Position numbers and translations under genes: made by a program
The notes under the pieces: generated by a model
Databases searched by the model: none
The model's input: the letters and a program-made list of their open reading frames with translations, nothing else
Told to the model about the DNA's origin: nothing
NCBI GenBank assembly: GCA_963719515.1
Contig: CAVRCJ010000010.1
Span: 832,001 to 896,000, forward strand
Direction of reading: 5' to 3'
DNA length: 64,000 nucleotides
Source: an uncultured cyanobacterium
GTDB lineage: Bacteria > Cyanobacteriota > Cyanobacteriia > CAKZMO01
Part shown: positions 1-64,000 of the stretch, piece by piece
Position numbering within the stretch: the first letter of the stretch is position 1
How the letters are laid out: each line of letters opens with the position of its first letter

Positions 1-1838
1 GCTTCCGGGAGTACGCCCTCTTCTTCACCGATCGCACTACGACGGCAAACGTTACGCCCAATCTATCGGAACCGCTAACCGACCTAGAGGACTGTACAAA
101 CATTGCGCAGTGCGGTCAGCGGCGCAGCAGCAGCGGCACCATCAACCTGCGGGCAGAACCGCTAGATGCGTCTACTCTTCGCGGGTCGGGTGAGAAACAT
201 CTCATGCTCAGCAGTATGCCGTACGGCGATCCGCGGACGCCGGTACTGCGGTCGTACAAGGGCGATCCGCTCATGTTCCGACTGCTGACCACAGCGACGG
301 AAGAAGTTCACCCCTTCCATATCACGGGCCACCACTTCCGCTGGGAGCGCTTCCAGGAAGATTCGCCACCCCTGTCGACCTTTGGGGTCGGTATCTCAGA
401 GCGCTTTAACGCCTTTATTGAGGCAGCTGGCGGCGCGGCGAGCAAGGCGGGCGACTACCTCTACCAGAACGGCACCCACCGCCACTTTATGGATGGCAAC
501 TGGGGCATTCTGCGGGTGCTTGACCAGGAGCAGTCCGATCTGATGCCGCTGCCCGGACATCCGGTTGCGTCGGCGGGGTCGGCTGGGTCGGCGTCAGTCA
601 TGAACCGTCTCGGTTTGAATAGCGCTGGCAATCCTGGCCCTGCTGGCGGTGTTTGCCCCGCTAACGCCAAGCTGCGGCAGTTCCAGGTCTCGGCGATCGC
701 CAAACCGTTCCTGTTCAACGATCAGCGCGCCACTTCATCTACAAATACTGACTTGGCCGGCTTTACCTATGTTCTAGATAAAGACCTGGTTCTAGATGCA
801 GCGGGGACTGTGACCGAAATTCTAGATCGAGAGGAGAACGCTGTCGCAATCGAACAGAGAGCGACGCTCGATCCGCTCGTCCTGCGGGCGAACGCTGGCG
901 ACTGCATCGAGGTGACGTTGACCAACCGCTTGAACAGCAGTCAGGGACATGCGTCCTTCCATATCGATCTGGTATCCACCGATCCTCAAAACTCGCTGGG
1001 TATCAATGTGGGCAACAACCCCGAGCAGACCGTCGCGCCGGGGGGCAGCCGCACCTACACTTACTACGCCGAGAAAGAGCTCGGGGCGGCGCTGATTCGT
1101 GACTATGGCGACCCGATTGACCACGCCCGCAAGGGACTCTACGGGGCGCTGATTGTGGAACCCGCTGGCTCCACTTATCTCGATCCCCATACCGGAGATG
1201 CCCTCGAAAGCGGGGTTGAAGCCATTATCTCGACGCCCGATCAGCCCGACTTCCGGGAGTTTGTCGCCCTCTTCCACGACGCTGACCCCGTAATGAGCAC
1301 GTTCAGCATGCCCTATGACGGCGAAGTTCGTGAAATGAGCGTGGTCAACTATCGGGCAGAGCCCTTTAGGTCTCGCCTTGAGTCTGGCAATCTCTATCTC
1401 GATGAGACGGCCTATACCAGTGCGGAGCAGATGGAGGCGTCTCAGAGCGTCTTCTCGGGTGACCCCGAAAGGCAAGACCCGATCACGAACGTGTTTGAAG
1501 CCTATGCCGGAGATCCGGTCCGCTTCCGCGTTCTCAGCGCCTTCAGCGAACAGCCGCAAATGTTCTCGGTCGAAGGGCACCTGTGGCCGTTGACGCCGGG
1601 TATCGAAGGGTCTACTAACGTCAGCGCCCGCTACCTGCCCTCGTCCGGCATCCTCAATGCCCACCTGAAGGGCGGCGGCGATGAGGCTGGCGGCGCAGGT
1701 GGCCCTCAGGCGCGTCCCGGCGACTATTTCTGGGGGAACGATCGCATGCCGTTCTTGAAGATCGGTCAGTGGGGACTGATGCGCGTCCACGACAAGGATG
1801 CCGAAGCCGGCATTCAACCCTTACCGGATGCCGACTAG
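1..1838 (+). CDS. Large multicopper oxidase (MnxG-like), C-terminal part; 5' end lies outside the window
   Basis: Frame is open from nt 3 (FREYALFF...) through the listed ORF 204..1838. It has the copper motif HPFHITGHHF, HRHFMDGNWG, PLVLRANAGDCIEVTLTN and HARKGLYGALIVEP, with repeated cupredoxin-like modules. Confidence 0.8.
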   Translation, partial: FREYALFFTDRTTTANVTPNLSEPLTDLEDCTNIAQCGQRRSSSGTINLRAEPLDASTLRGSGEKHLMLSSMPYGDPRTPVLRSYKGDPLMFRLLTTATEEVHPFHITGHHFRWERFQEDSPPLSTFGVGISERFNAFIEAAGGAASKAGDYLYQNGTHRHFMDGNWGILRVLDQEQSDLMPLPGHPVASAGSAGSASVMNRLGLNSAGNPGPAGGVCPANAKLRQFQVSAIAKPFLFNDQRATSSTNTDLAGFTYVLDKDLVLDAAGTVTEILDREENAVAIEQRATLDPLVLRANAGDCIEVTLTNRLNSSQGHASFHIDLVSTDPQNSLGINVGNNPEQTVAPGGSRTYTYYAEKELGAALIRDYGDPIDHARKGLYGALIVEPAGSTYLDPHTGDALESGVEAIISTPDQPDFREFVALFHDADPVMSTFSMPYDGEVREMSVVNYRAEPFRSRLESGNLYLDETAYTSAEQMEASQSVFSGDPERQDPITNVFEAYAGDPVRFRVLSAFSEQPQMFSVEGHLWPLTPGIEGSTNVSARYLPSSGILNAHLKGGGDEAGGAGGPQARPGDYFWGNDRMPFLKIGQWGLMRVHDKDAEAGIQPLPDAD

Positions 1839-1859
1839 GGCTACCCAGCGATCGCCAGA

Positions 1860-1972
1860 TAGGGCGCATCCTGTTGTACGCCCTACCTGGCCTCTGTTTC
1901 CCAAAAAACAAAATTGGCGTTGCTGATGTAGGGGATGCATTTTGTAGGGACAGGGCAGTGCCCTGTCCCTAC
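1860..1972. repeat. Two REP-like palindromes
   Basis: Perfect 14-bp stem GTAGGGACAGGGCA-G-TGCCCTGTCCCTAC (1944-1972) and TAGGGCG...CGCCCTAC (1860-1886). Confidence 0.7.
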
Positions 1973-2025
1973 GCCTCGCCTGAACGACTAAACCAACCGC
2001 TTACCAACCGACATAGGAGTTGAAA

Positions 2026-4302
2026 ATGGCCGACAATATTCTCAACTTGGCAGACTTCGACAAGGTCTACCCTGACTCAGTCGACCCGGTGCTGTCTCAA
2101 GCCTTCGAGAAAGAGACCCGAATTCCCAACACCCATACCGTTGATGAAAACGGTGACGAACTCACGCCGGCTTTGCACGCGTCAAAGTTGGTTACTATTC
2201 CGCTGTCGGGAGCAACTAGTTTGCTGGGGCACCGCATTACCCACCCCATCGTCGACTCTCCCTTGGTAGACCTTGAGGAAGCCTTTACTCGCCTGCGGAT
2301 GGCGGCGCAGGCGGCGGGTGATTCTCCTTTAGCCGATACCAGCGCAGCGCAAGACGCGAAAGATATTTTACTGGGGCGTACTAAAGGCCGCTATTACGAC
2401 GGCTTCGCGCTGCTGAACTACAACGCGGCACCTGAGCTGCCCAATGGACAGCTGACCCCCGACCATACTCCCAACGAATATAAAATGAAGCCGCTGACGC
2501 GGACAGGGCGCAAGCAGGTGAGCCCAATTGACGGGGTCAATCGAGAGATTTGGCAGGTGACAATCAACATGCTCTGGTATAACCAGAACTTCGACTCCGA
2601 CTGCTTCCTCCTGAGGTATCCGGAAGATGCCCATCCCAATGATACCTTCGAGATCAAATGGCGGATTTACTCCCTCATCCAAGAGGATCTAGCCCCCACT
2701 ACAATCGTCAATGATGCCGCAGGGCGCATTTTCCACGGCTTCGACAGTACGTTTCTCTCAATGTTTCAAGGGCACCTGAACGAAATTACCGTCAGTTATC
2801 CGTCTCTGCGAAACATGCGCCGACTCTACAACTGGGGCTGGGGCGTACATCCCCCGCGCATTCAGTTTATTCAACCCGTCTTTCGCAAGGTGCGAGACGA
2901 CGACGGCAACCCTGAGGGGGTAGTGTGCGAAAACAATGGCAAGTGCATTGTGCTCGAAGATCCCGATAAAAACCCTGAAAGCCTGACCTGCGAGCTAAAC
3001 AGCGAGGGGCAACAGGTGGGCTGGGAGCCAATATCATATTCTTGGGTGAAGCGCCTGCGCGACCTAAAGCTTGAGGATATTGGTGATGCCGCGCCGGAGA
3101 AGAAGGCGTATACAGTTGCCCAAGCGGCCCTTGACGGCGCAACGGGAACCGATCTCTTGATCATGCTGCATGACCCCGGCACTGGATCTCCCGAAATCTT
3201 GCGAAGTTGGGTAAACCTGGCGCGGGATCAAAATCAGCTACCGGATGAAGCCTGGAACAGGATCAAGGATGAACCTGACGTTGATCCTATTAGCGGCGCA
3301 ATTGGCCCCTATGACGTCGTCGTTGTCTATATGAACAACGAAATGTATGGGATTACGGCAGCCGGAACCAGCGTTGGCGGACTCAAGACGATCAAAGATT
3401 TTGAGCAGGGCGACATCGTTAAGGTGAAAGTCATCAACCTAGATAACCACACCCACTACTATCGCAACGTCGATTTTGGGGCGCGGTTTGTGAAGGCGAT
3501 CGCCGAAGTCTACGGTAACGGCAAGTTCAGCTTTGAAAAGTTCGACTCCAAACCGACCTACGGCATTCCCAAAGTTGCTGAGATGCAGTGGCGGACCGGC
3601 TGGGGCTACGTGCCTCATCGAGGCGTTCTTCAGCACAGTACCCTTTTCTCCCGCAACATCGACCGCAGTCGCCTTAGTCCCTTCACCGATCAGTTCGGTC
3701 AGACTAAATACGGCTACCAGTTCGCCGCACCCACGGTCAACAGCTACTTTCGGTTTAATCCGCCCGAAAAGATTCGCGCGGGGCACGGACACCCAATGAG
3801 CAGTCAACCGGGTCCTGATCCAATTAGCGAAATCAAACATACTGACTTCGGCCCAGGAGAGCCGCTCATGGATGACGGCGCGGAGGGGGTCAAAGTCGGA
3901 CGGGATACAGAAGGTTTTGGCGTCGCCAAGATGCCACAAGAAGGACCTTTTTGTCATCCCAATCCCAAAACGAGGCAGAAGCTAAGAGAAGAAGTAGAAG
4001 AATATCCAGGCTTTCTTCAGAATGACTGCGATGCCGCAGGCGGCGACATTATTCCACCCACGCCCGACTGGGGGCCCTTCCTGGTGCTGCATCCTGAAAC
4101 CGGCTGCCTAGAAGATCCAGCGGGTGGATTTTGGGTTGACAAAACCTACTTCCACGGACGGCCAGTGCCGGCGAACTGCAGCATTGACGTCAATGTGGAA
4201 CTGCCCCGCGCCACCGCCCAGCTGTTCTACCAGTTTGATCCGCTCTTCCACGACAACGCCATCTTCTCGTTCCATCCCCAGACGGATGCCGCCCGCAGTT
4301 GA
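2026..4302 (+). CDS. Hypothetical 758-aa protein downstream of the multicopper oxidase
   Basis: Long uninterrupted ORF with AGGAG RBS at about 2015; no family recognised. Confidence 0.85.
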   Translation: MADNILNLADFDKVYPDSVDPVLSQAFEKETRIPNTHTVDENGDELTPALHASKLVTIPLSGATSLLGHRITHPIVDSPLVDLEEAFTRLRMAAQAAGDSPLADTSAAQDAKDILLGRTKGRYYDGFALLNYNAAPELPNGQLTPDHTPNEYKMKPLTRTGRKQVSPIDGVNREIWQVTINMLWYNQNFDSDCFLLRYPEDAHPNDTFEIKWRIYSLIQEDLAPTTIVNDAAGRIFHGFDSTFLSMFQGHLNEITVSYPSLRNMRRLYNWGWGVHPPRIQFIQPVFRKVRDDDGNPEGVVCENNGKCIVLEDPDKNPESLTCELNSEGQQVGWEPISYSWVKRLRDLKLEDIGDAAPEKKAYTVAQAALDGATGTDLLIMLHDPGTGSPEILRSWVNLARDQNQLPDEAWNRIKDEPDVDPISGAIGPYDVVVVYMNNEMYGITAAGTSVGGLKTIKDFEQGDIVKVKVINLDNHTHYYRNVDFGARFVKAIAEVYGNGKFSFEKFDSKPTYGIPKVAEMQWRTGWGYVPHRGVLQHSTLFSRNIDRSRLSPFTDQFGQTKYGYQFAAPTVNSYFRFNPPEKIRAGHGHPMSSQPGPDPISEIKHTDFGPGEPLMDDGAEGVKVGRDTEGFGVAKMPQEGPFCHPNPKTRQKLREEVEEYPGFLQNDCDAAGGDIIPPTPDWGPFLVLHPETGCLEDPAGGFWVDKTYFHGRPVPANCSIDVNVELPRATAQLFYQFDPLFHDNAIFSFHPQTDAARS

Positions 4303-4535
4303 CCGCATCGCTAACTGCTGCAGTCTTATCCAGCAGCCTTTGGAGTCTATTCGGCGATCAGCTGGTCCTTATGAGAGATGAACGACAGCTGATCTCAACC
4401 TATATTAAGAACTGTATAGCTTTGCATTGACGCGCTGTGGGCAAGCGTCGACAGCACCGTTTTTGCTGGCTAGCGGCTGTCGCTCAGCCGCCACCGCCAT
4501 CCCGAAGGGCGGCGGCCCCTTCTCTTAATCTGAAT

Positions 4536-5300
4536 ATGACTTCTACCCCCTCTCTCTTGCCAGCGCCGTCTCTCCTTCCTCATCGAACCTTGGTCTCCCT
4601 ACTAGGCGTCTCTCTCTCTTTAGGAATTTTGGCCGCCTGGTTCGCTAGCGCTACCGCCCTCTTTTCCCTCGACTACGCCGCCCACAGCTGGCGTTGGATA
4701 GCCGCCGCCATTGTAGGCCACGGGTTCCTTTACACCGGGCTATTCATCGTCACCCACGACGCTATGCATGGTTCGGTTTGCCCTAGCTCGCCCCGCCTCA
4801 ACCACGCTATTGGCGCGATCGCCTCTTACGCCTACGCCCTGTTCCCCTACCACGTCCTCCGGGAAAAGCACCATATTCACCACCAGCATCCCACCGAACC
4901 CCAAGACCCGGACTTCCACGAAGGGCGCTTCGGCATTGTGTCGTGGTACTTCAGCTTTATCCAGCAATATTGGGGTTGGGGACAGTTCTGGGGCATTTCG
5001 CTCATCGTCTATCCTCTGATGTGGTTTTGCCACGTTTCTCCTGTTAACCTCCTACTATTTTGGATTTGCCCTTTCGTAATCAGCTCACTACAGCTGTTTT
5101 TCTTTGGCACTTACTTACCCCACCGTCGGGGGCAGGGCTACCCCAGCCGCTACTGTGCCAGAAGCCTGCCCTTGCCCTGGCTGCTTTCCCTCGGGGCCTG
5201 CTACCACTTTGGCTATCACGAAGAGCATCACCGGTATCCTCAAGCGCCCTGGTGGTGGCTGCCCACGGTTTATACGAAGCTCAAGCATCAGACTAGGTAG
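4536..5300 (+). CDS. crtW: Beta-carotene ketolase (fatty-acid-desaturase fold)
   Basis: His boxes TGLFIVTHDAMHG, KHHIHH and CYHFGYHEEHH, plus QLFFFGTYLPHR, typical of CrtW. Confidence 0.85.
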   Translation: MTSTPSLLPAPSLLPHRTLVSLLGVSLSLGILAAWFASATALFSLDYAAHSWRWIAAAIVGHGFLYTGLFIVTHDAMHGSVCPSSPRLNHAIGAIASYAYALFPYHVLREKHHIHHQHPTEPQDPDFHEGRFGIVSWYFSFIQQYWGWGQFWGISLIVYPLMWFCHVSPVNLLLFWICPFVISSLQLFFFGTYLPHRRGQGYPSRYCARSLPLPWLLSLGACYHFGYHEEHHRYPQAPWWWLPTVYTKLKHQTR

Positions 5301-5359
5301 GGACTGGGCACAGAATTTCCCAATTTGTGCAGGTGAGTCGCTATAGTTGGAGTAGGAAG

Positions 5360-5386
5360 TTAGCACTCACCTGATTAGAGTGCTAG
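5360..5386 (+). promoter_or_regulatory. CIRCE operator (HrcA site)
   Basis: TTAGCACTC-N9-GAGTGCTAG directly upstream of groEL. Confidence 0.92.
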
Positions 5387-7096
<1,710 letters not shown>

Positions 7097-7143
7097 CCCT
7101 GGGCACTCGTTGCTAAAGCGTCAATGCTTGGCGTTAATTTGTG

Positions 7144-7175
7144 AGCGGTCTTCAATAAACGAAGGCCGCTTTTTT
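7144..7175 (+). terminator. Intrinsic terminator after groEL
   Basis: Stem AGCGGTCTTC/GAAGGCCGCT followed by a T-run. Confidence 0.75.
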
Positions 7176-7228
7176 GCTGTATTGGGCTTGCTGTATTGAA
7201 TTCGCTGTATTGGGCTTGCTGTATTAGG
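7174..7228. repeat. 14-bp tandem repeat (TTGCTGTATTGGGC), about 4 copies
   Basis: Four imperfect consecutive copies. Confidence 0.8.
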
Positions 7229-7437
7229 TCTTTTATACCGGGCTTACGGTATTGAGTAAAATCCAAAACGATTCGTTTGCAGCTGCTTTGGGGCACCCAT
7301 TCCTACAGCGATCGCCCGTGACCTCGCTCAACCGTATGTAAGACACCCCAGCTTGATAAGGGCCGAGCGACAACACTGCGGTGTAAACGTTAGAATTCTA
7401 CATAGTTGCCATATTCATTTTGTAAGGAGAGAGTCTC

Positions 7438-7941
7438 ATGTTCGAGAACTTACTTCCTCCGTTAAATAGCCACAACCTGCCCTACCCGGATACTATTCAT
7501 CCCATTGTGGTTCACTTTGTCATTGCGATGGTTTTGTTTGCCATCCTTTGCGACGGAATTGGATACTTCACCAAGAATACCCGTCTGCACGAAGTGGGCT
7601 GGTGGAATATGGTGTTTGCGACGGTTTCTATCTTTATCGCCATATTGTTTGGCCAAGTCGAGGCGGGGCTAGCTACGCCCTATGCCGCAGCTGCCGGCGC
7701 CCTCAATTTGCACACTCTCATTGGCTGGTCGCTGTCCGCCATTTTGGCGCTGATTACCGGCTGGCGCTACATTATCCGCCTCAAGACGCCCGGCTCCTTG
7801 CCTACGGCATATATGGGCGTGAATGCGGCTTTACTCGCGCTGGTGCTCTTTCAGACCTACCTTGGCGACAAGCTGGTATGGGTCTACGGCCTGCATACCG
7901 AGGCCGTTGTTGAAGCAGCGCGAGGGGGGCTATTGCGGTAA
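7438..7941 (+). CDS. DUF2231-like membrane protein
   Basis: IHPIVVHF motif, four hydrophobic segments and a terminal LGDKLVWVYG. Confidence 0.75.
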   Translation: MFENLLPPLNSHNLPYPDTIHPIVVHFVIAMVLFAILCDGIGYFTKNTRLHEVGWWNMVFATVSIFIAILFGQVEAGLATPYAAAAGALNLHTLIGWSLSAILALITGWRYIIRLKTPGSLPTAYMGVNAALLALVLFQTYLGDKLVWVYGLHTEAVVEAARGGLLR

Positions 7942-8621
7942 TGGCAGGATTTCCTTTAGGGTCTAGCGCTTTTTTGATCCTCGGCGCAGAAGGCAATGGG
8001 CTGCCCTACGTTGTGCCTATTCACCCCAACCTAGTGCATCTGACGCTAGGGCTATTTATTGTGGCGATCGCCTTCGACATTGTCGCCGCCCTCTACCCGC
8101 TAGAAAAGCCGATCTTCAAGTTCTTGGCCATTCCCGCCACCGTCTCCGGGCTGTACGACGTGGGATGGTTCAACATGGTTGCCGCCTCAATCATCACCTT
8201 TTTCACGGTCGCGGCTGGGTTCTATGAAATTCTGCTGGCGGAACCCTCTAGCGACGTGGTCAGCCCCTGGGGTCTCAACGCCACCAACACCATGGTTTGG
8301 CACGGCCTCGGCGGCGTCCTGCTGCTAGGCCTGATTGTCGGAATGACGGTCTGGCGAGGGTTTCAGCGTTATCTGTGGCGAGAGGACCGGGCGCGGCAGG
8401 TGCAGTGGAGCTATCTGGTGGCCGGGCTTGCCATCTTCGGCCTCATGTTTGCCCAAGGAACGCTGGGCGCTCACCTGGGCGCTGATTTTGGGGTTCACGT
8501 AACGGCAGATCGGCTAATTCGGGCGGGAATTAACCCAAATGAGCAGATCAACGCGCCGCTGAGTGACGCCTTGAATGAGCCGCCTGTGGTGGGAAATAGG
8601 GAATTTGGCCCTGAGGATTAA
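7941..8621 (+). CDS. DUF2231-like membrane protein (second paralogue)
   Basis: IHPNLVHL motif and QGTLGAHLG; translationally coupled to the previous ORF (TAATG). Confidence 0.75.
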   Translation: MAGFPLGSSAFLILGAEGNGLPYVVPIHPNLVHLTLGLFIVAIAFDIVAALYPLEKPIFKFLAIPATVSGLYDVGWFNMVAASIITFFTVAAGFYEILLAEPSSDVVSPWGLNATNTMVWHGLGGVLLLGLIVGMTVWRGFQRYLWREDRARQVQWSYLVAGLAIFGLMFAQGTLGAHLGADFGVHVTADRLIRAGINPNEQINAPLSDALNEPPVVGNREFGPED

Positions 8622-8758
8622 TTTTGAGAATTGTACGGAAAGCCCTCACCCCCATCCTCTCTCCCAGCATGTATTTGTTTAGCGCAGCCTTGGCCCTCTC
8701 CCCCGGACCCTTTCCCAAGGATTGGTAGAGGGGAGTCTGGTCCCCTTCCCTCAGAATT

Positions 8759-8978
8759 GATACCGCTGGCGAAATATTTCGTAACGGTGTTTAGCATCCT
8801 GGAGGCCCCCTCCGCCCTCAATCCTGGGGGAACCAGAAAAATGCCAGACCTCTTGCTATTAAATGCTTTCAAGAATTCTGACTTCGAATCTTGCTCCCCC
8901 AAACTTGGGGGCTGGGGGGCCTCTTTAAGGGGTGAAACAGCACGAATGTTACAAGGTATGAAATTCGCCAGCGGTATC
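8759..8978. mobile_element. 220-bp MITE nested in a C/G-rich short dispersed repeat
   Basis: Perfect 15-bp terminal inverted repeats GATACCGCTGGCGAA / TTCGCCAGCGGTATC, with AGAATT directly repeated on both flanks (8753-8758, 8979-8984). Confidence 0.75.
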
Positions 8979-9117
8979 AGAATTAGGGGAAGGGCTAGGG
9001 ATGGGGGCCTTCCAAAACGCTAGACATGCACCCTAGTACTGCCATATTTCTACAAAGTGCAGACCCCGGATCAACAACGCCACACATTCAGCCCAAACAC
9101 TCCACATCAAGAGGCAA

Positions 9118-10095
9118 GTGAACACTGATAACGATAGAACTAGGGATCTAGGCCGGGTACTGGATCGACGCAGGATTATTCGCTTATCGATACTGGCGAT
9201 CGCCAACCTGCTTATCAGTCTCTGGATGGGACAGCAGGCCTACAGCTGGATGCCGCTGCAGGCCTCCGCCGAGGCCGTGCTGGTAGACAAGCTATTTAGC
9301 TTTATGACCGCCGTAGGCTGCTTTATCTTCCTTGGGGTAATCGGCACACTGCTGTATTCCATGCTGTTTCAGCGCGCAGCCAAATACGATGCCAGCGATG
9401 GTCCTCCCATTGAAGGCAACGTCAAGCTAGAGATCATCTGGACCGTCGTTCCCATCATCCTGGTGATCTGGATAGGTACGGTGAGCTACCGGACCTACGA
9501 CCAGATGAGCCTTCTCGAGCCGTTCGCCCCCAAAGAGGTGAGCTCTGTGGGCACCGTGCCCCTCGACTCCACCAAAAAAGTGGATACGGGCGTTGAAGCG
9601 ACTCTCGATTCACCCCCGATTGAAGTGTTGTCCCGGCAGTGGTCTTGGGAGTTTCGCTACCCCCAGCAGGACGTTAGCAGTACGGAGCTGCACCTGCCGG
9701 TGAATCAGCGCGCCCAGCTAAAGCTGACGTCGGAGGACGTGCTGCACGGCTTCTATGTCCCGGCGTTTCGAGTGAAGCAAGACATCATTCCGGGCCAGGA
9801 GATCGACTTCTCGTTTACGCCAATTTTAGAAGGGCGCTACCGCCTGCGGGATTCAGCGTACAGCGGCACCTATTTTGCCGCCAATCAGACCAACGTCGTG
9901 GTGGAATCGGAAGCGGCCTACCAGCAGTGGCTGGCCACCGCCGCCGCAACCTCACCCACACCGGCTGAAAACGTTGCCTACCAAGAGTTTAGCCGCTCCG
10001 CTGGCGGACCCATTAGCTTAGGCTGGGCCACCGTCAGGCCCGCCCCCGCCCCTATAGTCAACCACACTAGCTCAGAACAGGACTCCTATGAGTAA
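9118..10095 (+). CDS. ctaC: Heme-copper oxidase subunit II lacking the CuA site (alternative respiratory terminal oxidase type)
   Basis: LEIIWT, QWSWEFRYP and DVLHGFYVPAFRVKQD are present; the CxxxCxxxH region reads DSAYSGTYF. Confidence 0.88.
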   Translation: MNTDNDRTRDLGRVLDRRRIIRLSILAIANLLISLWMGQQAYSWMPLQASAEAVLVDKLFSFMTAVGCFIFLGVIGTLLYSMLFQRAAKYDASDGPPIEGNVKLEIIWTVVPIILVIWIGTVSYRTYDQMSLLEPFAPKEVSSVGTVPLDSTKKVDTGVEATLDSPPIEVLSRQWSWEFRYPQQDVSSTELHLPVNQRAQLKLTSEDVLHGFYVPAFRVKQDIIPGQEIDFSFTPILEGRYRLRDSAYSGTYFAANQTNVVVESEAAYQQWLATAAATSPTPAENVAYQEFSRSAGGPISLGWATVRPAPAPIVNHTSSEQDSYE

Positions 10096-11779
10096 CGCCA
10101 CTGTAGAGGTACGTCCCGCTAGCCCGCCGCTTCAGCCTGAGCCGGGTGCGCCAGACAACTGGCGACGGTTCTTTACCTTTAGCACCGACCACAAAGTCAT
10201 CGGCATCCAGTACATCGTCACGGCCTTTGCCTTCTTTTTGTTTGGCGGCCTGCTGGCAATGGTGATGCGCGGTGAGCTAATTACCCCTGAGTCAGATTTA
10301 GTCGATCGCACGGTCTACAACGGGCTATTCACCATGCACGGCACCATCATGCTGTTCATGTGGACCTTCCCCATGCTCAACGGCCTGGCCAACTACCTGG
10401 TGCCGCTGATGATTGGGGCGCGGGACATGGCCTTCCCGAAGCTAAATGCGATCGCCTTTTGGATGGTGCCCGTGTTTGGAGTCATCCTCACCGCCAGCTT
10501 CTTCATCCCTGGCGGCCCGTCGCAGTCGGGCTGGTGGGCCTATCCGCCGGTGAGCCTGCAAAACCCCACCGGCAACCTGATCAATGGTCAGGCGCTGTGG
10601 CTGGTGGCGGTGGCGCTCTCGGGCATTTCCTCAATTCTGGGGGCCGTCAACATCGTCACCACGATATTTAGAATGCGGGCCCCCGGCATGGGCTGGTTCA
10701 GGATGCCCGCCTTCTGCTGGACGGTGCTCTCAGCCCAGATGATTCAGCTCATTGGGCTACCCGCGCTCACCGCCGGGGCCGTTATGCTGCTGCTGGACCT
10801 CACCGTGGGCACCGCCTTCTTCGACCCCACCCGCGGCGGCGACCCCGTCCTGTACCAGCACTTCTTCTGGTTTTACTCCCACCCGGCGGTGTATGTAATC
10901 ATTCTGCCGATCTTTGGGGTATTTTCAGAGGTGTTTCCGGTCTACGCCCGCAAGCCGCTGTTTGGCTACAGAGTCGTCGCTATCTCTTCACTGCTGATCA
11001 CGGTGCTTAGCGGCGTGGTCTGGGTTCACCACATGTATGCTAGCGGCACGCCGAGCTGGATGCGGATGCTGTTCATGCTCACCACCATGGCCATCTCCAT
11101 CCCCACGGGCATCAAGGTGTTTGCCTGGGTGGCCACGGTGTGGGGCGGCAAGCTGCGCCTGACTACGGCCATGCTGTTCGCCCTAGGCGGGCTGTTTATG
11201 TTCCTGTTTTCAGGCATCACCGGCATCATGCTGGCCGCAGTCCCCTTCGACATCCACGTCAACAATACCTACTTTGTAGTGGGCCACTTCCACTACGTCA
11301 TCAACGGAGCGGTGGTGATGGGCTTTTACGCCGCCATCTACCACTGGTTCCCCAAAATGACGGGGCGGATGTATTACGAAGGCTTGGGTAAGCTGCACTT
11401 TATTCTCACCTTTGTGGGGGCTAATCTAATCTTTTTGCCCATGCACCCCCTAGGTCTGCTGGGTATGCCGCGCCGGGTCGCATCCTACGACCCAGAGTTT
11501 GCCTTCTGGAACGTGCTGGCCAGCCTGGGCGGATTTTTGCTGGGGGTTTCCACCCTGCCCTTTATCTTAAATATGCTCAGCTCTTGGACCCAGGGCAAGG
11601 AAGCGGGCGACAACCCCTGGCGGGCCATCGGGCTGGAGTGGCTGGTGTCCTCTCCGCCCCCCCACGAGAACTTTGAAGAGCTTCCCGTGGTAGTGTCGCC
11701 GCCCTACGGCTACGGCAGTGATGAACCGCTGGTGTCCAACAATCCCGCTGGTAATCCTGTAGAGGAGGCGATCGCATGA
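10088..11779 (+). CDS. ctaD: Heme-copper oxidase subunit I
   Basis: STDHKVIGIQY, TMHGTIM, WFYSHPAVY, VWVHHM and VGHFHYV. Confidence 0.95.
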   Translation: MSNATVEVRPASPPLQPEPGAPDNWRRFFTFSTDHKVIGIQYIVTAFAFFLFGGLLAMVMRGELITPESDLVDRTVYNGLFTMHGTIMLFMWTFPMLNGLANYLVPLMIGARDMAFPKLNAIAFWMVPVFGVILTASFFIPGGPSQSGWWAYPPVSLQNPTGNLINGQALWLVAVALSGISSILGAVNIVTTIFRMRAPGMGWFRMPAFCWTVLSAQMIQLIGLPALTAGAVMLLLDLTVGTAFFDPTRGGDPVLYQHFFWFYSHPAVYVIILPIFGVFSEVFPVYARKPLFGYRVVAISSLLITVLSGVVWVHHMYASGTPSWMRMLFMLTTMAISIPTGIKVFAWVATVWGGKLRLTTAMLFALGGLFMFLFSGITGIMLAAVPFDIHVNNTYFVVGHFHYVINGAVVMGFYAAIYHWFPKMTGRMYYEGLGKLHFILTFVGANLIFLPMHPLGLLGMPRRVASYDPEFAFWNVLASLGGFLLGVSTLPFILNMLSSWTQGKEAGDNPWRAIGLEWLVSSPPPHENFEELPVVVSPPYGYGSDEPLVSNNPAGNPVEEAIA

Positions 11780-12387
11780 GCAGCATTAACCTCGATACTG
11801 TCGATCCGGCGCTAGAGAGTCAGGCCTCTCATCACGCCGCCCACGAAGAAGACCACCGCATGTTTGGCTTTGTGGTCTTCCTGCTCTCGGAGAGCGTGAT
11901 TTTCTTCAGCTTTTTTGTGGGCTACATCGTTTTCAAGACCGGCACCGCCAACTGGCTGCCCGCTGGGTTTGAGGGGCTGGAGGTCCGGGAGCCTTTAATC
12001 AACACGATTGTCCTGGTGTCCAGCAGCTTCGTCATCTATTTCGCCGAGCGCTTCTTACGCCGCAACAATCTCTGGGGCTTTCGCGTCTTCTGGCTTTTGA
12101 CCATGGCCATGGGCAGCTTTTTCCTGTACGGCCAGGCGGTAGAGTGGATGGGTCTGCCCTTTGGGTTTACCTCCGGGGTATTTGGCGGCGTTTTCTACCT
12201 GCTGACGGGCTTTCACGGCCTGCACGTGCTCACCGGGGTCCTGATGCAGGGCGTGATGCTGGGGCGCTCCTTCATCCCCAACAACTACGCGGACGGCGAG
12301 TACGGGGTCGAGGCGACATCGCTGTTTTGGCACTTTGTCGACGTCATCTGGATTCTGCTTTTCATTCTGATCTATCTGTGGCAGTAG
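11776..12387 (+). CDS. ctaE: Heme-copper oxidase subunit III
   Basis: FLLSESVIF, LTGFHGLHV and FWHFVDVIW. Confidence 0.93.
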   Translation: MSSINLDTVDPALESQASHHAAHEEDHRMFGFVVFLLSESVIFFSFFVGYIVFKTGTANWLPAGFEGLEVREPLINTIVLVSSSFVIYFAERFLRRNNLWGFRVFWLLTMAMGSFFLYGQAVEWMGLPFGFTSGVFGGVFYLLTGFHGLHVLTGVLMQGVMLGRSFIPNNYADGEYGVEATSLFWHFVDVIWILLFILIYLWQ

Positions 12388-12390
12388 CTC

Positions 12391-13917
12391 ATGATTATTG
12401 ATGACCAACATTACGATGTCATCATCGTCGGCTCGGGGGCCGGAGGCGGGACGCTGGCGCAAAAGCTGGCCCCTTCAGGGAAAAAGATCTTGGTCTTGGA
12501 GCGCGGGTCGCAGATGGCCCTAGAAGAGCAAAACCGGGCCGACGTGGATGTGTTTAAAAAAGAGCGCTACCACGCGCCGGAGCAGTGGTACGACGAAGCG
12601 GGAGAGCCCTTTTCGCCGCAAACCAACTACGCCGTAGGGGGAAACACAAAAATCTACAACGCGTCGCTGATGCGGATGCGGGAGCGCGACTTTGAAGCGG
12701 TGACCTATCAAGACGGCGTCACCCCCGAGTGGCCGCTGAAATACGCCGACTGGGAGCCCTACTACACCGCCGCCGAGCAGCTCTATCAGGTGCACGGCGA
12801 CGCTAAGGCTGACCCCACCGAGCCGGCCCACAGCAGCAGCTACCCTCACCACGCCGTAAGTCATCCGCCTATCATGCAGCCGGTTGTCACGGCCATCAAA
12901 GAGGAGGGACTGCACCCCGCCCCGCTGCCCACGAGCTTGACCCAGCAGGCAGACGACCCCACCGGGGACGCAGAGGTTTTTGGGATCAATTTAGCGATCG
13001 CCCATAATAACGTGACCCTTAAAACCAACGCCAAGGTGGTTGAGCTCCACACCAACCCGGCGGGCACAGCGATTAAGGGCGTTCAGGCGGAGGTTAACGC
13101 GCAGCCCATGCTGTTTACCGGCGACATTGTGGTGCTGGCCTGCGGGGCAGTGAATTCAGCCGCGCTGATGCTCGCCTCTGCCAACGACCAGCATTCCGAG
13201 GGCTTAGCCAACCGCTCAGGGCAGCTGGGCCGCAACCTGATGAAGCACCTGATGACGGTGATTGTGGAGCGCGGGGCGGCGGAGAACGACGGGACGTTTG
13301 CCCCCAGCATCGCCATCAACGACTTTTATTGGGGCGACCCAGACTATCACTATCCCATGGGCCATATTGAAAACAGCGGCGGCTTGCTGCAGGACATCGT
13401 CTTTGCAGAGTCGCCGCCCCTGCTCTCCGTTCTGGCCCGGCTGGCCCCTGGCGCAGGGCTAAAGCGGCTGGCGACGCGCTCCATCGGCTGGTGGGCTCAG
13501 ACAGGGGTCTTGCCGAACCCCGACAACCGCGTTTACCTGCAGGAAAGCCGAAAGAGAATTAAGCTGCGCTACGAATTCACCCCCAATAACCTCGAGGCCC
13601 ACGATCGCCTCGTGTACCGCTGGATGGGGGTGCTCAAAGAGCTAGAAAAGCCGGGGGTTGGGCTGCGGCAGGGCAGCGTCTACCCCAGAGGAGAATCGCC
13701 CATTCAGGTGGTGGGCTACCAGTGCGGCACCTGCCGCATGGGCAGCGACCCAGCGACCGCTGTTTTAGACCTCAACTGCCGCACCCATGAGATTGACAAC
13801 CTTTACGTCGTAGACAGCAGCTTCTTCCCGTCCTGCGCCAGCGTCAGTCCGGCATTGACGGTGATGGCCAATGCCCTACGCGTCGGAGAGCACTTGGTAG
13901 AGCGGCTGACGGCGTAA
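12391..13917 (+). CDS. GMC-family FAD oxidoreductase
   Basis: IVGSGAGGG FAD motif, GTCRMG and NLYVVDSSFFPS. Confidence 0.9.
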   Translation: MIIDDQHYDVIIVGSGAGGGTLAQKLAPSGKKILVLERGSQMALEEQNRADVDVFKKERYHAPEQWYDEAGEPFSPQTNYAVGGNTKIYNASLMRMRERDFEAVTYQDGVTPEWPLKYADWEPYYTAAEQLYQVHGDAKADPTEPAHSSSYPHHAVSHPPIMQPVVTAIKEEGLHPAPLPTSLTQQADDPTGDAEVFGINLAIAHNNVTLKTNAKVVELHTNPAGTAIKGVQAEVNAQPMLFTGDIVVLACGAVNSAALMLASANDQHSEGLANRSGQLGRNLMKHLMTVIVERGAAENDGTFAPSIAINDFYWGDPDYHYPMGHIENSGGLLQDIVFAESPPLLSVLARLAPGAGLKRLATRSIGWWAQTGVLPNPDNRVYLQESRKRIKLRYEFTPNNLEAHDRLVYRWMGVLKELEKPGVGLRQGSVYPRGESPIQVVGYQCGTCRMGSDPATAVLDLNCRTHEIDNLYVVDSSFFPSCASVSPALTVMANALRVGEHLVERLTA

Positions 13918-13925
13918 TGTCCGGT

Positions 13926-13981
13926 AGCGCTCTAGGCCTGACAGCGCTCTAGGCCCGGCAGCGCCTAGGCCCGGCAGCGCT
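13926..13981. repeat. About 17-bp tandem repeat (CAGCGCTCTAGGCCCGG), 3 copies, between convergent genes
   Basis: Three imperfect copies visible. Confidence 0.7.
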
Positions 13982-14872
13982 TTAATTGGAGAGCTGCCCT
14001 CCGGTAACGTCGACCAGCGCCCCCGTTATAAAGCTGCTGTCCTCAGCGGCAAGAAAAACGTAGGTCGGAGCAAGCTCTTCGGGCTGAGCCGCACGCTTTA
14101 GGGCGTTGGCGTCGTCAAACCCATCCACCTGGTCGGGGGTCATGGTTGCCGGAATGTTGGGGGTCCATACGGCTCCTGGAACGACGGCGTTGACGCGAAT
14201 TTTCTTCTCGGCCAGGTTGAGCGCTAGGGATTTGGTAAAGGTGTGCACCGCCCCTTTGCTGGAGGCATAGTCCACCAAAAACTTCTTGCCAATCTTGCCG
14301 ACAATAGAGCCGGTGTTAATGATGACGTCGCCTTCCTGTAGGTGGGGCTGGACGGCTTTGAACATGTGAAAGTAGCCGAAGATATTGGTTTCAAACGTCT
14401 CGTGAAACTGCTTGATCGTCAGCTCGGCCAAGTCTTTTCTCACCATCTGAAAGGCAGCGTTGTTGACCAGAATGTCAACATGGCCAAACTTTTTCATGGT
14501 CTGAGCTACTGCGTCTTCGCAGGCTTCCGGCTTGCGGACGTCCATCTTGATGGGCAAGCACTGGCCCCCCCGCTCTTCCACCAGGCTTTTGGTCTTGTTG
14601 GCGTCTTCGTCGTTGACGTTGTATAAAATGGCGACGTTAGCCCCTTCCATGGCGTAGGCGATCGCCACCGCGCGGCCAATGCCCGAATCGCCCCCGGTAA
14701 TAATTGCCACTTTCCCCGTGAGCTTACCCGCCGCTTTGTAGTTGGACAGGTCGCTATCTGGCGTCAGCTCCATATCCTCTTGGCTGGCCGGATAGGGGAG
14801 CTGCTGCGCGTCGATGTCTTCGGGTTTGGGGCGCGGTTCGGATCCCGTATTGCCTATGCTTTTGCTCGCCAT
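13982..14872 (-). CDS. SDR oxidoreductase (general stress protein YhdF/YghA-like)
   Basis: YKAAGKLTGKVAIITGGDSGIGRA, NNAA and YxxxK (YASSK). Confidence 0.88.
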   Translation of the reverse strand: MASKSIGNTGSEPRPKPEDIDAQQLPYPASQEDMELTPDSDLSNYKAAGKLTGKVAIITGGDSGIGRAVAIAYAMEGANVAILYNVNDEDANKTKSLVEERGGQCLPIKMDVRKPEACEDAVAQTMKKFGHVDILVNNAAFQMVRKDLAELTIKQFHETFETNIFGYFHMFKAVQPHLQEGDVIINTGSIVGKIGKKFLVDYASSKGAVHTFTKSLALNLAEKKIRVNAVVPGAVWTPNIPATMTPDQVDGFDDANALKRAAQPEELAPTYVFLAAEDSSFITGALVDVTGGQLSN

Positions 14873-15046
14873 AAAAGTTCTTCCATCTTGTAAGGAATTA
14901 GATCGTACGTGAGTTCTCTTTCGGTGAGTCTCTATCTAAGGGAGAGAAGATTTGACCCGTTTGAAGGGAAGAGCGATTGCCTAAGTTTCTCTTTTCCTGA
15001 GCCATAATTGAAGCGTTGCCGAACCGCTTTCCGAATCGCACTGCCC

Positions 15047-16126
15047 ATGAGCGCCTCTCTGCAAACCATCCTCTTCCTCGCCGCTAACCCCAAAGACACC
15101 GCCCGCCGCCGTCTGGACCAAGAGCTTCGCGACATCGACGAGGGCCTACAGCGCTCCAGGAACCGCGACCAGTTCACCCTAGAGAAAAAGCTGGCGGTGC
15201 GCCCTCGTGATATTCAGCGGGCCATGCTGGATGTGGGGCCGCAGATTGTTCACTTCTCGGGCCACAGCGACGGGGAAATGGGGCTGCAGTTTGAAGACGA
15301 GGTGGGCAACGCCAAGCTGGTGGACGGGGCGGCGCTGGCGAGGCTGTTTGCGCTGTTTGCCGATCAGGTGAGCTGCGTGGTGCTCAACGGCTGCTATTCC
15401 CAGGCGCAGGCCGAGGCGATCGCCCAGCATGTGCCCTACGTCATCGGTATGAGTAAGGACATCGACGAGGATGCGGCGATCGCCTTTGCGGTGGGCTTTT
15501 ATGACGCGTTGGGGGCGGGGCGGGATGTGGAGTTTGCCTATAAGCTGGGCTGCACCGCCATCAGTTTGGAGGGGGTGGAGGGATATCTGACGCCTATCCT
15601 GCTAAAGCACGCTCAGGAGGAAGTGACCGCTACGCCTATCCCCGCCGCTTCTAGTCCTGTGAACCATGAGGCGGACGGCTCCATTGAGGTTTTCATTTCC
15701 TATTCCCACAAAGATGATGCCTTACAAGAGGAGCTGATCGCCCATTTGTCTAGCCTGCGGCGGCGCGGAAATATCACCGCCTGGTATGACCGTGCTGTGG
15801 AGGCAGGAGCGGAGTGGGAAGCGCAGATTAAAGACAAGCTGGAAACGGCTCAGGTTATTCTGATGCTCATCAGTCCGGCTTTCATGGCGTCTGATTACTG
15901 CTACGACATCGAGATGCAGCGAGCGCTGGAACGCCACGAGGAGGGTACGGCGCGCGTAATTCCGGTTATTCTACGCCCCTGTGACTGGAGAGAGGCCCCG
16001 TTTAGCAAGCTAAAGGCGATGCCAGAAGACGGTAAACCCGTGACGCAGTGGGGCGATCGCGATACGGCGTTTTTGAATGTGGTGCAGGGCATTAAACGGG
16101 CACTGGAGTCGCTGACAAAAAAGTAG
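15047..16126 (+). CDS. CHAT (caspase-like) plus TIR domain protein
   Basis: CHAT part: ILFLAANP, IVHFSGH (His) and VVLNGC (Cys). TIR part: VFISYSHKD...SDYCYDIEM with the Glu retained. Ends LTKK*. Confidence 0.88.
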   Translation: MSASLQTILFLAANPKDTARRRLDQELRDIDEGLQRSRNRDQFTLEKKLAVRPRDIQRAMLDVGPQIVHFSGHSDGEMGLQFEDEVGNAKLVDGAALARLFALFADQVSCVVLNGCYSQAQAEAIAQHVPYVIGMSKDIDEDAAIAFAVGFYDALGAGRDVEFAYKLGCTAISLEGVEGYLTPILLKHAQEEVTATPIPAASSPVNHEADGSIEVFISYSHKDDALQEELIAHLSSLRRRGNITAWYDRAVEAGAEWEAQIKDKLETAQVILMLISPAFMASDYCYDIEMQRALERHEEGTARVIPVILRPCDWREAPFSKLKAMPEDGKPVTQWGDRDTAFLNVVQGIKRALESLTKK

Positions 16127-16162
16127 ACCGTTCTTTGCGTGCTGGTGCGGGAGCAAAGGACG
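16105..16162 (+). promoter_or_regulatory. Putative programmed -1 ribosomal frameshift signal
   Basis: GGAG (16105-16108), in-phase A_AAA_AAG (16117-16123), 5-nt spacer, then a 10-bp stem CGTTCTTTGC (16129-16138) / GCAAAGGACG (16153-16162). Confidence 0.75.
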
Positions 16163-17019
16163 ACGGGCTAACGTACCGGGGGGATGATTCGCCTTTTATT
16201 ACGGGGACGCCGATTTCTCATCCGCGCTATTTCTTTGGCCGACGCCGGGTCGTGAAACGGCTGTTTAACTTGCTGAAGACCCATCCGCTGCAGAATGCGG
16301 CCATTATTGGCCAGCGGCGCTCGGGAAAGACGTCGCTGCTGAACTATTTGCGCACCGTTACCACGACGCCTGCCGCAGCGCTGCGACCGGGGCAAAAGGC
16401 GGACTGGCTACCGCAGCCGGAGGCCTACCGCTGGATCTTCGTAGATTTCCAGGATGCGCGGCTGGCGCGGCGGGAGGGGCTGCTGCGGCATTTGCTAGAG
16501 GCGATGGAGTTAGCGGTGCCGGAGCCTTGTGACCTGGAGCGGTTTATGGAGCAGGTGAGCGGCTGCGTGACGCGGCCTACGGTGGTGTTGATGGATGAGA
16601 TTGGGGAGGCGCTGGGCACCTACTCGGAGCTGGATGATGAGTTTTGGAATAGCCTGCGATCGCTGGCGACAACGCAGACGGACGGAAATTTGGCCTTTGT
16701 GCTGGCGACGCCGGAGAGCCCGGTTGGCCTAGCGCGGCAGACGGGGCACAGCTCGCCGTTTTTCAATATCTTTGGCTACACGGCGACGCTGGGGCCGTTG
16801 AAAGAAGAGGAGGCGCGGGCGCTGATGGGGCGATCGCCCATTCCTTTTATGGAGGCGGATACGGTCTGGATGCTGGAGCAGAGCGGGGGCTGGCCGATTT
16901 TGCTGCAGATTTTGTGCCGGGAGCGGCTGTTTGCCCTGGAGGAGGGGGACGATAGCGAGGACTGGCGGCAGGAGGGGCTGGCGCAGATGCAGCCGTTTAC
17001 GCATTTGCTAAATGGCTAG
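16123..17019 (+). CDS. STAND-like AAA+ ATPase domain, probably made as a -1 frameshift fusion with CHAT-TIR
   Basis: SPFITGTP...FFGR, Walker A GQRRSGKT, Walker B VVLMDE and SGGWPILLQ. There is no ATG before Walker A; the TTG at 16135 has no RBS and lies inside the stem. Confidence 0.82.
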   Translation, partial: VDRSLRAGAGAKDDGLTYRGDDSPFITGTPISHPRYFFGRRRVVKRLFNLLKTHPLQNAAIIGQRRSGKTSLLNYLRTVTTTPAAALRPGQKADWLPQPEAYRWIFVDFQDARLARREGLLRHLLEAMELAVPEPCDLERFMEQVSGCVTRPTVVLMDEIGEALGTYSELDDEFWNSLRSLATTQTDGNLAFVLATPESPVGLARQTGHSSPFFNIFGYTATLGPLKEEEARALMGRSPIPFMEADTVWMLEQSGGWPILLQILCRERLFALEEGDDSEDWRQEGLAQMQPFTHLLNG

Positions 17020-17120
17020 AGTTTTCTATACGGTTGCGCGGGCACGCATATTCCGCTAAAGTGCCTAGCCATGGACGTTTTTTCGTCCGATTGCACAAAC
17101 CTGACACCCAAATGTTTAGC

Positions 17121-17277
17121 GCCCCCTGGAAGTGACGCAACACAACCAGGAGGCTGACCTCCCGCTGACATACCCAGCGAGCGGCTACAGGGATTGTATC
17201 CCGTAGCCACCCTCGCCTTGTGCCGCGTGGAGTGGCTAGATGCTTGGGTTGTCTTTCCTCTCAAAGGAGACAACCCC
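17121..17277 (+). promoter_or_regulatory. Candidate structured cis-regulatory leader RNA
   Basis: Series of hairpins; the last one (GGGTTGTCT 17246-17254 / AGACAACCC 17268-17276) overlaps the AAAGGAGA RBS. Confidence 0.5.
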
Positions 17278-17544
17278 ATGACCTATGATTCTTTTAATCC
17301 TCGCGATCGCGAGGGCGGTTCGTCCTGCCCGATTATTCTGCCGGGCGACGGCGACGATGTGCTGCGGCTCATCGCCATTGGCCCGCCCTATGCGGTAGAG
17401 AACTGCCGACTGGCACTGCATCGCTACGGGTTTGCGGAGGCGAATGATTGGTCGCAGCCGCTGCCGGGGGCGAGCCCGGAGACGATTCGGGTGGTGGACC
17501 CGCGCCACGTGATGCGGATTTTGACGAAGCGGGTGCGGCGATAA
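17278..17544 (+). CDS. Small hypothetical protein (88 aa)
   Basis: ATG preceded by AAAGGAGA; LHRYGFAEANDWSQPLP resembles a recurrent cyanobacterial small-protein family. Confidence 0.7.
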   Translation: MTYDSFNPRDREGGSSCPIILPGDGDDVLRLIAIGPPYAVENCRLALHRYGFAEANDWSQPLPGASPETIRVVDPRHVMRILTKRVRR

Positions 17545-17751
17545 AATGGAGCTTCGCAAGCGAACGTAGATAGGACTGGCTCGCGGGATTTTTGAAAATC
17601 CCACGAGTCGATCAAGGTATATTTGGTATTGTGGAGTCTCCAGATTATTTTGTGAGGTCCAAAAAATCGTGATGTCGGCCTACAATGATCTTGTGAGGTC
17701 TACGAATTACATAGGCTGACACAACCATTGGTATCTCTGAGGAATAGCGTC

Positions 17752-18126
17752 ATGACAGCTCACCTGTTGCCGAAACTTGATGCGTTGCCAAATAGCTTGC
17801 CCTTAGAAGGAGCAGTTCGAATTGAATTGGTGGAGGGCGTTCCAGTTTTTCGGGCATCTAGCCAAGTTCAGATTCGTATTGAAGCGCTCTTAGATAAGCA
17901 AAAGATTACGACTTTAGATTCAAATGAAGAGCAGGAATTAAGTTCTTACGAAGAGCTTGATGACTATTTGAGCCTAGTCAATCGGATCATCCGACAAGAA
18001 TTGCAATTAAAGCCATCAGTAACGGCTGCAGTTTCGCAAGATTTTCCATTGGCGGGCAGTATTTTATACTACGATGATCCATTCGGTCCTGCAGTTGACC
18101 CCGACGATTGGGGCGCTTTGCAATGA
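17752..18126 (+). CDS. Putative antitoxin
   Basis: Overlaps the downstream PIN toxin (ATGA); acidic tail YDDPFGPAVDPDDW. Confidence 0.65.
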   Translation: MTAHLLPKLDALPNSLPLEGAVRIELVEGVPVFRASSQVQIRIEALLDKQKITTLDSNEEQELSSYEELDDYLSLVNRIIRQELQLKPSVTAAVSQDFPLAGSILYYDDPFGPAVDPDDWGALQ

Positions 18127-18515
18127 TTGTTATCGATACCCACATTTGGCTTTGGTGGGTAGACAATAGTCCGAGATTGACTCAGCACCAGCGAAAATTG
18201 CTAGAAGACCACAGGGATCAGGGCTTGGGTGTAAGTATAATCTCATGCTGGGAAGTTGCAAAGTTAGTTGAGAAGCAGAAGATTGGCTTGGGGCGATCGC
18301 TAGAGGAGTGGATGGAGGTGGCATTGAGCTATCCCGGCATTCAGCTATTAGAGCTTACGATCCCCATTGCAGTTGAATCGACGAGACTCGTGGGATTTCA
18401 CCGCGACCCGGCAGACCAATTAATTGTAGCGACGGCTAAGGTTCATGATGTTCCGCTACTAACGGCTGATGCAAAGATTTTAAGCTACGAAGGTATCAAG
18501 CTTCTGGGAGTATAA
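18123..18515 (+). CDS. vapC: PIN-domain (VapC-like) toxin
   Basis: MIVIDTHIWLWW, SCWEVAKL, HRDPADQLIVATA and LLTAD. Confidence 0.9.
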   Translation: MIVIDTHIWLWWVDNSPRLTQHQRKLLEDHRDQGLGVSIISCWEVAKLVEKQKIGLGRSLEEWMEVALSYPGIQLLELTIPIAVESTRLVGFHRDPADQLIVATAKVHDVPLLTADAKILSYEGIKLLGV

Positions 18516-18640
18516 ATCTTTGATGTCTAATATTTTGAGTAGTGTAATTGTAGGTAGCGACAGCGTAACTCAACAAAAGCGATCGCCTTCAAATTCGCTT
18601 CAGATTTAGAGAAGCGATCGCTCTTCAAAGGACCGACCGC

Positions 18641-18669
18641 GTTGGGTTCCTACGCTCAACTCAACCTAC
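18641..18669. repeat. REP-like element (GTAGGTTG... on the minus strand); related copy at 37390-37422
   Basis: GTTGGGTT...CAACCTAC shared between the two sites. Confidence 0.6.
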
Positions 18670-18700
18670 GTTTGGCGCTAAGGAAAAGGTGTCAGGCTTC

Positions 18701-21065
18701 ATGACCCCACTCCAGCCTCCAAACAATGCCTACACTCACTCACCTGAGCAGCATCCTAATCTGATTCTAGGAAGCTTTCAGCTGCTTTTTTGGCTGGTTT
18801 TCTACCCTCGGCTTGGGAGAATCATATCCAGCGCCTCGACTCTTCCCTCAATAAGAACTTTCTCGCTACTGCGGCTATTTCGCCAGCAGCGATGGCATCG
18901 CGGGCAAATCTGGAAGTTTTTGATTCAAGGATTTGTTCTTTTACCCGTCTTTTTAAGTCTGTTGACAGGCGTCGTTTCCTTCAGCTTAGGGACGTCTTCT
19001 TGAAGAGTGGCGACGGCGGGCGTGGCGTGGCGTATGGCGTGACGTTGGCGTGGCGGTAGGCGTGGCGTTGGCGTGGCGGTAGGCGTGGCATATGGCGTGG
19101 CGTTCGGCGTGGCGGTTGGCGTGGCGTTGGCGTGTGCGTAGGCGTGATGGTAGGCGTGGCGTTAGGTGTGATGGGAGACGTGGCGTTGGCGTGGCGTTGG
19201 CGTGGCGGTAGGCGTGGCGTTCGGCGTGGCGTTGGCGTGGCGGAAGGCGTGGCGTAGGCGTGGCATTCGGCGTAGTGGTAGGCGTGGATGGGAGGCGTGG
19301 CGTGGCGGTGGTGGTGGATCGTGGCGGTAGGCGTAGCGGGAGGCGTAGCGGATGCACGGGGCTATGGGTGAACTGGTGGCGACCAGTTCTTATGTTCGCT
19401 GGACTCACTCCATGGCACATTCTTCTGTATCGCATCGATGAACTTCCGTGCTGGAAAATTTCCAAGCCTCCTTCCACCAGACACATCGCCTTCTGGGATG
19501 AATGGCAATATCTCCCCATCCCCGATCTCGACAAGCACCTCCTCCTAGTCCTCGAGCGCAGCCCCACAGAAGGCCAAGCCGCCCTCAACTACCTCAGCAG
19601 CACCCGCCAGCGCTGGGCCGCCGATTGCCGCCCAAATCGAACTCGACACCCGCCAGCTAGAGCGCTGCGACACCCCTCAAGAATATCGCCCAAATCCACA
19701 AAGCCCTCACCCTCAGCGATCTCAGCGGCCCCGCCAACCCCCTCTTCCGCAGCTTCAACCGCCTCAGCGAAGACACCGCCGCCGCCCTCAACCAAGCCAG
19801 CCCCTACAACCAGCGCCTTGCCCTCACCGCAGTCGCCGAAAAGCCTCGACGCCCTCATCCGCGAGCTCACCCGCAGCAGCGACAAATACGCCGTCCGCTT
19901 CCGCCCCATCGCCCAGCGCTGGAGCCGCATCATCGCCCTTCACATCCAAGACCTCACCCAAGCCGCCGAGCAGCGCCAAGAAATCGACTCCCCCTACATC
20001 ATCGGCGTCCCCCTCACCGAGCGTCAGGAAATCTTCGTCGGTCGCATCGATATCAGCGCCCGCATCGAGCAGCTCCTCCTCGATCGCCGCCGCCCGCCCC
20101 TATTGCTCTACGGCCAGCGCCGCACCGGCAAAACCTCCCTGCTCCACAACCTAGGCCGCCTGCTGCCCAACAGCGTCGTGCCTCTATTCGTCGACCTCCA
20201 AGGCCCCGCCTCCAGCGCCAGCGACCACGCCGGTTTTTTGTACAACCTAGCCCGTGGCATGGCCACCTCCGCCCAGCGCCAGCGCAGCCTCTCCCTCCCC
20301 CCTTTGAGCCGAGAGACCCTCACCGCCGACCCCTTCACCAGCTTCGACGAATGGCTCGACGCCGTAGAAGCCACACTACAGGGCAGCACCGCTCTGCTCA
20401 CCTTCGACGAATTCGAAGTACTCGACCAAGCCCTCACCACGGGCCGCTTCAGCGAGACCCTTGTACTCGGCATGCTCCGCAACCTCATCCAGCACCGCCC
20501 CCGCTTCAAAGTGCTTTTCGCAGGTTCTCACACCCTCGAAGAATTCCAGCGCTGGAGCAGCTACCTCATCAACGCCCAGACCCTGCACCTGGGCTACCTC
20601 AAAGATGACGAAACCCGCCAGCTAATCGAGCGGCCCTCCGCCGACCTCGCTCTCCGCTATCGGCCCGAGGCCTGCGATCGCGTCCTCGCCCTCACGAAGG
20701 GGCACCCCTTCCTGGTGCAGCTGCTCTGCGCCGAAATCGTGGTGCTCAAAAACGAGCAGGACCCCAGCGTCCGCCGGCTGGCCACCCTTAAAGACGTCAA
20801 CGCCGCCGTCCCCGAAGCCCTGAGCAGCGGCAGCATGTTTTTTAGCGACATTGAAGGGAACCAGCTCAGTGAGACTGCGACCAAACTGCTGCACTACATG
20901 GCCGCTCAAGGTGAAGGGGCGATCGCTAATCCTTCAGCGCTGGCTCAGCACTGCGACAACGCAGACTTCGCAGCAGCGATCGCCCTTTTACAGCAGCGAG
21001 AGCTAATCGACGCCGCCGAGGAGCGGGTATCAAATTCGAGTGGAGCTAATCCGGCGGTGGTTTGA
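18701..21065 (+). pseudogene. Membrane-repeat plus STAND-like AAA+ ATPase, interrupted by several frameshifts (pseudogene or assembly errors)
   Basis: Plausible coding sequence alternates between frames (LLFWLVF / PSAWENHIQRLD; QRWAA / QIELDTRQLE; terminal VELIRRWF out of frame). It has GGCGTG(GCG) repeats encoding GVA-like units, SPYIIGVP...FVGR, Walker A GQRRTGKT and Walker B LLTFDEFE. Confidence 0.75.
19010..19352. repeat. Degenerate GGCGTG/GGCGT microsatellite-like coding repeat
   Basis: About 340 bp of near-continuous GGCGT(G/T/A) units. Confidence 0.9.
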
Positions 21066-21150
21066 GCCGCGCTAGCGAGTCTGCGAGCTACTAGCGCACT
21101 ACATCAGCTCACAGACCTAGAATTAAAGGGAATTGCGCACCTCCCCACAC

Positions 21151-23451
21151 ATGAAATCCTCCCCTATAACGCAAGATCTAGTTTTGATTGGCGGCGGCCA
21201 TAGCCACGCGATCGTCCTCAAGCAGTTTGCAATGAACCCGGTACCGGGAGTGCGCCTCACCCTGATTACCAATGTCTCCCACACCCCCTACTCCGGGATG
21301 CTGCCGGGGTATGTGGCGGGCCTGTATACCTTTGACGAATGCCACATTGACCTATGGCCCCTATGCCACTCAGCGGGGGCAAGGCTAATTTTAGACCGGG
21401 CCTCCGGCTTAGATTTGAGCCACCAGCGGGTGCACTGCGCTCAGCATCCCCCCATCGCCTTTGACCTCCTCTCTATCGACATCGGCAGCACCCCCGCTAC
21501 CACGGGCATTGACGGCGCAGAGCACTTAATTCCGGTAAAGCCCATCTCGAAGTTTCTCACCCGCTGGGATGCCCTAGTGGAAAGTCTAATAGGGCAGCCG
21601 CGATCGCCTTTGGCCCTGGCCGTCGTGGGCGGCGGTGCGGGGGGCGTTGAGCTGGCGTTGGCGATAGAGGCCCGCTTCCGGCGGCTCAGTCAGCAGACTC
21701 AAAAAGCGAGGAATCTCGACATTCATCTGTTTCAGCGTGGGGACAAAATTCTGCCCAACCGTTCCCAAATGATGCGTCGCCAAGTCAAGCGACAGCTCCA
21801 GCAGCGCCGCATGATGCTGCACACCGGGCAGAAGGTGACCGCCATAAAGTCTTTTAAAGATTCTGGGTCTAGGCCAGAGGGCCACCCGCTCAGCGTCGTG
21901 ACCCAGCAAGATAAGCTCCCCTGTGACGCGGTGTTTTGGGTGACGGGGGCTTCGGCAGCGCCTTGGATCGCCACCTCGGGCCTTGAAACCGACGGGCAGG
22001 GCTTTATTGCCGTCAATTCCGCGCTCCAGTCCTCCCACCCCAGGGTGTTTGCCGCCGGAGATATCGCCACCCTGCTGGAGCACCCTCGCCCCAAGGCCGG
22101 CGTTTTCGCGGTGCGTCAGGGCCAGCCCCTCTACGACAACCTGCGGCGATCGCTTTTAGGCCAGCCGCTAAAGCCCTTCATCCCCCAAAAGCAGTTTTTA
22201 ATCTTGGTGGGAACGGGGGACGAGCGGGCGATCGCCTCGCGGGGACCGTTTGCTTTGGGGCCTTCCTCGCTGCTGTGGCGCTGGAAAGACCGCATCGACC
22301 GCAGGTTTATGGCGCAGTTTGCCCCCCAGGAGGCCAATGCTGCCGCCGATGCTGCGATGGCGTCACCCTCTAAGGGACAGGCCCCCATCATGTCCTGCGG
22401 CGGCTGCGGCGCAAAAGTAGGCAGTGCGGCCCTCAGCGCGGCGTTGACCCGAGTTCGTGTGGAATGCTCCGGCGTCATCCCCGCCGACGTGGTGCTAGGT
22501 CTAGAGGCCGCTGACGATGCAGCGGTGATACGCCCCCCGGCTGACCAGCTCTGGGTTCAAACCGTGGACTACTTCCCGGCGCTGATTGACGATCCTTTTG
22601 TGCTGGGACAAATTACGGCCCACCACTGCCTCAACGACCTGTGGGCCATGGGGGCCTCCCCCCACAGCGTACTGGCGATCGCCACGTTGCCCTACGCCAC
22701 CGCCGCCAAGCATGAAGAGCTGCTGTACCACCTGCTTTCCGGGCTAGTTAAGGTGCTGCATCAGGAGGGCGCGGCGCTGCTGGGGGGCCATACGATAGAA
22801 GGCGAAACGCTGGCCCTTGGCCTCACCTGCAACGGCACCGTCCCGCCCGAACGGCTGCTGCGGAAGTCCGGCCTTCAGGCGGGGCAGTCTCTGATTCTCA
22901 CGAAGGCTCTGGGCACCGGCACCCTATTTGCGGCGGCGCAGCAGCAGCGGGCCAAAGGGCGCTGGATTGAAGGGGCGATCGCCGCCATGCTGCGCAGCAA
23001 CGCCGCCGCTGCGGCCTGCCTGCAGAAATACGGAGCTGCGGCCTGCACCGATGTCACCGGATTTGGCCTACTGGGGCACCTGTTGGAAATGGTGTCGGCG
23101 ACCGCAGACGCAGACGCCCAGCCGGTGGGAGTTACCCTAATGTTGAATGCTCTACCGCTGCTAGAGGGCACAGCCGACACCCTCGCCCAGGGCATCTTTA
23201 GCTCCCTCCACCCTCAAAACCAGCAGGCCGAGATTCGCCTCCACAACCCTCAGCAGGCCCAGCTGCCGCACTATGCCGCGCTCTTCGACCCGCAGACCTC
23301 TGGCGGGCTGCTGGCGGCGGTCCCGCAGGAGAAGGCTGAGCCCTGCCTAGCGGCGCTGCAGGCTTTGGGCTATGACCACAGCGCCATCATTGGCACCATA
23401 GACTCGCTGGGAGATCTTACCCCGGACAAACCCGTTAGGATTGAGGGGTAA
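21151..23451 (+). CDS. selD: Selenide, water dikinase fused to an N-terminal FAD-dependent oxidoreductase domain
   Basis: N-terminal LVLIGGGHSH; SelD part CGGCGAKVG, DDAAV, QTVDYF, GGHT, TDVTGFGLLGHL and DPQTSGGLL. Confidence 0.92.
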   Translation: MKSSPITQDLVLIGGGHSHAIVLKQFAMNPVPGVRLTLITNVSHTPYSGMLPGYVAGLYTFDECHIDLWPLCHSAGARLILDRASGLDLSHQRVHCAQHPPIAFDLLSIDIGSTPATTGIDGAEHLIPVKPISKFLTRWDALVESLIGQPRSPLALAVVGGGAGGVELALAIEARFRRLSQQTQKARNLDIHLFQRGDKILPNRSQMMRRQVKRQLQQRRMMLHTGQKVTAIKSFKDSGSRPEGHPLSVVTQQDKLPCDAVFWVTGASAAPWIATSGLETDGQGFIAVNSALQSSHPRVFAAGDIATLLEHPRPKAGVFAVRQGQPLYDNLRRSLLGQPLKPFIPQKQFLILVGTGDERAIASRGPFALGPSSLLWRWKDRIDRRFMAQFAPQEANAAADAAMASPSKGQAPIMSCGGCGAKVGSAALSAALTRVRVECSGVIPADVVLGLEAADDAAVIRPPADQLWVQTVDYFPALIDDPFVLGQITAHHCLNDLWAMGASPHSVLAIATLPYATAAKHEELLYHLLSGLVKVLHQEGAALLGGHTIEGETLALGLTCNGTVPPERLLRKSGLQAGQSLILTKALGTGTLFAAAQQQRAKGRWIEGAIAAMLRSNAAAAACLQKYGAAACTDVTGFGLLGHLLEMVSATADADAQPVGVTLMLNALPLLEGTADTLAQGIFSSLHPQNQQAEIRLHNPQQAQLPHYAALFDPQTSGGLLAAVPQEKAEPCLAALQALGYDHSAIIGTIDSLGDLTPDKPVRIEG

Positions 23452-23453
23452 CG

Positions 23454-24557
23454 TTGCCCCAATTTGTAGCCTCTTTCATGCTCACCGTTGAAGAGTTTTT
23501 GCAGCGCCCTGGCCCCATCCTCGACGTGCGTAGCCCAGCCGAGTTTGCCCAAGGCCACCTCCCTGAATCGCGATCGCTTCCCCTATTCGACGATGACGAG
23601 CGGGCCCAAGTGGGCACCTGCTATAAGCAGCAGGGGCGGGATGCGGCAGTGGAGCTGGGGCTAGAGCTGGTGGGGCCAAAGCTGGTAACCTTCGCGCGTC
23701 AGGCTAAGGCTTGGGCCAGTGAGGAGGCCAATCAGGGGGCCAATCAGGGGGCCAGCCAGGAGGGCGGCCAAGTGCGGGTCCACTGCTGGCGGGGCGGCAT
23801 GCGCAGCAGCAGCATGGCCTGGCTGCTGGAGACGTCCGGCCTGTCGGCAACGGTGCTCAAAGGGGGGTATAAAGCCTTTCGCCACTGGGTGCGCCAAACC
23901 CTCAGCATTTCAAAGCCTATTTTTAGCCTGGGCGGCATGACCGGCACCGGCAAAACCTTAGTGCTGACGGCGCTAGCGGCGCAGGGAGAGCAGGTGCTGG
24001 ATTTGGAAGGGCTGGCCCACCATCGCGGCAGCAGCTACGGCAATCTCTGCCTCCCCCCCCAGCCCACCAACGAGCAGTTTGAGAACCGAGTAGCGGCAGC
24101 CTGGCAAGGGTTCGATCCCCAGCGACCGGTGTGGATTGAGGCAGAAAGCCGCCGCATTGGCGCCTGCCGCGTGCCGGATGAGCTGTTCGCTCAGATGATG
24201 CAGGCTCCGGTGGTGCAGATTGGGCGATCGCCCGCCGAACGGATCGCGCTTTTGGCCGATGAGTATGGCGACGCCGATTCCTCAGAGCTGGTGGCCGCAA
24301 CGGAGCGTATTCGCAAGCGACTGGGGGGGCTGCGCACCCAGCAGGCGATCGACGCCATTCACGAGGGGGATTTGCAGCAGGCGATCGCCCTCGTGCTCTC
24401 CTACTATGACAAGACCTATCGCTACGATCTAGAGCAGCGATGCGCCCCTATTCAAGTTGTAGAGGTCACTGGACTGAGCGCCGAGCAGGCCGCTACCCGG
24501 CTGCGGCAGATTGTCCATCCAGACGCAGCAAGCCGTTTATGCAGCGCCAATTTCTGA
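23454..24557 (+). CDS. selU: tRNA 2-selenouridine synthase
   Basis: Rhodanese DVRSPAEF...CWRGGMRS, P-loop GMTGTGKT and DLEGLAHHRGS. Confidence 0.92.
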   Translation: MPQFVASFMLTVEEFLQRPGPILDVRSPAEFAQGHLPESRSLPLFDDDERAQVGTCYKQQGRDAAVELGLELVGPKLVTFARQAKAWASEEANQGANQGASQEGGQVRVHCWRGGMRSSSMAWLLETSGLSATVLKGGYKAFRHWVRQTLSISKPIFSLGGMTGTGKTLVLTALAAQGEQVLDLEGLAHHRGSSYGNLCLPPQPTNEQFENRVAAAWQGFDPQRPVWIEAESRRIGACRVPDELFAQMMQAPVVQIGRSPAERIALLADEYGDADSSELVAATERIRKRLGGLRTQQAIDAIHEGDLQQAIALVLSYYDKTYRYDLEQRCAPIQVVEVTGLSAEQAATRLRQIVHPDAASRLCSANF

Positions 24558-24651
24558 TAGGGTAAGCACAGGATAATACTCTTGGGCTGCACTAGTTTGT
24601 TTATGCTGGGGAGCCCAGAACCCGTGTTTTTGGGAGGAGCCATACTAACCA

Positions 24652-24843
24652 ATGCTGACGATCTTGTTTCAACTCGCGCTGACCGCACTTATTGTGCTGT
24701 CCTTTGCCATGGTGATTGGCGTTCCGGTGGGCTATGCAACGCCCCAAAATTGGGACCAGTCAAAGCGATTGATCCTGTTGGGATCAATCGTCTGGGTGGC
24801 GCTAGTGCTCGTGGTGGGCAGCCTCAACTATCTAGTGGTGTAG
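24652..24843 (+). CDS. psbZ: Photosystem II protein PsbZ
   Basis: ILFQLAL...[22 protein letters not shown]...LN; GGAG RBS. Confidence 0.95.
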
Positions 24844-24853
24844 TCCAATTTAG

Positions 24854-25303
24854 CTAGTTCGTGAAAGCCCCCGCGCTGTATGCGCAGCATCAGCGTCGGG
24901 ATGTAAGCGAGCGAGTCGAGGTGCGCCCTTGACTGGATGCCGAAGGTGGCAATTAAGGGCAGCGCCGAGGCGAGCAAAGGGTACAATTGAACCAAGCTCA
25001 AACTATTTCATGGCGGCGGCCTGCTATCCTGACACAAACGTACAGCCCTTGGCTGGTGAACAGTGCAGACGGTAGAAAACGTAGCTGGAAATTGAATACT
25101 CGTCACTGTCTGGGGTTGGTCATTGCCTGGACATTAAACAAATCGCCTGTCGATGGGATCTAATCGGGGTTGCACGGCTTGCTGCGTAACTAGACAGGAC
25201 CAGATGAAGCAGGAAACCTTCTTGCGCGGCATCCATTAAATTGTGGTGCGTGAGCCAAGAAGCCCGCGCTCTATCTAAAAGATGAGCGTCGGGAGTATGT
25301 CGC
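24854..25303 (+). mobile_element. Non-autonomous IS200/IS605-family mini-element (no tnpA or tnpB)
   Basis: Follows TTTAG. Left end CTAGTTCGTGAAAGCCCC...AGCGTCGGGATGTAAGCGAGCGAGTC is nearly identical to 60623-60685. Right end is GAAGCCCGCGCTCTA...AGCGTCGGGAGTATGTCGC. Confidence 0.82.
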
Positions 25304-25407
25304 GGGTACAACCGGATAAAAGTAGCGTGGCACTTGAGTCGATACAGGCTTGCTGAATGTAGCAAGCCTGCACTATCGTGAATGAGCAACACTGACAATC
25401 TGGGACT

Positions 25408-25983
25408 ATGGCTGTATTTGAAGGAACGTTCTCGCAAACCGGCTCGATGCGGTTTGCGATTGTTATCGGTCGGTTCAACGATTTGATTACAGATAAGCTA
25501 TTAGCGGCCTGTCAAGATTGTCTCAAGCGCCACGGCGTTGACCCCACACCAGAGGGCACCCAGGTAGACTACGCCTGGGTACCGGGCAGCTTCGAAATCC
25601 CAATGCTGGCCCGGCAGCTGGCTCTCACCTACCGTTACGATGCCATCATCTGCCTGGGCGCAGTGATTCGTGGCCAAACTCCCCATTTTGACTACGTCGC
25701 CGCCGAGGTCTCGAAGGGCATTGCGTCGGCCAGCGCTCAGACGGGGGTGCCGGTAGTTTTCGGCATCTTGACCACCGACACGATGCAGCAGGCCTTGGAG
25801 CGAGCGGGCATTAAAGGAAATCTAGGCTGGAGCTACGCCATGTCCGCCATGGAGATGGCGAGCCTCATGCGACAGGTCAACGGGGTAGCCCCCCAGTCAA
25901 ACGGTCGGGACCTACCGGCCGCTGCGCCTTCTGCGCCTCCTGCGCTGCGAACGGCCTCCCCAGAATCGGCACAGGATAGCTAG
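25408..25983 (+). CDS. ribH: 6,7-dimethyl-8-ribityllumazine synthase
   Basis: [18 protein letters not shown] and [14 protein letters not shown]. Confidence 0.96.
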
Positions 25984-26166
25984 CCTCGGACAGCCTGTTC
26001 AGACCGGTGCCGAACTGTTTTTGCCTGACGGCAGAGCCTGACGGTCGCGCTTTGGCAAGCGGGTTGCCCTGCTAAAATGTGTTAATGTATACAAACTAAA
26101 TGATGCCTCTGTTTTGCAGCGGCTGCCCTTAGTGGATCACAGCCAAAGCAAAGTTTATCCTCTGAG

Positions 26167-26832
26167 GTGTCCTTCATCGAACATTACCAGGTCAAGTTCG
26201 AGACGCTCTGCATTGGCGGCGTAACCTACAAAATTCGCAGCCTGCTAGACCTTCAGCAGTTTTCAGATCCAGACGGACAGGCGCTCCAGCTCGGAATATC
26301 ATCAGCCATGTGGCCGCTGTTTGGGCAGGTGTGGCCCATGAGCAAGATTCTGGCTCAGGTGATGCTTCGGGAGACGCTTGAAGAGCGGCGCGTGCTTGAA
26401 ATCGGCTGTGGCATTGGCCTTCCTAGCCTAGTCGTCAAGCAGCTTGGTGGAAATATCACCGCAAGCGACCACCATCCTCTAGCAAAAGACTTTCTGCTAA
26501 AAAATACAATTCTCAATGCCCTAACCCCCATCCAGTTCAGCGCCGGGGATTGGAACGTTGAAGACCCTACGCTGGGAAAATTTGACTTAATTATTGGCAG
26601 CGATATTCTATATGAGCGCCAGCACGCCGATTTGACGTCTCTCTTTATCGACTCCCACTGCGATCGCCACGGAAAGGTGATTGTCATTGACCCAGGTCGC
26701 GGCTCTCACCGGGCGTTCGCCAGAGCGATGGAACGGTTGGGATACAGCCATTCATGGACCGACCTGAGAGACTATCCCAGCGAAGGCGTTAAGCCCAAAG
26801 GGTTTATTCTCAAATTTTCTCACCAGGGTTAG
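26167..26832 (+). CDS. Class I SAM-dependent methyltransferase (Methyltransf_16-like)
   Basis: FGQVWP, VLEIGCGIGLPS and FDLIIGSDILYE. Confidence 0.8.
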   Translation: MSFIEHYQVKFETLCIGGVTYKIRSLLDLQQFSDPDGQALQLGISSAMWPLFGQVWPMSKILAQVMLRETLEERRVLEIGCGIGLPSLVVKQLGGNITASDHHPLAKDFLLKNTILNALTPIQFSAGDWNVEDPTLGKFDLIIGSDILYERQHADLTSLFIDSHCDRHGKVIVIDPGRGSHRAFARAMERLGYSHSWTDLRDYPSEGVKPKGFILKFSHQG

Positions 26833-26886
26833 GCTGACCTTTAGTGCCCCACAGTTCAAAAGCGGCGGGCGGGCTGCAAGCGTAGC

Positions 26887-27278
26887 GTGACATCCTCCCG
26901 ACGCTGACAGCAAGCTGTACAGCGCGGGCTTCCTCAGTGACTCCCAGCTATTGCCGAGACATATCCTGAGATAGGTTTATACTCCGCCTGATGCCCCACG
27001 GCAGAGTTTTGAATTTTCATCTCCGCGAGGGAGGATACGCACTATGTGTCGCAGATACATTTGCAAACTGAGGAACGGGTGACTTGCAGCTTTCGCCTAC
27101 GGGCCCGTCACACTCTTTGCGGGGTGTATCACCTTGCTATCTCTATCATACCAACTGCTAGCCTCAGCGCTGAGCGCACTATCGGCTGTGCATCATTTTG
27201 CGGGCGCACTTCGGCTAGCGCGACTCTCATCCCGACGCTCACCCTGACGGGTAGAGCGCGGGGCTTCCTGTCTAGTAG
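26887..27278 (-). mobile_element. 392-bp non-autonomous IS200/IS605-family mini-element, copy 1
   Basis: Minus strand reads TTTAG|CTACTAGACAGGAAGCCCCGCGCTCTA...GAAGCCCGCGCTGTA...AGCGTCGGGAGGATGTCAC; near-identical to 45076-45467. Confidence 0.88.
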
Positions 27279-27361
27279 CTAAAATGAGAATTGCAGCTCT
27301 ATCACAAGTCATCACCGCTAGATTCTATAGGATCTACTCGGACGCGCTTTCTCCGAGGCTT

Positions 27362-28600
27362 CTATCGCTGTCGCCGGTCAAGCCGCTCCATGGCCAGCGT
27401 AGCGGTGTTGCCGTGGATGAATAGCGACAGGACGACGGTCAGCGTCACGATATTCCACAGCACATCAATGTTCTCAAAGCTGCCGTTGTTTTGAGCATAG
27501 GCTAAGTAATAGAACGAGCCAAACCCTCGAATTCCCAGAAAGGCGATCGCCCCTCGCTCTAGCTTCGATAGCTTTATCCCCACCAGAGAGAGCAGCGCCG
27601 ACAGCGGCCTTACCAGCAGCATAAACAGCGCCGCAAACAGAACGTTACGCCAGGTCAGCAGGTTTACGTCGGCGGTGGCCACCAGTCCCCCCAGAGCAAT
27701 TAACAGCAGTCCAGCAAAAATCCGCTCTAGCTGCGTAGCAAATTGGTAGGGCTTAGAGTAATAGTCGTGAAACTTCTCGATATTCTGCCGGCTAGAGGCC
27801 GCCGCCGCAAACACCGCTAAGAAGCCGTAGCCGTGCAGCGCTTCCGCCAGCCCGTAGGACAAGAAAATAGCCGAAACAACGAACAGACCCTCGCGGGTGT
27901 CCTCGCGCACCGTCTCATCGGAAACGCGAAAGGCGTAGTGGGCCAGCAGCCAGCCGACGCCAATGCCGACGCCGACGCCCATCACCACCCGGTATACCGC
28001 GTCGTAGGCCAGCCAGTTCAATAGCCAGTCCCCAAACTTACCCTCGTGCTTTGCCACCCCCAGCGCCAGATAGATAAACGGAAACGCTAGGCCATCGTTG
28101 AGTCCGGCCTCGGCGGTTAAGCCAAAGCGCACGGGGCCTTCCCCTCCTTTGTTGGGCGGCCCCACCTGAACGCTGTGGGCCATCACAGGATCCGTTGGCG
28201 CGAGGCAAGCTCCCAGTAAAATTGCATCCGCCAGCGGTAAGCCAAAGATCCAGTTTCCCAGCAATACGGCGGCGATGATGCAGAGCGGCATCGAAATGCA
28301 CAAAAGCCGCAGCGCCGACTGCCAGGTGCGGAGACGAAAGCTGCGGTCGATGGCAAGTCCTGCCCCGGCCAGTGACAAAATTACGATCAGCTCTGTCGCA
28401 TATTCCGCGACGACGCTGTGGGTCTCATTGCGAATGGGGTCAATGAGCGGCAGCTCTACCGACTGGCTAAACAGGAGCGCTGCGAGCAGGAAGTAGAGTA
28501 GCGGCACGTTGATGAAGCGAGCACCCCGCAAGCTGGGCAACCAGGTCAGCCCTAACAGCGCTAGACCAAAGGCAATATATAACGTTATTTTGGGGTCCAT
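27362..28600 (-). CDS. Cation:proton antiporter (CPA1/NhaP-like)
   Basis: LAPTDPV, LTAEAGLNDGLAFP, FLGIRGFGS and many TM segments. Confidence 0.88.
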   Translation of the reverse strand: MDPKITLYIAFGLALLGLTWLPSLRGARFINVPLLYFLLAALLFSQSVELPLIDPIRNETHSVVAEYATELIVILSLAGAGLAIDRSFRLRTWQSALRLLCISMPLCIIAAVLLGNWIFGLPLADAILLGACLAPTDPVMAHSVQVGPPNKGGEGPVRFGLTAEAGLNDGLAFPFIYLALGVAKHEGKFGDWLLNWLAYDAVYRVVMGVGVGIGVGWLLAHYAFRVSDETVREDTREGLFVVSAIFLSYGLAEALHGYGFLAVFAAAASSRQNIEKFHDYYSKPYQFATQLERIFAGLLLIALGGLVATADVNLLTWRNVLFAALFMLLVRPLSALLSLVGIKLSKLERGAIAFLGIRGFGSFYYLAYAQNNGSFENIDVLWNIVTLTVVLSLFIHGNTATLAMERLDRRQR

Positions 28601-28757
28601 AGCGCCAAGAATTGTAGGACAAGCAAGGCCGCATCTTCAACCTGGCCCCTTAAGAGGTTAGAACGTTAGACTCAAGCTTGCTCTATATCATCAGGCTAAG
28701 GTCGCCTGTAAGCACGGTTCTAAAGACGGAGTTACGACAGGTAGAAAGGCTGAACCG

Positions 28758-29492
28758 CTAGAGCGCCCGGCCCAGAAAGGAGATCGCCTCTCCCCAAGCG
28801 ATGTCGGTAGCCACGGAATCATAGCGATAGCCGTCGTCCCGCATGAAGGTGTGGTTGGTCTCATACAGCAGCGTCTCGTGCCGGGTGCCCGCCTTGTCCA
28901 GGGCCTTGAGAATGGCCTCTCGTCCCTCAGAGGGAACATGGGGGTCTAAGGTGCCAAAAATTGTGAGCACCTCTCCTTTGATTTCGCCGACCCGCTCTAG
29001 GGTATCGGCTACCCCACGCCCCAGCTTGCCGCTGTGAATTCCGGTCGGGTAGATGCACACGGCAGCCTTGACCCAACTTTGCAGCGCCGCTCGAAAAGCC
29101 AAATGCCCACCGATGCAAAAGCCAAAGGTGCCTAGCCTATCGACCATCACCCGCTCGTCGCTCGCCAGCCACCCCAACACCGCCCCGGTGTCGGCGTCAT
29201 ACTCGGCGATCGCGGTCCGTCGAGCATCGTCGTTGCCCCGCAGCTTTCCAATGTCAGTCGGCTCAATCACTGCGCCAACGGGCTCTAACCGGTGGAAGAT
29301 TTCCGGGGCCGCCACCACGTAACCGTAGCCTGCAAGACGATTGGCGAGCCGGGTGATGGGGCCCCCTAGCTGATAAATATCTGAATAGAACAAAATTCCG
29401 GGATAGTGCCCTACAGGTTCTGGGGCGGCGACATAAACCCGCATGAGGCTATCGTCTACGGTCAAGCCGACGTTGCTTGTTGTAATCTGCAT
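28758..29492 (-). CDS. Dienelactone hydrolase family protein
   Basis: GFCIGG nucleophile motif, DPHVP and HTFMRD. Confidence 0.9.
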   Translation of the reverse strand: MQITTSNVGLTVDDSLMRVYVAAPEPVGHYPGILFYSDIYQLGGPITRLANRLAGYGYVVAAPEIFHRLEPVGAVIEPTDIGKLRGNDDARRTAIAEYDADTGAVLGWLASDERVMVDRLGTFGFCIGGHLAFRAALQSWVKAAVCIYPTGIHSGKLGRGVADTLERVGEIKGEVLTIFGTLDPHVPSEGREAILKALDKAGTRHETLLYETNHTFMRDDGYRYDSVATDIAWGEAISFLGRAL

Positions 29493-29518
29493 AATGTCCC
29501 CTTAATTCCTTGACCCTC

Positions 29519-29878
29519 ATGACGCTTCATGTCTACGGTATTCCTAACTGCGGCACCTGCAAAAAGGCTATGGCCTGGCTTGAGAGCAGCGACATCCCCT
29601 ATGAGTTTATCAACACTAAAGAACAGCCTCCTGAGCAGGAGGAAATTCGGCAGTGGGTGGCGGACATCGGCTCAAAACCCCTGCGCAATACCTCTGGCCA
29701 AAGCTACCGCGCTTTAGGGGAGACCCGCAGCACCTGGAGCGACGAGCAGTGGGTGGAGGCGTTTTCTCAAGACGTCATGCTGCTAAAGCGCCCGCTGTGG
29801 GTGAGAGACGGAAAGGCGCTGATGGCAGGGTTCCGGGGCAGTGAGGAGAAGACTCGCGAGACGCTGGGGCTAGACTAG
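29519..29878 (+). CDS. ArsC/Spx-family protein
   Basis: YGIPNCGTCKKA, NTSGQSYR and LLKRP. Confidence 0.88.
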   Translation: MTLHVYGIPNCGTCKKAMAWLESSDIPYEFINTKEQPPEQEEIRQWVADIGSKPLRNTSGQSYRALGETRSTWSDEQWVEAFSQDVMLLKRPLWVRDGKALMAGFRGSEEKTRETLGLD

Positions 29879-30017
29879 CTCGTTTGCCAATAGGCTGGCT
29901 GTGCTTTCAGCGACTAAGCTCATTTAAGTTGAGGTCTTGCCCCAACGTCCCGACCCTCAGTCGCAGTATTTAATCGCAATGCTCAATGGCAATATTCAGT
30001 CGTAATGTTCAATCGTA

Positions 30018-30695
30018 ATGTTCAATCGCGCCGTATTTCGGACCGGACTGCTCAGCGTAGGCGTCTGGTGTAGCCTACAGCCTTTGGCGATCGCCAGCTC
30101 ACAATCCCTAGTGGATGAAGTGGTGGACCACCTGACGGGCGTTCTAGATACCACGGAGCAGGCCCGCCGGCACCCCGAGCAGCCTGCAGTACAGATGACG
30201 ACCTGCCGTATTGACGTCGCCGTTGACGACTCTATGACCGGCAGCGCGACGTTCCTTTACCAAGAGCAGGCCCTTGCCGCATCTCTGGCTCAGCCATACC
30301 GGCAGCGCCTGCTGCAGATTGCCCCCCTGCCGGGCCTGATCTCTGGCGGCTTCGTGGAATCAATAAGCTACCGCCCTCTTGAGACAGAGGCCTTAGTCGG
30401 GCTGTGCGATCGCCCCCTCGCCGAGCGATCGCTATCTTTTAGTCAAATCGGTGAAGTCACCTGCCGCGTTTTCCTCACCCCCGTCCCAGAGGGCTTTCGC
30501 GGGGTAACGGCTTCGGAGGGCTGCCCAACTGACGTGCGGGGAGCCGTTCGCGTCACTAACGAAATCCTGCTGCACAACCGGGGGATGGACACTTGGGACC
30601 GAGGATTTGACGCGGCAGGGCAGCAGGTATGGGGGGCCACCACCGACCCCTACCAATTTCGCCGGCAAAATTCTGATAGTGATGAGGAGCTATAG
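30018..30695 (+). CDS. CpcT/CpeT-family bilin lyase-like protein
   Basis: LYQEQA, PYRQRL and WDRGFD...QVWG...PYQF. Confidence 0.75.
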   Translation: MFNRAVFRTGLLSVGVWCSLQPLAIASSQSLVDEVVDHLTGVLDTTEQARRHPEQPAVQMTTCRIDVAVDDSMTGSATFLYQEQALAASLAQPYRQRLLQIAPLPGLISGGFVESISYRPLETEALVGLCDRPLAERSLSFSQIGEVTCRVFLTPVPEGFRGVTASEGCPTDVRGAVRVTNEILLHNRGMDTWDRGFDAAGQQVWGATTDPYQFRRQNSDSDEEL

Positions 30696-31373
30696 ATGCT
30701 AGTCAACGTCTCGGACACCAAGACCCAGGGCCTCAGGCTGTTCTTAGACACCGCCGACGCCGAGCAGTGGGCGACTTGGCTTTCCACTGGCCTCTTTTAT
30801 GGCGTGACAACAAATCCGCTGCTGCTGCAGCGGGCAAATTTGGACTGCTCTATTGAGCAGCTCGGACTGCTCGTCGACAAAGCGCTGTCCTATGGGGTAC
30901 GCGAAATTCACCTGCAAACCTGGGGCAGCGCCATGGCGGAAACGGGTCTGGCGCTGGCAAGGCTAAACGATCGCGTCGTGGTAAAGGTGCCGCTGACCCA
31001 AACCGGCGTGGAGGCTGCCGCTAAGCTCTCTAAAGACAGCCCCATTACGCTGACTGCGGCCTACTATGCCCATCAGGCTCTCGTAGGAGCAGCCCTAGGC
31101 GCTGCCTACGTTGCCCCCTATCTAGGTCGCCTCACCGACGCAGGCCAAGATGGACGCGAGATAGTCGCAGCAATGCAGCGATCGCTCACGGCGCTCAACA
31201 GCGATACCCGGCTGCTCGTCGCCAGCATTCGGCAGGTGGCAGATCTGACGGTACTCTCGCAGCAGGGGCTCAATACGTTCACAATTTCTCCAGCGATCGC
31301 TCAAGCGCTGTTTTCAGTGCCCCTGACCGAGAAGGCCGCCGCCGATTTTGAGGCCGCTGCTGACGCCAGCTAG
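30696..31373 (+). CDS. Transaldolase / fructose-6-phosphate aldolase family protein
   Basis: LFLDTA, GVTTNP, VVVKVP, YVAPYLGR and LLVASIR. Confidence 0.88.
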   Translation: MLVNVSDTKTQGLRLFLDTADAEQWATWLSTGLFYGVTTNPLLLQRANLDCSIEQLGLLVDKALSYGVREIHLQTWGSAMAETGLALARLNDRVVVKVPLTQTGVEAAAKLSKDSPITLTAAYYAHQALVGAALGAAYVAPYLGRLTDAGQDGREIVAAMQRSLTALNSDTRLLVASIRQVADLTVLSQQGLNTFTISPAIAQALFSVPLTEKAAADFEAAADAS

Positions 31374-31382
31374 AGTTTGTTT

Positions 31383-31619
31383 CTAGACTTTGTTTAGGTT
31401 GATGCCGGCTTCGCGGGCCATAGCCTCGATGCCGCGATTCTTGAGGGTTTTAATGGCTTTGGTCGATAGGCGCAGCTTCACCCAGCGATTGCCTTGAGGC
31501 CACCAAACGCGCTTGCTCTGCAGGTTGACGCCCTGCAGCTTTTTTGTGCGACGGTGGGAGTGGGATACAGCAAAGGCATTGTTTGCCTTTTTCCCCGTGA
31601 GTGTACATCTACGAGCCAT
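31383..31619 (-). CDS. rpmB: 50S ribosomal protein L28
   Basis: [29 protein letters not shown]. Confidence 0.97.
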
Positions 31620-31893
31620 GGCGGTCTCCGGTTCAACAAAACAGCACGGTCTAAAATTATAGACGATTCTTGTAGCAGATTGGTGTTAGAAATGCGCTGC
31701 CCTAACCGACTCTCGACTTGAGAGGCTAGCTGGTATTGGACGGTGGGTCTAGCTCCAAGCCTTCAATTGTGAGAGTAAGCAGACAGTTTTAACTATCGAA
31801 TTGCACGTAGTAAGTTGAGAGCCCGTAAACCATTGAAAAGCGCTTACGGGTAGCAAGCGCTCTCAGTATATCTATGGGAGCTTCTAGGAAAGG

Positions 31894-33240
31894 CTATGTC
31901 CTAGCGACCGAACAGCAAACTCGAAAACCAATAGTGGGATCCCGGAGGTCGGCCCCGCGCTTGCCACGGCACGCAGAGCGGCAAGGCCTAGGAATGAGAT
32001 CAAGCGAACCGCCGCGTATTACACGCCTATGCTCATGCTCGTTCAGCCAAGCCGAACCGTCCGCAGGGGCATTGTTGTAATTTTTGTGCCAGGTATCTTG
32101 ACACCACTCCCACAAGTTTCCGTGCATGTCATGGAGTCCGAAGGTATTAGGAGGATATTTGCCTACATCAGTCGTTTCTCTTGCTCCAAAACCATAAGGT
32201 GCAAGTCGACTGTTGATCGACTGGCCAAAGTAATAAGGCGTCTGTGTCCCAGCACGGCAGGCATATTCCCATTCGGCCTCGCTCGGCAGTCGATAAGGTG
32301 TCTTGGCGTACTCGCTAAGCCGAGCACAAAACTCTTGAGCCTCTCTCCACGAAATCTGCTCAACAGGATAAAGAGCCTCTTTGGAGTAAGAGGGTTCAGC
32401 CTCTAATTCTTGCTTCACCTTCGGTAGTGCAGCAACAGCCCGCCACTGCATCTGAGTTACCTGGTATTTCCCCATCCAGAAAGCCGAAATATTCACCTCA
32501 TGCAGAGGGCCCTCGGAGTCTAATCGTTTCTCTTCATTTTCTGAGCTACCCATAGAAAATACGCCGCCCGGTATTCTCACCATGTCTAGAGTGACATCGT
32601 CGCTCAAATCCTCTCGGTAGTATTCCGCCTGACCTAGTCGTCGCTCTATCTCTACACCCTCTGCGTTGACCACGATAATGTCGAAGGTAAACCTCGGATG
32701 AGATAGCTCTGGCTGCACTGTAGGCTGAGCGATAGGTATTTCAGGAATTGCAGGCACAGGCTGTGTCGATTCCTCTAGCAGGCCTTTAATGCCCTTTATC
32801 AAACGCGAGACATCTGTATGAAACCTTGGGTCGTAACCTACCCGCGTCCCATTGCGTCGGGCCAATGCTTGCAGTGATTCTGGCAACTCAAATCGATCTG
32901 GGATCATTGCCCCTTCTAGTAAAACTGGAATAACTGATATGTCTTGTCTAAGTGCAGACTCTATTTCAATACGTACGAAATCGTCAGGGTTGTCTAGACG
33001 CCGTTTCCCACTAGAATCTGTTACTGTCAACCATGTCTTACCAATGATGACAAGCAACACCTGACAACGACTTACCGCACGGTCTAGGAACTCTGCAAAG
33101 TCAACACCAAGAGGAATGCTGTCTATGTCTTTGAAAACGTGCTCTTGACCAAATTCAGTCACTAAGCGATCGTATATCCGACCAGTATCAGAAATGCTAT
33201 CACTGCGGCGATAGCTGATGAAGATTGATCCACCAGGCAT
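31894..33240 (-). CDS. TIR plus FGE-sulfatase (CLec-fold) domain protein
   Basis: N-terminal IFISYRRSDS...VRIEIESAL; C-terminal MVRIPGG.FSMGS, RLPSEAEWEYACRAG, FGLHDMHGNLWEWC and RGGS...GFRV. Confidence 0.9.
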   Translation of the reverse strand: MPGGSIFISYRRSDSISDTGRIYDRLVTEFGQEHVFKDIDSIPLGVDFAEFLDRAVSRCQVLLVIIGKTWLTVTDSSGKRRLDNPDDFVRIEIESALRQDISVIPVLLEGAMIPDRFELPESLQALARRNGTRVGYDPRFHTDVSRLIKGIKGLLEESTQPVPAIPEIPIAQPTVQPELSHPRFTFDIIVVNAEGVEIERRLGQAEYYREDLSDDVTLDMVRIPGGVFSMGSSENEEKRLDSEGPLHEVNISAFWMGKYQVTQMQWRAVAALPKVKQELEAEPSYSKEALYPVEQISWREAQEFCARLSEYAKTPYRLPSEAEWEYACRAGTQTPYYFGQSINSRLAPYGFGARETTDVGKYPPNTFGLHDMHGNLWEWCQDTWHKNYNNAPADGSAWLNEHEHRRVIRGGSLDLIPRPCRSACRGKRGADLRDPTIGFRVCCSVART

Positions 33241-33449
33241 AATTTGTCGTTAATCTAGTTTGGGCTAGCGGAGAGACTACGCTCTTGACAAAAGGCAGTC
33301 ACTTGCCATGTCCATTTAAGCCGCTTAGCAAAGTCTTATCCAAGTCAGGGAGCTCAGGCTGCAGGGGTCTGACTAAAGCCCTCAGCGGTAGGGTAGATGC
33401 AACAGAAATGTTACTCGTCGACTGCCATCCACCTCTTTACTCAGCTTCT

Positions 33450-34373
33450 TTAAACGCTGCCGTCCTGCCTCACCCGAGCGTATTCTTCATACACGCCCTG
33501 GACATTGTACCAATTCAAAAATACCCGCGCCACCTCTAGCGCCAGCTGAGGCTTTCCCTGGTCAATCAGCCACTGCAGCAGCGGGGCCATCGTTCGCTCA
33601 TTCAGCCGCCCGCCCAAAGACAGCCCGCCCCACAAAATTCGGTGCAGCCAGGTCATCTGAATCATGAGCCGCACGGTCCAGGAGGGATGCTTTTGATAAA
33701 ACAGCACCCCCATGCGTCCCCGCTGCATTTCTTTATCGATCAGGTTCGGAACCTGGTCCAAGGCAAAGGGGGGATGCCAGTGATAGCCCACTGCGTCGGG
33801 ACACTTAATCAGCTTCAGCCCTAGCTGTTTCAGCCGCACCCCTAGCTCTAAATCCTCCCAGCCGTAAAGCTGAAAGCGGGTGTCGAACAGTCCGGCCTTC
33901 TCTAGCCAATGGCGGGCGATCGCCACGTTGCCGGTGGCGAAGTAGGCGGCGGAGAAATCGGTAACTTTGTAGGGTTCTGCGGTGGGGTTTTCGAAGTTGC
34001 AGGTGTTGATCACGCGGCCATAGGTAAAGGCGCAGTCGTCAGGAGCTAGGGCGGTCGCGTGAGCCTCTAGAAATACAGGAGTGACGACGAGATCGCTATC
34101 GATAAAGATAATGGTGTCGCCCTTGGACTGCTCCACGCCGAGGTTGCGGGCGGCGGCGGGGCCGAGGTGAGCCTGTTTAAGGAGACGAACGTGGGGGAGA
34201 GCGATATGGGTGAGCCAGTCTACAGTGCCGTCGGTGGAGCCATCGTCTACTACCACGACCTCATAGCCGTCAATGGGGACGCCCGCGCTCCAAACCTGTC
34301 CTTCGAGAGCCAGCAGGCATTTTTCGAGGATGGGTTTGCGGTTGTAGGTGGGAATGACGACGCTAAAAAACAC
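33450..34373 (-). CDS. Glycosyltransferase family 2
   Basis: SVVIPTYNR, VVDDGSTDGT, FIDSD and GWEDLELG. Confidence 0.9.
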   Translation of the reverse strand: MFFSVVIPTYNRKPILEKCLLALEGQVWSAGVPIDGYEVVVVDDGSTDGTVDWLTHIALPHVRLLKQAHLGPAAARNLGVEQSKGDTIIFIDSDLVVTPVFLEAHATALAPDDCAFTYGRVINTCNFENPTAEPYKVTDFSAAYFATGNVAIARHWLEKAGLFDTRFQLYGWEDLELGVRLKQLGLKLIKCPDAVGYHWHPPFALDQVPNLIDKEMQRGRMGVLFYQKHPSWTVRLMIQMTWLHRILWGGLSLGGRLNERTMAPLLQWLIDQGKPQLALEVARVFLNWYNVQGVYEEYARVRQDGSV

Positions 34374-34424
34374 GGGCGATCGCTACAGGACTAGTGAAGT
34401 GTAGGAACACAGCATGCCATATCC

Positions 34425-35033
34425 CTACGCTTTCCAATCATATTTCATGTATGTGGCCGTCTCCTGTGCCGCATCTTGACCCAGCAGCTTCGCCACCAAA
34501 TAAAACGACGCGTCGAGGCCTGCCGAGATGCCCCCGGAAAAGACGATCTTGCCGTTGTCAACCCAGCGATCGCCCTCGCGAACGTCGACATCGGGGGCGG
34601 CCTGACGAAGATCCTCAAAAGCCCCGTGGTGGGTGGTGGCCGCCCCATTTACAAGTCCCGCTTTAGCCAAAATCAGCGCACCGGTACAGACCGACAGCAC
34701 CTGCTCGGTTTTTGGGTAGCGATCGTTGATCCAGTCTAGAAGCGGCTGATTGAGCATTTCCCGGCGGGTGCCGTAGCCTGTGCCATCAGGGTGACGACCG
34801 CCACCGCCGGGGACGACGAGAATGTCGGGCTGCGGGCAGGTCTCCAGGGTGTAGCTTGGGTTGATGCTCATGGCATTTCTAGCGGCGATGGGCGTCTTTT
34901 CGGCAACGGTGTAGACGTTGAACGGATCGGAGCCGTCGCGCCTGCCGGTGACGGAGAAGACCTCAAAAGGGCCGCAAAAGTCTAGAACTTCGACATCGTC
35001 AAAAACAAGAATGGCTACGTTGCGCTGTTTCAT
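34425..35033 (-). CDS. DJ-1/PfpI family protein
   Basis: EVLDFCGPFEVF, ILVVPGG, SVCTGA and SGGISAGLD. Confidence 0.9.
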   Translation of the reverse strand: MKQRNVAILVFDDVEVLDFCGPFEVFSVTGRRDGSDPFNVYTVAEKTPIAARNAMSINPSYTLETCPQPDILVVPGGGGRHPDGTGYGTRREMLNQPLLDWINDRYPKTEQVLSVCTGALILAKAGLVNGAATTHHGAFEDLRQAAPDVDVREGDRWVDNGKIVFSGGISAGLDASFYLVAKLLGQDAAQETATYMKYDWKA

Positions 35034-35140
35034 AGGGTTTGACTTTCAACCAGTGTTGATTCTCAGTCAATAGCAGGAGCCTTGACTGTAGTGACTTCCT
35101 GAATGCATCTATGATATGTGAACAACGTTGGACCCGATCA

Positions 35141-35911
35141 CTACCAGGGCAGGCGGCTACCGTCCCAGGAGAAAAACTCCCCGCTGTCCTCCCGCTCTAG
35201 GCCACGAATCACCTCGAGCAATAGCCCCACCGTCTTCTCCACCGAAAACAGCTTCCCCTCTGGTACGTTGCGCTGAAACGGCTTCGACAGCTGCGTATCG
35301 GTAGTGCCGGGGTGCAGCGCCACCAAAATCGTTTGGGGACTGCGGCGACCGTATTCAATTGCTGCGGTGCGAATCAGCATGTTCAGCGCCGCCTTAGAGG
35401 CCCGGTAGCCATACCACCCGCCTAAGTGATTGTCGCCAATGCTGCCCACCTTGGCGGAAATCGTGGCCACCACCGAGCGATCGCCGTGGCGCAGCAGAGG
35501 CTGCAGGTGCTTAATCAGCAAAATGGCGCTGATGCTGTTGACCTGGAAGGAACGGGTGAGGTTCTCCAGGTCAACTTGGCGTAGGCTCTTCTCAGGCTGC
35601 TGCGTGTCGCTGTGCAGCATGCCGACGCAGTTGACGACCAGATGCAGCTTCGGCGTGGCGGCGCTAATGGCGGCCAGCCCTTTAGCGACCTGCCCTTCAT
35701 CCGTCAAGTCCATCTGTACTGCCGTGAGGCGGTGAGGATGCTGGGCCTGAAGAGCCAACAATTCTGAGGCCGTTTCGGCGCGGCGGTAGGTGGCGTATAG
35801 CGAGGTAACAGTTTCATCCTGTAGCATCGCCCTAACAAACCCCAGCCCAATGCCCTGACTTGCCCCTACCACCAGCGCGTGCGCAGTCTCGACCCCTTGA
35901 ATAATTCCCAT
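35141..35911 (-). CDS. SDR family oxidoreductase (CsgA/C-factor-like)
   Basis: GASQGIG, SAKVGSIGDN.LGGWYGYRASKAALN and LHPGTTDT. Confidence 0.88.
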   Translation of the reverse strand: MGIIQGVETAHALVVGASQGIGLGFVRAMLQDETVTSLYATYRRAETASELLALQAQHPHRLTAVQMDLTDEGQVAKGLAAISAATPKLHLVVNCVGMLHSDTQQPEKSLRQVDLENLTRSFQVNSISAILLIKHLQPLLRHGDRSVVATISAKVGSIGDNHLGGWYGYRASKAALNMLIRTAAIEYGRRSPQTILVALHPGTTDTQLSKPFQRNVPEGKLFSVEKTVGLLLEVIRGLEREDSGEFFSWDGSRLPW

Positions 35912-36015
35912 CAGCAATTGGCGAAACGATTGACTGGCGATAGTACTCCCCTTAGTGTAGACATATTACTGTAGACATTAAGAGACTCTCAGGGCTCCAC
36001 GCCTCAAGCATCCTG

Positions 36016-36336
36016 ATGGCCGACCCCGACCACTGCACCGAACTCACAGTTCACTTTCTAGACGGCCACAACGAGTCTTACACCGTCTACGATGCGACAG
36101 AAAATGGGCGCTTTGTGGGGATTCAGTCGCGGCTTGAGGCCATGCTCGAAAAGCGCTGGTGGGTGCTCCACCTGCAGGACCACACGGTTCTCCTCAATCT
36201 CGACAATGTGACTAAGATTGAGGTTAGACCCGGCGTCCCGCAGCTTCAGGGCGACGCCGTGCTAGAAAATGTCGACCGCATGTCGGCGCTGCGGCGAAGT
36301 CGCAGCATAATGTCTGGCCTAACCGACGAGGATTAA
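36016..36336 (+). CDS. Hypothetical protein
   Basis: 106-aa ORF with typical codon bias, co-oriented with and adjacent to the next gene. Confidence 0.65.
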   Translation: MADPDHCTELTVHFLDGHNESYTVYDATENGRFVGIQSRLEAMLEKRWWVLHLQDHTVLLNLDNVTKIEVRPGVPQLQGDAVLENVDRMSALRRSRSIMSGLTDED

Positions 36337-36340
36337 CCAA

Positions 36341-37303
36341 ATGTCCCCTGCCCCTACTGTCAGCCTTCTACGAGCGACTCGCTACGACCGCGACCTAGCG
36401 GCCAACCTCACCGCGCTGCTAGAGCCTTTGGGCGGCATGGCGGCCTTCGTCAAGCCAGGCGATCGCGTGCTGCTAAAGCCCAACCTGCTCACGGGAGCCC
36501 GTTCCACCCAGGAATGCACCACCCGCCCCGAAATTGTCGCCGCCGTGGGCCAACTGGTAATTGACGCCGGAGGCAAGCCTTTCCTGGGCGACAGCCCCGC
36601 CTTTGGCAGCGCTAGGGGCGTGGCCAAGGCCAACGGCTATCTGCCTATGCTAGAGCGTCTGGGCATCCCGGTGGTGGAGTTCAGCGGCCAGCGCTGCGGC
36701 ACAGGCAGCGACGAGTTTGGCCACCTGCGGCTAAGCAAGCAGGCCATGGGGGCCGATGTGGTGATCAACCTGCCTAAGGTAAAGTCCCACAGCCAGCTGA
36801 CCCTGACGCTGGGGGTGAAAAACCTGTTCGGCTGCGTCCCCGGCAAGATGAAGGCCTGGTGGCACCTAGAGGCAGGGAAGGACAAGCAGCGGTTTGCCCG
36901 CATGCTGGTGGAAACGGCGAAGGCGATCGCCCCTGACCTCACCATTGCCGACGGCATCGTGGGCCACGAGGGCAACGGACCTAGCGGCGGCACCCCTCGG
37001 GCGTTGGGAGTGCTGGCGGCGTCACGGAATCCTTTTGCTCTAGATCGGGCCTTGGTAGATGTGCTGCAGGTAGACCCAGAGGCCGTGCCAACAATTGTGG
37101 CGTCGCGAGCCCTGGGGCTATGCCCAGAGCTAGAAGAGATTGAGTTTCCCCTGGCGACCTCAGCGGAACTGCAGATTGACGGCTGGCAGCTACCTGAGCG
37201 CCTAGTGCCCATCGATTTTGGGCTACCTCGGGTCATGCGATCGACGATCAAACATCTGTACATTCGCTTCATCCGTGAGCCTATCAATGCCTACGGACGC
37301 TAG
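36341..37303 (+). CDS. DUF362 family protein
   Basis: VLLKPNLL, INLPKVKSH, TLGVKNLFG and EGNGP. Confidence 0.85.
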   Translation: MSPAPTVSLLRATRYDRDLAANLTALLEPLGGMAAFVKPGDRVLLKPNLLTGARSTQECTTRPEIVAAVGQLVIDAGGKPFLGDSPAFGSARGVAKANGYLPMLERLGIPVVEFSGQRCGTGSDEFGHLRLSKQAMGADVVINLPKVKSHSQLTLTLGVKNLFGCVPGKMKAWWHLEAGKDKQRFARMLVETAKAIAPDLTIADGIVGHEGNGPSGGTPRALGVLAASRNPFALDRALVDVLQVDPEAVPTIVASRALGLCPELEEIEFPLATSAELQIDGWQLPERLVPIDFGLPRVMRSTIKHLYIRFIREPINAYGR

Positions 37304-37730
37304 TTCTTGGGTCGGCAATCCCATGAGACAGGTATAGCTTTGAGCACAGCCGCAATAGAACGCGAGCGGACCTAGCGCGAGCGGTAGACGTTGGGTTACG
37401 CTAGCGCTCCAACCCAACCTACAGAGCTCCAATCCAACCTCCGGGACTCCAAACCTACCGTTTCAACTCCCAATAGACACCGCTATATGCAGGGGGCCGC
37501 TGGGGGAGGCATCCCGTCCCCCAGCAAAGGGGGTTTGGGGGCCAAGCCCCCGAGCAGCCGGTTCGTAATCCAAGTCGAACCCAGGCCACCATGTCATAGC
37601 AGTAACCCCCCCCACAACTTCACACGGCGATCGCCCCAAAATAAATCCTCCAATCTAGCGTTGCTCCAATAGGACATACTTTCCAGCACCGTGGGATAAG
37701 CTAGAAAAAAAAGTATCGAGCAATAAAGAC

Positions 37731-39158
37731 GTGAGTGACTTTGACTACGATCTGATCATCATCGGCGCAGGCGTCGGCGGCCACGGCGCAGCACTACACG
37801 CCGTCGCCTGCGGCCTCAAAACCGCCATCATTGAAGCCGCAGACATGGGAGGCACCTGCGTCAACCGAGGCTGCATTCCCTCCAAAGCCCTGCTCGCCGC
37901 CTCAGGCCGCGTCCGCGAACTGCAGGACGCCCGCCACCTTCAGTCTCTGGGAGTCCACGTCGGCGACGTCAGCTTCGATAGAAGCGCGATCGCAGGCCAC
38001 GCCGCCGACATGGTTTCCAAGCTGCGGGGCGACCTCACCAACAGCCTCGTCAAGCTCAAGGTCGACACCATTCGCGGTTGGGCCACCCTAGCGGGGCCGC
38101 AAAAAGTCAGCATCACCACCGACACGGGCGAGACCACCATTACCGGGCGGGACATTATTCTTGCTCCTGGCTCCGTCCCCTTCGTCCCCCCCGGCATCGA
38201 GCTAGACGGCAAGACGGTATTCACCAGCGACGACGCCATCAAGCTCGACTGGGTGCCCGACTGGATCGCCATTGTGGGCAGCGGCTACATCGGCCTAGAG
38301 TTCTCCGATGTCTACACCGCCCTGGGCTCCGAAGTGACCATTATCGAAGCCCTCGACACCCTCATGCCCGGCTTCGACCCCGATATTGCCAAGCAGGCCC
38401 ACCGGGTGCTGATTGCCACCCGCGACGTCGAAACCCGCACTGGAGTGCTGGCCATGTCGGTGCGCCCCGGCTCTCCGGTGACCATTGAGCTAGCCGACGC
38501 TAAGACCAAAGAAATCGTAGACGTTCTAGAAGTAGACGCCTGCCTAGTGGCCACGGGCCGCGTCCCCGCCACCAAAAAGTTAGGCCTAGAGGCGGTGAGC
38601 GTGGAAACCGATCGCCGGGGCTACATTCCCGTCAGCGACCACCTAGCAGTGCTCTCTGAGGGCAGCCCGGTACCTCACCTGTGGGCCATTGGCGACGCCA
38701 CCGGCAAGATGATGCTGGCCCACGCCGCTTCGGCCCAAGGCATTGCCGTCGTCGAGACCATTTGCGGACGCGATCGCACTGTCGACTACCGCAGCATCCC
38801 TGCCGCCGCCTTCACTCACCCCGAAATTAGCTTTGTGGGCATGACAGAGCCCGCCGCCAAAGAGTATGCCCAAGAGCAAGGGTTCGAAGTGGCCGCAGTG
38901 CGGGCCTACTTCAAGGGCAACTCCAAGGCTCTAGCGGAAAAAGAAACCGACGGGTTGGCCAAGGTGATCTACCGCAAAGACACGGGAGAAGTGCTCGGCG
39001 TCCACATCATCGGCATCCACGCCTCTGACCTGATTCAAGAGGCGGCCAACGCGATCGCCGAACGCCGCAGCGTCAATGACCTCGCGTTCACGGTGCATAC
39101 TCACCCCACGCTGTCTGAGGTGCTGGACGACGCCTACAAGCGGGCGGCAGCGGTATAG
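37731..39158 (+). CDS. lpdA: Dihydrolipoamide dehydrogenase
   Basis: [20 protein letters not shown] and HTHPTLSE. Confidence 0.95.
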
Positions 39159-39284
39159 CCTCTGCGGTGTCAGATACCGTGAGGCGATCGCCGGGTATCT
39201 TCTAGGCCGGTGTCTGCGATACCATAGATGGGGTGCGGTCTTCAGAGCGTCAGCGCACCCCTATCTTTTATCTGCCTATCGCCT

Positions 39285-40175
39285 ATGTCTATTCGCCGTC
39301 GCCCTCCCAACCCTGCTGTCGACGTCCAGAGTTTGCGCTACCAGGTCAAGGTTCCCAACGCGGAGCCTCGGCATATCTTGGAAGAGATTGTGTGGCACAA
39401 AGAGAGAGAAGTGACGCAGCTGCGAGAGCGACTGCCCCTCAGCGACCTGCAGCGGCAGGTGCAGCAGGCTTCCCCCCCCAGGGACTTTTGCGCCGCCCTG
39501 CGCCAAAGCCGCTATCAGCCCGCCCTGATTGCCGAGGTCAAAAAAGCCTCTCCCAGTAAGGGCGTCATTCGCGAGAATTTTGATCCCGTGGCGATCGCTG
39601 AGGCCTACGAGCGGGGCGGAGCCGCCTGCATCTCGGTGCTCACCGACGAAAAGTTTTTTCAGGGCAGTTTTGACTACCTGCAGCAGGTGCACCAGGCGGT
39701 AAGCTGTCCGGTGCTCTGCAAAGAGTTCATCATCTACCCCTACCAGATGTATCAGGCCCGGGCCCAGGGTGCGGACGCGGTGCTGCTGATCGCCGCCATC
39801 TTGCCCGACAAAGACCTGCAGTACTTCATCAAGATCGCTCAGGTGCTGGGCATCACCCCGCTGATTGAGGTACATACTCTAGGGGAGCTCGACCGCGTGC
39901 TAGCGCTGTCGGGCGTTACCCTCGTGGGAATCAACAACCGCAACCTTGAGACCTTCTCGGTGCACCTCGAAACGACGGAAGCGCTGATGATGGCTCGCCA
40001 CGACGCCCTTGTGGCCCGAGACATCCTCGTTGTCAGCGAGTCCGGAATTCACGCCCCGGAGGATATCGCTCGCGTTCAGGCTAGCGGAGCAGGCGCTGTC
40101 TTAGTTGGCGAGTCTCTTGTCAAGCAGGCTAATCTTGAGCAAGGCATCCAGTCTCTATTTTCGTCCCAAGCGTAA
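39285..40175 (+). CDS. trpC: Indole-3-glycerol phosphate synthase
   Basis: [29 protein letters not shown] and VSESGI. Confidence 0.96.
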
Positions 40176-40219
40176 CGAGTTCGCGCCTGCTTTTAACACT
40201 ATTTATCACCTGGCACCAC

Positions 40220-40459
40220 ATGACTACAATTCCATTGCCGTCCCATGTGCATTACGAGTTACTCCTGCAGCTCCTAGAGCAGCAAACGCTGCCAGCCTTA
40301 AACCGGCAGTCCCCCCAGAGAGAGCAGGTTCAGGAGATCATTATCACGTTGCGCAAGGCGCTGTCGCTGCAGAAGCGCTTAGAGGAGAATTGCGAGCGCG
40401 AGCGATTGCTCACAGAGCATCGATGGCCGCTTAACGATCAGGTCGCTTCCCGACCGTAG
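40220..40459 (+). CDS. Conserved cyanobacterial small protein (DUF5340-like)
   Basis: PLPSHVHYELLLQLLE...LRKAL. Confidence 0.7.
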   Translation: MTTIPLPSHVHYELLLQLLEQQTLPALNRQSPQREQVQEIIITLRKALSLQKRLEENCERERLLTEHRWPLNDQVASRP

Positions 40460-40487
40460 GCGGCATATTTCACTGCGGCGTCACGGC

Positions 40488-41801
40488 CTACGGGGCATCT
40501 TCTAGCCACGCCTTTGCAAAGGCGATCGCCGTTTGAGGGTCCGAAATTTCACCCTCTGCGTGGGCGAGGGCCAGACGCTCCAGCAGGCGTCCGAGCTGGG
40601 GACTGGGCCTTATATCCAGCTGGGCCATGAGCTGATGGCCCGTCAGCAGTGGGTTGGGATGAGCCACGGGGTCAGCGGGGTCTATAAAGCGCCGCATCAT
40701 GTCCGCCATCCGGCTGTGGTGAACCTCTAGGGCGATCGCCATTAGCGCCACGGCAGGGAACGCTGGGCCCACTCGCTTGAACAGCTCGTATTGCTGTCGA
40801 CGTCCCAGAGTAGCCCAGGGCGATACGCTGTCACCGCCGTCTTTGACTAGGAGCTGACGCAGCTGCAGGAGCAACAGAACCGCCTGTACCTCAGCGCGGC
40901 TACACTTGAGCTGCCACAGCTGCATCTCGGCCCGCCCCAAGTCTGGAGTCAGGCAGGAGAGTTTAGCAACTTTGATCCAGCTTCTGCCAACGCCAGCGGC
41001 CTGGTGCTGGTCTCGAATCCAGCCGGAAGCACTCCGCCCAAACTCGGGATTGGCCGCCGCTAAGCCATAGAACGCAGCATCGACTTTGGCGACTTCCGCC
41101 AAGCTTTGAGCGGTTACATCGGGAAGCCAGGGCCGCAAGAGCCCGTCGCGCCAAGCCTCGACCAGCTGTATCGTCCCCGCCTCGGGGACATTGAGCAGGT
41201 AGCTCAGCTCGGCGTAGACCCGCTCGGGGGCGACCTGGCGAATAGAGGGGGCCAGCTTGCGAATCGACTGCTGGGTCTCAAGATCGAGATGAAATCCCAG
41301 CTGCGCCGCCTGGCGATAGGCCCGCAGCAGCCGCAGCGGGTCATCCTTGAGGTTTTGCTCATTGATCATGCACAGCCGGTGCTGCTTGAGGTCGGCGGTG
41401 CCGCCAATGGGGTCGAAAATTTGGTTGCGGTGGGGGGAGTAGGCGATCGCGTTGATGGTGAAGTCCCGTCGGCGCAGGTCTTCCTCCAACGAAGATCCCA
41501 TCTGCTCTGCGAAGTCAGCCGTCGCTTCGGGAAAGACCACCCGGGCAATGCGGCGCTCGGCGTCGAGCAGCACGAACCCCGCGTCGTAGCGGTAGGCAAT
41601 CTCCCGCGCCGTGTCTACCGCATCTCGCGCCAGGACAAAGTCTAAATCGAGGTGGGGAGTCTGCCGGCCCAAGAGGCCATCCCGCACGCTGCCGCCAACC
41701 AAATAGGCCTCTTGGGGCAGATCGTCCAAGGTGAAAGGCCATGTCGAAGACAGGAGCGCAGAGGCGGTGGCCGGCGGGCTAGCGGGCGCTCCAACGGTCA
41801 T
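40488..41801 (-). CDS. tRNA nucleotidyltransferase / poly(A) polymerase family protein
   Basis: LVGGSVRD, DLDF, RRDFTINAIA and DDPLRLLRAYR. Confidence 0.9.
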   Translation of the reverse strand: MTVGAPASPPATASALLSSTWPFTLDDLPQEAYLVGGSVRDGLLGRQTPHLDLDFVLARDAVDTAREIAYRYDAGFVLLDAERRIARVVFPEATADFAEQMGSSLEEDLRRRDFTINAIAYSPHRNQIFDPIGGTADLKQHRLCMINEQNLKDDPLRLLRAYRQAAQLGFHLDLETQQSIRKLAPSIRQVAPERVYAELSYLLNVPEAGTIQLVEAWRDGLLRPWLPDVTAQSLAEVAKVDAAFYGLAAANPEFGRSASGWIRDQHQAAGVGRSWIKVAKLSCLTPDLGRAEMQLWQLKCSRAEVQAVLLLLQLRQLLVKDGGDSVSPWATLGRRQQYELFKRVGPAFPAVALMAIALEVHHSRMADMMRRFIDPADPVAHPNPLLTGHQLMAQLDIRPSPQLGRLLERLALAHAEGEISDPQTAIAFAKAWLEDAP

Positions 41802-42041
41802 GGGGGAAAGGCTGACCCGGTTGGGGCGGTTGGGACAATCTGGCTGCGGGCTAACAGGGTTCAAGCGCGAGGGACGGTTTGAATGGCCGTACTCTAAACT
41901 AGAGTTGCAGTCAGCGGACAAGTTCTCCTTCAAGCTCTGGCTTCACATAATCTGAACATCTCTACCAGCCTATCTCATCCCTAAGCCATCTGAGCCCATC
42001 TGCAGCGATCGCCCTATCGAGGCCCATACCCGAGATTAATC

Positions 42042-43553
42042 ATGACATTTACCTCAGCCTCATCCCCTGCGTCTCCCGCGCCAGAGAAGCTTTCAGATTT
42101 TCAGGAAACCCTGGAGGGCTTGCCCAATATCTGCGGCTGGGAGTCGGAAGTCCAGGCGGTTACGCAGCGACAAGACCCGGTTTTTCTGCCTCGAACTAAC
42201 CTGCAGCTAGGCGAGGTCTCTGCCGGATTCGCGATCGCCCTGCATATGCACCAGCCGACGATTCCCGCTGGAGCTGACGGCGGGCTGATCAATCACCTGC
42301 AGTACATGTTCGAGCATGCCCAGGAAGGGGACAACCACAACGCGGGCGCGTTTGCCTACTGCTACAGCCGCATGGCAGACTTTATTCCCGATTTGGTTCA
42401 GCAGGGATACAACCCCCGGGTCATGCTGGACTACTCAGGCAACCTGCTGTGGGGCTTTCAGGACATGGGCCGCATCGACATCCTCGATAATTTGCGGCGC
42501 ATCACCTGCGACCCCGACTACCAGCCTTACGTAGAGTGGCTGGGGACAATGTGGAGCCACTCTGTGGTGTTCACCACCCCCCTACCCGACATCAAGCTAC
42601 ATATCCAGGCCTGGCAGCATCACTTCGCCAGCTTGTTTGGGTGGGAGGCGCTGGGCCGCGTTAAGGGCTTTTCGCCTCCAGAGATGGGCCTGCCCAACCA
42701 CCCCGATGCGCTGTACGCCTTTGTGGAAGCGCTGCTGGACTGCGGCTATCAATGGGTGCTGCTGCAGGAGCATACGGTAGAATCTCTCACCGGAGGCCCT
42801 ATCGTCGCGCCCCATTTGCCCCACCGGCTGGTGGCCAAAAACTCCCGCGGCGACGAGCTCTCTATCACCGCGCTGATCAAAACCCAGGGCTCCGACACTA
42901 AGCTGGTGGGGCAGATGCAGCCCTACTACGAAGCCAAGACTTTGGCCCAGACCGTGGGGCAGCAGTCTTTGGGCGGCGTCTCCATTCCCCCTCTGGTAAC
43001 CCAGGTGAGCGACGGGGAAAACGGCGGCGTGATGATGAACGAATTTCCCGCTGCCTTCCGCAACGCCTGGTATGACATGGGTAAAAGCCGCCAAGGCGCA
43101 GTAGGCATGACGGGCACGGAGTACCTGGAGCTGATTACCGCCGCAGGCTGCTCTCCCACAGACTATCCCCGCTGCCAGGCCGTCGGGCAGCGCCGCATTT
43201 GGGAGCGGGTGGACGCGCCCTCCCCAGAGGCGGTGAGTGAGGCGATCGCCGCCGTGAAGCAGGCCGATTCTCAGTTTTCCATGGATGGGGGATCTTGGAC
43301 CAACCACATCAGCTGGACCGAGGGCTACCAAAATGTACTCTCCCCCATGAATGAGCTGAGCGCTCGCTTTCACAAGGCCATCGCCCCCCACCGGCAGGCC
43401 GACTTTACCCGCCAGCATCGCTACCGCAACGCCCTATTGCACAATCTGCTGCTGCAAACGAGCTGCTTTCGCTATTGGGGGCAGGGAGCCTGGACCGGCT
43501 ACGCCGAGGAGATTTACCGGCGGGGCTGCGCCATCTTAAAGTATGATTTTTGA
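42042..43553 (+). CDS. Glycoside hydrolase family 57-like protein
   Basis: LHMHQP, GFSPPEM and DGENGG. Confidence 0.78.
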   Translation: MTFTSASSPASPAPEKLSDFQETLEGLPNICGWESEVQAVTQRQDPVFLPRTNLQLGEVSAGFAIALHMHQPTIPAGADGGLINHLQYMFEHAQEGDNHNAGAFAYCYSRMADFIPDLVQQGYNPRVMLDYSGNLLWGFQDMGRIDILDNLRRITCDPDYQPYVEWLGTMWSHSVVFTTPLPDIKLHIQAWQHHFASLFGWEALGRVKGFSPPEMGLPNHPDALYAFVEALLDCGYQWVLLQEHTVESLTGGPIVAPHLPHRLVAKNSRGDELSITALIKTQGSDTKLVGQMQPYYEAKTLAQTVGQQSLGGVSIPPLVTQVSDGENGGVMMNEFPAAFRNAWYDMGKSRQGAVGMTGTEYLELITAAGCSPTDYPRCQAVGQRRIWERVDAPSPEAVSEAIAAVKQADSQFSMDGGSWTNHISWTEGYQNVLSPMNELSARFHKAIAPHRQADFTRQHRYRNALLHNLLLQTSCFRYWGQGAWTGYAEEIYRRGCAILKYDF

Positions 43554-43595
43554 GCCGTTAGCGCTGTTCCAAGGTTGCCTGAGGTTGTTTATCTA

Positions 43596-43859
43596 ATGTC
43601 TACTGACCCTTCTAAAACCCCTGCTTCGCCCGAAATGCCTGAGGCCACGCCCACTCCAGAGGCGGCTGCTCCAATCGACGCGGCTCCGCCCGACGTGTTC
43701 GCCCTGCCTGAGCAGGCCCGCCAGCTTGAGCCCGGTTTTGGCTGGAAACCCTACGCTGAGATTATGAATGGCCGCTTCGCCATGATTGGCTTTGTGGCGC
43801 TGCTGGTGGTTGAGCTGGTGACGCGCCAGGACATTTTCACCTGGCTGGGGCTGCGGTAA
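43596..43859 (+). CDS. High-light-inducible (CAB/ELIP/HLIP) protein
   Basis: [20 protein letters not shown]. Confidence 0.9.
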
Positions 43860-43921
43860 GCCCGGCGAATTTTGCAGGGGCACGGCAGTGATCTGCGTCT
43901 GATAAACGTGAATATACAACG

Positions 43922-44404
43922 TCACGTCTCTGCAGGATTTGAGCCCTCGCCTTTCAGCCAGCGATACAGTGCCTTTTGAGGGTGAGCGATCTCCTCTAGG
44001 CTGGTGTAGTAATAGTTTTTCCAGCCGTGCTGGGGCAGTCCGGCAAACAGCATTAGGTTTAGAGGATAGACTTCGCTGTCGCTACAGCGGCGAAAGTCGT
44101 CTCGAAACAGGAATATGGCCTTTTTGAGAGCGATCGCCATCCCTAGCTCCACCATCACCCCCTCATCCGGCGGCGTGCCGTTGACCACCGCAAAGATGCC
44201 GTCGCACTTCTCGACGTCCTGCCGGTCGGCCTGAGACACGTCGTAGGCCCACCCTAGCCTGGAGAGGTCAACCTGATTATTGCGCTCGAAGGGCTCCCAG
44301 ACCTCAGCCCCCATAGCCTCCAGGGCAGTGACTAGAGCGGGGAGGAGCGATCGCTGCTGCTGGGAAAATCCGTAGGGATTAGCCAGATAAAGAATTTTGC
44401 TCAT
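43922..44404 (-). CDS. Nucleoside 2-deoxyribosyltransferase family protein
   Basis: YLANPYGF, DEGVMVELGMA and LNLML. Confidence 0.82.
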   Translation of the reverse strand: MSKILYLANPYGFSQQQRSLLPALVTALEAMGAEVWEPFERNNQVDLSRLGWAYDVSQADRQDVEKCDGIFAVVNGTPPDEGVMVELGMAIALKKAIFLFRDDFRRCSDSEVYPLNLMLFAGLPQHGWKNYYYTSLEEIAHPQKALYRWLKGEGSNPAET

Positions 44405-44512
44405 CACCGATCGCCCATAGCGCTACCTCATCCCCGATGGGGCTCCCAGCATTCTACAGCCTCAGCCTATAGGGTTGACGAAAATAGAGGGCTTCAAGTC
44501 TCCTAATGGGCG

Positions 44513-45034
44513 CTATTGTCTCAGTCTGCTTTTGTCAAAGCCTTCTACATCGCGCAAAGAAGAGCCGTCTTCGAGGGTCTTGATTACGCTAAAGCTGCCG
44601 TCGGTTTCTAGCACGACCGCATCGACCTGAGCCATATCGCCGATGCCTTTGTTGCGAATTGAGGCGAGCACTTCCCCTTTGGCAACCCGCTCCTGCTTGA
44701 GGGCTTTATCCAAAAACTGCCCCTCATAAAGCAGCAGCGTTGGCTTTGCCTTGATGAGGTTCTGCACGAGTGAAGAGCGGGTTGCGATCGTCGTGAGGAT
44801 GAACTGATAGAGCACCAGCATGCCAAACCCTAGGCTAGCCTGCGCAAGTGACGTATCTTTTGATAAGAGCATCGCGGCTAAAATTGAGCCAAAGGCAATG
44901 GTGACGACGAAGTCAAAAGAATTCCACTTTGATAGCGTCCGCTTGCCCGAAATGCGGAGTAGAAAAATGATGACGATGTATCCTAAGCTGCCAGCAACGA
45001 AGGTGTGTGCCAGGGACGACCAGCTGTTAAACAT
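44513..45034 (-). CDS. DUF421 (YetF-like) membrane protein
   Basis: LRISGKRTLS..NSFDFVVTIAFGS and LETDGSFSVI. Confidence 0.85.
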   Translation of the reverse strand: MFNSWSSLAHTFVAGSLGYIVIIFLLRISGKRTLSKWNSFDFVVTIAFGSILAAMLLSKDTSLAQASLGFGMLVLYQFILTTIATRSSLVQNLIKAKPTLLLYEGQFLDKALKQERVAKGEVLASIRNKGIGDMAQVDAVVLETDGSFSVIKTLEDGSSLRDVEGFDKSRLRQ

Positions 45035-45075
45035 TTGTGATCACCGTGCAGTGCTCTCAGCTCTCGATGCTACGA

Positions 45076-45467
45076 GTGACATCCTCCCGACGCTGACAGC
45101 AAGCTGTACAGCGCGGGCTTCCTCAGTGACTCCCAGCTATTGCCGAGACATATCCTGAGATAGGTTTATACTCCGCCTGATGCCCCACGGCAGAGTTTTG
45201 AATTTTCATCTCCGCGAGGGAGGATACGCACTATGTGTCGCAGATACATTTGCAAACTGAGGAACGGGTGACTTGCAGCTTTCGCCTACGGGCCCGTCAC
45301 ACTCTTTGCGGGGTGTATCACCTTGCTATCTCTATCATACCAACTGCTAGCCTCAGCGCTGAGCGCACTATCCGCTGTGCATCATTTTGCGGGCGCACTT
45401 CGGCTAGCGCGACTCTCATCCCGACGCTCACCCTGACGGGTAGAGCGCGGGGCTTCCTGTCTAGTCG
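45076..45467 (-). mobile_element. 392-bp non-autonomous IS200/IS605-family mini-element, copy 2
   Basis: Matches 26887-27278 except for two substitutions I could find; preceded by TTTAG, ends TCAC, no target duplication. Confidence 0.88.
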
Positions 45468-45545
45468 CTAAAGCGGACGGTCTGCTATCTGCCGGTAGGC
45501 GGGTTTGGGGCGTGCGGTCCCTTTCCCACAGCTGGGCAGGCAGCG

Positions 45546-46421
45546 CTAGACCTCTTCAGCGCTAGCGATATTTAGCCGCCGCTGCCGCTGCTGGGCAATG
45601 ATGCCGTACTTGGGGGCAAACACCATCGCCAAGGCAAACAGCGCGGTCATCAGCACCACGATGCTGCCCCCCGTCGAAACGTCAAGGTGGTAGCTCATGT
45701 AGGTGCCCAGGATGCAAGAGAGCAGGCTCACCGCCACCGAGAACAGCAGCATATGGTCGAAGCGATCGCTCAGCAAATAGGCCGTTGCCCCCGGCGTCAC
45801 CAGCATGGCCACCACCAGAATAATGCCCGCCGTTTGCAGCGCCGTGACGATGGTCAGCGCTAGCACCAGCAGCAGGGTGTAGTACATAAACTGAACGTTC
45901 AAGCCAATGGCTTTGGCGTGGTTGGGGTCGAAGCAAAACAGCAGCAGGTCTCGCCGCCGCAGCAAAATAATCACTAGGGTTGCCACGCCGGCAATCAGGG
46001 TTTGAATAATATCCTGCTGAGAAATGCCCAGCACGTTGCCGAACAAAATATGAAACAGGTCGATGTTGCTCGGTATCTTGGTGGAGAGCACGATGCCAAA
46101 GGCAAAAAAGCCGGTGAACACCACCCCAATGACCGCGTCTTCCTTGAGCCGCGTTTTCGACTTCACGTAGCCAATGGCGACGGTGGCCCCAAAGCCAAAC
46201 AAAAACGCTCCTAAGGCAAAGGGCAGCCCTAGGGCGTAGGCCACCACCACCCCCGGCACCACCGCATGGGACACCGCGTCACCCATCAGCGACCAGCCTT
46301 TGAGGGTGATGTAGCAGGACAGCACGGCGCACACCAGCCCCACAAAGGCGCTCACCCACAGCGCCTTGACCATAAAGCCGTACTGCAGCGGCTCAATTAA
46401 CCAGCTTACGATCGCGTCCAT
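45546..46421 (-). CDS. mntB: Mn ABC transporter permease
   Basis: GWSLMGDAVSHAVVPG, KEDAVIG and HILFGNVLG. Confidence 0.85.
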   Translation of the reverse strand: MDAIVSWLIEPLQYGFMVKALWVSAFVGLVCAVLSCYITLKGWSLMGDAVSHAVVPGVVVAYALGLPFALGAFLFGFGATVAIGYVKSKTRLKEDAVIGVVFTGFFAFGIVLSTKIPSNIDLFHILFGNVLGISQQDIIQTLIAGVATLVIILLRRRDLLLFCFDPNHAKAIGLNVQFMYYTLLLVLALTIVTALQTAGIILVVAMLVTPGATAYLLSDRFDHMLLFSVAVSLLSCILGTYMSYHLDVSTGGSIVVLMTALFALAMVFAPKYGIIAQQRQRRLNIASAEEV

Positions 46422-46494
46422 TACTCACCGTTTGGATAGCTCTTGAGAAGTAAACCTGCTTCTCCCCCTTTGCAAGGGGGAGCTAGAGGGGGTG

Positions 46495-47259
46495 TTAAAC
46501 ATCGGCCCGCCGCTTGGGCAGGCTGGCGGTGGGCAGTCCCCCGAAGGTCATGACTAGGTTGTCCTCCGTCAGGGTCTCTTCGGTGGTGCCGGAAGCCAAA
46601 ACGGTTTGATTGATGAGGATGACGCGATCGCAAAAGGTGGAGATGGAGGGCAGATCGTGGGTGGAAACCAAGATGGTGTGGCCCTCGTCGCGCAGCTGCA
46701 TCAGCAGATCGATGATCTGCTTCTCAGTCTTAATATCGACGCCGGTAAAGGGCTCATCCAGCAGAATCACTTTGCCCTGCTGCGCCAAAGCCCGCGCCAA
46801 AAACACCCGCTTCTTTTGCCCGCCTGACAGCTCTCCAATCTGGCGGCGGCGGAAGTCACTCAGCCCTACGCGCTCCAGGCTTTCCATCACCAGCCGCTTA
46901 TCTTTGGCGTTGGGGATGCGCAGCAGGTTCATGTAGCCATAGCGCCCCATCATCACCACGTCGTAGACGCTCACAGGAAAGTCCCAGTCCACCTCATCGG
47001 CCTGGGGCACGTAGGCCATTAGCTGCCGCTTTTGGGCCATTTTGGGGGAGTAGCCGCTGATATGGACGCGGCCCTGACCGGGCGGCAGAAACCCCATGAC
47101 GGATTTGAACAGCGTAGATTTACCGCCGCCGTTGGGGCCGACTAAGGCCGTGATGCTGCCCGGTTGAACGGCGCAGTTGACGTTGTAAAGCGCTAGGCGA
47201 GCGTTGCTGTAGGCGACGCTGAGGTTATCAACGGTGATGCCCAAAGATTGTGAGGTCAT
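46495..47259 (-). CDS. mntA: Mn ABC transporter ATPase
   Basis: [23 protein letters not shown] and [10 protein letters not shown]. Confidence 0.85.
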
Positions 47260-47294
47260 GGCGGTGCGGGTAGTAGGAGCGAATGTGGGTGGTG

Positions 47295-47439
47295 GGGTCG
47301 GGGCGGGTTTGAGCGTTACGCTTCAGGGAAGGCCATTGCGCTGCTGCGAAACCCGCCCGTTCGGGGTGTTGGTGGGTCGGGGCGGGTTTGAGCGTTACGT
47401 TTCAGGAAAGGCCATTGCGCTGCTGCGAAACCCGCCCGT
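47295..47439. repeat. Tandem pair of about 66-bp REP-like hairpin elements (79-bp period)
   Basis: Each unit is GGGCGGGTTT...AAACCCGCCC; near-identical copies at 47295-47360 and 47374-47439. Confidence 0.85.
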
Positions 47440-47451
47440 ATGGGATGGAGG

Positions 47452-48453
47452 TCAATCCTTCAAAAGGCCCTCCGTAATCGTGCGGGCGTCGTATTCCAAC
47501 AGATCTAAAAACGTCGGTACCGGCCCATCTGAAGGCGACAGAGAATCGACGTACAGATTGCCGCCAAACTCAGCGCCCGTAGCCCGCGCCACCGCCTTTT
47601 GCCCTTCGTCGCTGACGGTGCTCTCGCAAAACACAGCCGGGACGCTGTTTTGCTTTACCTGGTCAATCACCGACTGCACCTGCTTAGGCGTCGACTGTTG
47701 CTCAGCGTTGATGGGCCAAATGTAGATTTCTTTGAGGTCGTAGTCGCGAGCCAGGTAGGAAAATGCCCCCTCACAGCTCACCAGATACCGCTGTTCAGAG
47801 GGCACCTGGGCTAGGTCGGTCTGCAACTGCTCGTCGATCGCCCGCAGTTCGTCGCTGTAGGCCTTGGCGTTGGCGGTGTAGAGGTCAGCGTTGTCGGGGT
47901 CCAGAGCCACGAAGGCCTGCCGGATATTCTCGACATACACTAGCGCATTGCGCGGCGACATCCAGGCGTGAGGGTTGGGCTTGTTTGAATAGGGACCAGC
48001 GGCGATCGCGATCGGCTCGATGCCGTCGGTGAGCACCACGGCGGGGACGTCTCCGGTATTCCCTAGAAACTGCTCAAACCACCGCTCTAAATCCATGCCG
48101 TTGTAGAGAATCAGGTCGGCGTCCTGGGCGTTAACCAAGTCGCTAGGGGTGGGCTCATAGCCGTGAATCTCTGAACCAACGCGGGTTATAGAATCCACCA
48201 TCAGCTGGTCACCGGCAACGCTGCGGGCCATATCCGCCAAAATGGTAAAACTGGTCAGCACTTTGGGCCGCTCGGCAGTACTCGCCGCGGCGTCCGTACT
48301 GGGCTCGGAAGAAGGCTCTACCGCCGTGCTGCAGCTAGCGAGCTGAACACCACTCACCACGGCTAGCGCAATACTGAACAAACGGCCAACGGGCTGACGG
48401 AACAACTGCAAGCCTGTTCGAGAGCATACCGGCAGCATAGGGAGCGCATCCAT
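47452..48453 (-). CDS. mntC: Mn ABC transporter substrate-binding lipoprotein
   Basis: Lipobox LASC, EIHGYEPTPSD, PNPHAWMSPRNALVYVENI, CEGAFSY and YVDSLS. The true start may be slightly downstream. Confidence 0.85.
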   Translation of the reverse strand: MDALPMLPVCSRTGLQLFRQPVGRLFSIALAVVSGVQLASCSTAVEPSSEPSTDAAASTAERPKVLTSFTILADMARSVAGDQLMVDSITRVGSEIHGYEPTPSDLVNAQDADLILYNGMDLERWFEQFLGNTGDVPAVVLTDGIEPIAIAAGPYSNKPNPHAWMSPRNALVYVENIRQAFVALDPDNADLYTANAKAYSDELRAIDEQLQTDLAQVPSEQRYLVSCEGAFSYLARDYDLKEIYIWPINAEQQSTPKQVQSVIDQVKQNSVPAVFCESTVSDEGQKAVARATGAEFGGNLYVDSLSPSDGPVPTFLDLLEYDARTITEGLLKD

Positions 48454-48498
48454 TTCATAATGGTTTCACTTTCTATTATTTCATAATGGTTTCACTTT
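48452..48498 (-). promoter_or_regulatory. Duplicated operator upstream of mntC (ManR-like direct repeats)
   Basis: Exact 21-bp direct repeat (minus strand AAAGTGAAACCATTATGAAAT) at 48452-48472 and 48478-48498; each copy holds TGAAA half-sites 11 bp apart. Confidence 0.6.
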
Positions 48499-48537
48499 TG
48501 CCATATCGGTAGGTCAAAAGTTCTGGGGCCGAGGATC

Positions 48538-49821
48538 CTAGTCGGGCTGTAGTGCCTTGTCCGTTGCGGGGTCAAACAGATGAATATGCGCAGGGTCGAG
48601 GGATAGCCACACCCTGTCGCCCGCTGCCGTCTGCTGCGTCGGCGAGAGGCGAGCCTGCAGATGCTCAGGGACATCAGCAGGGACGTCTACCAGCTGGCCC
48701 ATAACCTGGGTATCGCTTCCCAAGGTCTCCACTCGCTCGATGCGCAGGCAGAGGTTTTTGGGGGCCGGGGGGGAAAGGCTGAGGTGCTCGGGGCGGATGC
48801 CCAGCCAAACCGACGCGCCGTCATAGGGGGCAAGGGCTGACTGCCACCGCTCAGGAAGCGTCAGGCGGAAAGCGGGGTGGGTGATCAGCAAAGGGCTATG
48901 CACCTGCACCCGGAGAAAGTTCATGGGAAGGGTGCCAATGAACTGCGCCACGAATCGATTGGCGGGATGGTGATAGAGCGCCAGCGGCTTGGCTACCTGC
49001 TGAATCTGACCTTGATGCATGACCGCAATGCGATCGCCCATGGTCATCGCTTCGGTCTGGTCGTGGGTGACGTAGAGGGTAGTGGTGCCCAATTGATGCT
49101 GCAGGTCTGAGATTTGGCCCCTCGTCTCGGTACGCAGCTTGGCGTCCAGATTGGACAAAGGCTCATCCATTAAAAACACTTTTGGGTTGCGGGCGATCGC
49201 CCGCCCTAGCGCCACCCGCTGTTTTTGGCCGCCGGAGAGCTGACGCGGCAGACGGGAGAGTAGGGGGTCGATCTGCAGCATGCGGGCCACCTCCCGCACC
49301 CGCTGGCGGATGTCGGCTTCGCGATCGCTCGAATAGTGCCAGCGGGGGGGCAGCGCCCGAGACAGTCGCCCGGTAACTTGCTGCCACCGGCTGGCGGACG
49401 AGAGCCTATCATCTCCCATGCGCCGCAGCCCAAAGGCGAGATTGTCGTACACGCTCATGTGGGGGTAGAGGGCGTAGCTCTGGAATACCATAGCCACGTC
49501 CCGCTGTTTGGGGGGCAGATGGTTTACTTTGCGATCGCCCACCCAAATGTCTCCCGCCGTCAGAGGTTCTAGCCCCGCAATCAGCCGCAGCAGGGTGCTC
49601 TTGCCGCAGCCGGAGGGGCCGACCAGGGCTAGAAACTCCCCCGAGTTGACGGTGAGGCTGATGTCGCGCAGCACGGACACGGCGGCTTGAGAGGCCGCTG
49701 GGGCGTCGCCCAGACCGGGCCGCGCGGGCTTTGACGCAAGCGCCGGAGCAGGATTAGCCGGTGGGTCAGCCTGCCGCTGAGGAAACTGTTTGTAAACGTG
49801 GTCTAGAGTAACGTGGGCCAC
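48538..49821 (-). CDS. Carbohydrate ABC transporter ATPase (MalK-like)
   Basis: [35 protein letters not shown] and [12 protein letters not shown]. Confidence 0.9.
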
Positions 49822-49870
49822 AGCGCGCCTTGAGCAGTAACGGACCTGGATCTGGACCTAAATTCGGGGG

Positions 49871-51250
49871 CTAGTCGCTTTTGAGCCGCCACCCCGGTTT
49901 CACCGACTGACGGGCGCGGGCGATGACCAGAGCATCGTCCGGCACATCTTCAGTGACCGTCGATCCCGCCGCCACCGTCACGTCTGCCCCCAGGTTCAAG
50001 GGAGCAACCAAAACGCTATTGGAGCCGGTTTTGCTGCGATCGCCGATAGTCGTGGGGTGCTTGTTGACGCCGTCGTAGTTGGCGGTAATCGTTCCCGCGC
50101 CGATGTTCACCCGCTCGCCCAGGGTGGCGTCACCTAAATAGGACAGGTGGGCCACGTTGGTGTTGTCCCCAAGGGTCGACTGCTTTAGCTCTACAAAGTT
50201 ACCCACGCGGCAGCTCTCGCCGACTTGGGCCTGTCCTCGCAGGTGGGCGTAGGGGCCAACGCGGCTGCGGGCCTGAACGGTGCTGTCCCGAATGACGGAG
50301 TATAGGGCGGTGACGTCTTCCCCAATCTCGCTATTCTCGATCAAACACCCCGGTCCAATGCGGCTACCGGCTTTAATGACGGTGGTGCCCCGCAGATGGG
50401 TTTGAGGCTCGATAATGACGTCGGGCTCGATGTGGACCGCGTTGTCGATAGTGATGCTGTTGGGGTCTATCAGGGTCACGCCCGCCCGCATCCAATGCTC
50501 ACGCAGGCGGGTTTGGAGAATGTCGTAGGCGGTGGCGAGCTGGACGCGATCGTTAATGCCCAAAATTTCGCCAGGATCCTCGACATCCACCGCCATCACC
50601 GGGGCCATCATACTAATGACGTCGGTGAGGTAGTACTCCTGTTGGTCATTGTTGGTCTGCAGCTTGGGGAGCACCGCCATCAGGGTCTCCCAGCGAAAGC
50701 AGTAGACCCCAGCGTTGATGCGCGGGTTTTGCCGCTGAGCTTTAGTACAGTCGCGGTGCTCAATAATCTGGGTCACCACGTTTTGACCGTCGCAGAACAC
50801 GCGGCCATAGCCCTGGGGATTGGAAAGCTGCGCGGTGAGGAGGGTGGCTTCGTTTTTTTGGCTTTGGTGAATGTCGAGTAGCCGCTGCAGGGTTTCGGCG
50901 CGCAAAAGGGGCACATCGCCGTTGAGCACCAGCAGGTCTCCGGTAAAATCCTGCAGGTGGGGAATCAGCTGCTGAGCGGCGTGGCCGGTGCCCAGCTGTT
51001 CTGTCTGCTCCACAAATTCTATTGCGGGCTCCGAACCATTGGCCTGCTCTGACGCGCTGGCCGTTAGCGATCGCCGCACTTGCTCTTTCTCATATCCCAC
51101 AATCACGAGCCGCCGCTCGGGAGCCAGCGGGCTGAGGCTCAACAGCACGTTCTCGACCAGCGATCGCCCCCCCAGCTCATGTAAGACTTTGGGCAGTCGA
51201 GATTTCATTCGCGTGCCGCGTCCGGCTGCCAAAATTGCTACTGCTACCAT
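49871..51250 (-). CDS. glmU: Bifunctional UDP-GlcNAc pyrophosphorylase / acetyltransferase
   Basis: [26 protein letters not shown] and NYDGVNKH. Confidence 0.97.
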
Positions 51251-51413
51251 AGTTGGGCAAGACTAATTTCTTTGAATCTCAAGGGTTCCCTAAATTGCAG
51301 TTGGCTTGAGTTCTGGATTTCTGGATTTAGAGATCTCAAGCAGACGCCAAAGCAGGGGTTAGGCTATAGCCACGGCTACCATACTACTATTAGGGGCAGC
51401 ACGGTAAGAGTGA

Positions 51414-52436
51414 ATGCAATTTATTGACCAGGCGACGGTAGGTGTTCGGGCAGGTGACGGCGGCGACGGGCTGGTCGCTTTCCGACGAGAAAAGTTCGTG
51501 CCGGCCGGCGGGCCGGCGGGGGGCAACGGCGGCCCCGGCGGCTCAATTATCCTCAAGGCTTCCAACCAGCTCCAGACCCTGCTGGACTTCAAGTACAACC
51601 ACCAGTTTCTCGCCAAAAACGGCGTGCGGGGCGGCAACAGCAACAAGACGGGAGCCTCAGGAGAGGACCGGGTCATTGAGGTGCCCTGCGGGACGGTAGT
51701 CTACAACGATGAGACCGGCGAGGTGCTGGGAGATCTTGTTGAGCCAGGGGAAACGCTCTGCGTTGCTCAAGGCGGCAAAGGGGGCCTGGGAAATCGGCAT
51801 TTTCTCAGCAACCGCAACCGCGCTCCGGAGCATGCGCTGCCGGGACTACCGGGGGAAGCGCGCACCATTCGCCTAGAGCTGAAGCTGCTGGCGGAAGTGG
51901 GCATCATTGGGCTCCCCAACGCCGGAAAGTCCACCCTGATTTCCGCGCTCTCCTCCGCCCGACCCAAGGTGGCCGACTACCCCTTCACGACCTTGATCCC
52001 CAACTTGGGGGTCGTTCGCAAGCCCTCTGGCGACGGCACCGTCTTTGCCGACATTCCTGGCTTAATTGAGGGGGCTCACCAAGGCAGCGGCTTAGGGCAT
52101 GAATTTCTACGCCACATTGAGCGTACCCGGCTGCTGCTGCACCTCGTCGATGGCACCGAGCCCGACCCCACCGAGGCCTATCGGACCATCCAGGCCGAGC
52201 TGCAGGCCTATGGCCAAGGGCTAGCGGCGCGGCCTCAAATCTTGGCCCTCAATAAAATTGATGCCCTCCCTGAAGAAGAGGTTGGCGAAAAGGCCGCTGC
52301 TCTCCAACAGCTCAGCGGCGAGGCTGTACATGTGGTTTCGGCGGTGTCCCGCGCGGGGCTAGAGCCGATGCTGAACGAGATTTGGCAGCGGCTCGACCAG
52401 ATGGACCGGGAGCAGGAAACTGCTAACCCGATCTAG
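51414..52436 (+). CDS. obgE: GTPase ObgE/CgtA
   Basis: [28 protein letters not shown] and DIPGLIEGA. Confidence 0.97.
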
Positions 52437-52442
52437 CTCTCG

Positions 52443-54599
52443 CTAACGGGAGGGGCGATCGCCAGCAGGGGTGGGTTGGGGGGCAAGTCGCCCCGCGCTC
52501 GGCTTGGCGGCGGGGATGACGGTTTGCAGGGCAGCGGTGCGGCCCTTAGCGTAGTTGATGCTGTAGCTGCGAACCAGTAGCCCAAAGTAAAGTCTTGGAA
52601 AAACGGCCTCTAATCTAGGTTGGACTCTGGCAACTAGGCCCGGCACCCAGGCAAACAGGCCGCTGAGCAGCGCGTCTAGGGTAAAGCTGAGATAGCTGCC
52701 ACTCCACCGCAGAAAATCTTTGGGGCCCGCCAGCTGCCAAATCCAGCCAATGAGGGCCGGGTTGCGCCAAGCCGCTTTGAGGGCCATCCGGTTAAAGGTC
52801 ACCCACCCGGCCCGATCTTTGATAAAGTCGTCGGCGACTTGGCTGGACTCGCTAGCCAAGATGCCAAAAAAGGTGTTAAGCATTGCGTTAATCCGCTCGG
52901 GGGGAATGAATTTGCCCGTCGGCACCATCATTCCTTTCGAGAAGAGCCAGGTTACAGCGACGTTGCTTTGAAACGAGCGAATCTGATTGAGGTGACGAGC
53001 CTGCAGCAGATCGTGGCGCAGAGCGACGTCAAGCAGGTGAGTCAGGCGCGGCAGATTGCGCACCAGAGATCCAAAGCCAGTGAACACTAGGGGCGACTGC
53101 AGCGAGGCGGCGTCGCCAATGGCAACCAGGCGATCGTAGGCCACCTGGCGATCGCTGGCCCGGACGCTAAAGTGGCCAGGAATATAGCCAAACGTGGGCT
53201 TACGCCAGGTCAGCTCCTCCATATCGCAGCGGCGGTACTCAGGCAGGATGGTGAAAAAGTCCTCGTACATCTCCAGCAGCGACCCCGGATTGCGGGGATC
53301 AACCTGGTGGTAGTGGAACAGATAGAAGGTCAGCTCGCCGTTTTCGCCGGGAAACAGCTCCCAGATGAGCTGCCGCCCTCGTGAGATATCACCGTGGCTG
53401 TTGAGCACATCCCCGAAGCGGCTATCCCACACCGCTTTGTCAAACCCGCTTGAGATGATGCCGCCCACCGTCGGACAGACGCTATCGAAAGCCCGCCCCC
53501 CATTGAGCTGCCAGGCAATGGGAGAAGCGGTGCCCATGGCATCGACCAGAAGGCGCGATCGCCATCGGGCTGTGGTGTTGGTGGGCAGGTGCGTTGTTTC
53601 TAGGGTGACGCCCTCAGCGTCAATGGCCGCCTGCACAAACTCGGTCTGGTCTTCAATGCGCCCGCCTGCAGCCCGCAAGATGTCGCCGCATCGCGCCAGC
53701 AGCGCGTCTGACTTGAGGGCGATATTGAGCACGGTTGGGGTGTGCAGGACGGAGGCTCTGGCCTGGGGCGGGTTGTTGGCGTCGAAAAACTTGTGAAACC
53801 CATCGACATACTCGCAGGCAATCAGCTCATCCACCTCGGCGGCGCTCAGCAGCTCCAGGTCGACCAGGGTCTGCAGCTCGTCGCGAGAAATATTCCACTC
53901 GCGGTTCATTCGGCCAAAGGGCAGGCGCTCCAGCAGCAGCACCCGGTACCCGAGTTTGGCCATTAGGGCGGCGTGAATGACCCCGAGAGCCCCCCCCACG
54001 TAGGCCAAATCGTAAGTCTCTCCCTCAGGTTCTATGCCGCCACTATTCACTTCGCCAGAACGACCAGGCGAACGACTGGGCAGCGGCCCTGGGACAATCA
54101 CCTGACGCGGAGCTTTGGGCGATCGCACACCCTCTCTCCAGCGCCGCTCCCACCAGTAGGCCCGCGTCAGATCGCGCTCCCCCTGAGGCATTTTGCGAAA
54201 GTAATGCACCGTTTTAGGGTATTTCGCTGACAAAGCGTCAAAAATAGACTGCTGGTCTAGGTCGATGGGCGCCAATTCGGGATACTGGTTGGGAAAAGCC
54301 CGACGAATATCGGCTTCGAGCTGATTGACGATTGCTTTTTCCTCCAGCAGGGCTGAGCCCCAGCGAAAGGCCTTTAGGTAGGTTGTTCGCTGAAGCGACC
54401 AAACAAACAGCGTCAGTCGGGCAGGCGAAGTCATCTGCCCAGCCGAGCTATCCGCCTGGGAAGACTGAATGATGCAGCCCTCTGTCGCCGACAGCTTGCG
54501 CCCTGCAACTGGCTGAAACTGCTGCTGCAACCAGTCTCGTACGGCGTCGGTGTCTGGGGTGGGCACCTCTATATATAAGAGCTCTAGAATATCAGCCAT
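52443..54599 (-). CDS. cruA: FAD-dependent oxidoreductase, probably CruA-type lycopene cyclase
   Basis: YVGGALG, MNREWNISR, DSVCPTVG, QLIWELFP and IGDAASLQSPLVFTGFGS; about 700 aa, which fits CruA better than CruP. Confidence 0.7.
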   Translation of the reverse strand: MADILELLYIEVPTPDTDAVRDWLQQQFQPVAGRKLSATEGCIIQSSQADSSAGQMTSPARLTLFVWSLQRTTYLKAFRWGSALLEEKAIVNQLEADIRRAFPNQYPELAPIDLDQQSIFDALSAKYPKTVHYFRKMPQGERDLTRAYWWERRWREGVRSPKAPRQVIVPGPLPSRSPGRSGEVNSGGIEPEGETYDLAYVGGALGVIHAALMAKLGYRVLLLERLPFGRMNREWNISRDELQTLVDLELLSAAEVDELIACEYVDGFHKFFDANNPPQARASVLHTPTVLNIALKSDALLARCGDILRAAGGRIEDQTEFVQAAIDAEGVTLETTHLPTNTTARWRSRLLVDAMGTASPIAWQLNGGRAFDSVCPTVGGIISSGFDKAVWDSRFGDVLNSHGDISRGRQLIWELFPGENGELTFYLFHYHQVDPRNPGSLLEMYEDFFTILPEYRRCDMEELTWRKPTFGYIPGHFSVRASDRQVAYDRLVAIGDAASLQSPLVFTGFGSLVRNLPRLTHLLDVALRHDLLQARHLNQIRSFQSNVAVTWLFSKGMMVPTGKFIPPERINAMLNTFFGILASESSQVADDFIKDRAGWVTFNRMALKAAWRNPALIGWIWQLAGPKDFLRWSGSYLSFTLDALLSGLFAWVPGLVARVQPRLEAVFPRLYFGLLVRSYSINYAKGRTAALQTVIPAAKPSAGRLAPQPTPAGDRPSR

Positions 54600-54930
54600 A
54601 TCTCTCAGACAAAGGGTAGCGGTTTCAGCGTGGGCGTGACTCTGAGCTAAAGTGTATACGAATTTACGACATGCCCCGTAGCCGAGGTAAACGACCTATC
54701 AAAGGCAGCTTTGGACAAAGTTAGTTTTGAATAGGGCTTGGCATAAAGCGGTTGCCTACAGTATTATGATAGACCGTGGGTTAGAAAAATACTGTAGGCT
54801 TTGGCGTTAGTACGCTTTGAGGGTATTCCGAGAAGAATCCTGATATAAGGTGCGGCTTACGCCTCAGGCACGGCTCTAAACACGTTCGCGGTTTGGTCGC
54901 GAAGTAGACGCGGATCTTACGAGGCTGGTC

Positions 54931-55293
54931 ATGAATGCACAAGAAATTATTCGGTCAATTGAGTCCACTCATATAAAGTCCGATTTGCCCACTATTCACG
55001 TGGGTGACACGATCCGAGTTGGTGTTCGCATCAGCGAGGGCGGAAAAGAGCGCATACAGCCTTACGAAGGCACCGTGATTGCAATGCGTAATGGCGGGAT
55101 CAGCGAGACGATTACGGTTCGCCGCGTTTTTCAGGGCGTAGGCGTTGAGCGGGTATTCTTGCTGCACTCGCCGAAAATCGCCAACATCAAAATCCTGCGG
55201 CGCGGTAAGGCTCGCCGGGCTAAGCTCTACTATCTGCGCGATCGTGTGGGTAAGGCAACTCGCCTGAAGCAGCGATTCGATCGGGCGCTTTAG
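54931..55293 (+). CDS. rplS: 50S ribosomal protein L19
   Basis: [20 protein letters not shown] and RRAKLYYLR. Confidence 0.98.
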
Positions 55294-55439
55294 GGCCACA
55301 GCAGTACTCTTTTGAGGGGGTCTGTAGGTTTACAATCTGGTTTGCTGACCAAGTCTTAGTGCTCAGCTTCGCCTGAAATGATATATTCTATGAGGCGGGG
55401 TGCCGTGAAGTTTCCGCCATGCCACCCACAAGTCTGTAT

Positions 55440-55512
55440 GCGTCCTTAGTTCAGTTGGTAGAACGCAGGTCTCCAAAACCTGATGTCGAGGGTTCGAGTC
55501 CTTCAGGGCGCG
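55440..55512 (+). tRNA. trnW: tRNA-Trp (CCA)
   Basis: Acceptor GCGTCCT/AGGGCGC, anticodon loop CTCCAAA and T-loop GGTTCGAGTCC; canonical position before secE; 3' CCA not encoded. Confidence 0.96.
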
Positions 55513-55632
55513 CTCATTTCTTGGAAGTGGCTGAGCACAGGTAACTGAAAGAGTATTGCTCACGGGGCTCCGCTAGTCGCTACAGCATCGAAACGCAACA
55601 TCGTACAAGCTAACGTTAAGGAATTTAGGGCT

Positions 55633-55881
55633 GTGGCAAAGAAGAAGGAGACAACTGCTAAGGACAGCAAGAAAAAAGAGGCAGAGTCCAAAGAGTCTTC
55701 TGGCTTTCAAGCAGCAGAGTTTATTCAAGGAACTCGCGAAGAGCTAGGTAAAGTAGTTTGGCCAAGTCGCCAGCAGCTAATCAGTGAGTCGATTGCCGTA
55801 GTTCTGATGGTGACGCTCTCCGCAACGGTTATCTATCTGATTGATGCGCTGTTTGGTTGGGCTGCAAGGCAGGTGTTCTAA
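55633..55881 (+). CDS. secE: Preprotein translocase SecE
   Basis: EELGKVVWPSRQQL plus one TM segment; synteny. Confidence 0.95.
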   Translation: MAKKKETTAKDSKKKEAESKESSGFQAAEFIQGTREELGKVVWPSRQQLISESIAVVLMVTLSATVIYLIDALFGWAARQVF

Positions 55882-55883
55882 AC

Positions 55884-56516
55884 ATGGCTTCATTTGACGA
55901 GACCGAGCTTGAGTCTGAAATCGAAGTGCCTGAAGGCGAAGGGCGCGACAAGGTCCCCGCCCGTTGGTATGCTATCCAGGTCGCCTCGGGCTGCGAGCGG
56001 CGAGTAAAGATGAGCCTCGAGCAGCGCATTGAGACCATGGAAGTCGCCGATCGAATTCTAGAGATCGAGATTCCCCAAACTCACATTCTCAAGCCCCAGA
56101 AAAGCGGTAAGCCCAAGGAGATTTCCGAGAAGGTATTTCCGGGCTATGTTTTGCTGCGCATGAAAATGGATGACGACGTTTGGCAGGTGGTCAAAAGCAC
56201 CCCCAACGTCATCAACTTTGTCGGCGCAGAGCAGCGGCGGCGCTATGGTCGGGGACGCGGCCACGTTAAGCCCATGCCGCTCAGCCGAGGGGAAATTGAG
56301 CGCATCTTTAAGCAGTCTGAAGAACAAAAGGCTGTGGTCAAAGTTGACATGGCCGAGGGCGATAAGATATTAGTCCTCTCTGGGCCGTTCAAGGACTTTG
56401 AGGGTGAGGTGATTGAGGTCAGCCCAGAGCGCAGCAAGCTGAAGGCGCTGCTGTCGATCTTTGGCCGCGACACCCCCGTAGAACTAGAGTTTAACCAGGT
56501 TGAAAAGCAGAATTAG
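55884..56516 (+). CDS. nusG: Transcription factor NusG
   Basis: [26 protein letters not shown] and [10 protein letters not shown]. Confidence 0.97.
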
Positions 56517-56518
56517 CG

Positions 56519-56944
56519 ATGCCGAAAAAAGTTGTTTCTATCATTAAGCTGGCGATTCCTGCTGGAAAAGCCAACCCTGCGCCGCCCATCGGGCCAGCGC
56601 TAGGTCAGCATGGCGTGAACATTATGGCGTTTTGCAAAGAGTACAACGCCCGGACGTCCGATCAAGTCGGCCTTGTGGTGCCGGTCGAGATCTCGGTGTT
56701 TGAGGACAGAAGCTTCACCTTCATCCTTAAGACCCCTCCGGCGTCTGTTTTGATCAAAAAAGCCATGGGAGTTGAGAAAGGATCGGGAACGCCTAACACC
56801 GTCAAGGTGGGCTCCTTGACCCGCGCTCAGCTCCAGGAGATCGCGCAAACCAAAATGCCTGACCTCAACGCCAACGACATCGAAGCTGCGATGCGTATTG
56901 TGGAAGGCACAGCGCGCAACATGGGCGTGACCATATCGGATTAG
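56519..56944 (+). CDS. rplK: 50S ribosomal protein L11
   Basis: [17 protein letters not shown]. Confidence 0.98.
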
Positions 56945-57072
56945 CTGAGGCACGGCGCACCCTGCTCCAATCAGGGCATTGCCGTTTTGCCTGAAACGCG
57001 CTAATGTAGAAGACTGTGACTTTTAGATGGGGGAGAGGCTAACGGCTTCGTCTGCACCCCAAGGAGAAACCT

Positions 57073-57792
57073 ATGACCAAGGCGCGATCGCGTCGATTTC
57101 AGGCGCTAGCAACCAAGGTTCAAGAGAGAGCCTACGAGCCTATTGAGGCGCTAGCCCTGCTGCGGGAAACGGCAACCGCCAAGTTTCCTGAGTCTGCTGA
57201 GGCCCATATTCGCCTCGGCATCGATCCCAAGTACACCGACCAACAGCTGCGGACCACCGTCGTCCTTCCGCAAGGAACCGGCCAGGCTGTTCGAATTGCG
57301 GTGATTGCCCGGGGCGAGAAAGTAGCGGAGGCCAATGAGGCTGGCGCTGACTTAGTTGGCTCGGAAGAGCTGATTGCGGAAATCCAGAAAGAAGAGATGC
57401 TGGATTTTGACGTTCTTATCGCCACCCCAGACATGATGCCCCAGGTGGCAAAGCTAGGCCGACTGTTGGGTCCACGTGGCCTAATGCCTTCTCCCAAGGG
57501 CGGCACCGTCACCTTCGACCTGCCTCAAGCGATTAACGAGTTCAAGGCGGGTAAGCTTGAATTTCGCGCCGACCGCACCGGCATCGTTCACGTGCTGTTT
57601 GGCAAAGCCACGTTTCCAGCTGAGGATCTGTTGACTAACCTCAAAGCGCTGCAGGAAACCATCGATCGCAACCGCCCCTCAGGCGCGAAGGGTCGATACT
57701 GGCGGAGCGTTTACGTCTCTGCTACCATGGGTCCTGCCATCCAGGTAGACGTCAGCGCCTTGCGAGATATGAAGATGGACGAGGCGGCTTAG
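57073..57792 (+). CDS. rplA: 50S ribosomal protein L1
   Basis: [13 protein letters not shown] and [16 protein letters not shown]. Confidence 0.98.
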
Positions 57793-57930
57793 ACTGGCTA
57801 TGGCTAGTTTGAGCCACGGGGGCTAAGCCTTTGACAGGCGAGAATTAGTCCGTCTACCTCAAATCTGTTCAGGTTTCAAATTGTAGCGGAGTCAAACCAT
57901 CGGCCATAAGGTCTCCAACTAAATAGCGAC

Positions 57931-58088
57931 GCCGAAGACAGCAGGTCATCCGTAATTCCTGCCTAGGTTTGTTGAGGTTTTCCGTAGCGCTCAAACGCTG
58001 CGATCGCCATTGGCTTGTCCCCACAGGCCAAGGCAGACATCAACCCTAGGCAACCCCTGCATCCCGGCTCCCATAGTCGGGATTTTTT
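57931..58088 (+). promoter_or_regulatory. L10 leader (rplJ autoregulatory RNA) with terminator-like hairpin
   Basis: CCGAAGACAGCAGG...CCTGCCTAGG motif and ATCCCGGCT/AGTCGGGAT plus T-run upstream of rplJ. Confidence 0.75.
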
Positions 58089-58163
58089 GTGGCCGATGAT
58101 GCGCTACAAGCTTTGATTCTCAAAGCGTGAACATGTAACCCCAAAACAAGGAGGTGAAGTTGA

Positions 58164-58733
58164 ATGGGGAGAACCCTAGAGGACAAAAAAGCGATCGTTG
58201 CGGATCTCAAAGAGACCCTCAGCGACGTGCAGTTAGCCCTAGTCATCGACTACAAAGGGCTGTCAGTTTCTGAAATCACTGACCTGCGCGGTCGCCTACG
58301 AGAGAGCGGAGCCGTCTGCAAAATCACCAAAAATACGCTCATGCGGATTGCGGTGGAAGGCGACAGCGCCTGGGAACCGATGACGGAGTTCCTAAAAGAG
58401 TCGTCGGCGTTTCTTCTTCTTAAAGATGATCTGGGTAAAGGCATCAAAGCCTACCAGGCCTTTCAGAAGGACACCAAAAAGACGGAGCTGCGCGGCGGCG
58501 TCATGGAAGGCCAGACGCTCAGTGAAGATGACGTCAAAGCCATTACTGAGCTACCGACGAAGGAAGAGCTTATCGCCCGCATCGCTGGTGCGATCAACTC
58601 GATTCCAACCAAGCTGGCCGTGGGCACCAAAGCGGTACCGACCAAGCTGGCCGTGGGCGTTCGAGAAGTGCCTGCGTCTCTGGCGCGTGCGCTCCAGGCC
58701 GTGGCGACCAAGGACGATGCCGACGCGGCGTAA
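58164..58733 (+). CDS. rplJ: 50S ribosomal protein L10
   Basis: [22 protein letters not shown] and LPTKEEL. Confidence 0.97.
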
Positions 58734-58802
58734 AGCCTGTCGTCGTATCGGATCACTGTTTTACCAATTGTTTACACCCTATCTATTACCGAGAGGAACG
58801 TT

Positions 58803-59207
58803 ATGTCTGAAGCTACCGATCAGATTCTAGAGCAGCTCAAGTCCATCTCTCTGCTAGAGGCTTCTGAGCTCGTCAAGCAGATTGAAGAAGCCTTTGGCGT
58901 CGATGCCTCTGCCTCCGCCGGCGGCGGCATGATGATGATGGCTCCTGGTGCTGGCGCTGGCGCTGCTGCTCCGGCAGAAGAAGTCGAAGAGAAGACTGAA
59001 TTCGACGTGGTGCTGGAAGAGGTCCCATCCGATAAGAAGATCGCTATTCTCAAGGTGGTCCGCTCCCTCACCGGTCTGGGCCTAAAAGAAGCCAAGGACA
59101 TGGTGGAGTCTACGCCTAAGGCAATCAAAGAAGCGGTTGCCAAAGATGCAGCTGAAGAAGCCAAGAAGTCGCTGGAAGATGCTGGGGCGAAGGTCTCGGT
59201 TAAGTAG
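58803..59207 (+). CDS. rplL: 50S ribosomal protein L7/L12
   Basis: [10 protein letters not shown] and [12 protein letters not shown]. Confidence 0.98.
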
Positions 59208-59415
59208 TGAACTTCTGGCATCGATGCCTGATTAGCGAGCTGACCCGCACAAGCAGCTGTTTGCTCTAAGCTCAGTTGGGCGGGTCAATTAGGAAAAAGC
59301 GATCGCTGAGCCGAAGGATTTTACCGCTGCGTAAACCTCTGAAGCTCTGGCGATCGCTTTTTTGTGGAAAGGCAAAGTCTGTCTGTGCGAAGTCGAGACC
59401 CACTTCAAGCAAGCT

Positions 59416-60108
59416 CTAAATCCAGTGGCTCAGCTGCCAAGCGGCGATCGCACTCCCCAAAGGTACCGTCAGGTTGTCGACACCCAAAATCGACACGGCC
59501 TCCAGCACCGTTGCCAGCACCGCGATCGCCACCGCCGTCAGCCCAGCCGACCCAGCATCCCCCAGCGCGGCCCACAGCACCCCGCCGCTCACCAGGCCGC
59601 TCACTAGCGCCATCGCCGTCGAGCCTTCCCAGCTCTTCTTCATTCCCAAAAACTCGTAAGGGTGGGCCCCAAATCGCTGTCCCACCAGGGCCGCCATCCC
59701 GTCCCCCCAAGCCATCACCAGCACCCCCAGCGCCGCATACTCCGGGTGCCCCAACGGCCAAAACACCGCAATCAGCAGGCCAATGCTGAGGGAATAAAAG
59801 CAGGTGCCAAAGCTGCGGCGACCGACGCTGTTAATCGCGGGCAGCACCGGACGCCAGTAAGACAGCAGCGTTACGCCACTCGCAAGGATAGAGGCGCTGA
59901 CGCCAATCCAGGCAGGAATGTTGAGCCACCAGGCCAGCAGAATTACGTTGCCCGTGCCGATATGCACCACCTTGCGGACTGCCTCCGAGCTGCGATCGCT
60001 CCGGTGGGCCCAGATAGCGATCGACGCCACCAGCCCCAGCCAGACTGCCATCGGCAAGAGCCTAACGTAGAGCGGACCCAAGGCAACATCCACAGCCGTC
60101 ACTCCCAT
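59416..60108 (-). CDS. Phytol / polyprenol kinase family membrane protein
   Basis: RKVVHIGTG, WGDGMAALVG, KKSWEGS and GVDNLTVP. Confidence 0.85.
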   Translation of the reverse strand: MGVTAVDVALGPLYVRLLPMAVWLGLVASIAIWAHRSDRSSEAVRKVVHIGTGNVILLAWWLNIPAWIGVSASILASGVTLLSYWRPVLPAINSVGRRSFGTCFYSLSIGLLIAVFWPLGHPEYAALGVLVMAWGDGMAALVGQRFGAHPYEFLGMKKSWEGSTAMALVSGLVSGGVLWAALGDAGSAGLTAVAIAVLATVLEAVSILGVDNLTVPLGSAIAAWQLSHWI

Positions 60109-60115
60109 AAACTCG

Positions 60116-60499
60116 CTAGTCAGACGCCTGTCCGGTTCGTCGCCCTAGCTCGTAGATACCGCAGGCCATAGCGGCCAGGATGCCTGTACTAATGCCCCAG
60201 CTGCGGCCTAGGCCAACGTCGATCAAATAGTTGAGCAGGCCGCCCGCAATTAGAAACGGTACAATGCTCAGCAAAGACGCCAGAAAAGCATTTTGAGATT
60301 CCCACCCCTTGCGGGCCTTTTCCATTTCTTCCGGCGAGGTATAGAGAAACTGCTCAGCAAAGTTGAACCAGCGGTTAAGCTGCAGCGTCACCCAATCCCC
60401 AACAGGCGATAGCCCTAGGTAGAGCGCCAAGGACCAAAGCGACGCACCGGCTAGAGCAACGCGATCAATTGAAATGCGGAATGGGACCCAATCGAACAT
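60116..60499 (-). CDS. Conserved hypothetical membrane protein
   Basis: Hydrophobic ORF with LWSLALY and GIYELGR, immediately upstream of the kinase. Confidence 0.7.
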   Translation of the reverse strand: MFDWVPFRISIDRVALAGASLWSLALYLGLSPVGDWVTLQLNRWFNFAEQFLYTSPEEMEKARKGWESQNAFLASLLSIVPFLIAGGLLNYLIDVGLGRSWGISTGILAAMACGIYELGRRTGQASD

Positions 60500-60622
60500 A
60501 GGATGTGGCAAAACCCGCTGATTTGTTTAATTATGCTAATCTAAATCCGCCAGTTTTGGCGGGGTTGACAGAAGAGGGCCACATGAAGCCCTACGCCAAT
60601 AGAGGCGGTCGGTGTGTTTTAG

Positions 60623-62041
60623 CTAGTTCGTGAAAGCCCCGCGCTGTACTCGGAGAGTCAGCGTCGGGATGTAAGCGAGCGAGTCACAGACGAGCATTTC
60701 TAGGGAGTAGCACTGCCCTTCCTAGAAATGCTACAATTGAGGTATGTTGACCTTGAACTACTCCTACCGAATTTATCCGTCTCTTGAGCAGGAAGCCCGC
60801 ATGGTCTGTTGGCTTGAGGTTTGTCGCGGCATCTATAACTATGCGCTGCGTGAACGCAAGGACTGGATAAAGTCGAGAAGCTGCGTAGCTAATACCTGCT
60901 CGCTTCAATCGGAGTACATCATTGCGGCAAACGCGCCATATCCCGGTTACTACGACCAAAAGCGATCGCTGACGGCTGCTAAGAGAGTGCTTCCCCACCT
61001 GAAAGAAGTGCAGTCGCAGGTTCTTCAAGACGTTATAGGGCGGGTAGAAGCAGCGTTTGCGGCTAGGAAGGAGAGAGGCCACGGTTTCCCGCGCTTCAAG
61101 AAGTTTGGGCAGTACCGCTCGTTCCTCTTTCCGCAGTTCAAGGAAAACCCGGTGACGGGCAGCCAAATCAAGTTGCCTAAGCTGGGCACGATGGGCATCG
61201 TTCTGCACCGACCTATCCCTGATGGATTCAAAGTAAAGACGGTGCGCGTCATCAAAAAGCATTCGGGGTGGTACGCTACCGCGAGTATTCAAGCCGATGT
61301 CAATGTGCCTGATGTCGTTCCCGCTGGGCATAGCATCGGCATTGACGTCGGGCTCGAGTATTTCCTGTCCACTTCCAACGGCTTGCAGGTAGAGCGCCCG
61401 CGCTTTTTCGGTAAGCTGCAACGCAAGCTTAAATTGCTGCAACGCAGACTGAAGAATAAGCAGCGGGGCTCGAATAACCGCGCCAAGCTGATTGGAAGGA
61501 TTGGACGGGTACATGAGCAGATAGCAGCATGTCGCCTTGACTGGCAATTCAAGCTGGCCCACAAGCTTTGTGACCAGGCCCAGATCATCTTCGTGGAAGA
61601 TCTTGACTTTCGCGTCATGGCGAAAGGGATGCTGGGTAAACACACACTCGATGCTGGTCTGGGGCAATTCGTGAACCAGGTCTTGCCGTGGGTGTGCTTC
61701 AAGCGCGGTGTCTATTACGAAAAGGTTGACCCCTACGGCACCTCTCAGGAATGTCCTGATTGCGGCGCTGCTGTCAAAAAGTCCATAGGCGATCGCGTTC
61801 ATCATTGTGGTGAGTGTGGGTCTGTGAAGCCGAGAGATATTGCCGCTGCTCAAGTCATCAACGCCCGTGGAATTTCGGGTATTCAAATTGCCTGTGGAGT
61901 CGAGGTAGCGGGGATGTGGGAAACCATATCTAGCCAACTGGCTGCGAAGCAGGAAACTCATCGGGTGACCGATGAAGCCCGCGCTCTATCCGTAGGATGT
62001 TCGCAAAGCGCTTCCGCAGGAAGAACGTCGGGAGTATTCAC
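60623..62041 (+). mobile_element. IS200/IS605-family element carrying only tnpB (IS1341-like organisation)
   Basis: Follows TTTAG (60618-60622); left-end hairpin GCCCCGCGCTG...CAGCGTCGGG; right end GAAGCCCGCGCTCTA...CGTCGGGAGTATTCAC; no tnpA inside. Confidence 0.88.
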
Positions 62042-62111
62042 TGACGAAGGGCTTTGCCCTATCCCTCACTGGCCTCGGCTAGGCTGTACCCTAGCCTGTA
62101 TACCCCTCTAA
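60744..62111 (+). CDS. tnpB: RNA-guided endonuclease TnpB
   Basis: YSYRIYP N-terminus, GFPRFKK, RuvC D/E/D (GIDVG, VEDL, PRDIAAA) and zinc finger CPDC/CGEC. Confidence 0.95.
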   Translation: MLTLNYSYRIYPSLEQEARMVCWLEVCRGIYNYALRERKDWIKSRSCVANTCSLQSEYIIAANAPYPGYYDQKRSLTAAKRVLPHLKEVQSQVLQDVIGRVEAAFAARKERGHGFPRFKKFGQYRSFLFPQFKENPVTGSQIKLPKLGTMGIVLHRPIPDGFKVKTVRVIKKHSGWYATASIQADVNVPDVVPAGHSIGIDVGLEYFLSTSNGLQVERPRFFGKLQRKLKLLQRRLKNKQRGSNNRAKLIGRIGRVHEQIAACRLDWQFKLAHKLCDQAQIIFVEDLDFRVMAKGMLGKHTLDAGLGQFVNQVLPWVCFKRGVYYEKVDPYGTSQECPDCGAAVKKSIGDRVHHCGECGSVKPRDIAAAQVINARGISGIQIACGVEVAGMWETISSQLAAKQETHRVTDEARALSVGCSQSASAGRTSGVFTDEGLCPIPHWPRLGCTLACIPL

Positions 62112-62123
62112 CTTGACTTACTC

Positions 62124-63407
62124 GTGCAGCGACGTCTCCTTACCCTTTTACTTAGCCCAGTCGTGCTGCTAGCCGCCTGCGATGGCCGACCCCTCCAAGA
62201 CGCTCTTCAGACAGACCCTAATCTGCGGCCTGAGACGAGCGCAGAGCCTCCTAGGCCTGCCGCCACCTGCAGCGAGATCGCGCGATCGCGGCTGCCTGAA
62301 GCGTTTCCCAGCGGTTTTTGCTACCCTGAGGCCGATCTACTTCAGGTAACGGAATCGACTCTGGACAACGGCACCGCCATTGAGGCCCGCTGGTCTACTG
62401 AGGATGACGCCGAGCAGGTGCAATCGTTCTACCGTGAGGCGTTTGAGCAGGAGAATTGGGAGGTCACGACCTCTACCGATGTCTCGGCTACAGCACCGAT
62501 AGAGGCCGTCAAAGACGGGGTACGGGTGGCGATCGCCATTCCGGCGGGACAGTCCGAAGGAGCGGGTGCAGCCTCATTTACGGTGAGCTACCGTCCTTCG
62601 CAAACGGCGCAGGTTGACGAGGAGCCGGTGGTGGCTACAGCGCCAGCGGCTGAGGGTGCCGAGGGCAATGCCAGCGAGACGTCAGCAGACGAACCTGCCT
62701 CAAGCGCTGGCGCAGCGCGATCGTTCACGGATGCTGACGACGCCCCGGAAGAGCTTCGAGACTACGTTCGCGACTTAGCCTCCCTTGGAGTTCTAGACGC
62801 TGCCGAAGGAAACCAGTTTCAACCCAATGAACCCGTGACGCGGCGCACCTTTGCCCGGTGGCTCTTCAACGCTAACAACCGCCTCTATACCGAGCCTTCA
62901 AAGCGCATCCGCATTGCCTCCGGTAGCGACGCCGTGTTTCAAGACGTCCCCCAGAGTAACCCCGACTTTGGCAAGATTCAGGGTCTTGCGGATGCGGGTC
63001 TGGTGCCTAGTGCTCTGTCGGGAGCCACTGCAGTCAGCTTTCGGCCCGACGCCCCGATGACGCGGGAGACTTTGGTGCAGTGGAAGGTGCCGCTGGACCT
63101 ACGGCAGTCTTTACCCAACGCGACCCTAGACGCGGTGCAGCAGGCCTGGGGCTTTCAGGATGCGGCCAAAATTGAGCCAAAGGCGCTGCAGGCTGTATTG
63201 GCAGATTATGCCAACGGCGACCAATCTAATATCCGCCGCGCTTTTGGGTTCACGACGCTGTTTCAGCCCAAGAAACCCGTTACTCGCGCTGAGGCGGCGG
63301 CGGTGCTGTGGCATTTTGGCTATCAGGGGGAGGGGCGATCGGCGGGGGATGTGCTGCAGGGGGCGGGGGAGGAGGCCGAGACGGAGCCGGAAACCTCGGA
63401 GGGGTAG
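62124..63407 (+). CDS. S-layer-homology (SLH) domain lipoprotein
   Basis: Lipobox LAAC; SLH motifs FQPNEPVTRR, FRPDAPMTRE and FQPKKPVTRAEAA. Confidence 0.85.
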   Translation: MQRRLLTLLLSPVVLLAACDGRPLQDALQTDPNLRPETSAEPPRPAATCSEIARSRLPEAFPSGFCYPEADLLQVTESTLDNGTAIEARWSTEDDAEQVQSFYREAFEQENWEVTTSTDVSATAPIEAVKDGVRVAIAIPAGQSEGAGAASFTVSYRPSQTAQVDEEPVVATAPAAEGAEGNASETSADEPASSAGAARSFTDADDAPEELRDYVRDLASLGVLDAAEGNQFQPNEPVTRRTFARWLFNANNRLYTEPSKRIRIASGSDAVFQDVPQSNPDFGKIQGLADAGLVPSALSGATAVSFRPDAPMTRETLVQWKVPLDLRQSLPNATLDAVQQAWGFQDAAKIEPKALQAVLADYANGDQSNIRRAFGFTTLFQPKKPVTRAEAAAVLWHFGYQGEGRSAGDVLQGAGEEAETEPETSEG

Positions 63408-63687
63408 GAGCCTAATCCGGCAGTGGGATAAACTCCGTCTCCTCCGGCACCTGACCAAACTTCCGGATAAAGGATCGGGGAAAGAGCTTTTACAGGCGAT
63501 CGCTTACCGTGTTCACCGCTCCTGGGTAGATTTCCTGAACGCTGCCAACGCTATCGACTTAAGAGCGTCCGATCTTAGATCGGCTGAGAGCGGTGAATTT
63601 CACCGCTACCTTTAGGCGCGATCGCCGTTGGCCCGCTCACCCCAAGCGCGCTTGTAGAACTCCCCTAATGGTGAAGAGCCACAAACC

Positions 63688-64000
63688 CTACCGCATCGTG
63701 ACGAACTCTTCCGCCGAGCTGGGGTGGATGCCTACCGTCGCGTCAAAATCCGCCTTCGTCGCCCCCATCTTCACCGCGATCGCCACCCCTTGAATAATCT
63801 CAGCGGCGTGGTCCCCCACCATATGGGCGCCCAAGACCCGCTCGCTGTCGTTTTGGTTGACGATTAGCTTCATCAGGGTCTTCTCGTCCTTGTTGGGCAG
63901 GGTGTAGTACATGGCGCGGAAGCGAGATCGATACACCTTAATGGCATCGCCGTACTCTTCGCGAGCCTCTGCCTCAGTAAGGCCCACCGTCGCGGCCTCC
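63688..64000 (-). CDS. gor: Glutathione-disulfide reductase, C-terminal fragment (gene continues beyond the window)
   Basis: [41 protein letters not shown]. Confidence 0.9.

Follow-up and report, generated by a model that had tools for sequence, protein, structure and literature searches.

The 64,000-nucleotide stretch of cyanobacterial DNA analysed here (the window) holds an ORF for a CHAT-TIR protein that stops where an ORF for a STAND-type ATPase begins in the −1 frame. Are these two genes, the remains of one, or a single gene read in two frames? The first-pass annotation had proposed a programmed −1 ribosomal frameshift that would yield products of 359 aa and roughly 657 aa. Its coordinates and spacings for the TAA, GGAG, heptamer, TAG, and stem were all reproduced from the sequence, as were the lack of an ATG upstream of Walker A at this locus and the two product lengths, 359 aa and 657 aa, the latter by conceptual translation of 359 aa plus 298 codons of the −1 frame. 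The features are the following.

15047..16126, plus strand: CHAT-TIR ORF, zero-frame product of 359 aa, with an ATG start at 15047 and the end ACA AAA AAG TAG
Residues 25–161 and 215–319 of the CHAT-TIR ORF: domain matches to PF12770 (CHAT) and PF13676 (TIR), respectively
16093..16095, plus strand: TAA closing the −1 frame, which limits the shift window to 9 codons
16105..16108, plus strand: GGAG, a possible internal Shine-Dalgarno (SD) sequence 8 nt before the heptamer, variable among homologues
16117..16123, plus strand: slippery heptamer A_AAA_AAG, in slippage phase
16124..16126, plus strand: zero-frame stop TAG, directly 3′ of the heptamer
16129..16162, plus strand: stem 1 of the 3′ stimulator, 16129–16138 with 16153–16162, covarying in homologues
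16144..16177, plus strand: candidate pseudoknot stem 2, loop 16144–16148 with 16173–16177 (shuffle P of 0.02 at the window locus)
16123..17019, plus strand: STAND-type P-loop ATPase in the −1 frame, 298 codons, no repeat sensor, Walker A at 16309–16332
18707..21065, plus strand: partner gene, broken up across several frames here; it codes for another STAND-type ATPase and a hydrophobic repeat region

Taken singly, the parts in the window are weak. Stem 1 has 10 bp including one G-U pair and begins 5 nt past the heptamer; the hairpin z-score is −1.6 to −2.2 in short folds and +0.3 over 117 nt, and the genome shows no depletion of in-frame A_AAA_AAG (45 seen vs. 35 expected). Among the 75 in-frame A_AAA_AAG sites inside ORFs of at least 100 codons of this genome, only the window site is followed at that distance by a perfect helix of at least 8 bp. 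None of 13 other TIR or CHAT matches read out from the same genome ends in such a site. A link to the neighboring selD-like and mnmH genes was dropped, neither being among the ORFs listed around six homologous loci.

Homologues of the ATPase were searched in 41, 401, and 17 genomes and in metagenome contigs. They occur in two kinds of loci. In most, a front domain is fused in frame: CHAT, a coiled coil, a kinase, BTAD, a distant TIR, or a unit that we take to be helix-turn-helix-like. Where a window-type TIR lies upstream, A_AAA_AAR marks the end of its ORF, and the ATPase occupies the −1 frame. In all 21 TIR-ATPase loci with the heptamer, the linker between heptamer and ATPase core is open in the −1 frame only and the zero frame is always stopped, with eight different linker lengths of 25–51 codons. 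The expected conservation of heptamer, −1 phase, and stem is thus borne out (phase in 21 of 21, covariation at 9 of 10 stem pairs). No ATPase start is common to the homologues, and two loci (L007 and L244) have no ATG, GTG, or TTG at all before Walker A. The dN/dS ratios are 0.07–0.19 for the ATPase (seven pairs) and 0.07–0.24 for the TIR (five pairs), indicating that both parts are under purifying selection. As in dnaX and the IS3 family, both frames are conserved and the second has no independent start. Full in-frame products also exist in nature (P0003, P0005, and P0006, 652–670 aa), and the in-frame TIR-ATPase of L068, which has no heptamer, stop, or stem, is sister to the shifted L117 (SH-aLRT 95). 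At another locus, L059, a −1 overlap follows a CHAT ORF with no heptamer at its stop.

A search with the TIR alone, in 401 and 121 genomes, gave 157 distinct loci, taken from the best 150 of 231 matches and a further 46 listed; the top ranks favor the TIR clade of the window. In 70 of these 157 loci the TIR ORF stops at the domain end. A long −1 ORF (at least 150 codons, or at least 70 up to a locus end) follows 19 of the 24 ORFs that end in the heptamer and all three that end in a C_CCU motif, versus none of the 43 without a motif; +1 ORFs follow 0 of 24 and 1 of 43 of the heptamer-ended and motif-less ORFs, respectively. The Fisher P value of 2e-12 for the association of heptamer and −1 ORF is overstated, as kin are not independent. 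The five heptamer-ended ORFs with no long −1 ORF are L132, which retains an ATPase remnant stopping after 35 codons, L142, which carries an extra insertion, L155 and L163, where the stem is degraded, and the AT-rich, stemless L309. Reading L142 as a polarity flip was ruled out by a further one-base insertion. Scanning 185,579 genomes for the junction pattern returned 37 matches; the 11 cyanobacterial ones are all TIR ends, nine of them with a −1 ORF of more than 150 codons, and none of the 26 others is a TIR. In a quick tree of 173 TIRs, 44 of the 49 rows with the cassette fall in one clade of 59 rows and five outside it, and the cassette label needs 12 changes; part of the signal is therefore shared ancestry.

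The heptamer itself was compared in 47 loci, a set from which three stemless heptamer loci were left out and to which the pattern itself contributed five. It reads A6G in 44 and A7 in three. Seven different codons precede the Lys pair and every one ends in A (GCA 26, ACA 8, TCA 8, CCA 2, GGA 1, CTA 1, TTA 1). Lys-Lys pairs close to the end of a TIR take the form A_AAA_AAR in 50 of 55 cases, compared with 62 of 1,032 in the long ORFs of this genome, and A6G runs close to TIR ends are in slip phase in 45 of 45 cases. The heptamer is retained where the stop has been displaced (L062, L076, L117, L148, and L152), by one or more codons in the first three. An X_XXZ_ZZN heptamer in phase at the zero-frame end is also what dnaX and the IS3 family display. 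ARAGORN, run with and without introns, found one tRNA-Lys, with anticodon UUU, in this draft genome, which can miss a tRNA; AAG would then be read by tRNA-Lys(UUU), no CUU isoacceptor having been found in the draft, again as in dnaX and IS3. In E. coli, according to the accessible text of PMC4066793, A_AAA_AAG ranks in the top three motifs, and six tetramers are active, C_CCU being one of them.

Across homologues the stem starts 5–6 nt past the heptamer, and its 5-nt distance in the window lies within the 5–8 nt at which the 3′ structure begins after the motif in dnaX and IS3 elements. In an alignment of 39 rows, 81.6% of stem cells are paired, compared with 40–50% in slid controls, and 59 double changes are seen against 22 ± 5 after shuffling (reached in 0 of 500). 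With 30 rows of equal register, nine being left out, 90% are paired and nine of ten pairs show double changes (slid controls 37–47%); both sets of figures favor the stem, since the structure was derived from the same sequences. RNAalifold predicted eight pairs unaided, all with double changes, from 34 rows (five with shifted register left out) and no pair from the gappy 39-row alignment. When every row is kept, a perfect helix of at least 8 bp follows 38 of 50 heptamer loci versus 5 of 124 other TIR ends. Folded one locus at a time, the z-scores have a mean of −1.9, and only 17 of 39 fall below −2.

The first-pass annotation had described a plain hairpin. Stem 1 exists, is conserved, and covaries; the stimulator as a whole is probably an H-type pseudoknot, judging from a second helix between a loop segment and a segment 8–12 nt beyond stem 1. 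The four core pairs of this stem 2 are held in 23–27 of 30 rows, with double changes at two; over six pairs 68% of cells are paired, which is weaker than stem 1. The best loop-tail helix scores 12.6 versus 10.9 with shuffled tails, only 5 of 50 loci tested singly reach P < 0.05, and stem 2 of the window sits one column off the consensus register. A covariance model applied to 150 genomes gave nine strong matches, all to its own training loci, and none of 21 weak matches examined had a long upstream ORF; the model was too specific and missed the non-TIR cases later recovered by protein search.

The SD, an optional stimulator in dnaX/IS3-type shifts, is a variable element and the weakest part of the signal. 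A GGAG does lie 8 nt upstream of the window heptamer, but the role assigned to it was overstated: the spacing described for −1 shifts in the accessible text of PMC5009743 is 9–14 nt, and GGAG or GAGG is absent within 22 nt in 12 of 47 loci. It is present in the other 35, mostly at 8 or 11 nt, versus 24 of 121 controls, an enrichment that arises from Val-Glu codons and kinship. The dnaX/IS3-type architecture claimed for the junction stands for the heptamer, the 3′ structure, the tRNA-Lys, and the frames; the SD, at 8 nt and inconstant, may or may not belong to it. With the SD set aside, the signal has the sequence features of dnaX and IS3 that can be checked in genomes.

On this basis we consider a programmed −1 frameshift by the ribosome, similar in type to dnaX and IS3, very probable at this junction, where tandem tRNA-Lys slippage would give two products; the conserved heptamer and −1 phase, the covarying stem, and the absence of a shared start all support this reading. 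Could the same layout instead belong to two translationally coupled genes, with ribosomes stopping at the TAG and restarting at a nearby TTG or GTG, and the stem regulating restart or mRNA stability? A TTG is present at 16135 and, at the matching codon position, in five of the eight closest loci, and RefSeq annotates the two plasmid copies of Acaryochloris marina MBIC11017 (NC_009932.1 and NC_009933.1) as two genes, a TIR gene and, from 150 nt further on, a TPR gene. This TTG is, however, buried in stem 1 and not kept elsewhere, and L007 and L244 offer no start codon for a restart. Coupling requires neither A_AAA_AAG nor an open linker nor a constant −1 phase; loci that are in frame retain heptamer and stem in mid-ORF, where a restart is unnecessary, and family members without TIR mostly bear a fused N-terminal domain. 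We regard coupling as very unlikely. Slightly less probable again is slippage of RNA polymerase, which would add one A on the A run and bring some mRNAs in frame. The fusion so produced would be identical, and the three loci with seven A would suit it. Against this, the other 44 have only six A plus G, shorter than the runs of nine for which bacterial transcript slippage is described in the accessible text of PMC5009743, and C_CCU loci share the stem and the phase with no long run. Another gene of this genome, with 9–10 A, shows the pattern expected of slippage: its relatives occur in both the −1 and the +1 phase, and no stem is fixed. The cassette differs from it.

The stem might also be an RNA element unrelated to decoding, such as an antisense terminator or a processing or stability element, the −1 phase being inherited from one ancestor. 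On the minus strand a T run comes after the stem, and the cassette is clustered on the TIR tree. Yet the terminator scan made no call, the loop is 14–17 nt and the stem-to-run gap 5–6 nt, and the −1 phase has been retained through several partner swaps and all eight linker lengths, which makes this explanation most improbable. Hardly credible, finally, is a plain fusion gene broken by a homopolymer assembly error, or a pseudogene, even though this assembly contains other broken genes, the partner gene among them, and TIR-ATPase fusions occur in frame naturally. The length of the A run at 16117–16122 was checked on contigs, not on raw reads, and is six A: contigs X1 record 3 (15629–16311) and X4 record 26 (16077–16227), independent of the assembly, have no other letter and no gap at the junction, and no row has an indel within the run (contigs from two runs of one study, depth below 5). 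This junction recurs in dozens of assemblies, two complete plasmid records included, and purifying selection on both TIR and ATPase also argues against a broken gene.

The frameshift signal is not special to the CHAT-TIR/ATPase pair, as the first description implied; it occurs with many partners and in both polarities. The −1 partners form nine sequence clusters: the window ATPase, NB-ARC-TPR, a second STAND type (two clusters), an nSTAND1-like ATPase, NACHT, NB-ARC with APAF-1 domains, an unnamed protein, and CHASE2. Some of the partners carry TPR or APAF-1-type regions, and the cassette loci span 11 of our families (f1, f3, f5, f7, f9, f14, f16, f17, f18, f30, and f55). Seven loci have the polarity of E. 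coli dnaX, TIR and STAND being in frame with the heptamer in mid-ORF; the stem is in the fold at six of them and the −1 frame stops 1–7 codons after the heptamer. The STAND family of these reverse-polarity loci is also found in shifted form (L145), and both polarities occur among dnaX genes (PMC5009743, accessible text). The second motif, C_CCU, was found at five loci; a pattern search for it in six genomes gave none, a sample too small to carry meaning. Searching from the NB-ARC side, with 70 of 214 matches examined, revealed seven loci with an overlapping −1 ORF lacking its own ATG, and each has a motif plus an 8–13-bp helix. In four of these the front is not a TIR: one is a CHAT protein that ends A_AAC_CCU, two are helical domains of 162–165 aa with A_AAA_AAG, and the last is a 145-aa domain with C_CCU and no Pfam match, which presumably resembles part of an alpha/beta hydrolase. 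As read from these sequences, the signal is a portable junction that links TIR, CHAT, or other fronts to several NTPase families and CHASE2, in both polarities. We infer that it travels with the 3′ end of the effector, re-attached to many sensor bodies.

The effector ORF of the window retains CHAT His73 and Cys116 and TIR Glu289, which we take to be catalytic. Where its motif was located, the TIR Glu is present in 47 of 47 loci, and 20 of 22 keep the motifs of the CHAT His and Cys; both products are therefore likely to be enzymes. The best PDB matches are 8tl0, a CHAT protein with seven chains (E 9e-13), and 9mud, a Cat1 TIR filament (E 9e-7). In the ATPase, Walker A and Walker B are invariant or nearly so in 85 sequences, and the model (pLDDT 83.6) has an AAA+/STAND-like fold with a helical domain, as in STAND-type NTPases. 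Foldseek ranked the archaeal ATPases 2qen and 2fna first (TM 0.52–0.56), with Orc1/Cdc6 and plant NLRs close behind; a PDB sequence search gave nothing useful, and no PADLOC or NCBIfam model matches the ATPase. The window ATPase ends after the helical domain, with no C-terminal repeat sensor. Twenty-one of the 25 ATPase loci with enough flank have the partner gene, which encodes a hydrophobic repeat region and its own ATPase. As this gene is split in the present assembly, the pathway at this locus may be defunct, or its sequence mis-assembled. A model of the ATPase-partner complex scores 0.60 versus 0.01 for the best control; of the pairs that passed the mark, 18 of 157 solved complexes did so with 0.60 or less, as did both of the mismatched pairs that passed (2 of 215). 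Runs of the model agree in at least 84% of contacts, with a partner pLDDT of at least 85. Overall, the model weakly supports a pairing of the two ATPase domains. An immune role for the CHAT-TIR-ATPase genes would fit their domain content.

How would such a frameshift operate? Most ribosomes would stop at the TAG and release free CHAT-TIR of 359 aa. The stem or pseudoknot 5 nt downstream would pause a fraction of them, and on the heptamer two tRNA-Lys(UUU) would slip back one base, giving a CHAT-TIR-ATPase of 657 aa. The fused form might then act as receiver in a STAND pair of two genes, with the neighboring membrane-type ATPase as its switch. Oligomers of the ATPase could conceivably seed the assembly of the more abundant free protease/TIR units; with a seven-chain CHAT structure and the Cat1 TIR filament as the best solved relatives, the idea is plausible, and we advance it tentatively. 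More speculative as a whole is the joint proposition that cyanobacteria possess a portable, pseudoknot-stimulated −1 module at STAND/NLR-like effector-NTPase junctions of either polarity, which would set how much effector is free relative to that tethered to a sensor; the tethered minority would seed filaments of the free CHAT/TIR majority, so that one gene would serve as both receptor and amplifier. Filament effectors of the 8tl0 and 9mud type have nucleotide-sensing domains as their switches, and the CHAT-TIR of the window carries no fused domain of this kind. In single-chain NLRs the repeat sensor is on the NTPase chain, and it is absent from the window ATPase.

To our knowledge, few non-mobile bacterial genes use −1 frameshifting. 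The junction resembles E. coli dnaX and the IS3 family, as the accessible texts describe them (PMC4066793; PMC5009743), in A_AAA_AAG, a 3′ structure 5–8 nt downstream, a single tRNA-Lys(UUU), and an N-terminus shared by the products. It differs in belonging to cyanobacterial effector-NTPase genes of immune type, with many partners, an inconstant SD, and a pseudoknot-like stimulator with a short second stem. The chromosomal −1 shifts of copA and csoS2 likewise concern non-mobile genes with a short and a long product, but each is one family, metabolic or structural (PMC5009743, accessible text), whereas the shorter protein at the present junction is predicted to be an enzyme effector. STAND conflict systems, namely the clade MNS (the family of Npun2340/2341) and nSTAND1, have swappable N-terminal fronts (PMC8195603, accessible text) and share with the present homologues a STAND-type ATPase joined to TIR, caspase-like, kinase, EAD, or other domains, and the adjacent second STAND ATPase gene (21 of 25 loci) recalls Npun2340/2341, a comparison of layout, not of phylogenetic placement. 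The main text of PMC8195603, so far as accessible, does not contain the word frameshift. The TIR matches the ThsB model PDLC00420 at 2e-60; a ThsA neighbor as in Thoeris is absent, and none of seven neighboring proteins in the window matches any PADLOC model. In plants, the TIR-NLR genes N and RPS4 each produce truncated and full receptors whose ratio matters for resistance, but by splicing and not recoding, and their short forms keep more than the TIR, so that this is an analogy only (PMC4100160, accessible text). Among the titles and abstract openings listed in searches of the open literature, subscription papers and GeneTack clusters being outside this scope, we found no report of frameshifting in TIR or STAND genes. 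The accessible texts of PMC3711429, PMC5009743, PMC7159879, and PMC8195603 and of bioRxiv papers on bacterial NLR/STAND proteins mention no such frameshift, nor is there a match in two supplementary files of PMC3711429 (file 1 outside scope). By its sequence features, the proposed mechanism is a known kind of recoding in a gene class for which no report was found, and it is wider than the CHAT-TIR/ATPase pair.

If this reading is true, a set of cyanobacterial genes annotated as TIR-only and as orphan NTPases would be halves of one receptor, and domain surveys and cloning for defense screens would miss the active form. A single synonymous change in the heptamer, or a change in the stem, would alter the ratio of the products and neither protein, so that control of STAND signaling by effector-to-receptor stoichiometry could be tested directly. 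In-frame, shifted, and reversed-polarity versions of these genes exist in nature for comparison.

Seven in-frame TIR-STAND genes retain the heptamer, and most of them also the stem (L137, L140, L147, L149, L151, L161, and L162). In all seven, a stop codon closes the −1 frame a few codons past the heptamer. These genes are candidates for truncation with dnaX polarity, the long product being read in the zero frame. A second shift motif, A_AAC_CCU or C_CCU, is present in L156, L168, L228, L418, and L443, where the stem occupies the same position as in the heptamer loci and NTPase partners lie in the −1 frame. At eleven further loci (L408, L421, L423, L424, L430, L431, L434, L441, L455, L464, and L467), the NB-ARC domain is preceded by just 13–17 open codons with no ATG, and a long overlapping upstream ORF is absent from all eleven loci.

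Frame junctions were also found elsewhere in the source genome (G000):

Contig C14, 68012–72273, minus strand, outside the window: acidic ORF followed by an Hsp70/actin-like ORF (L344)
Contig C6 near 779 and contig C16 near 68257, minus strand: seven-A element, present twice
Contig C1, 154276–153887, minus strand: TIR match in a TIR-WD40 type gene

The acidic ORF of L344, 882 codons long, ends with a run of ten A, a G, and TAG, and the 537-codon Hsp70/actin-like ORF (Pfam HSP70, E 0.002) follows in the −1 frame relative to it. Among 25 loci related to L344, 18 have an A9–10 run terminating the upstream ORF, with a phase across the run of −1 in 14 and +1 in 4; no fixed stem was found at the run among these relatives. 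The A-run thus resembles another conserved site of recoding, in which transcriptional slippage is the probable mechanism. In both copies of the seven-A element, the A-site joins ORFs in −1, and the copies resemble IS630-type transposases. In the TIR-WD40 type gene, a stop is followed by continuation of the repeats in the +1 frame, probably a break or an assembly error.

Two regions of the window lie 3′ of the ATPase ORF:

17278–18515, between the ATPase and partner genes: 88-aa unnamed ORF and two small ORFs forming a pair
21133–24557, downstream of the locus: oxidoreductase/SelD-related fusion and tRNA 2-selenouridine synthase MnmH

The wobble base of tRNA-Lys, which would be the slipping tRNA, is a target of modification by MnmH, but this neighborhood is not conserved around homologous loci. 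The partner membrane-type ATPase gene (window 18707–21065) is split into at least five frame pieces compared with an intact 709-aa orthologue; either the repeat-rich DNA was misassembled or the gene has decayed. The second small ORF of the pair preceding it appears PIN/VapC-like by eye, and such inserts vary from one homologous locus to another.
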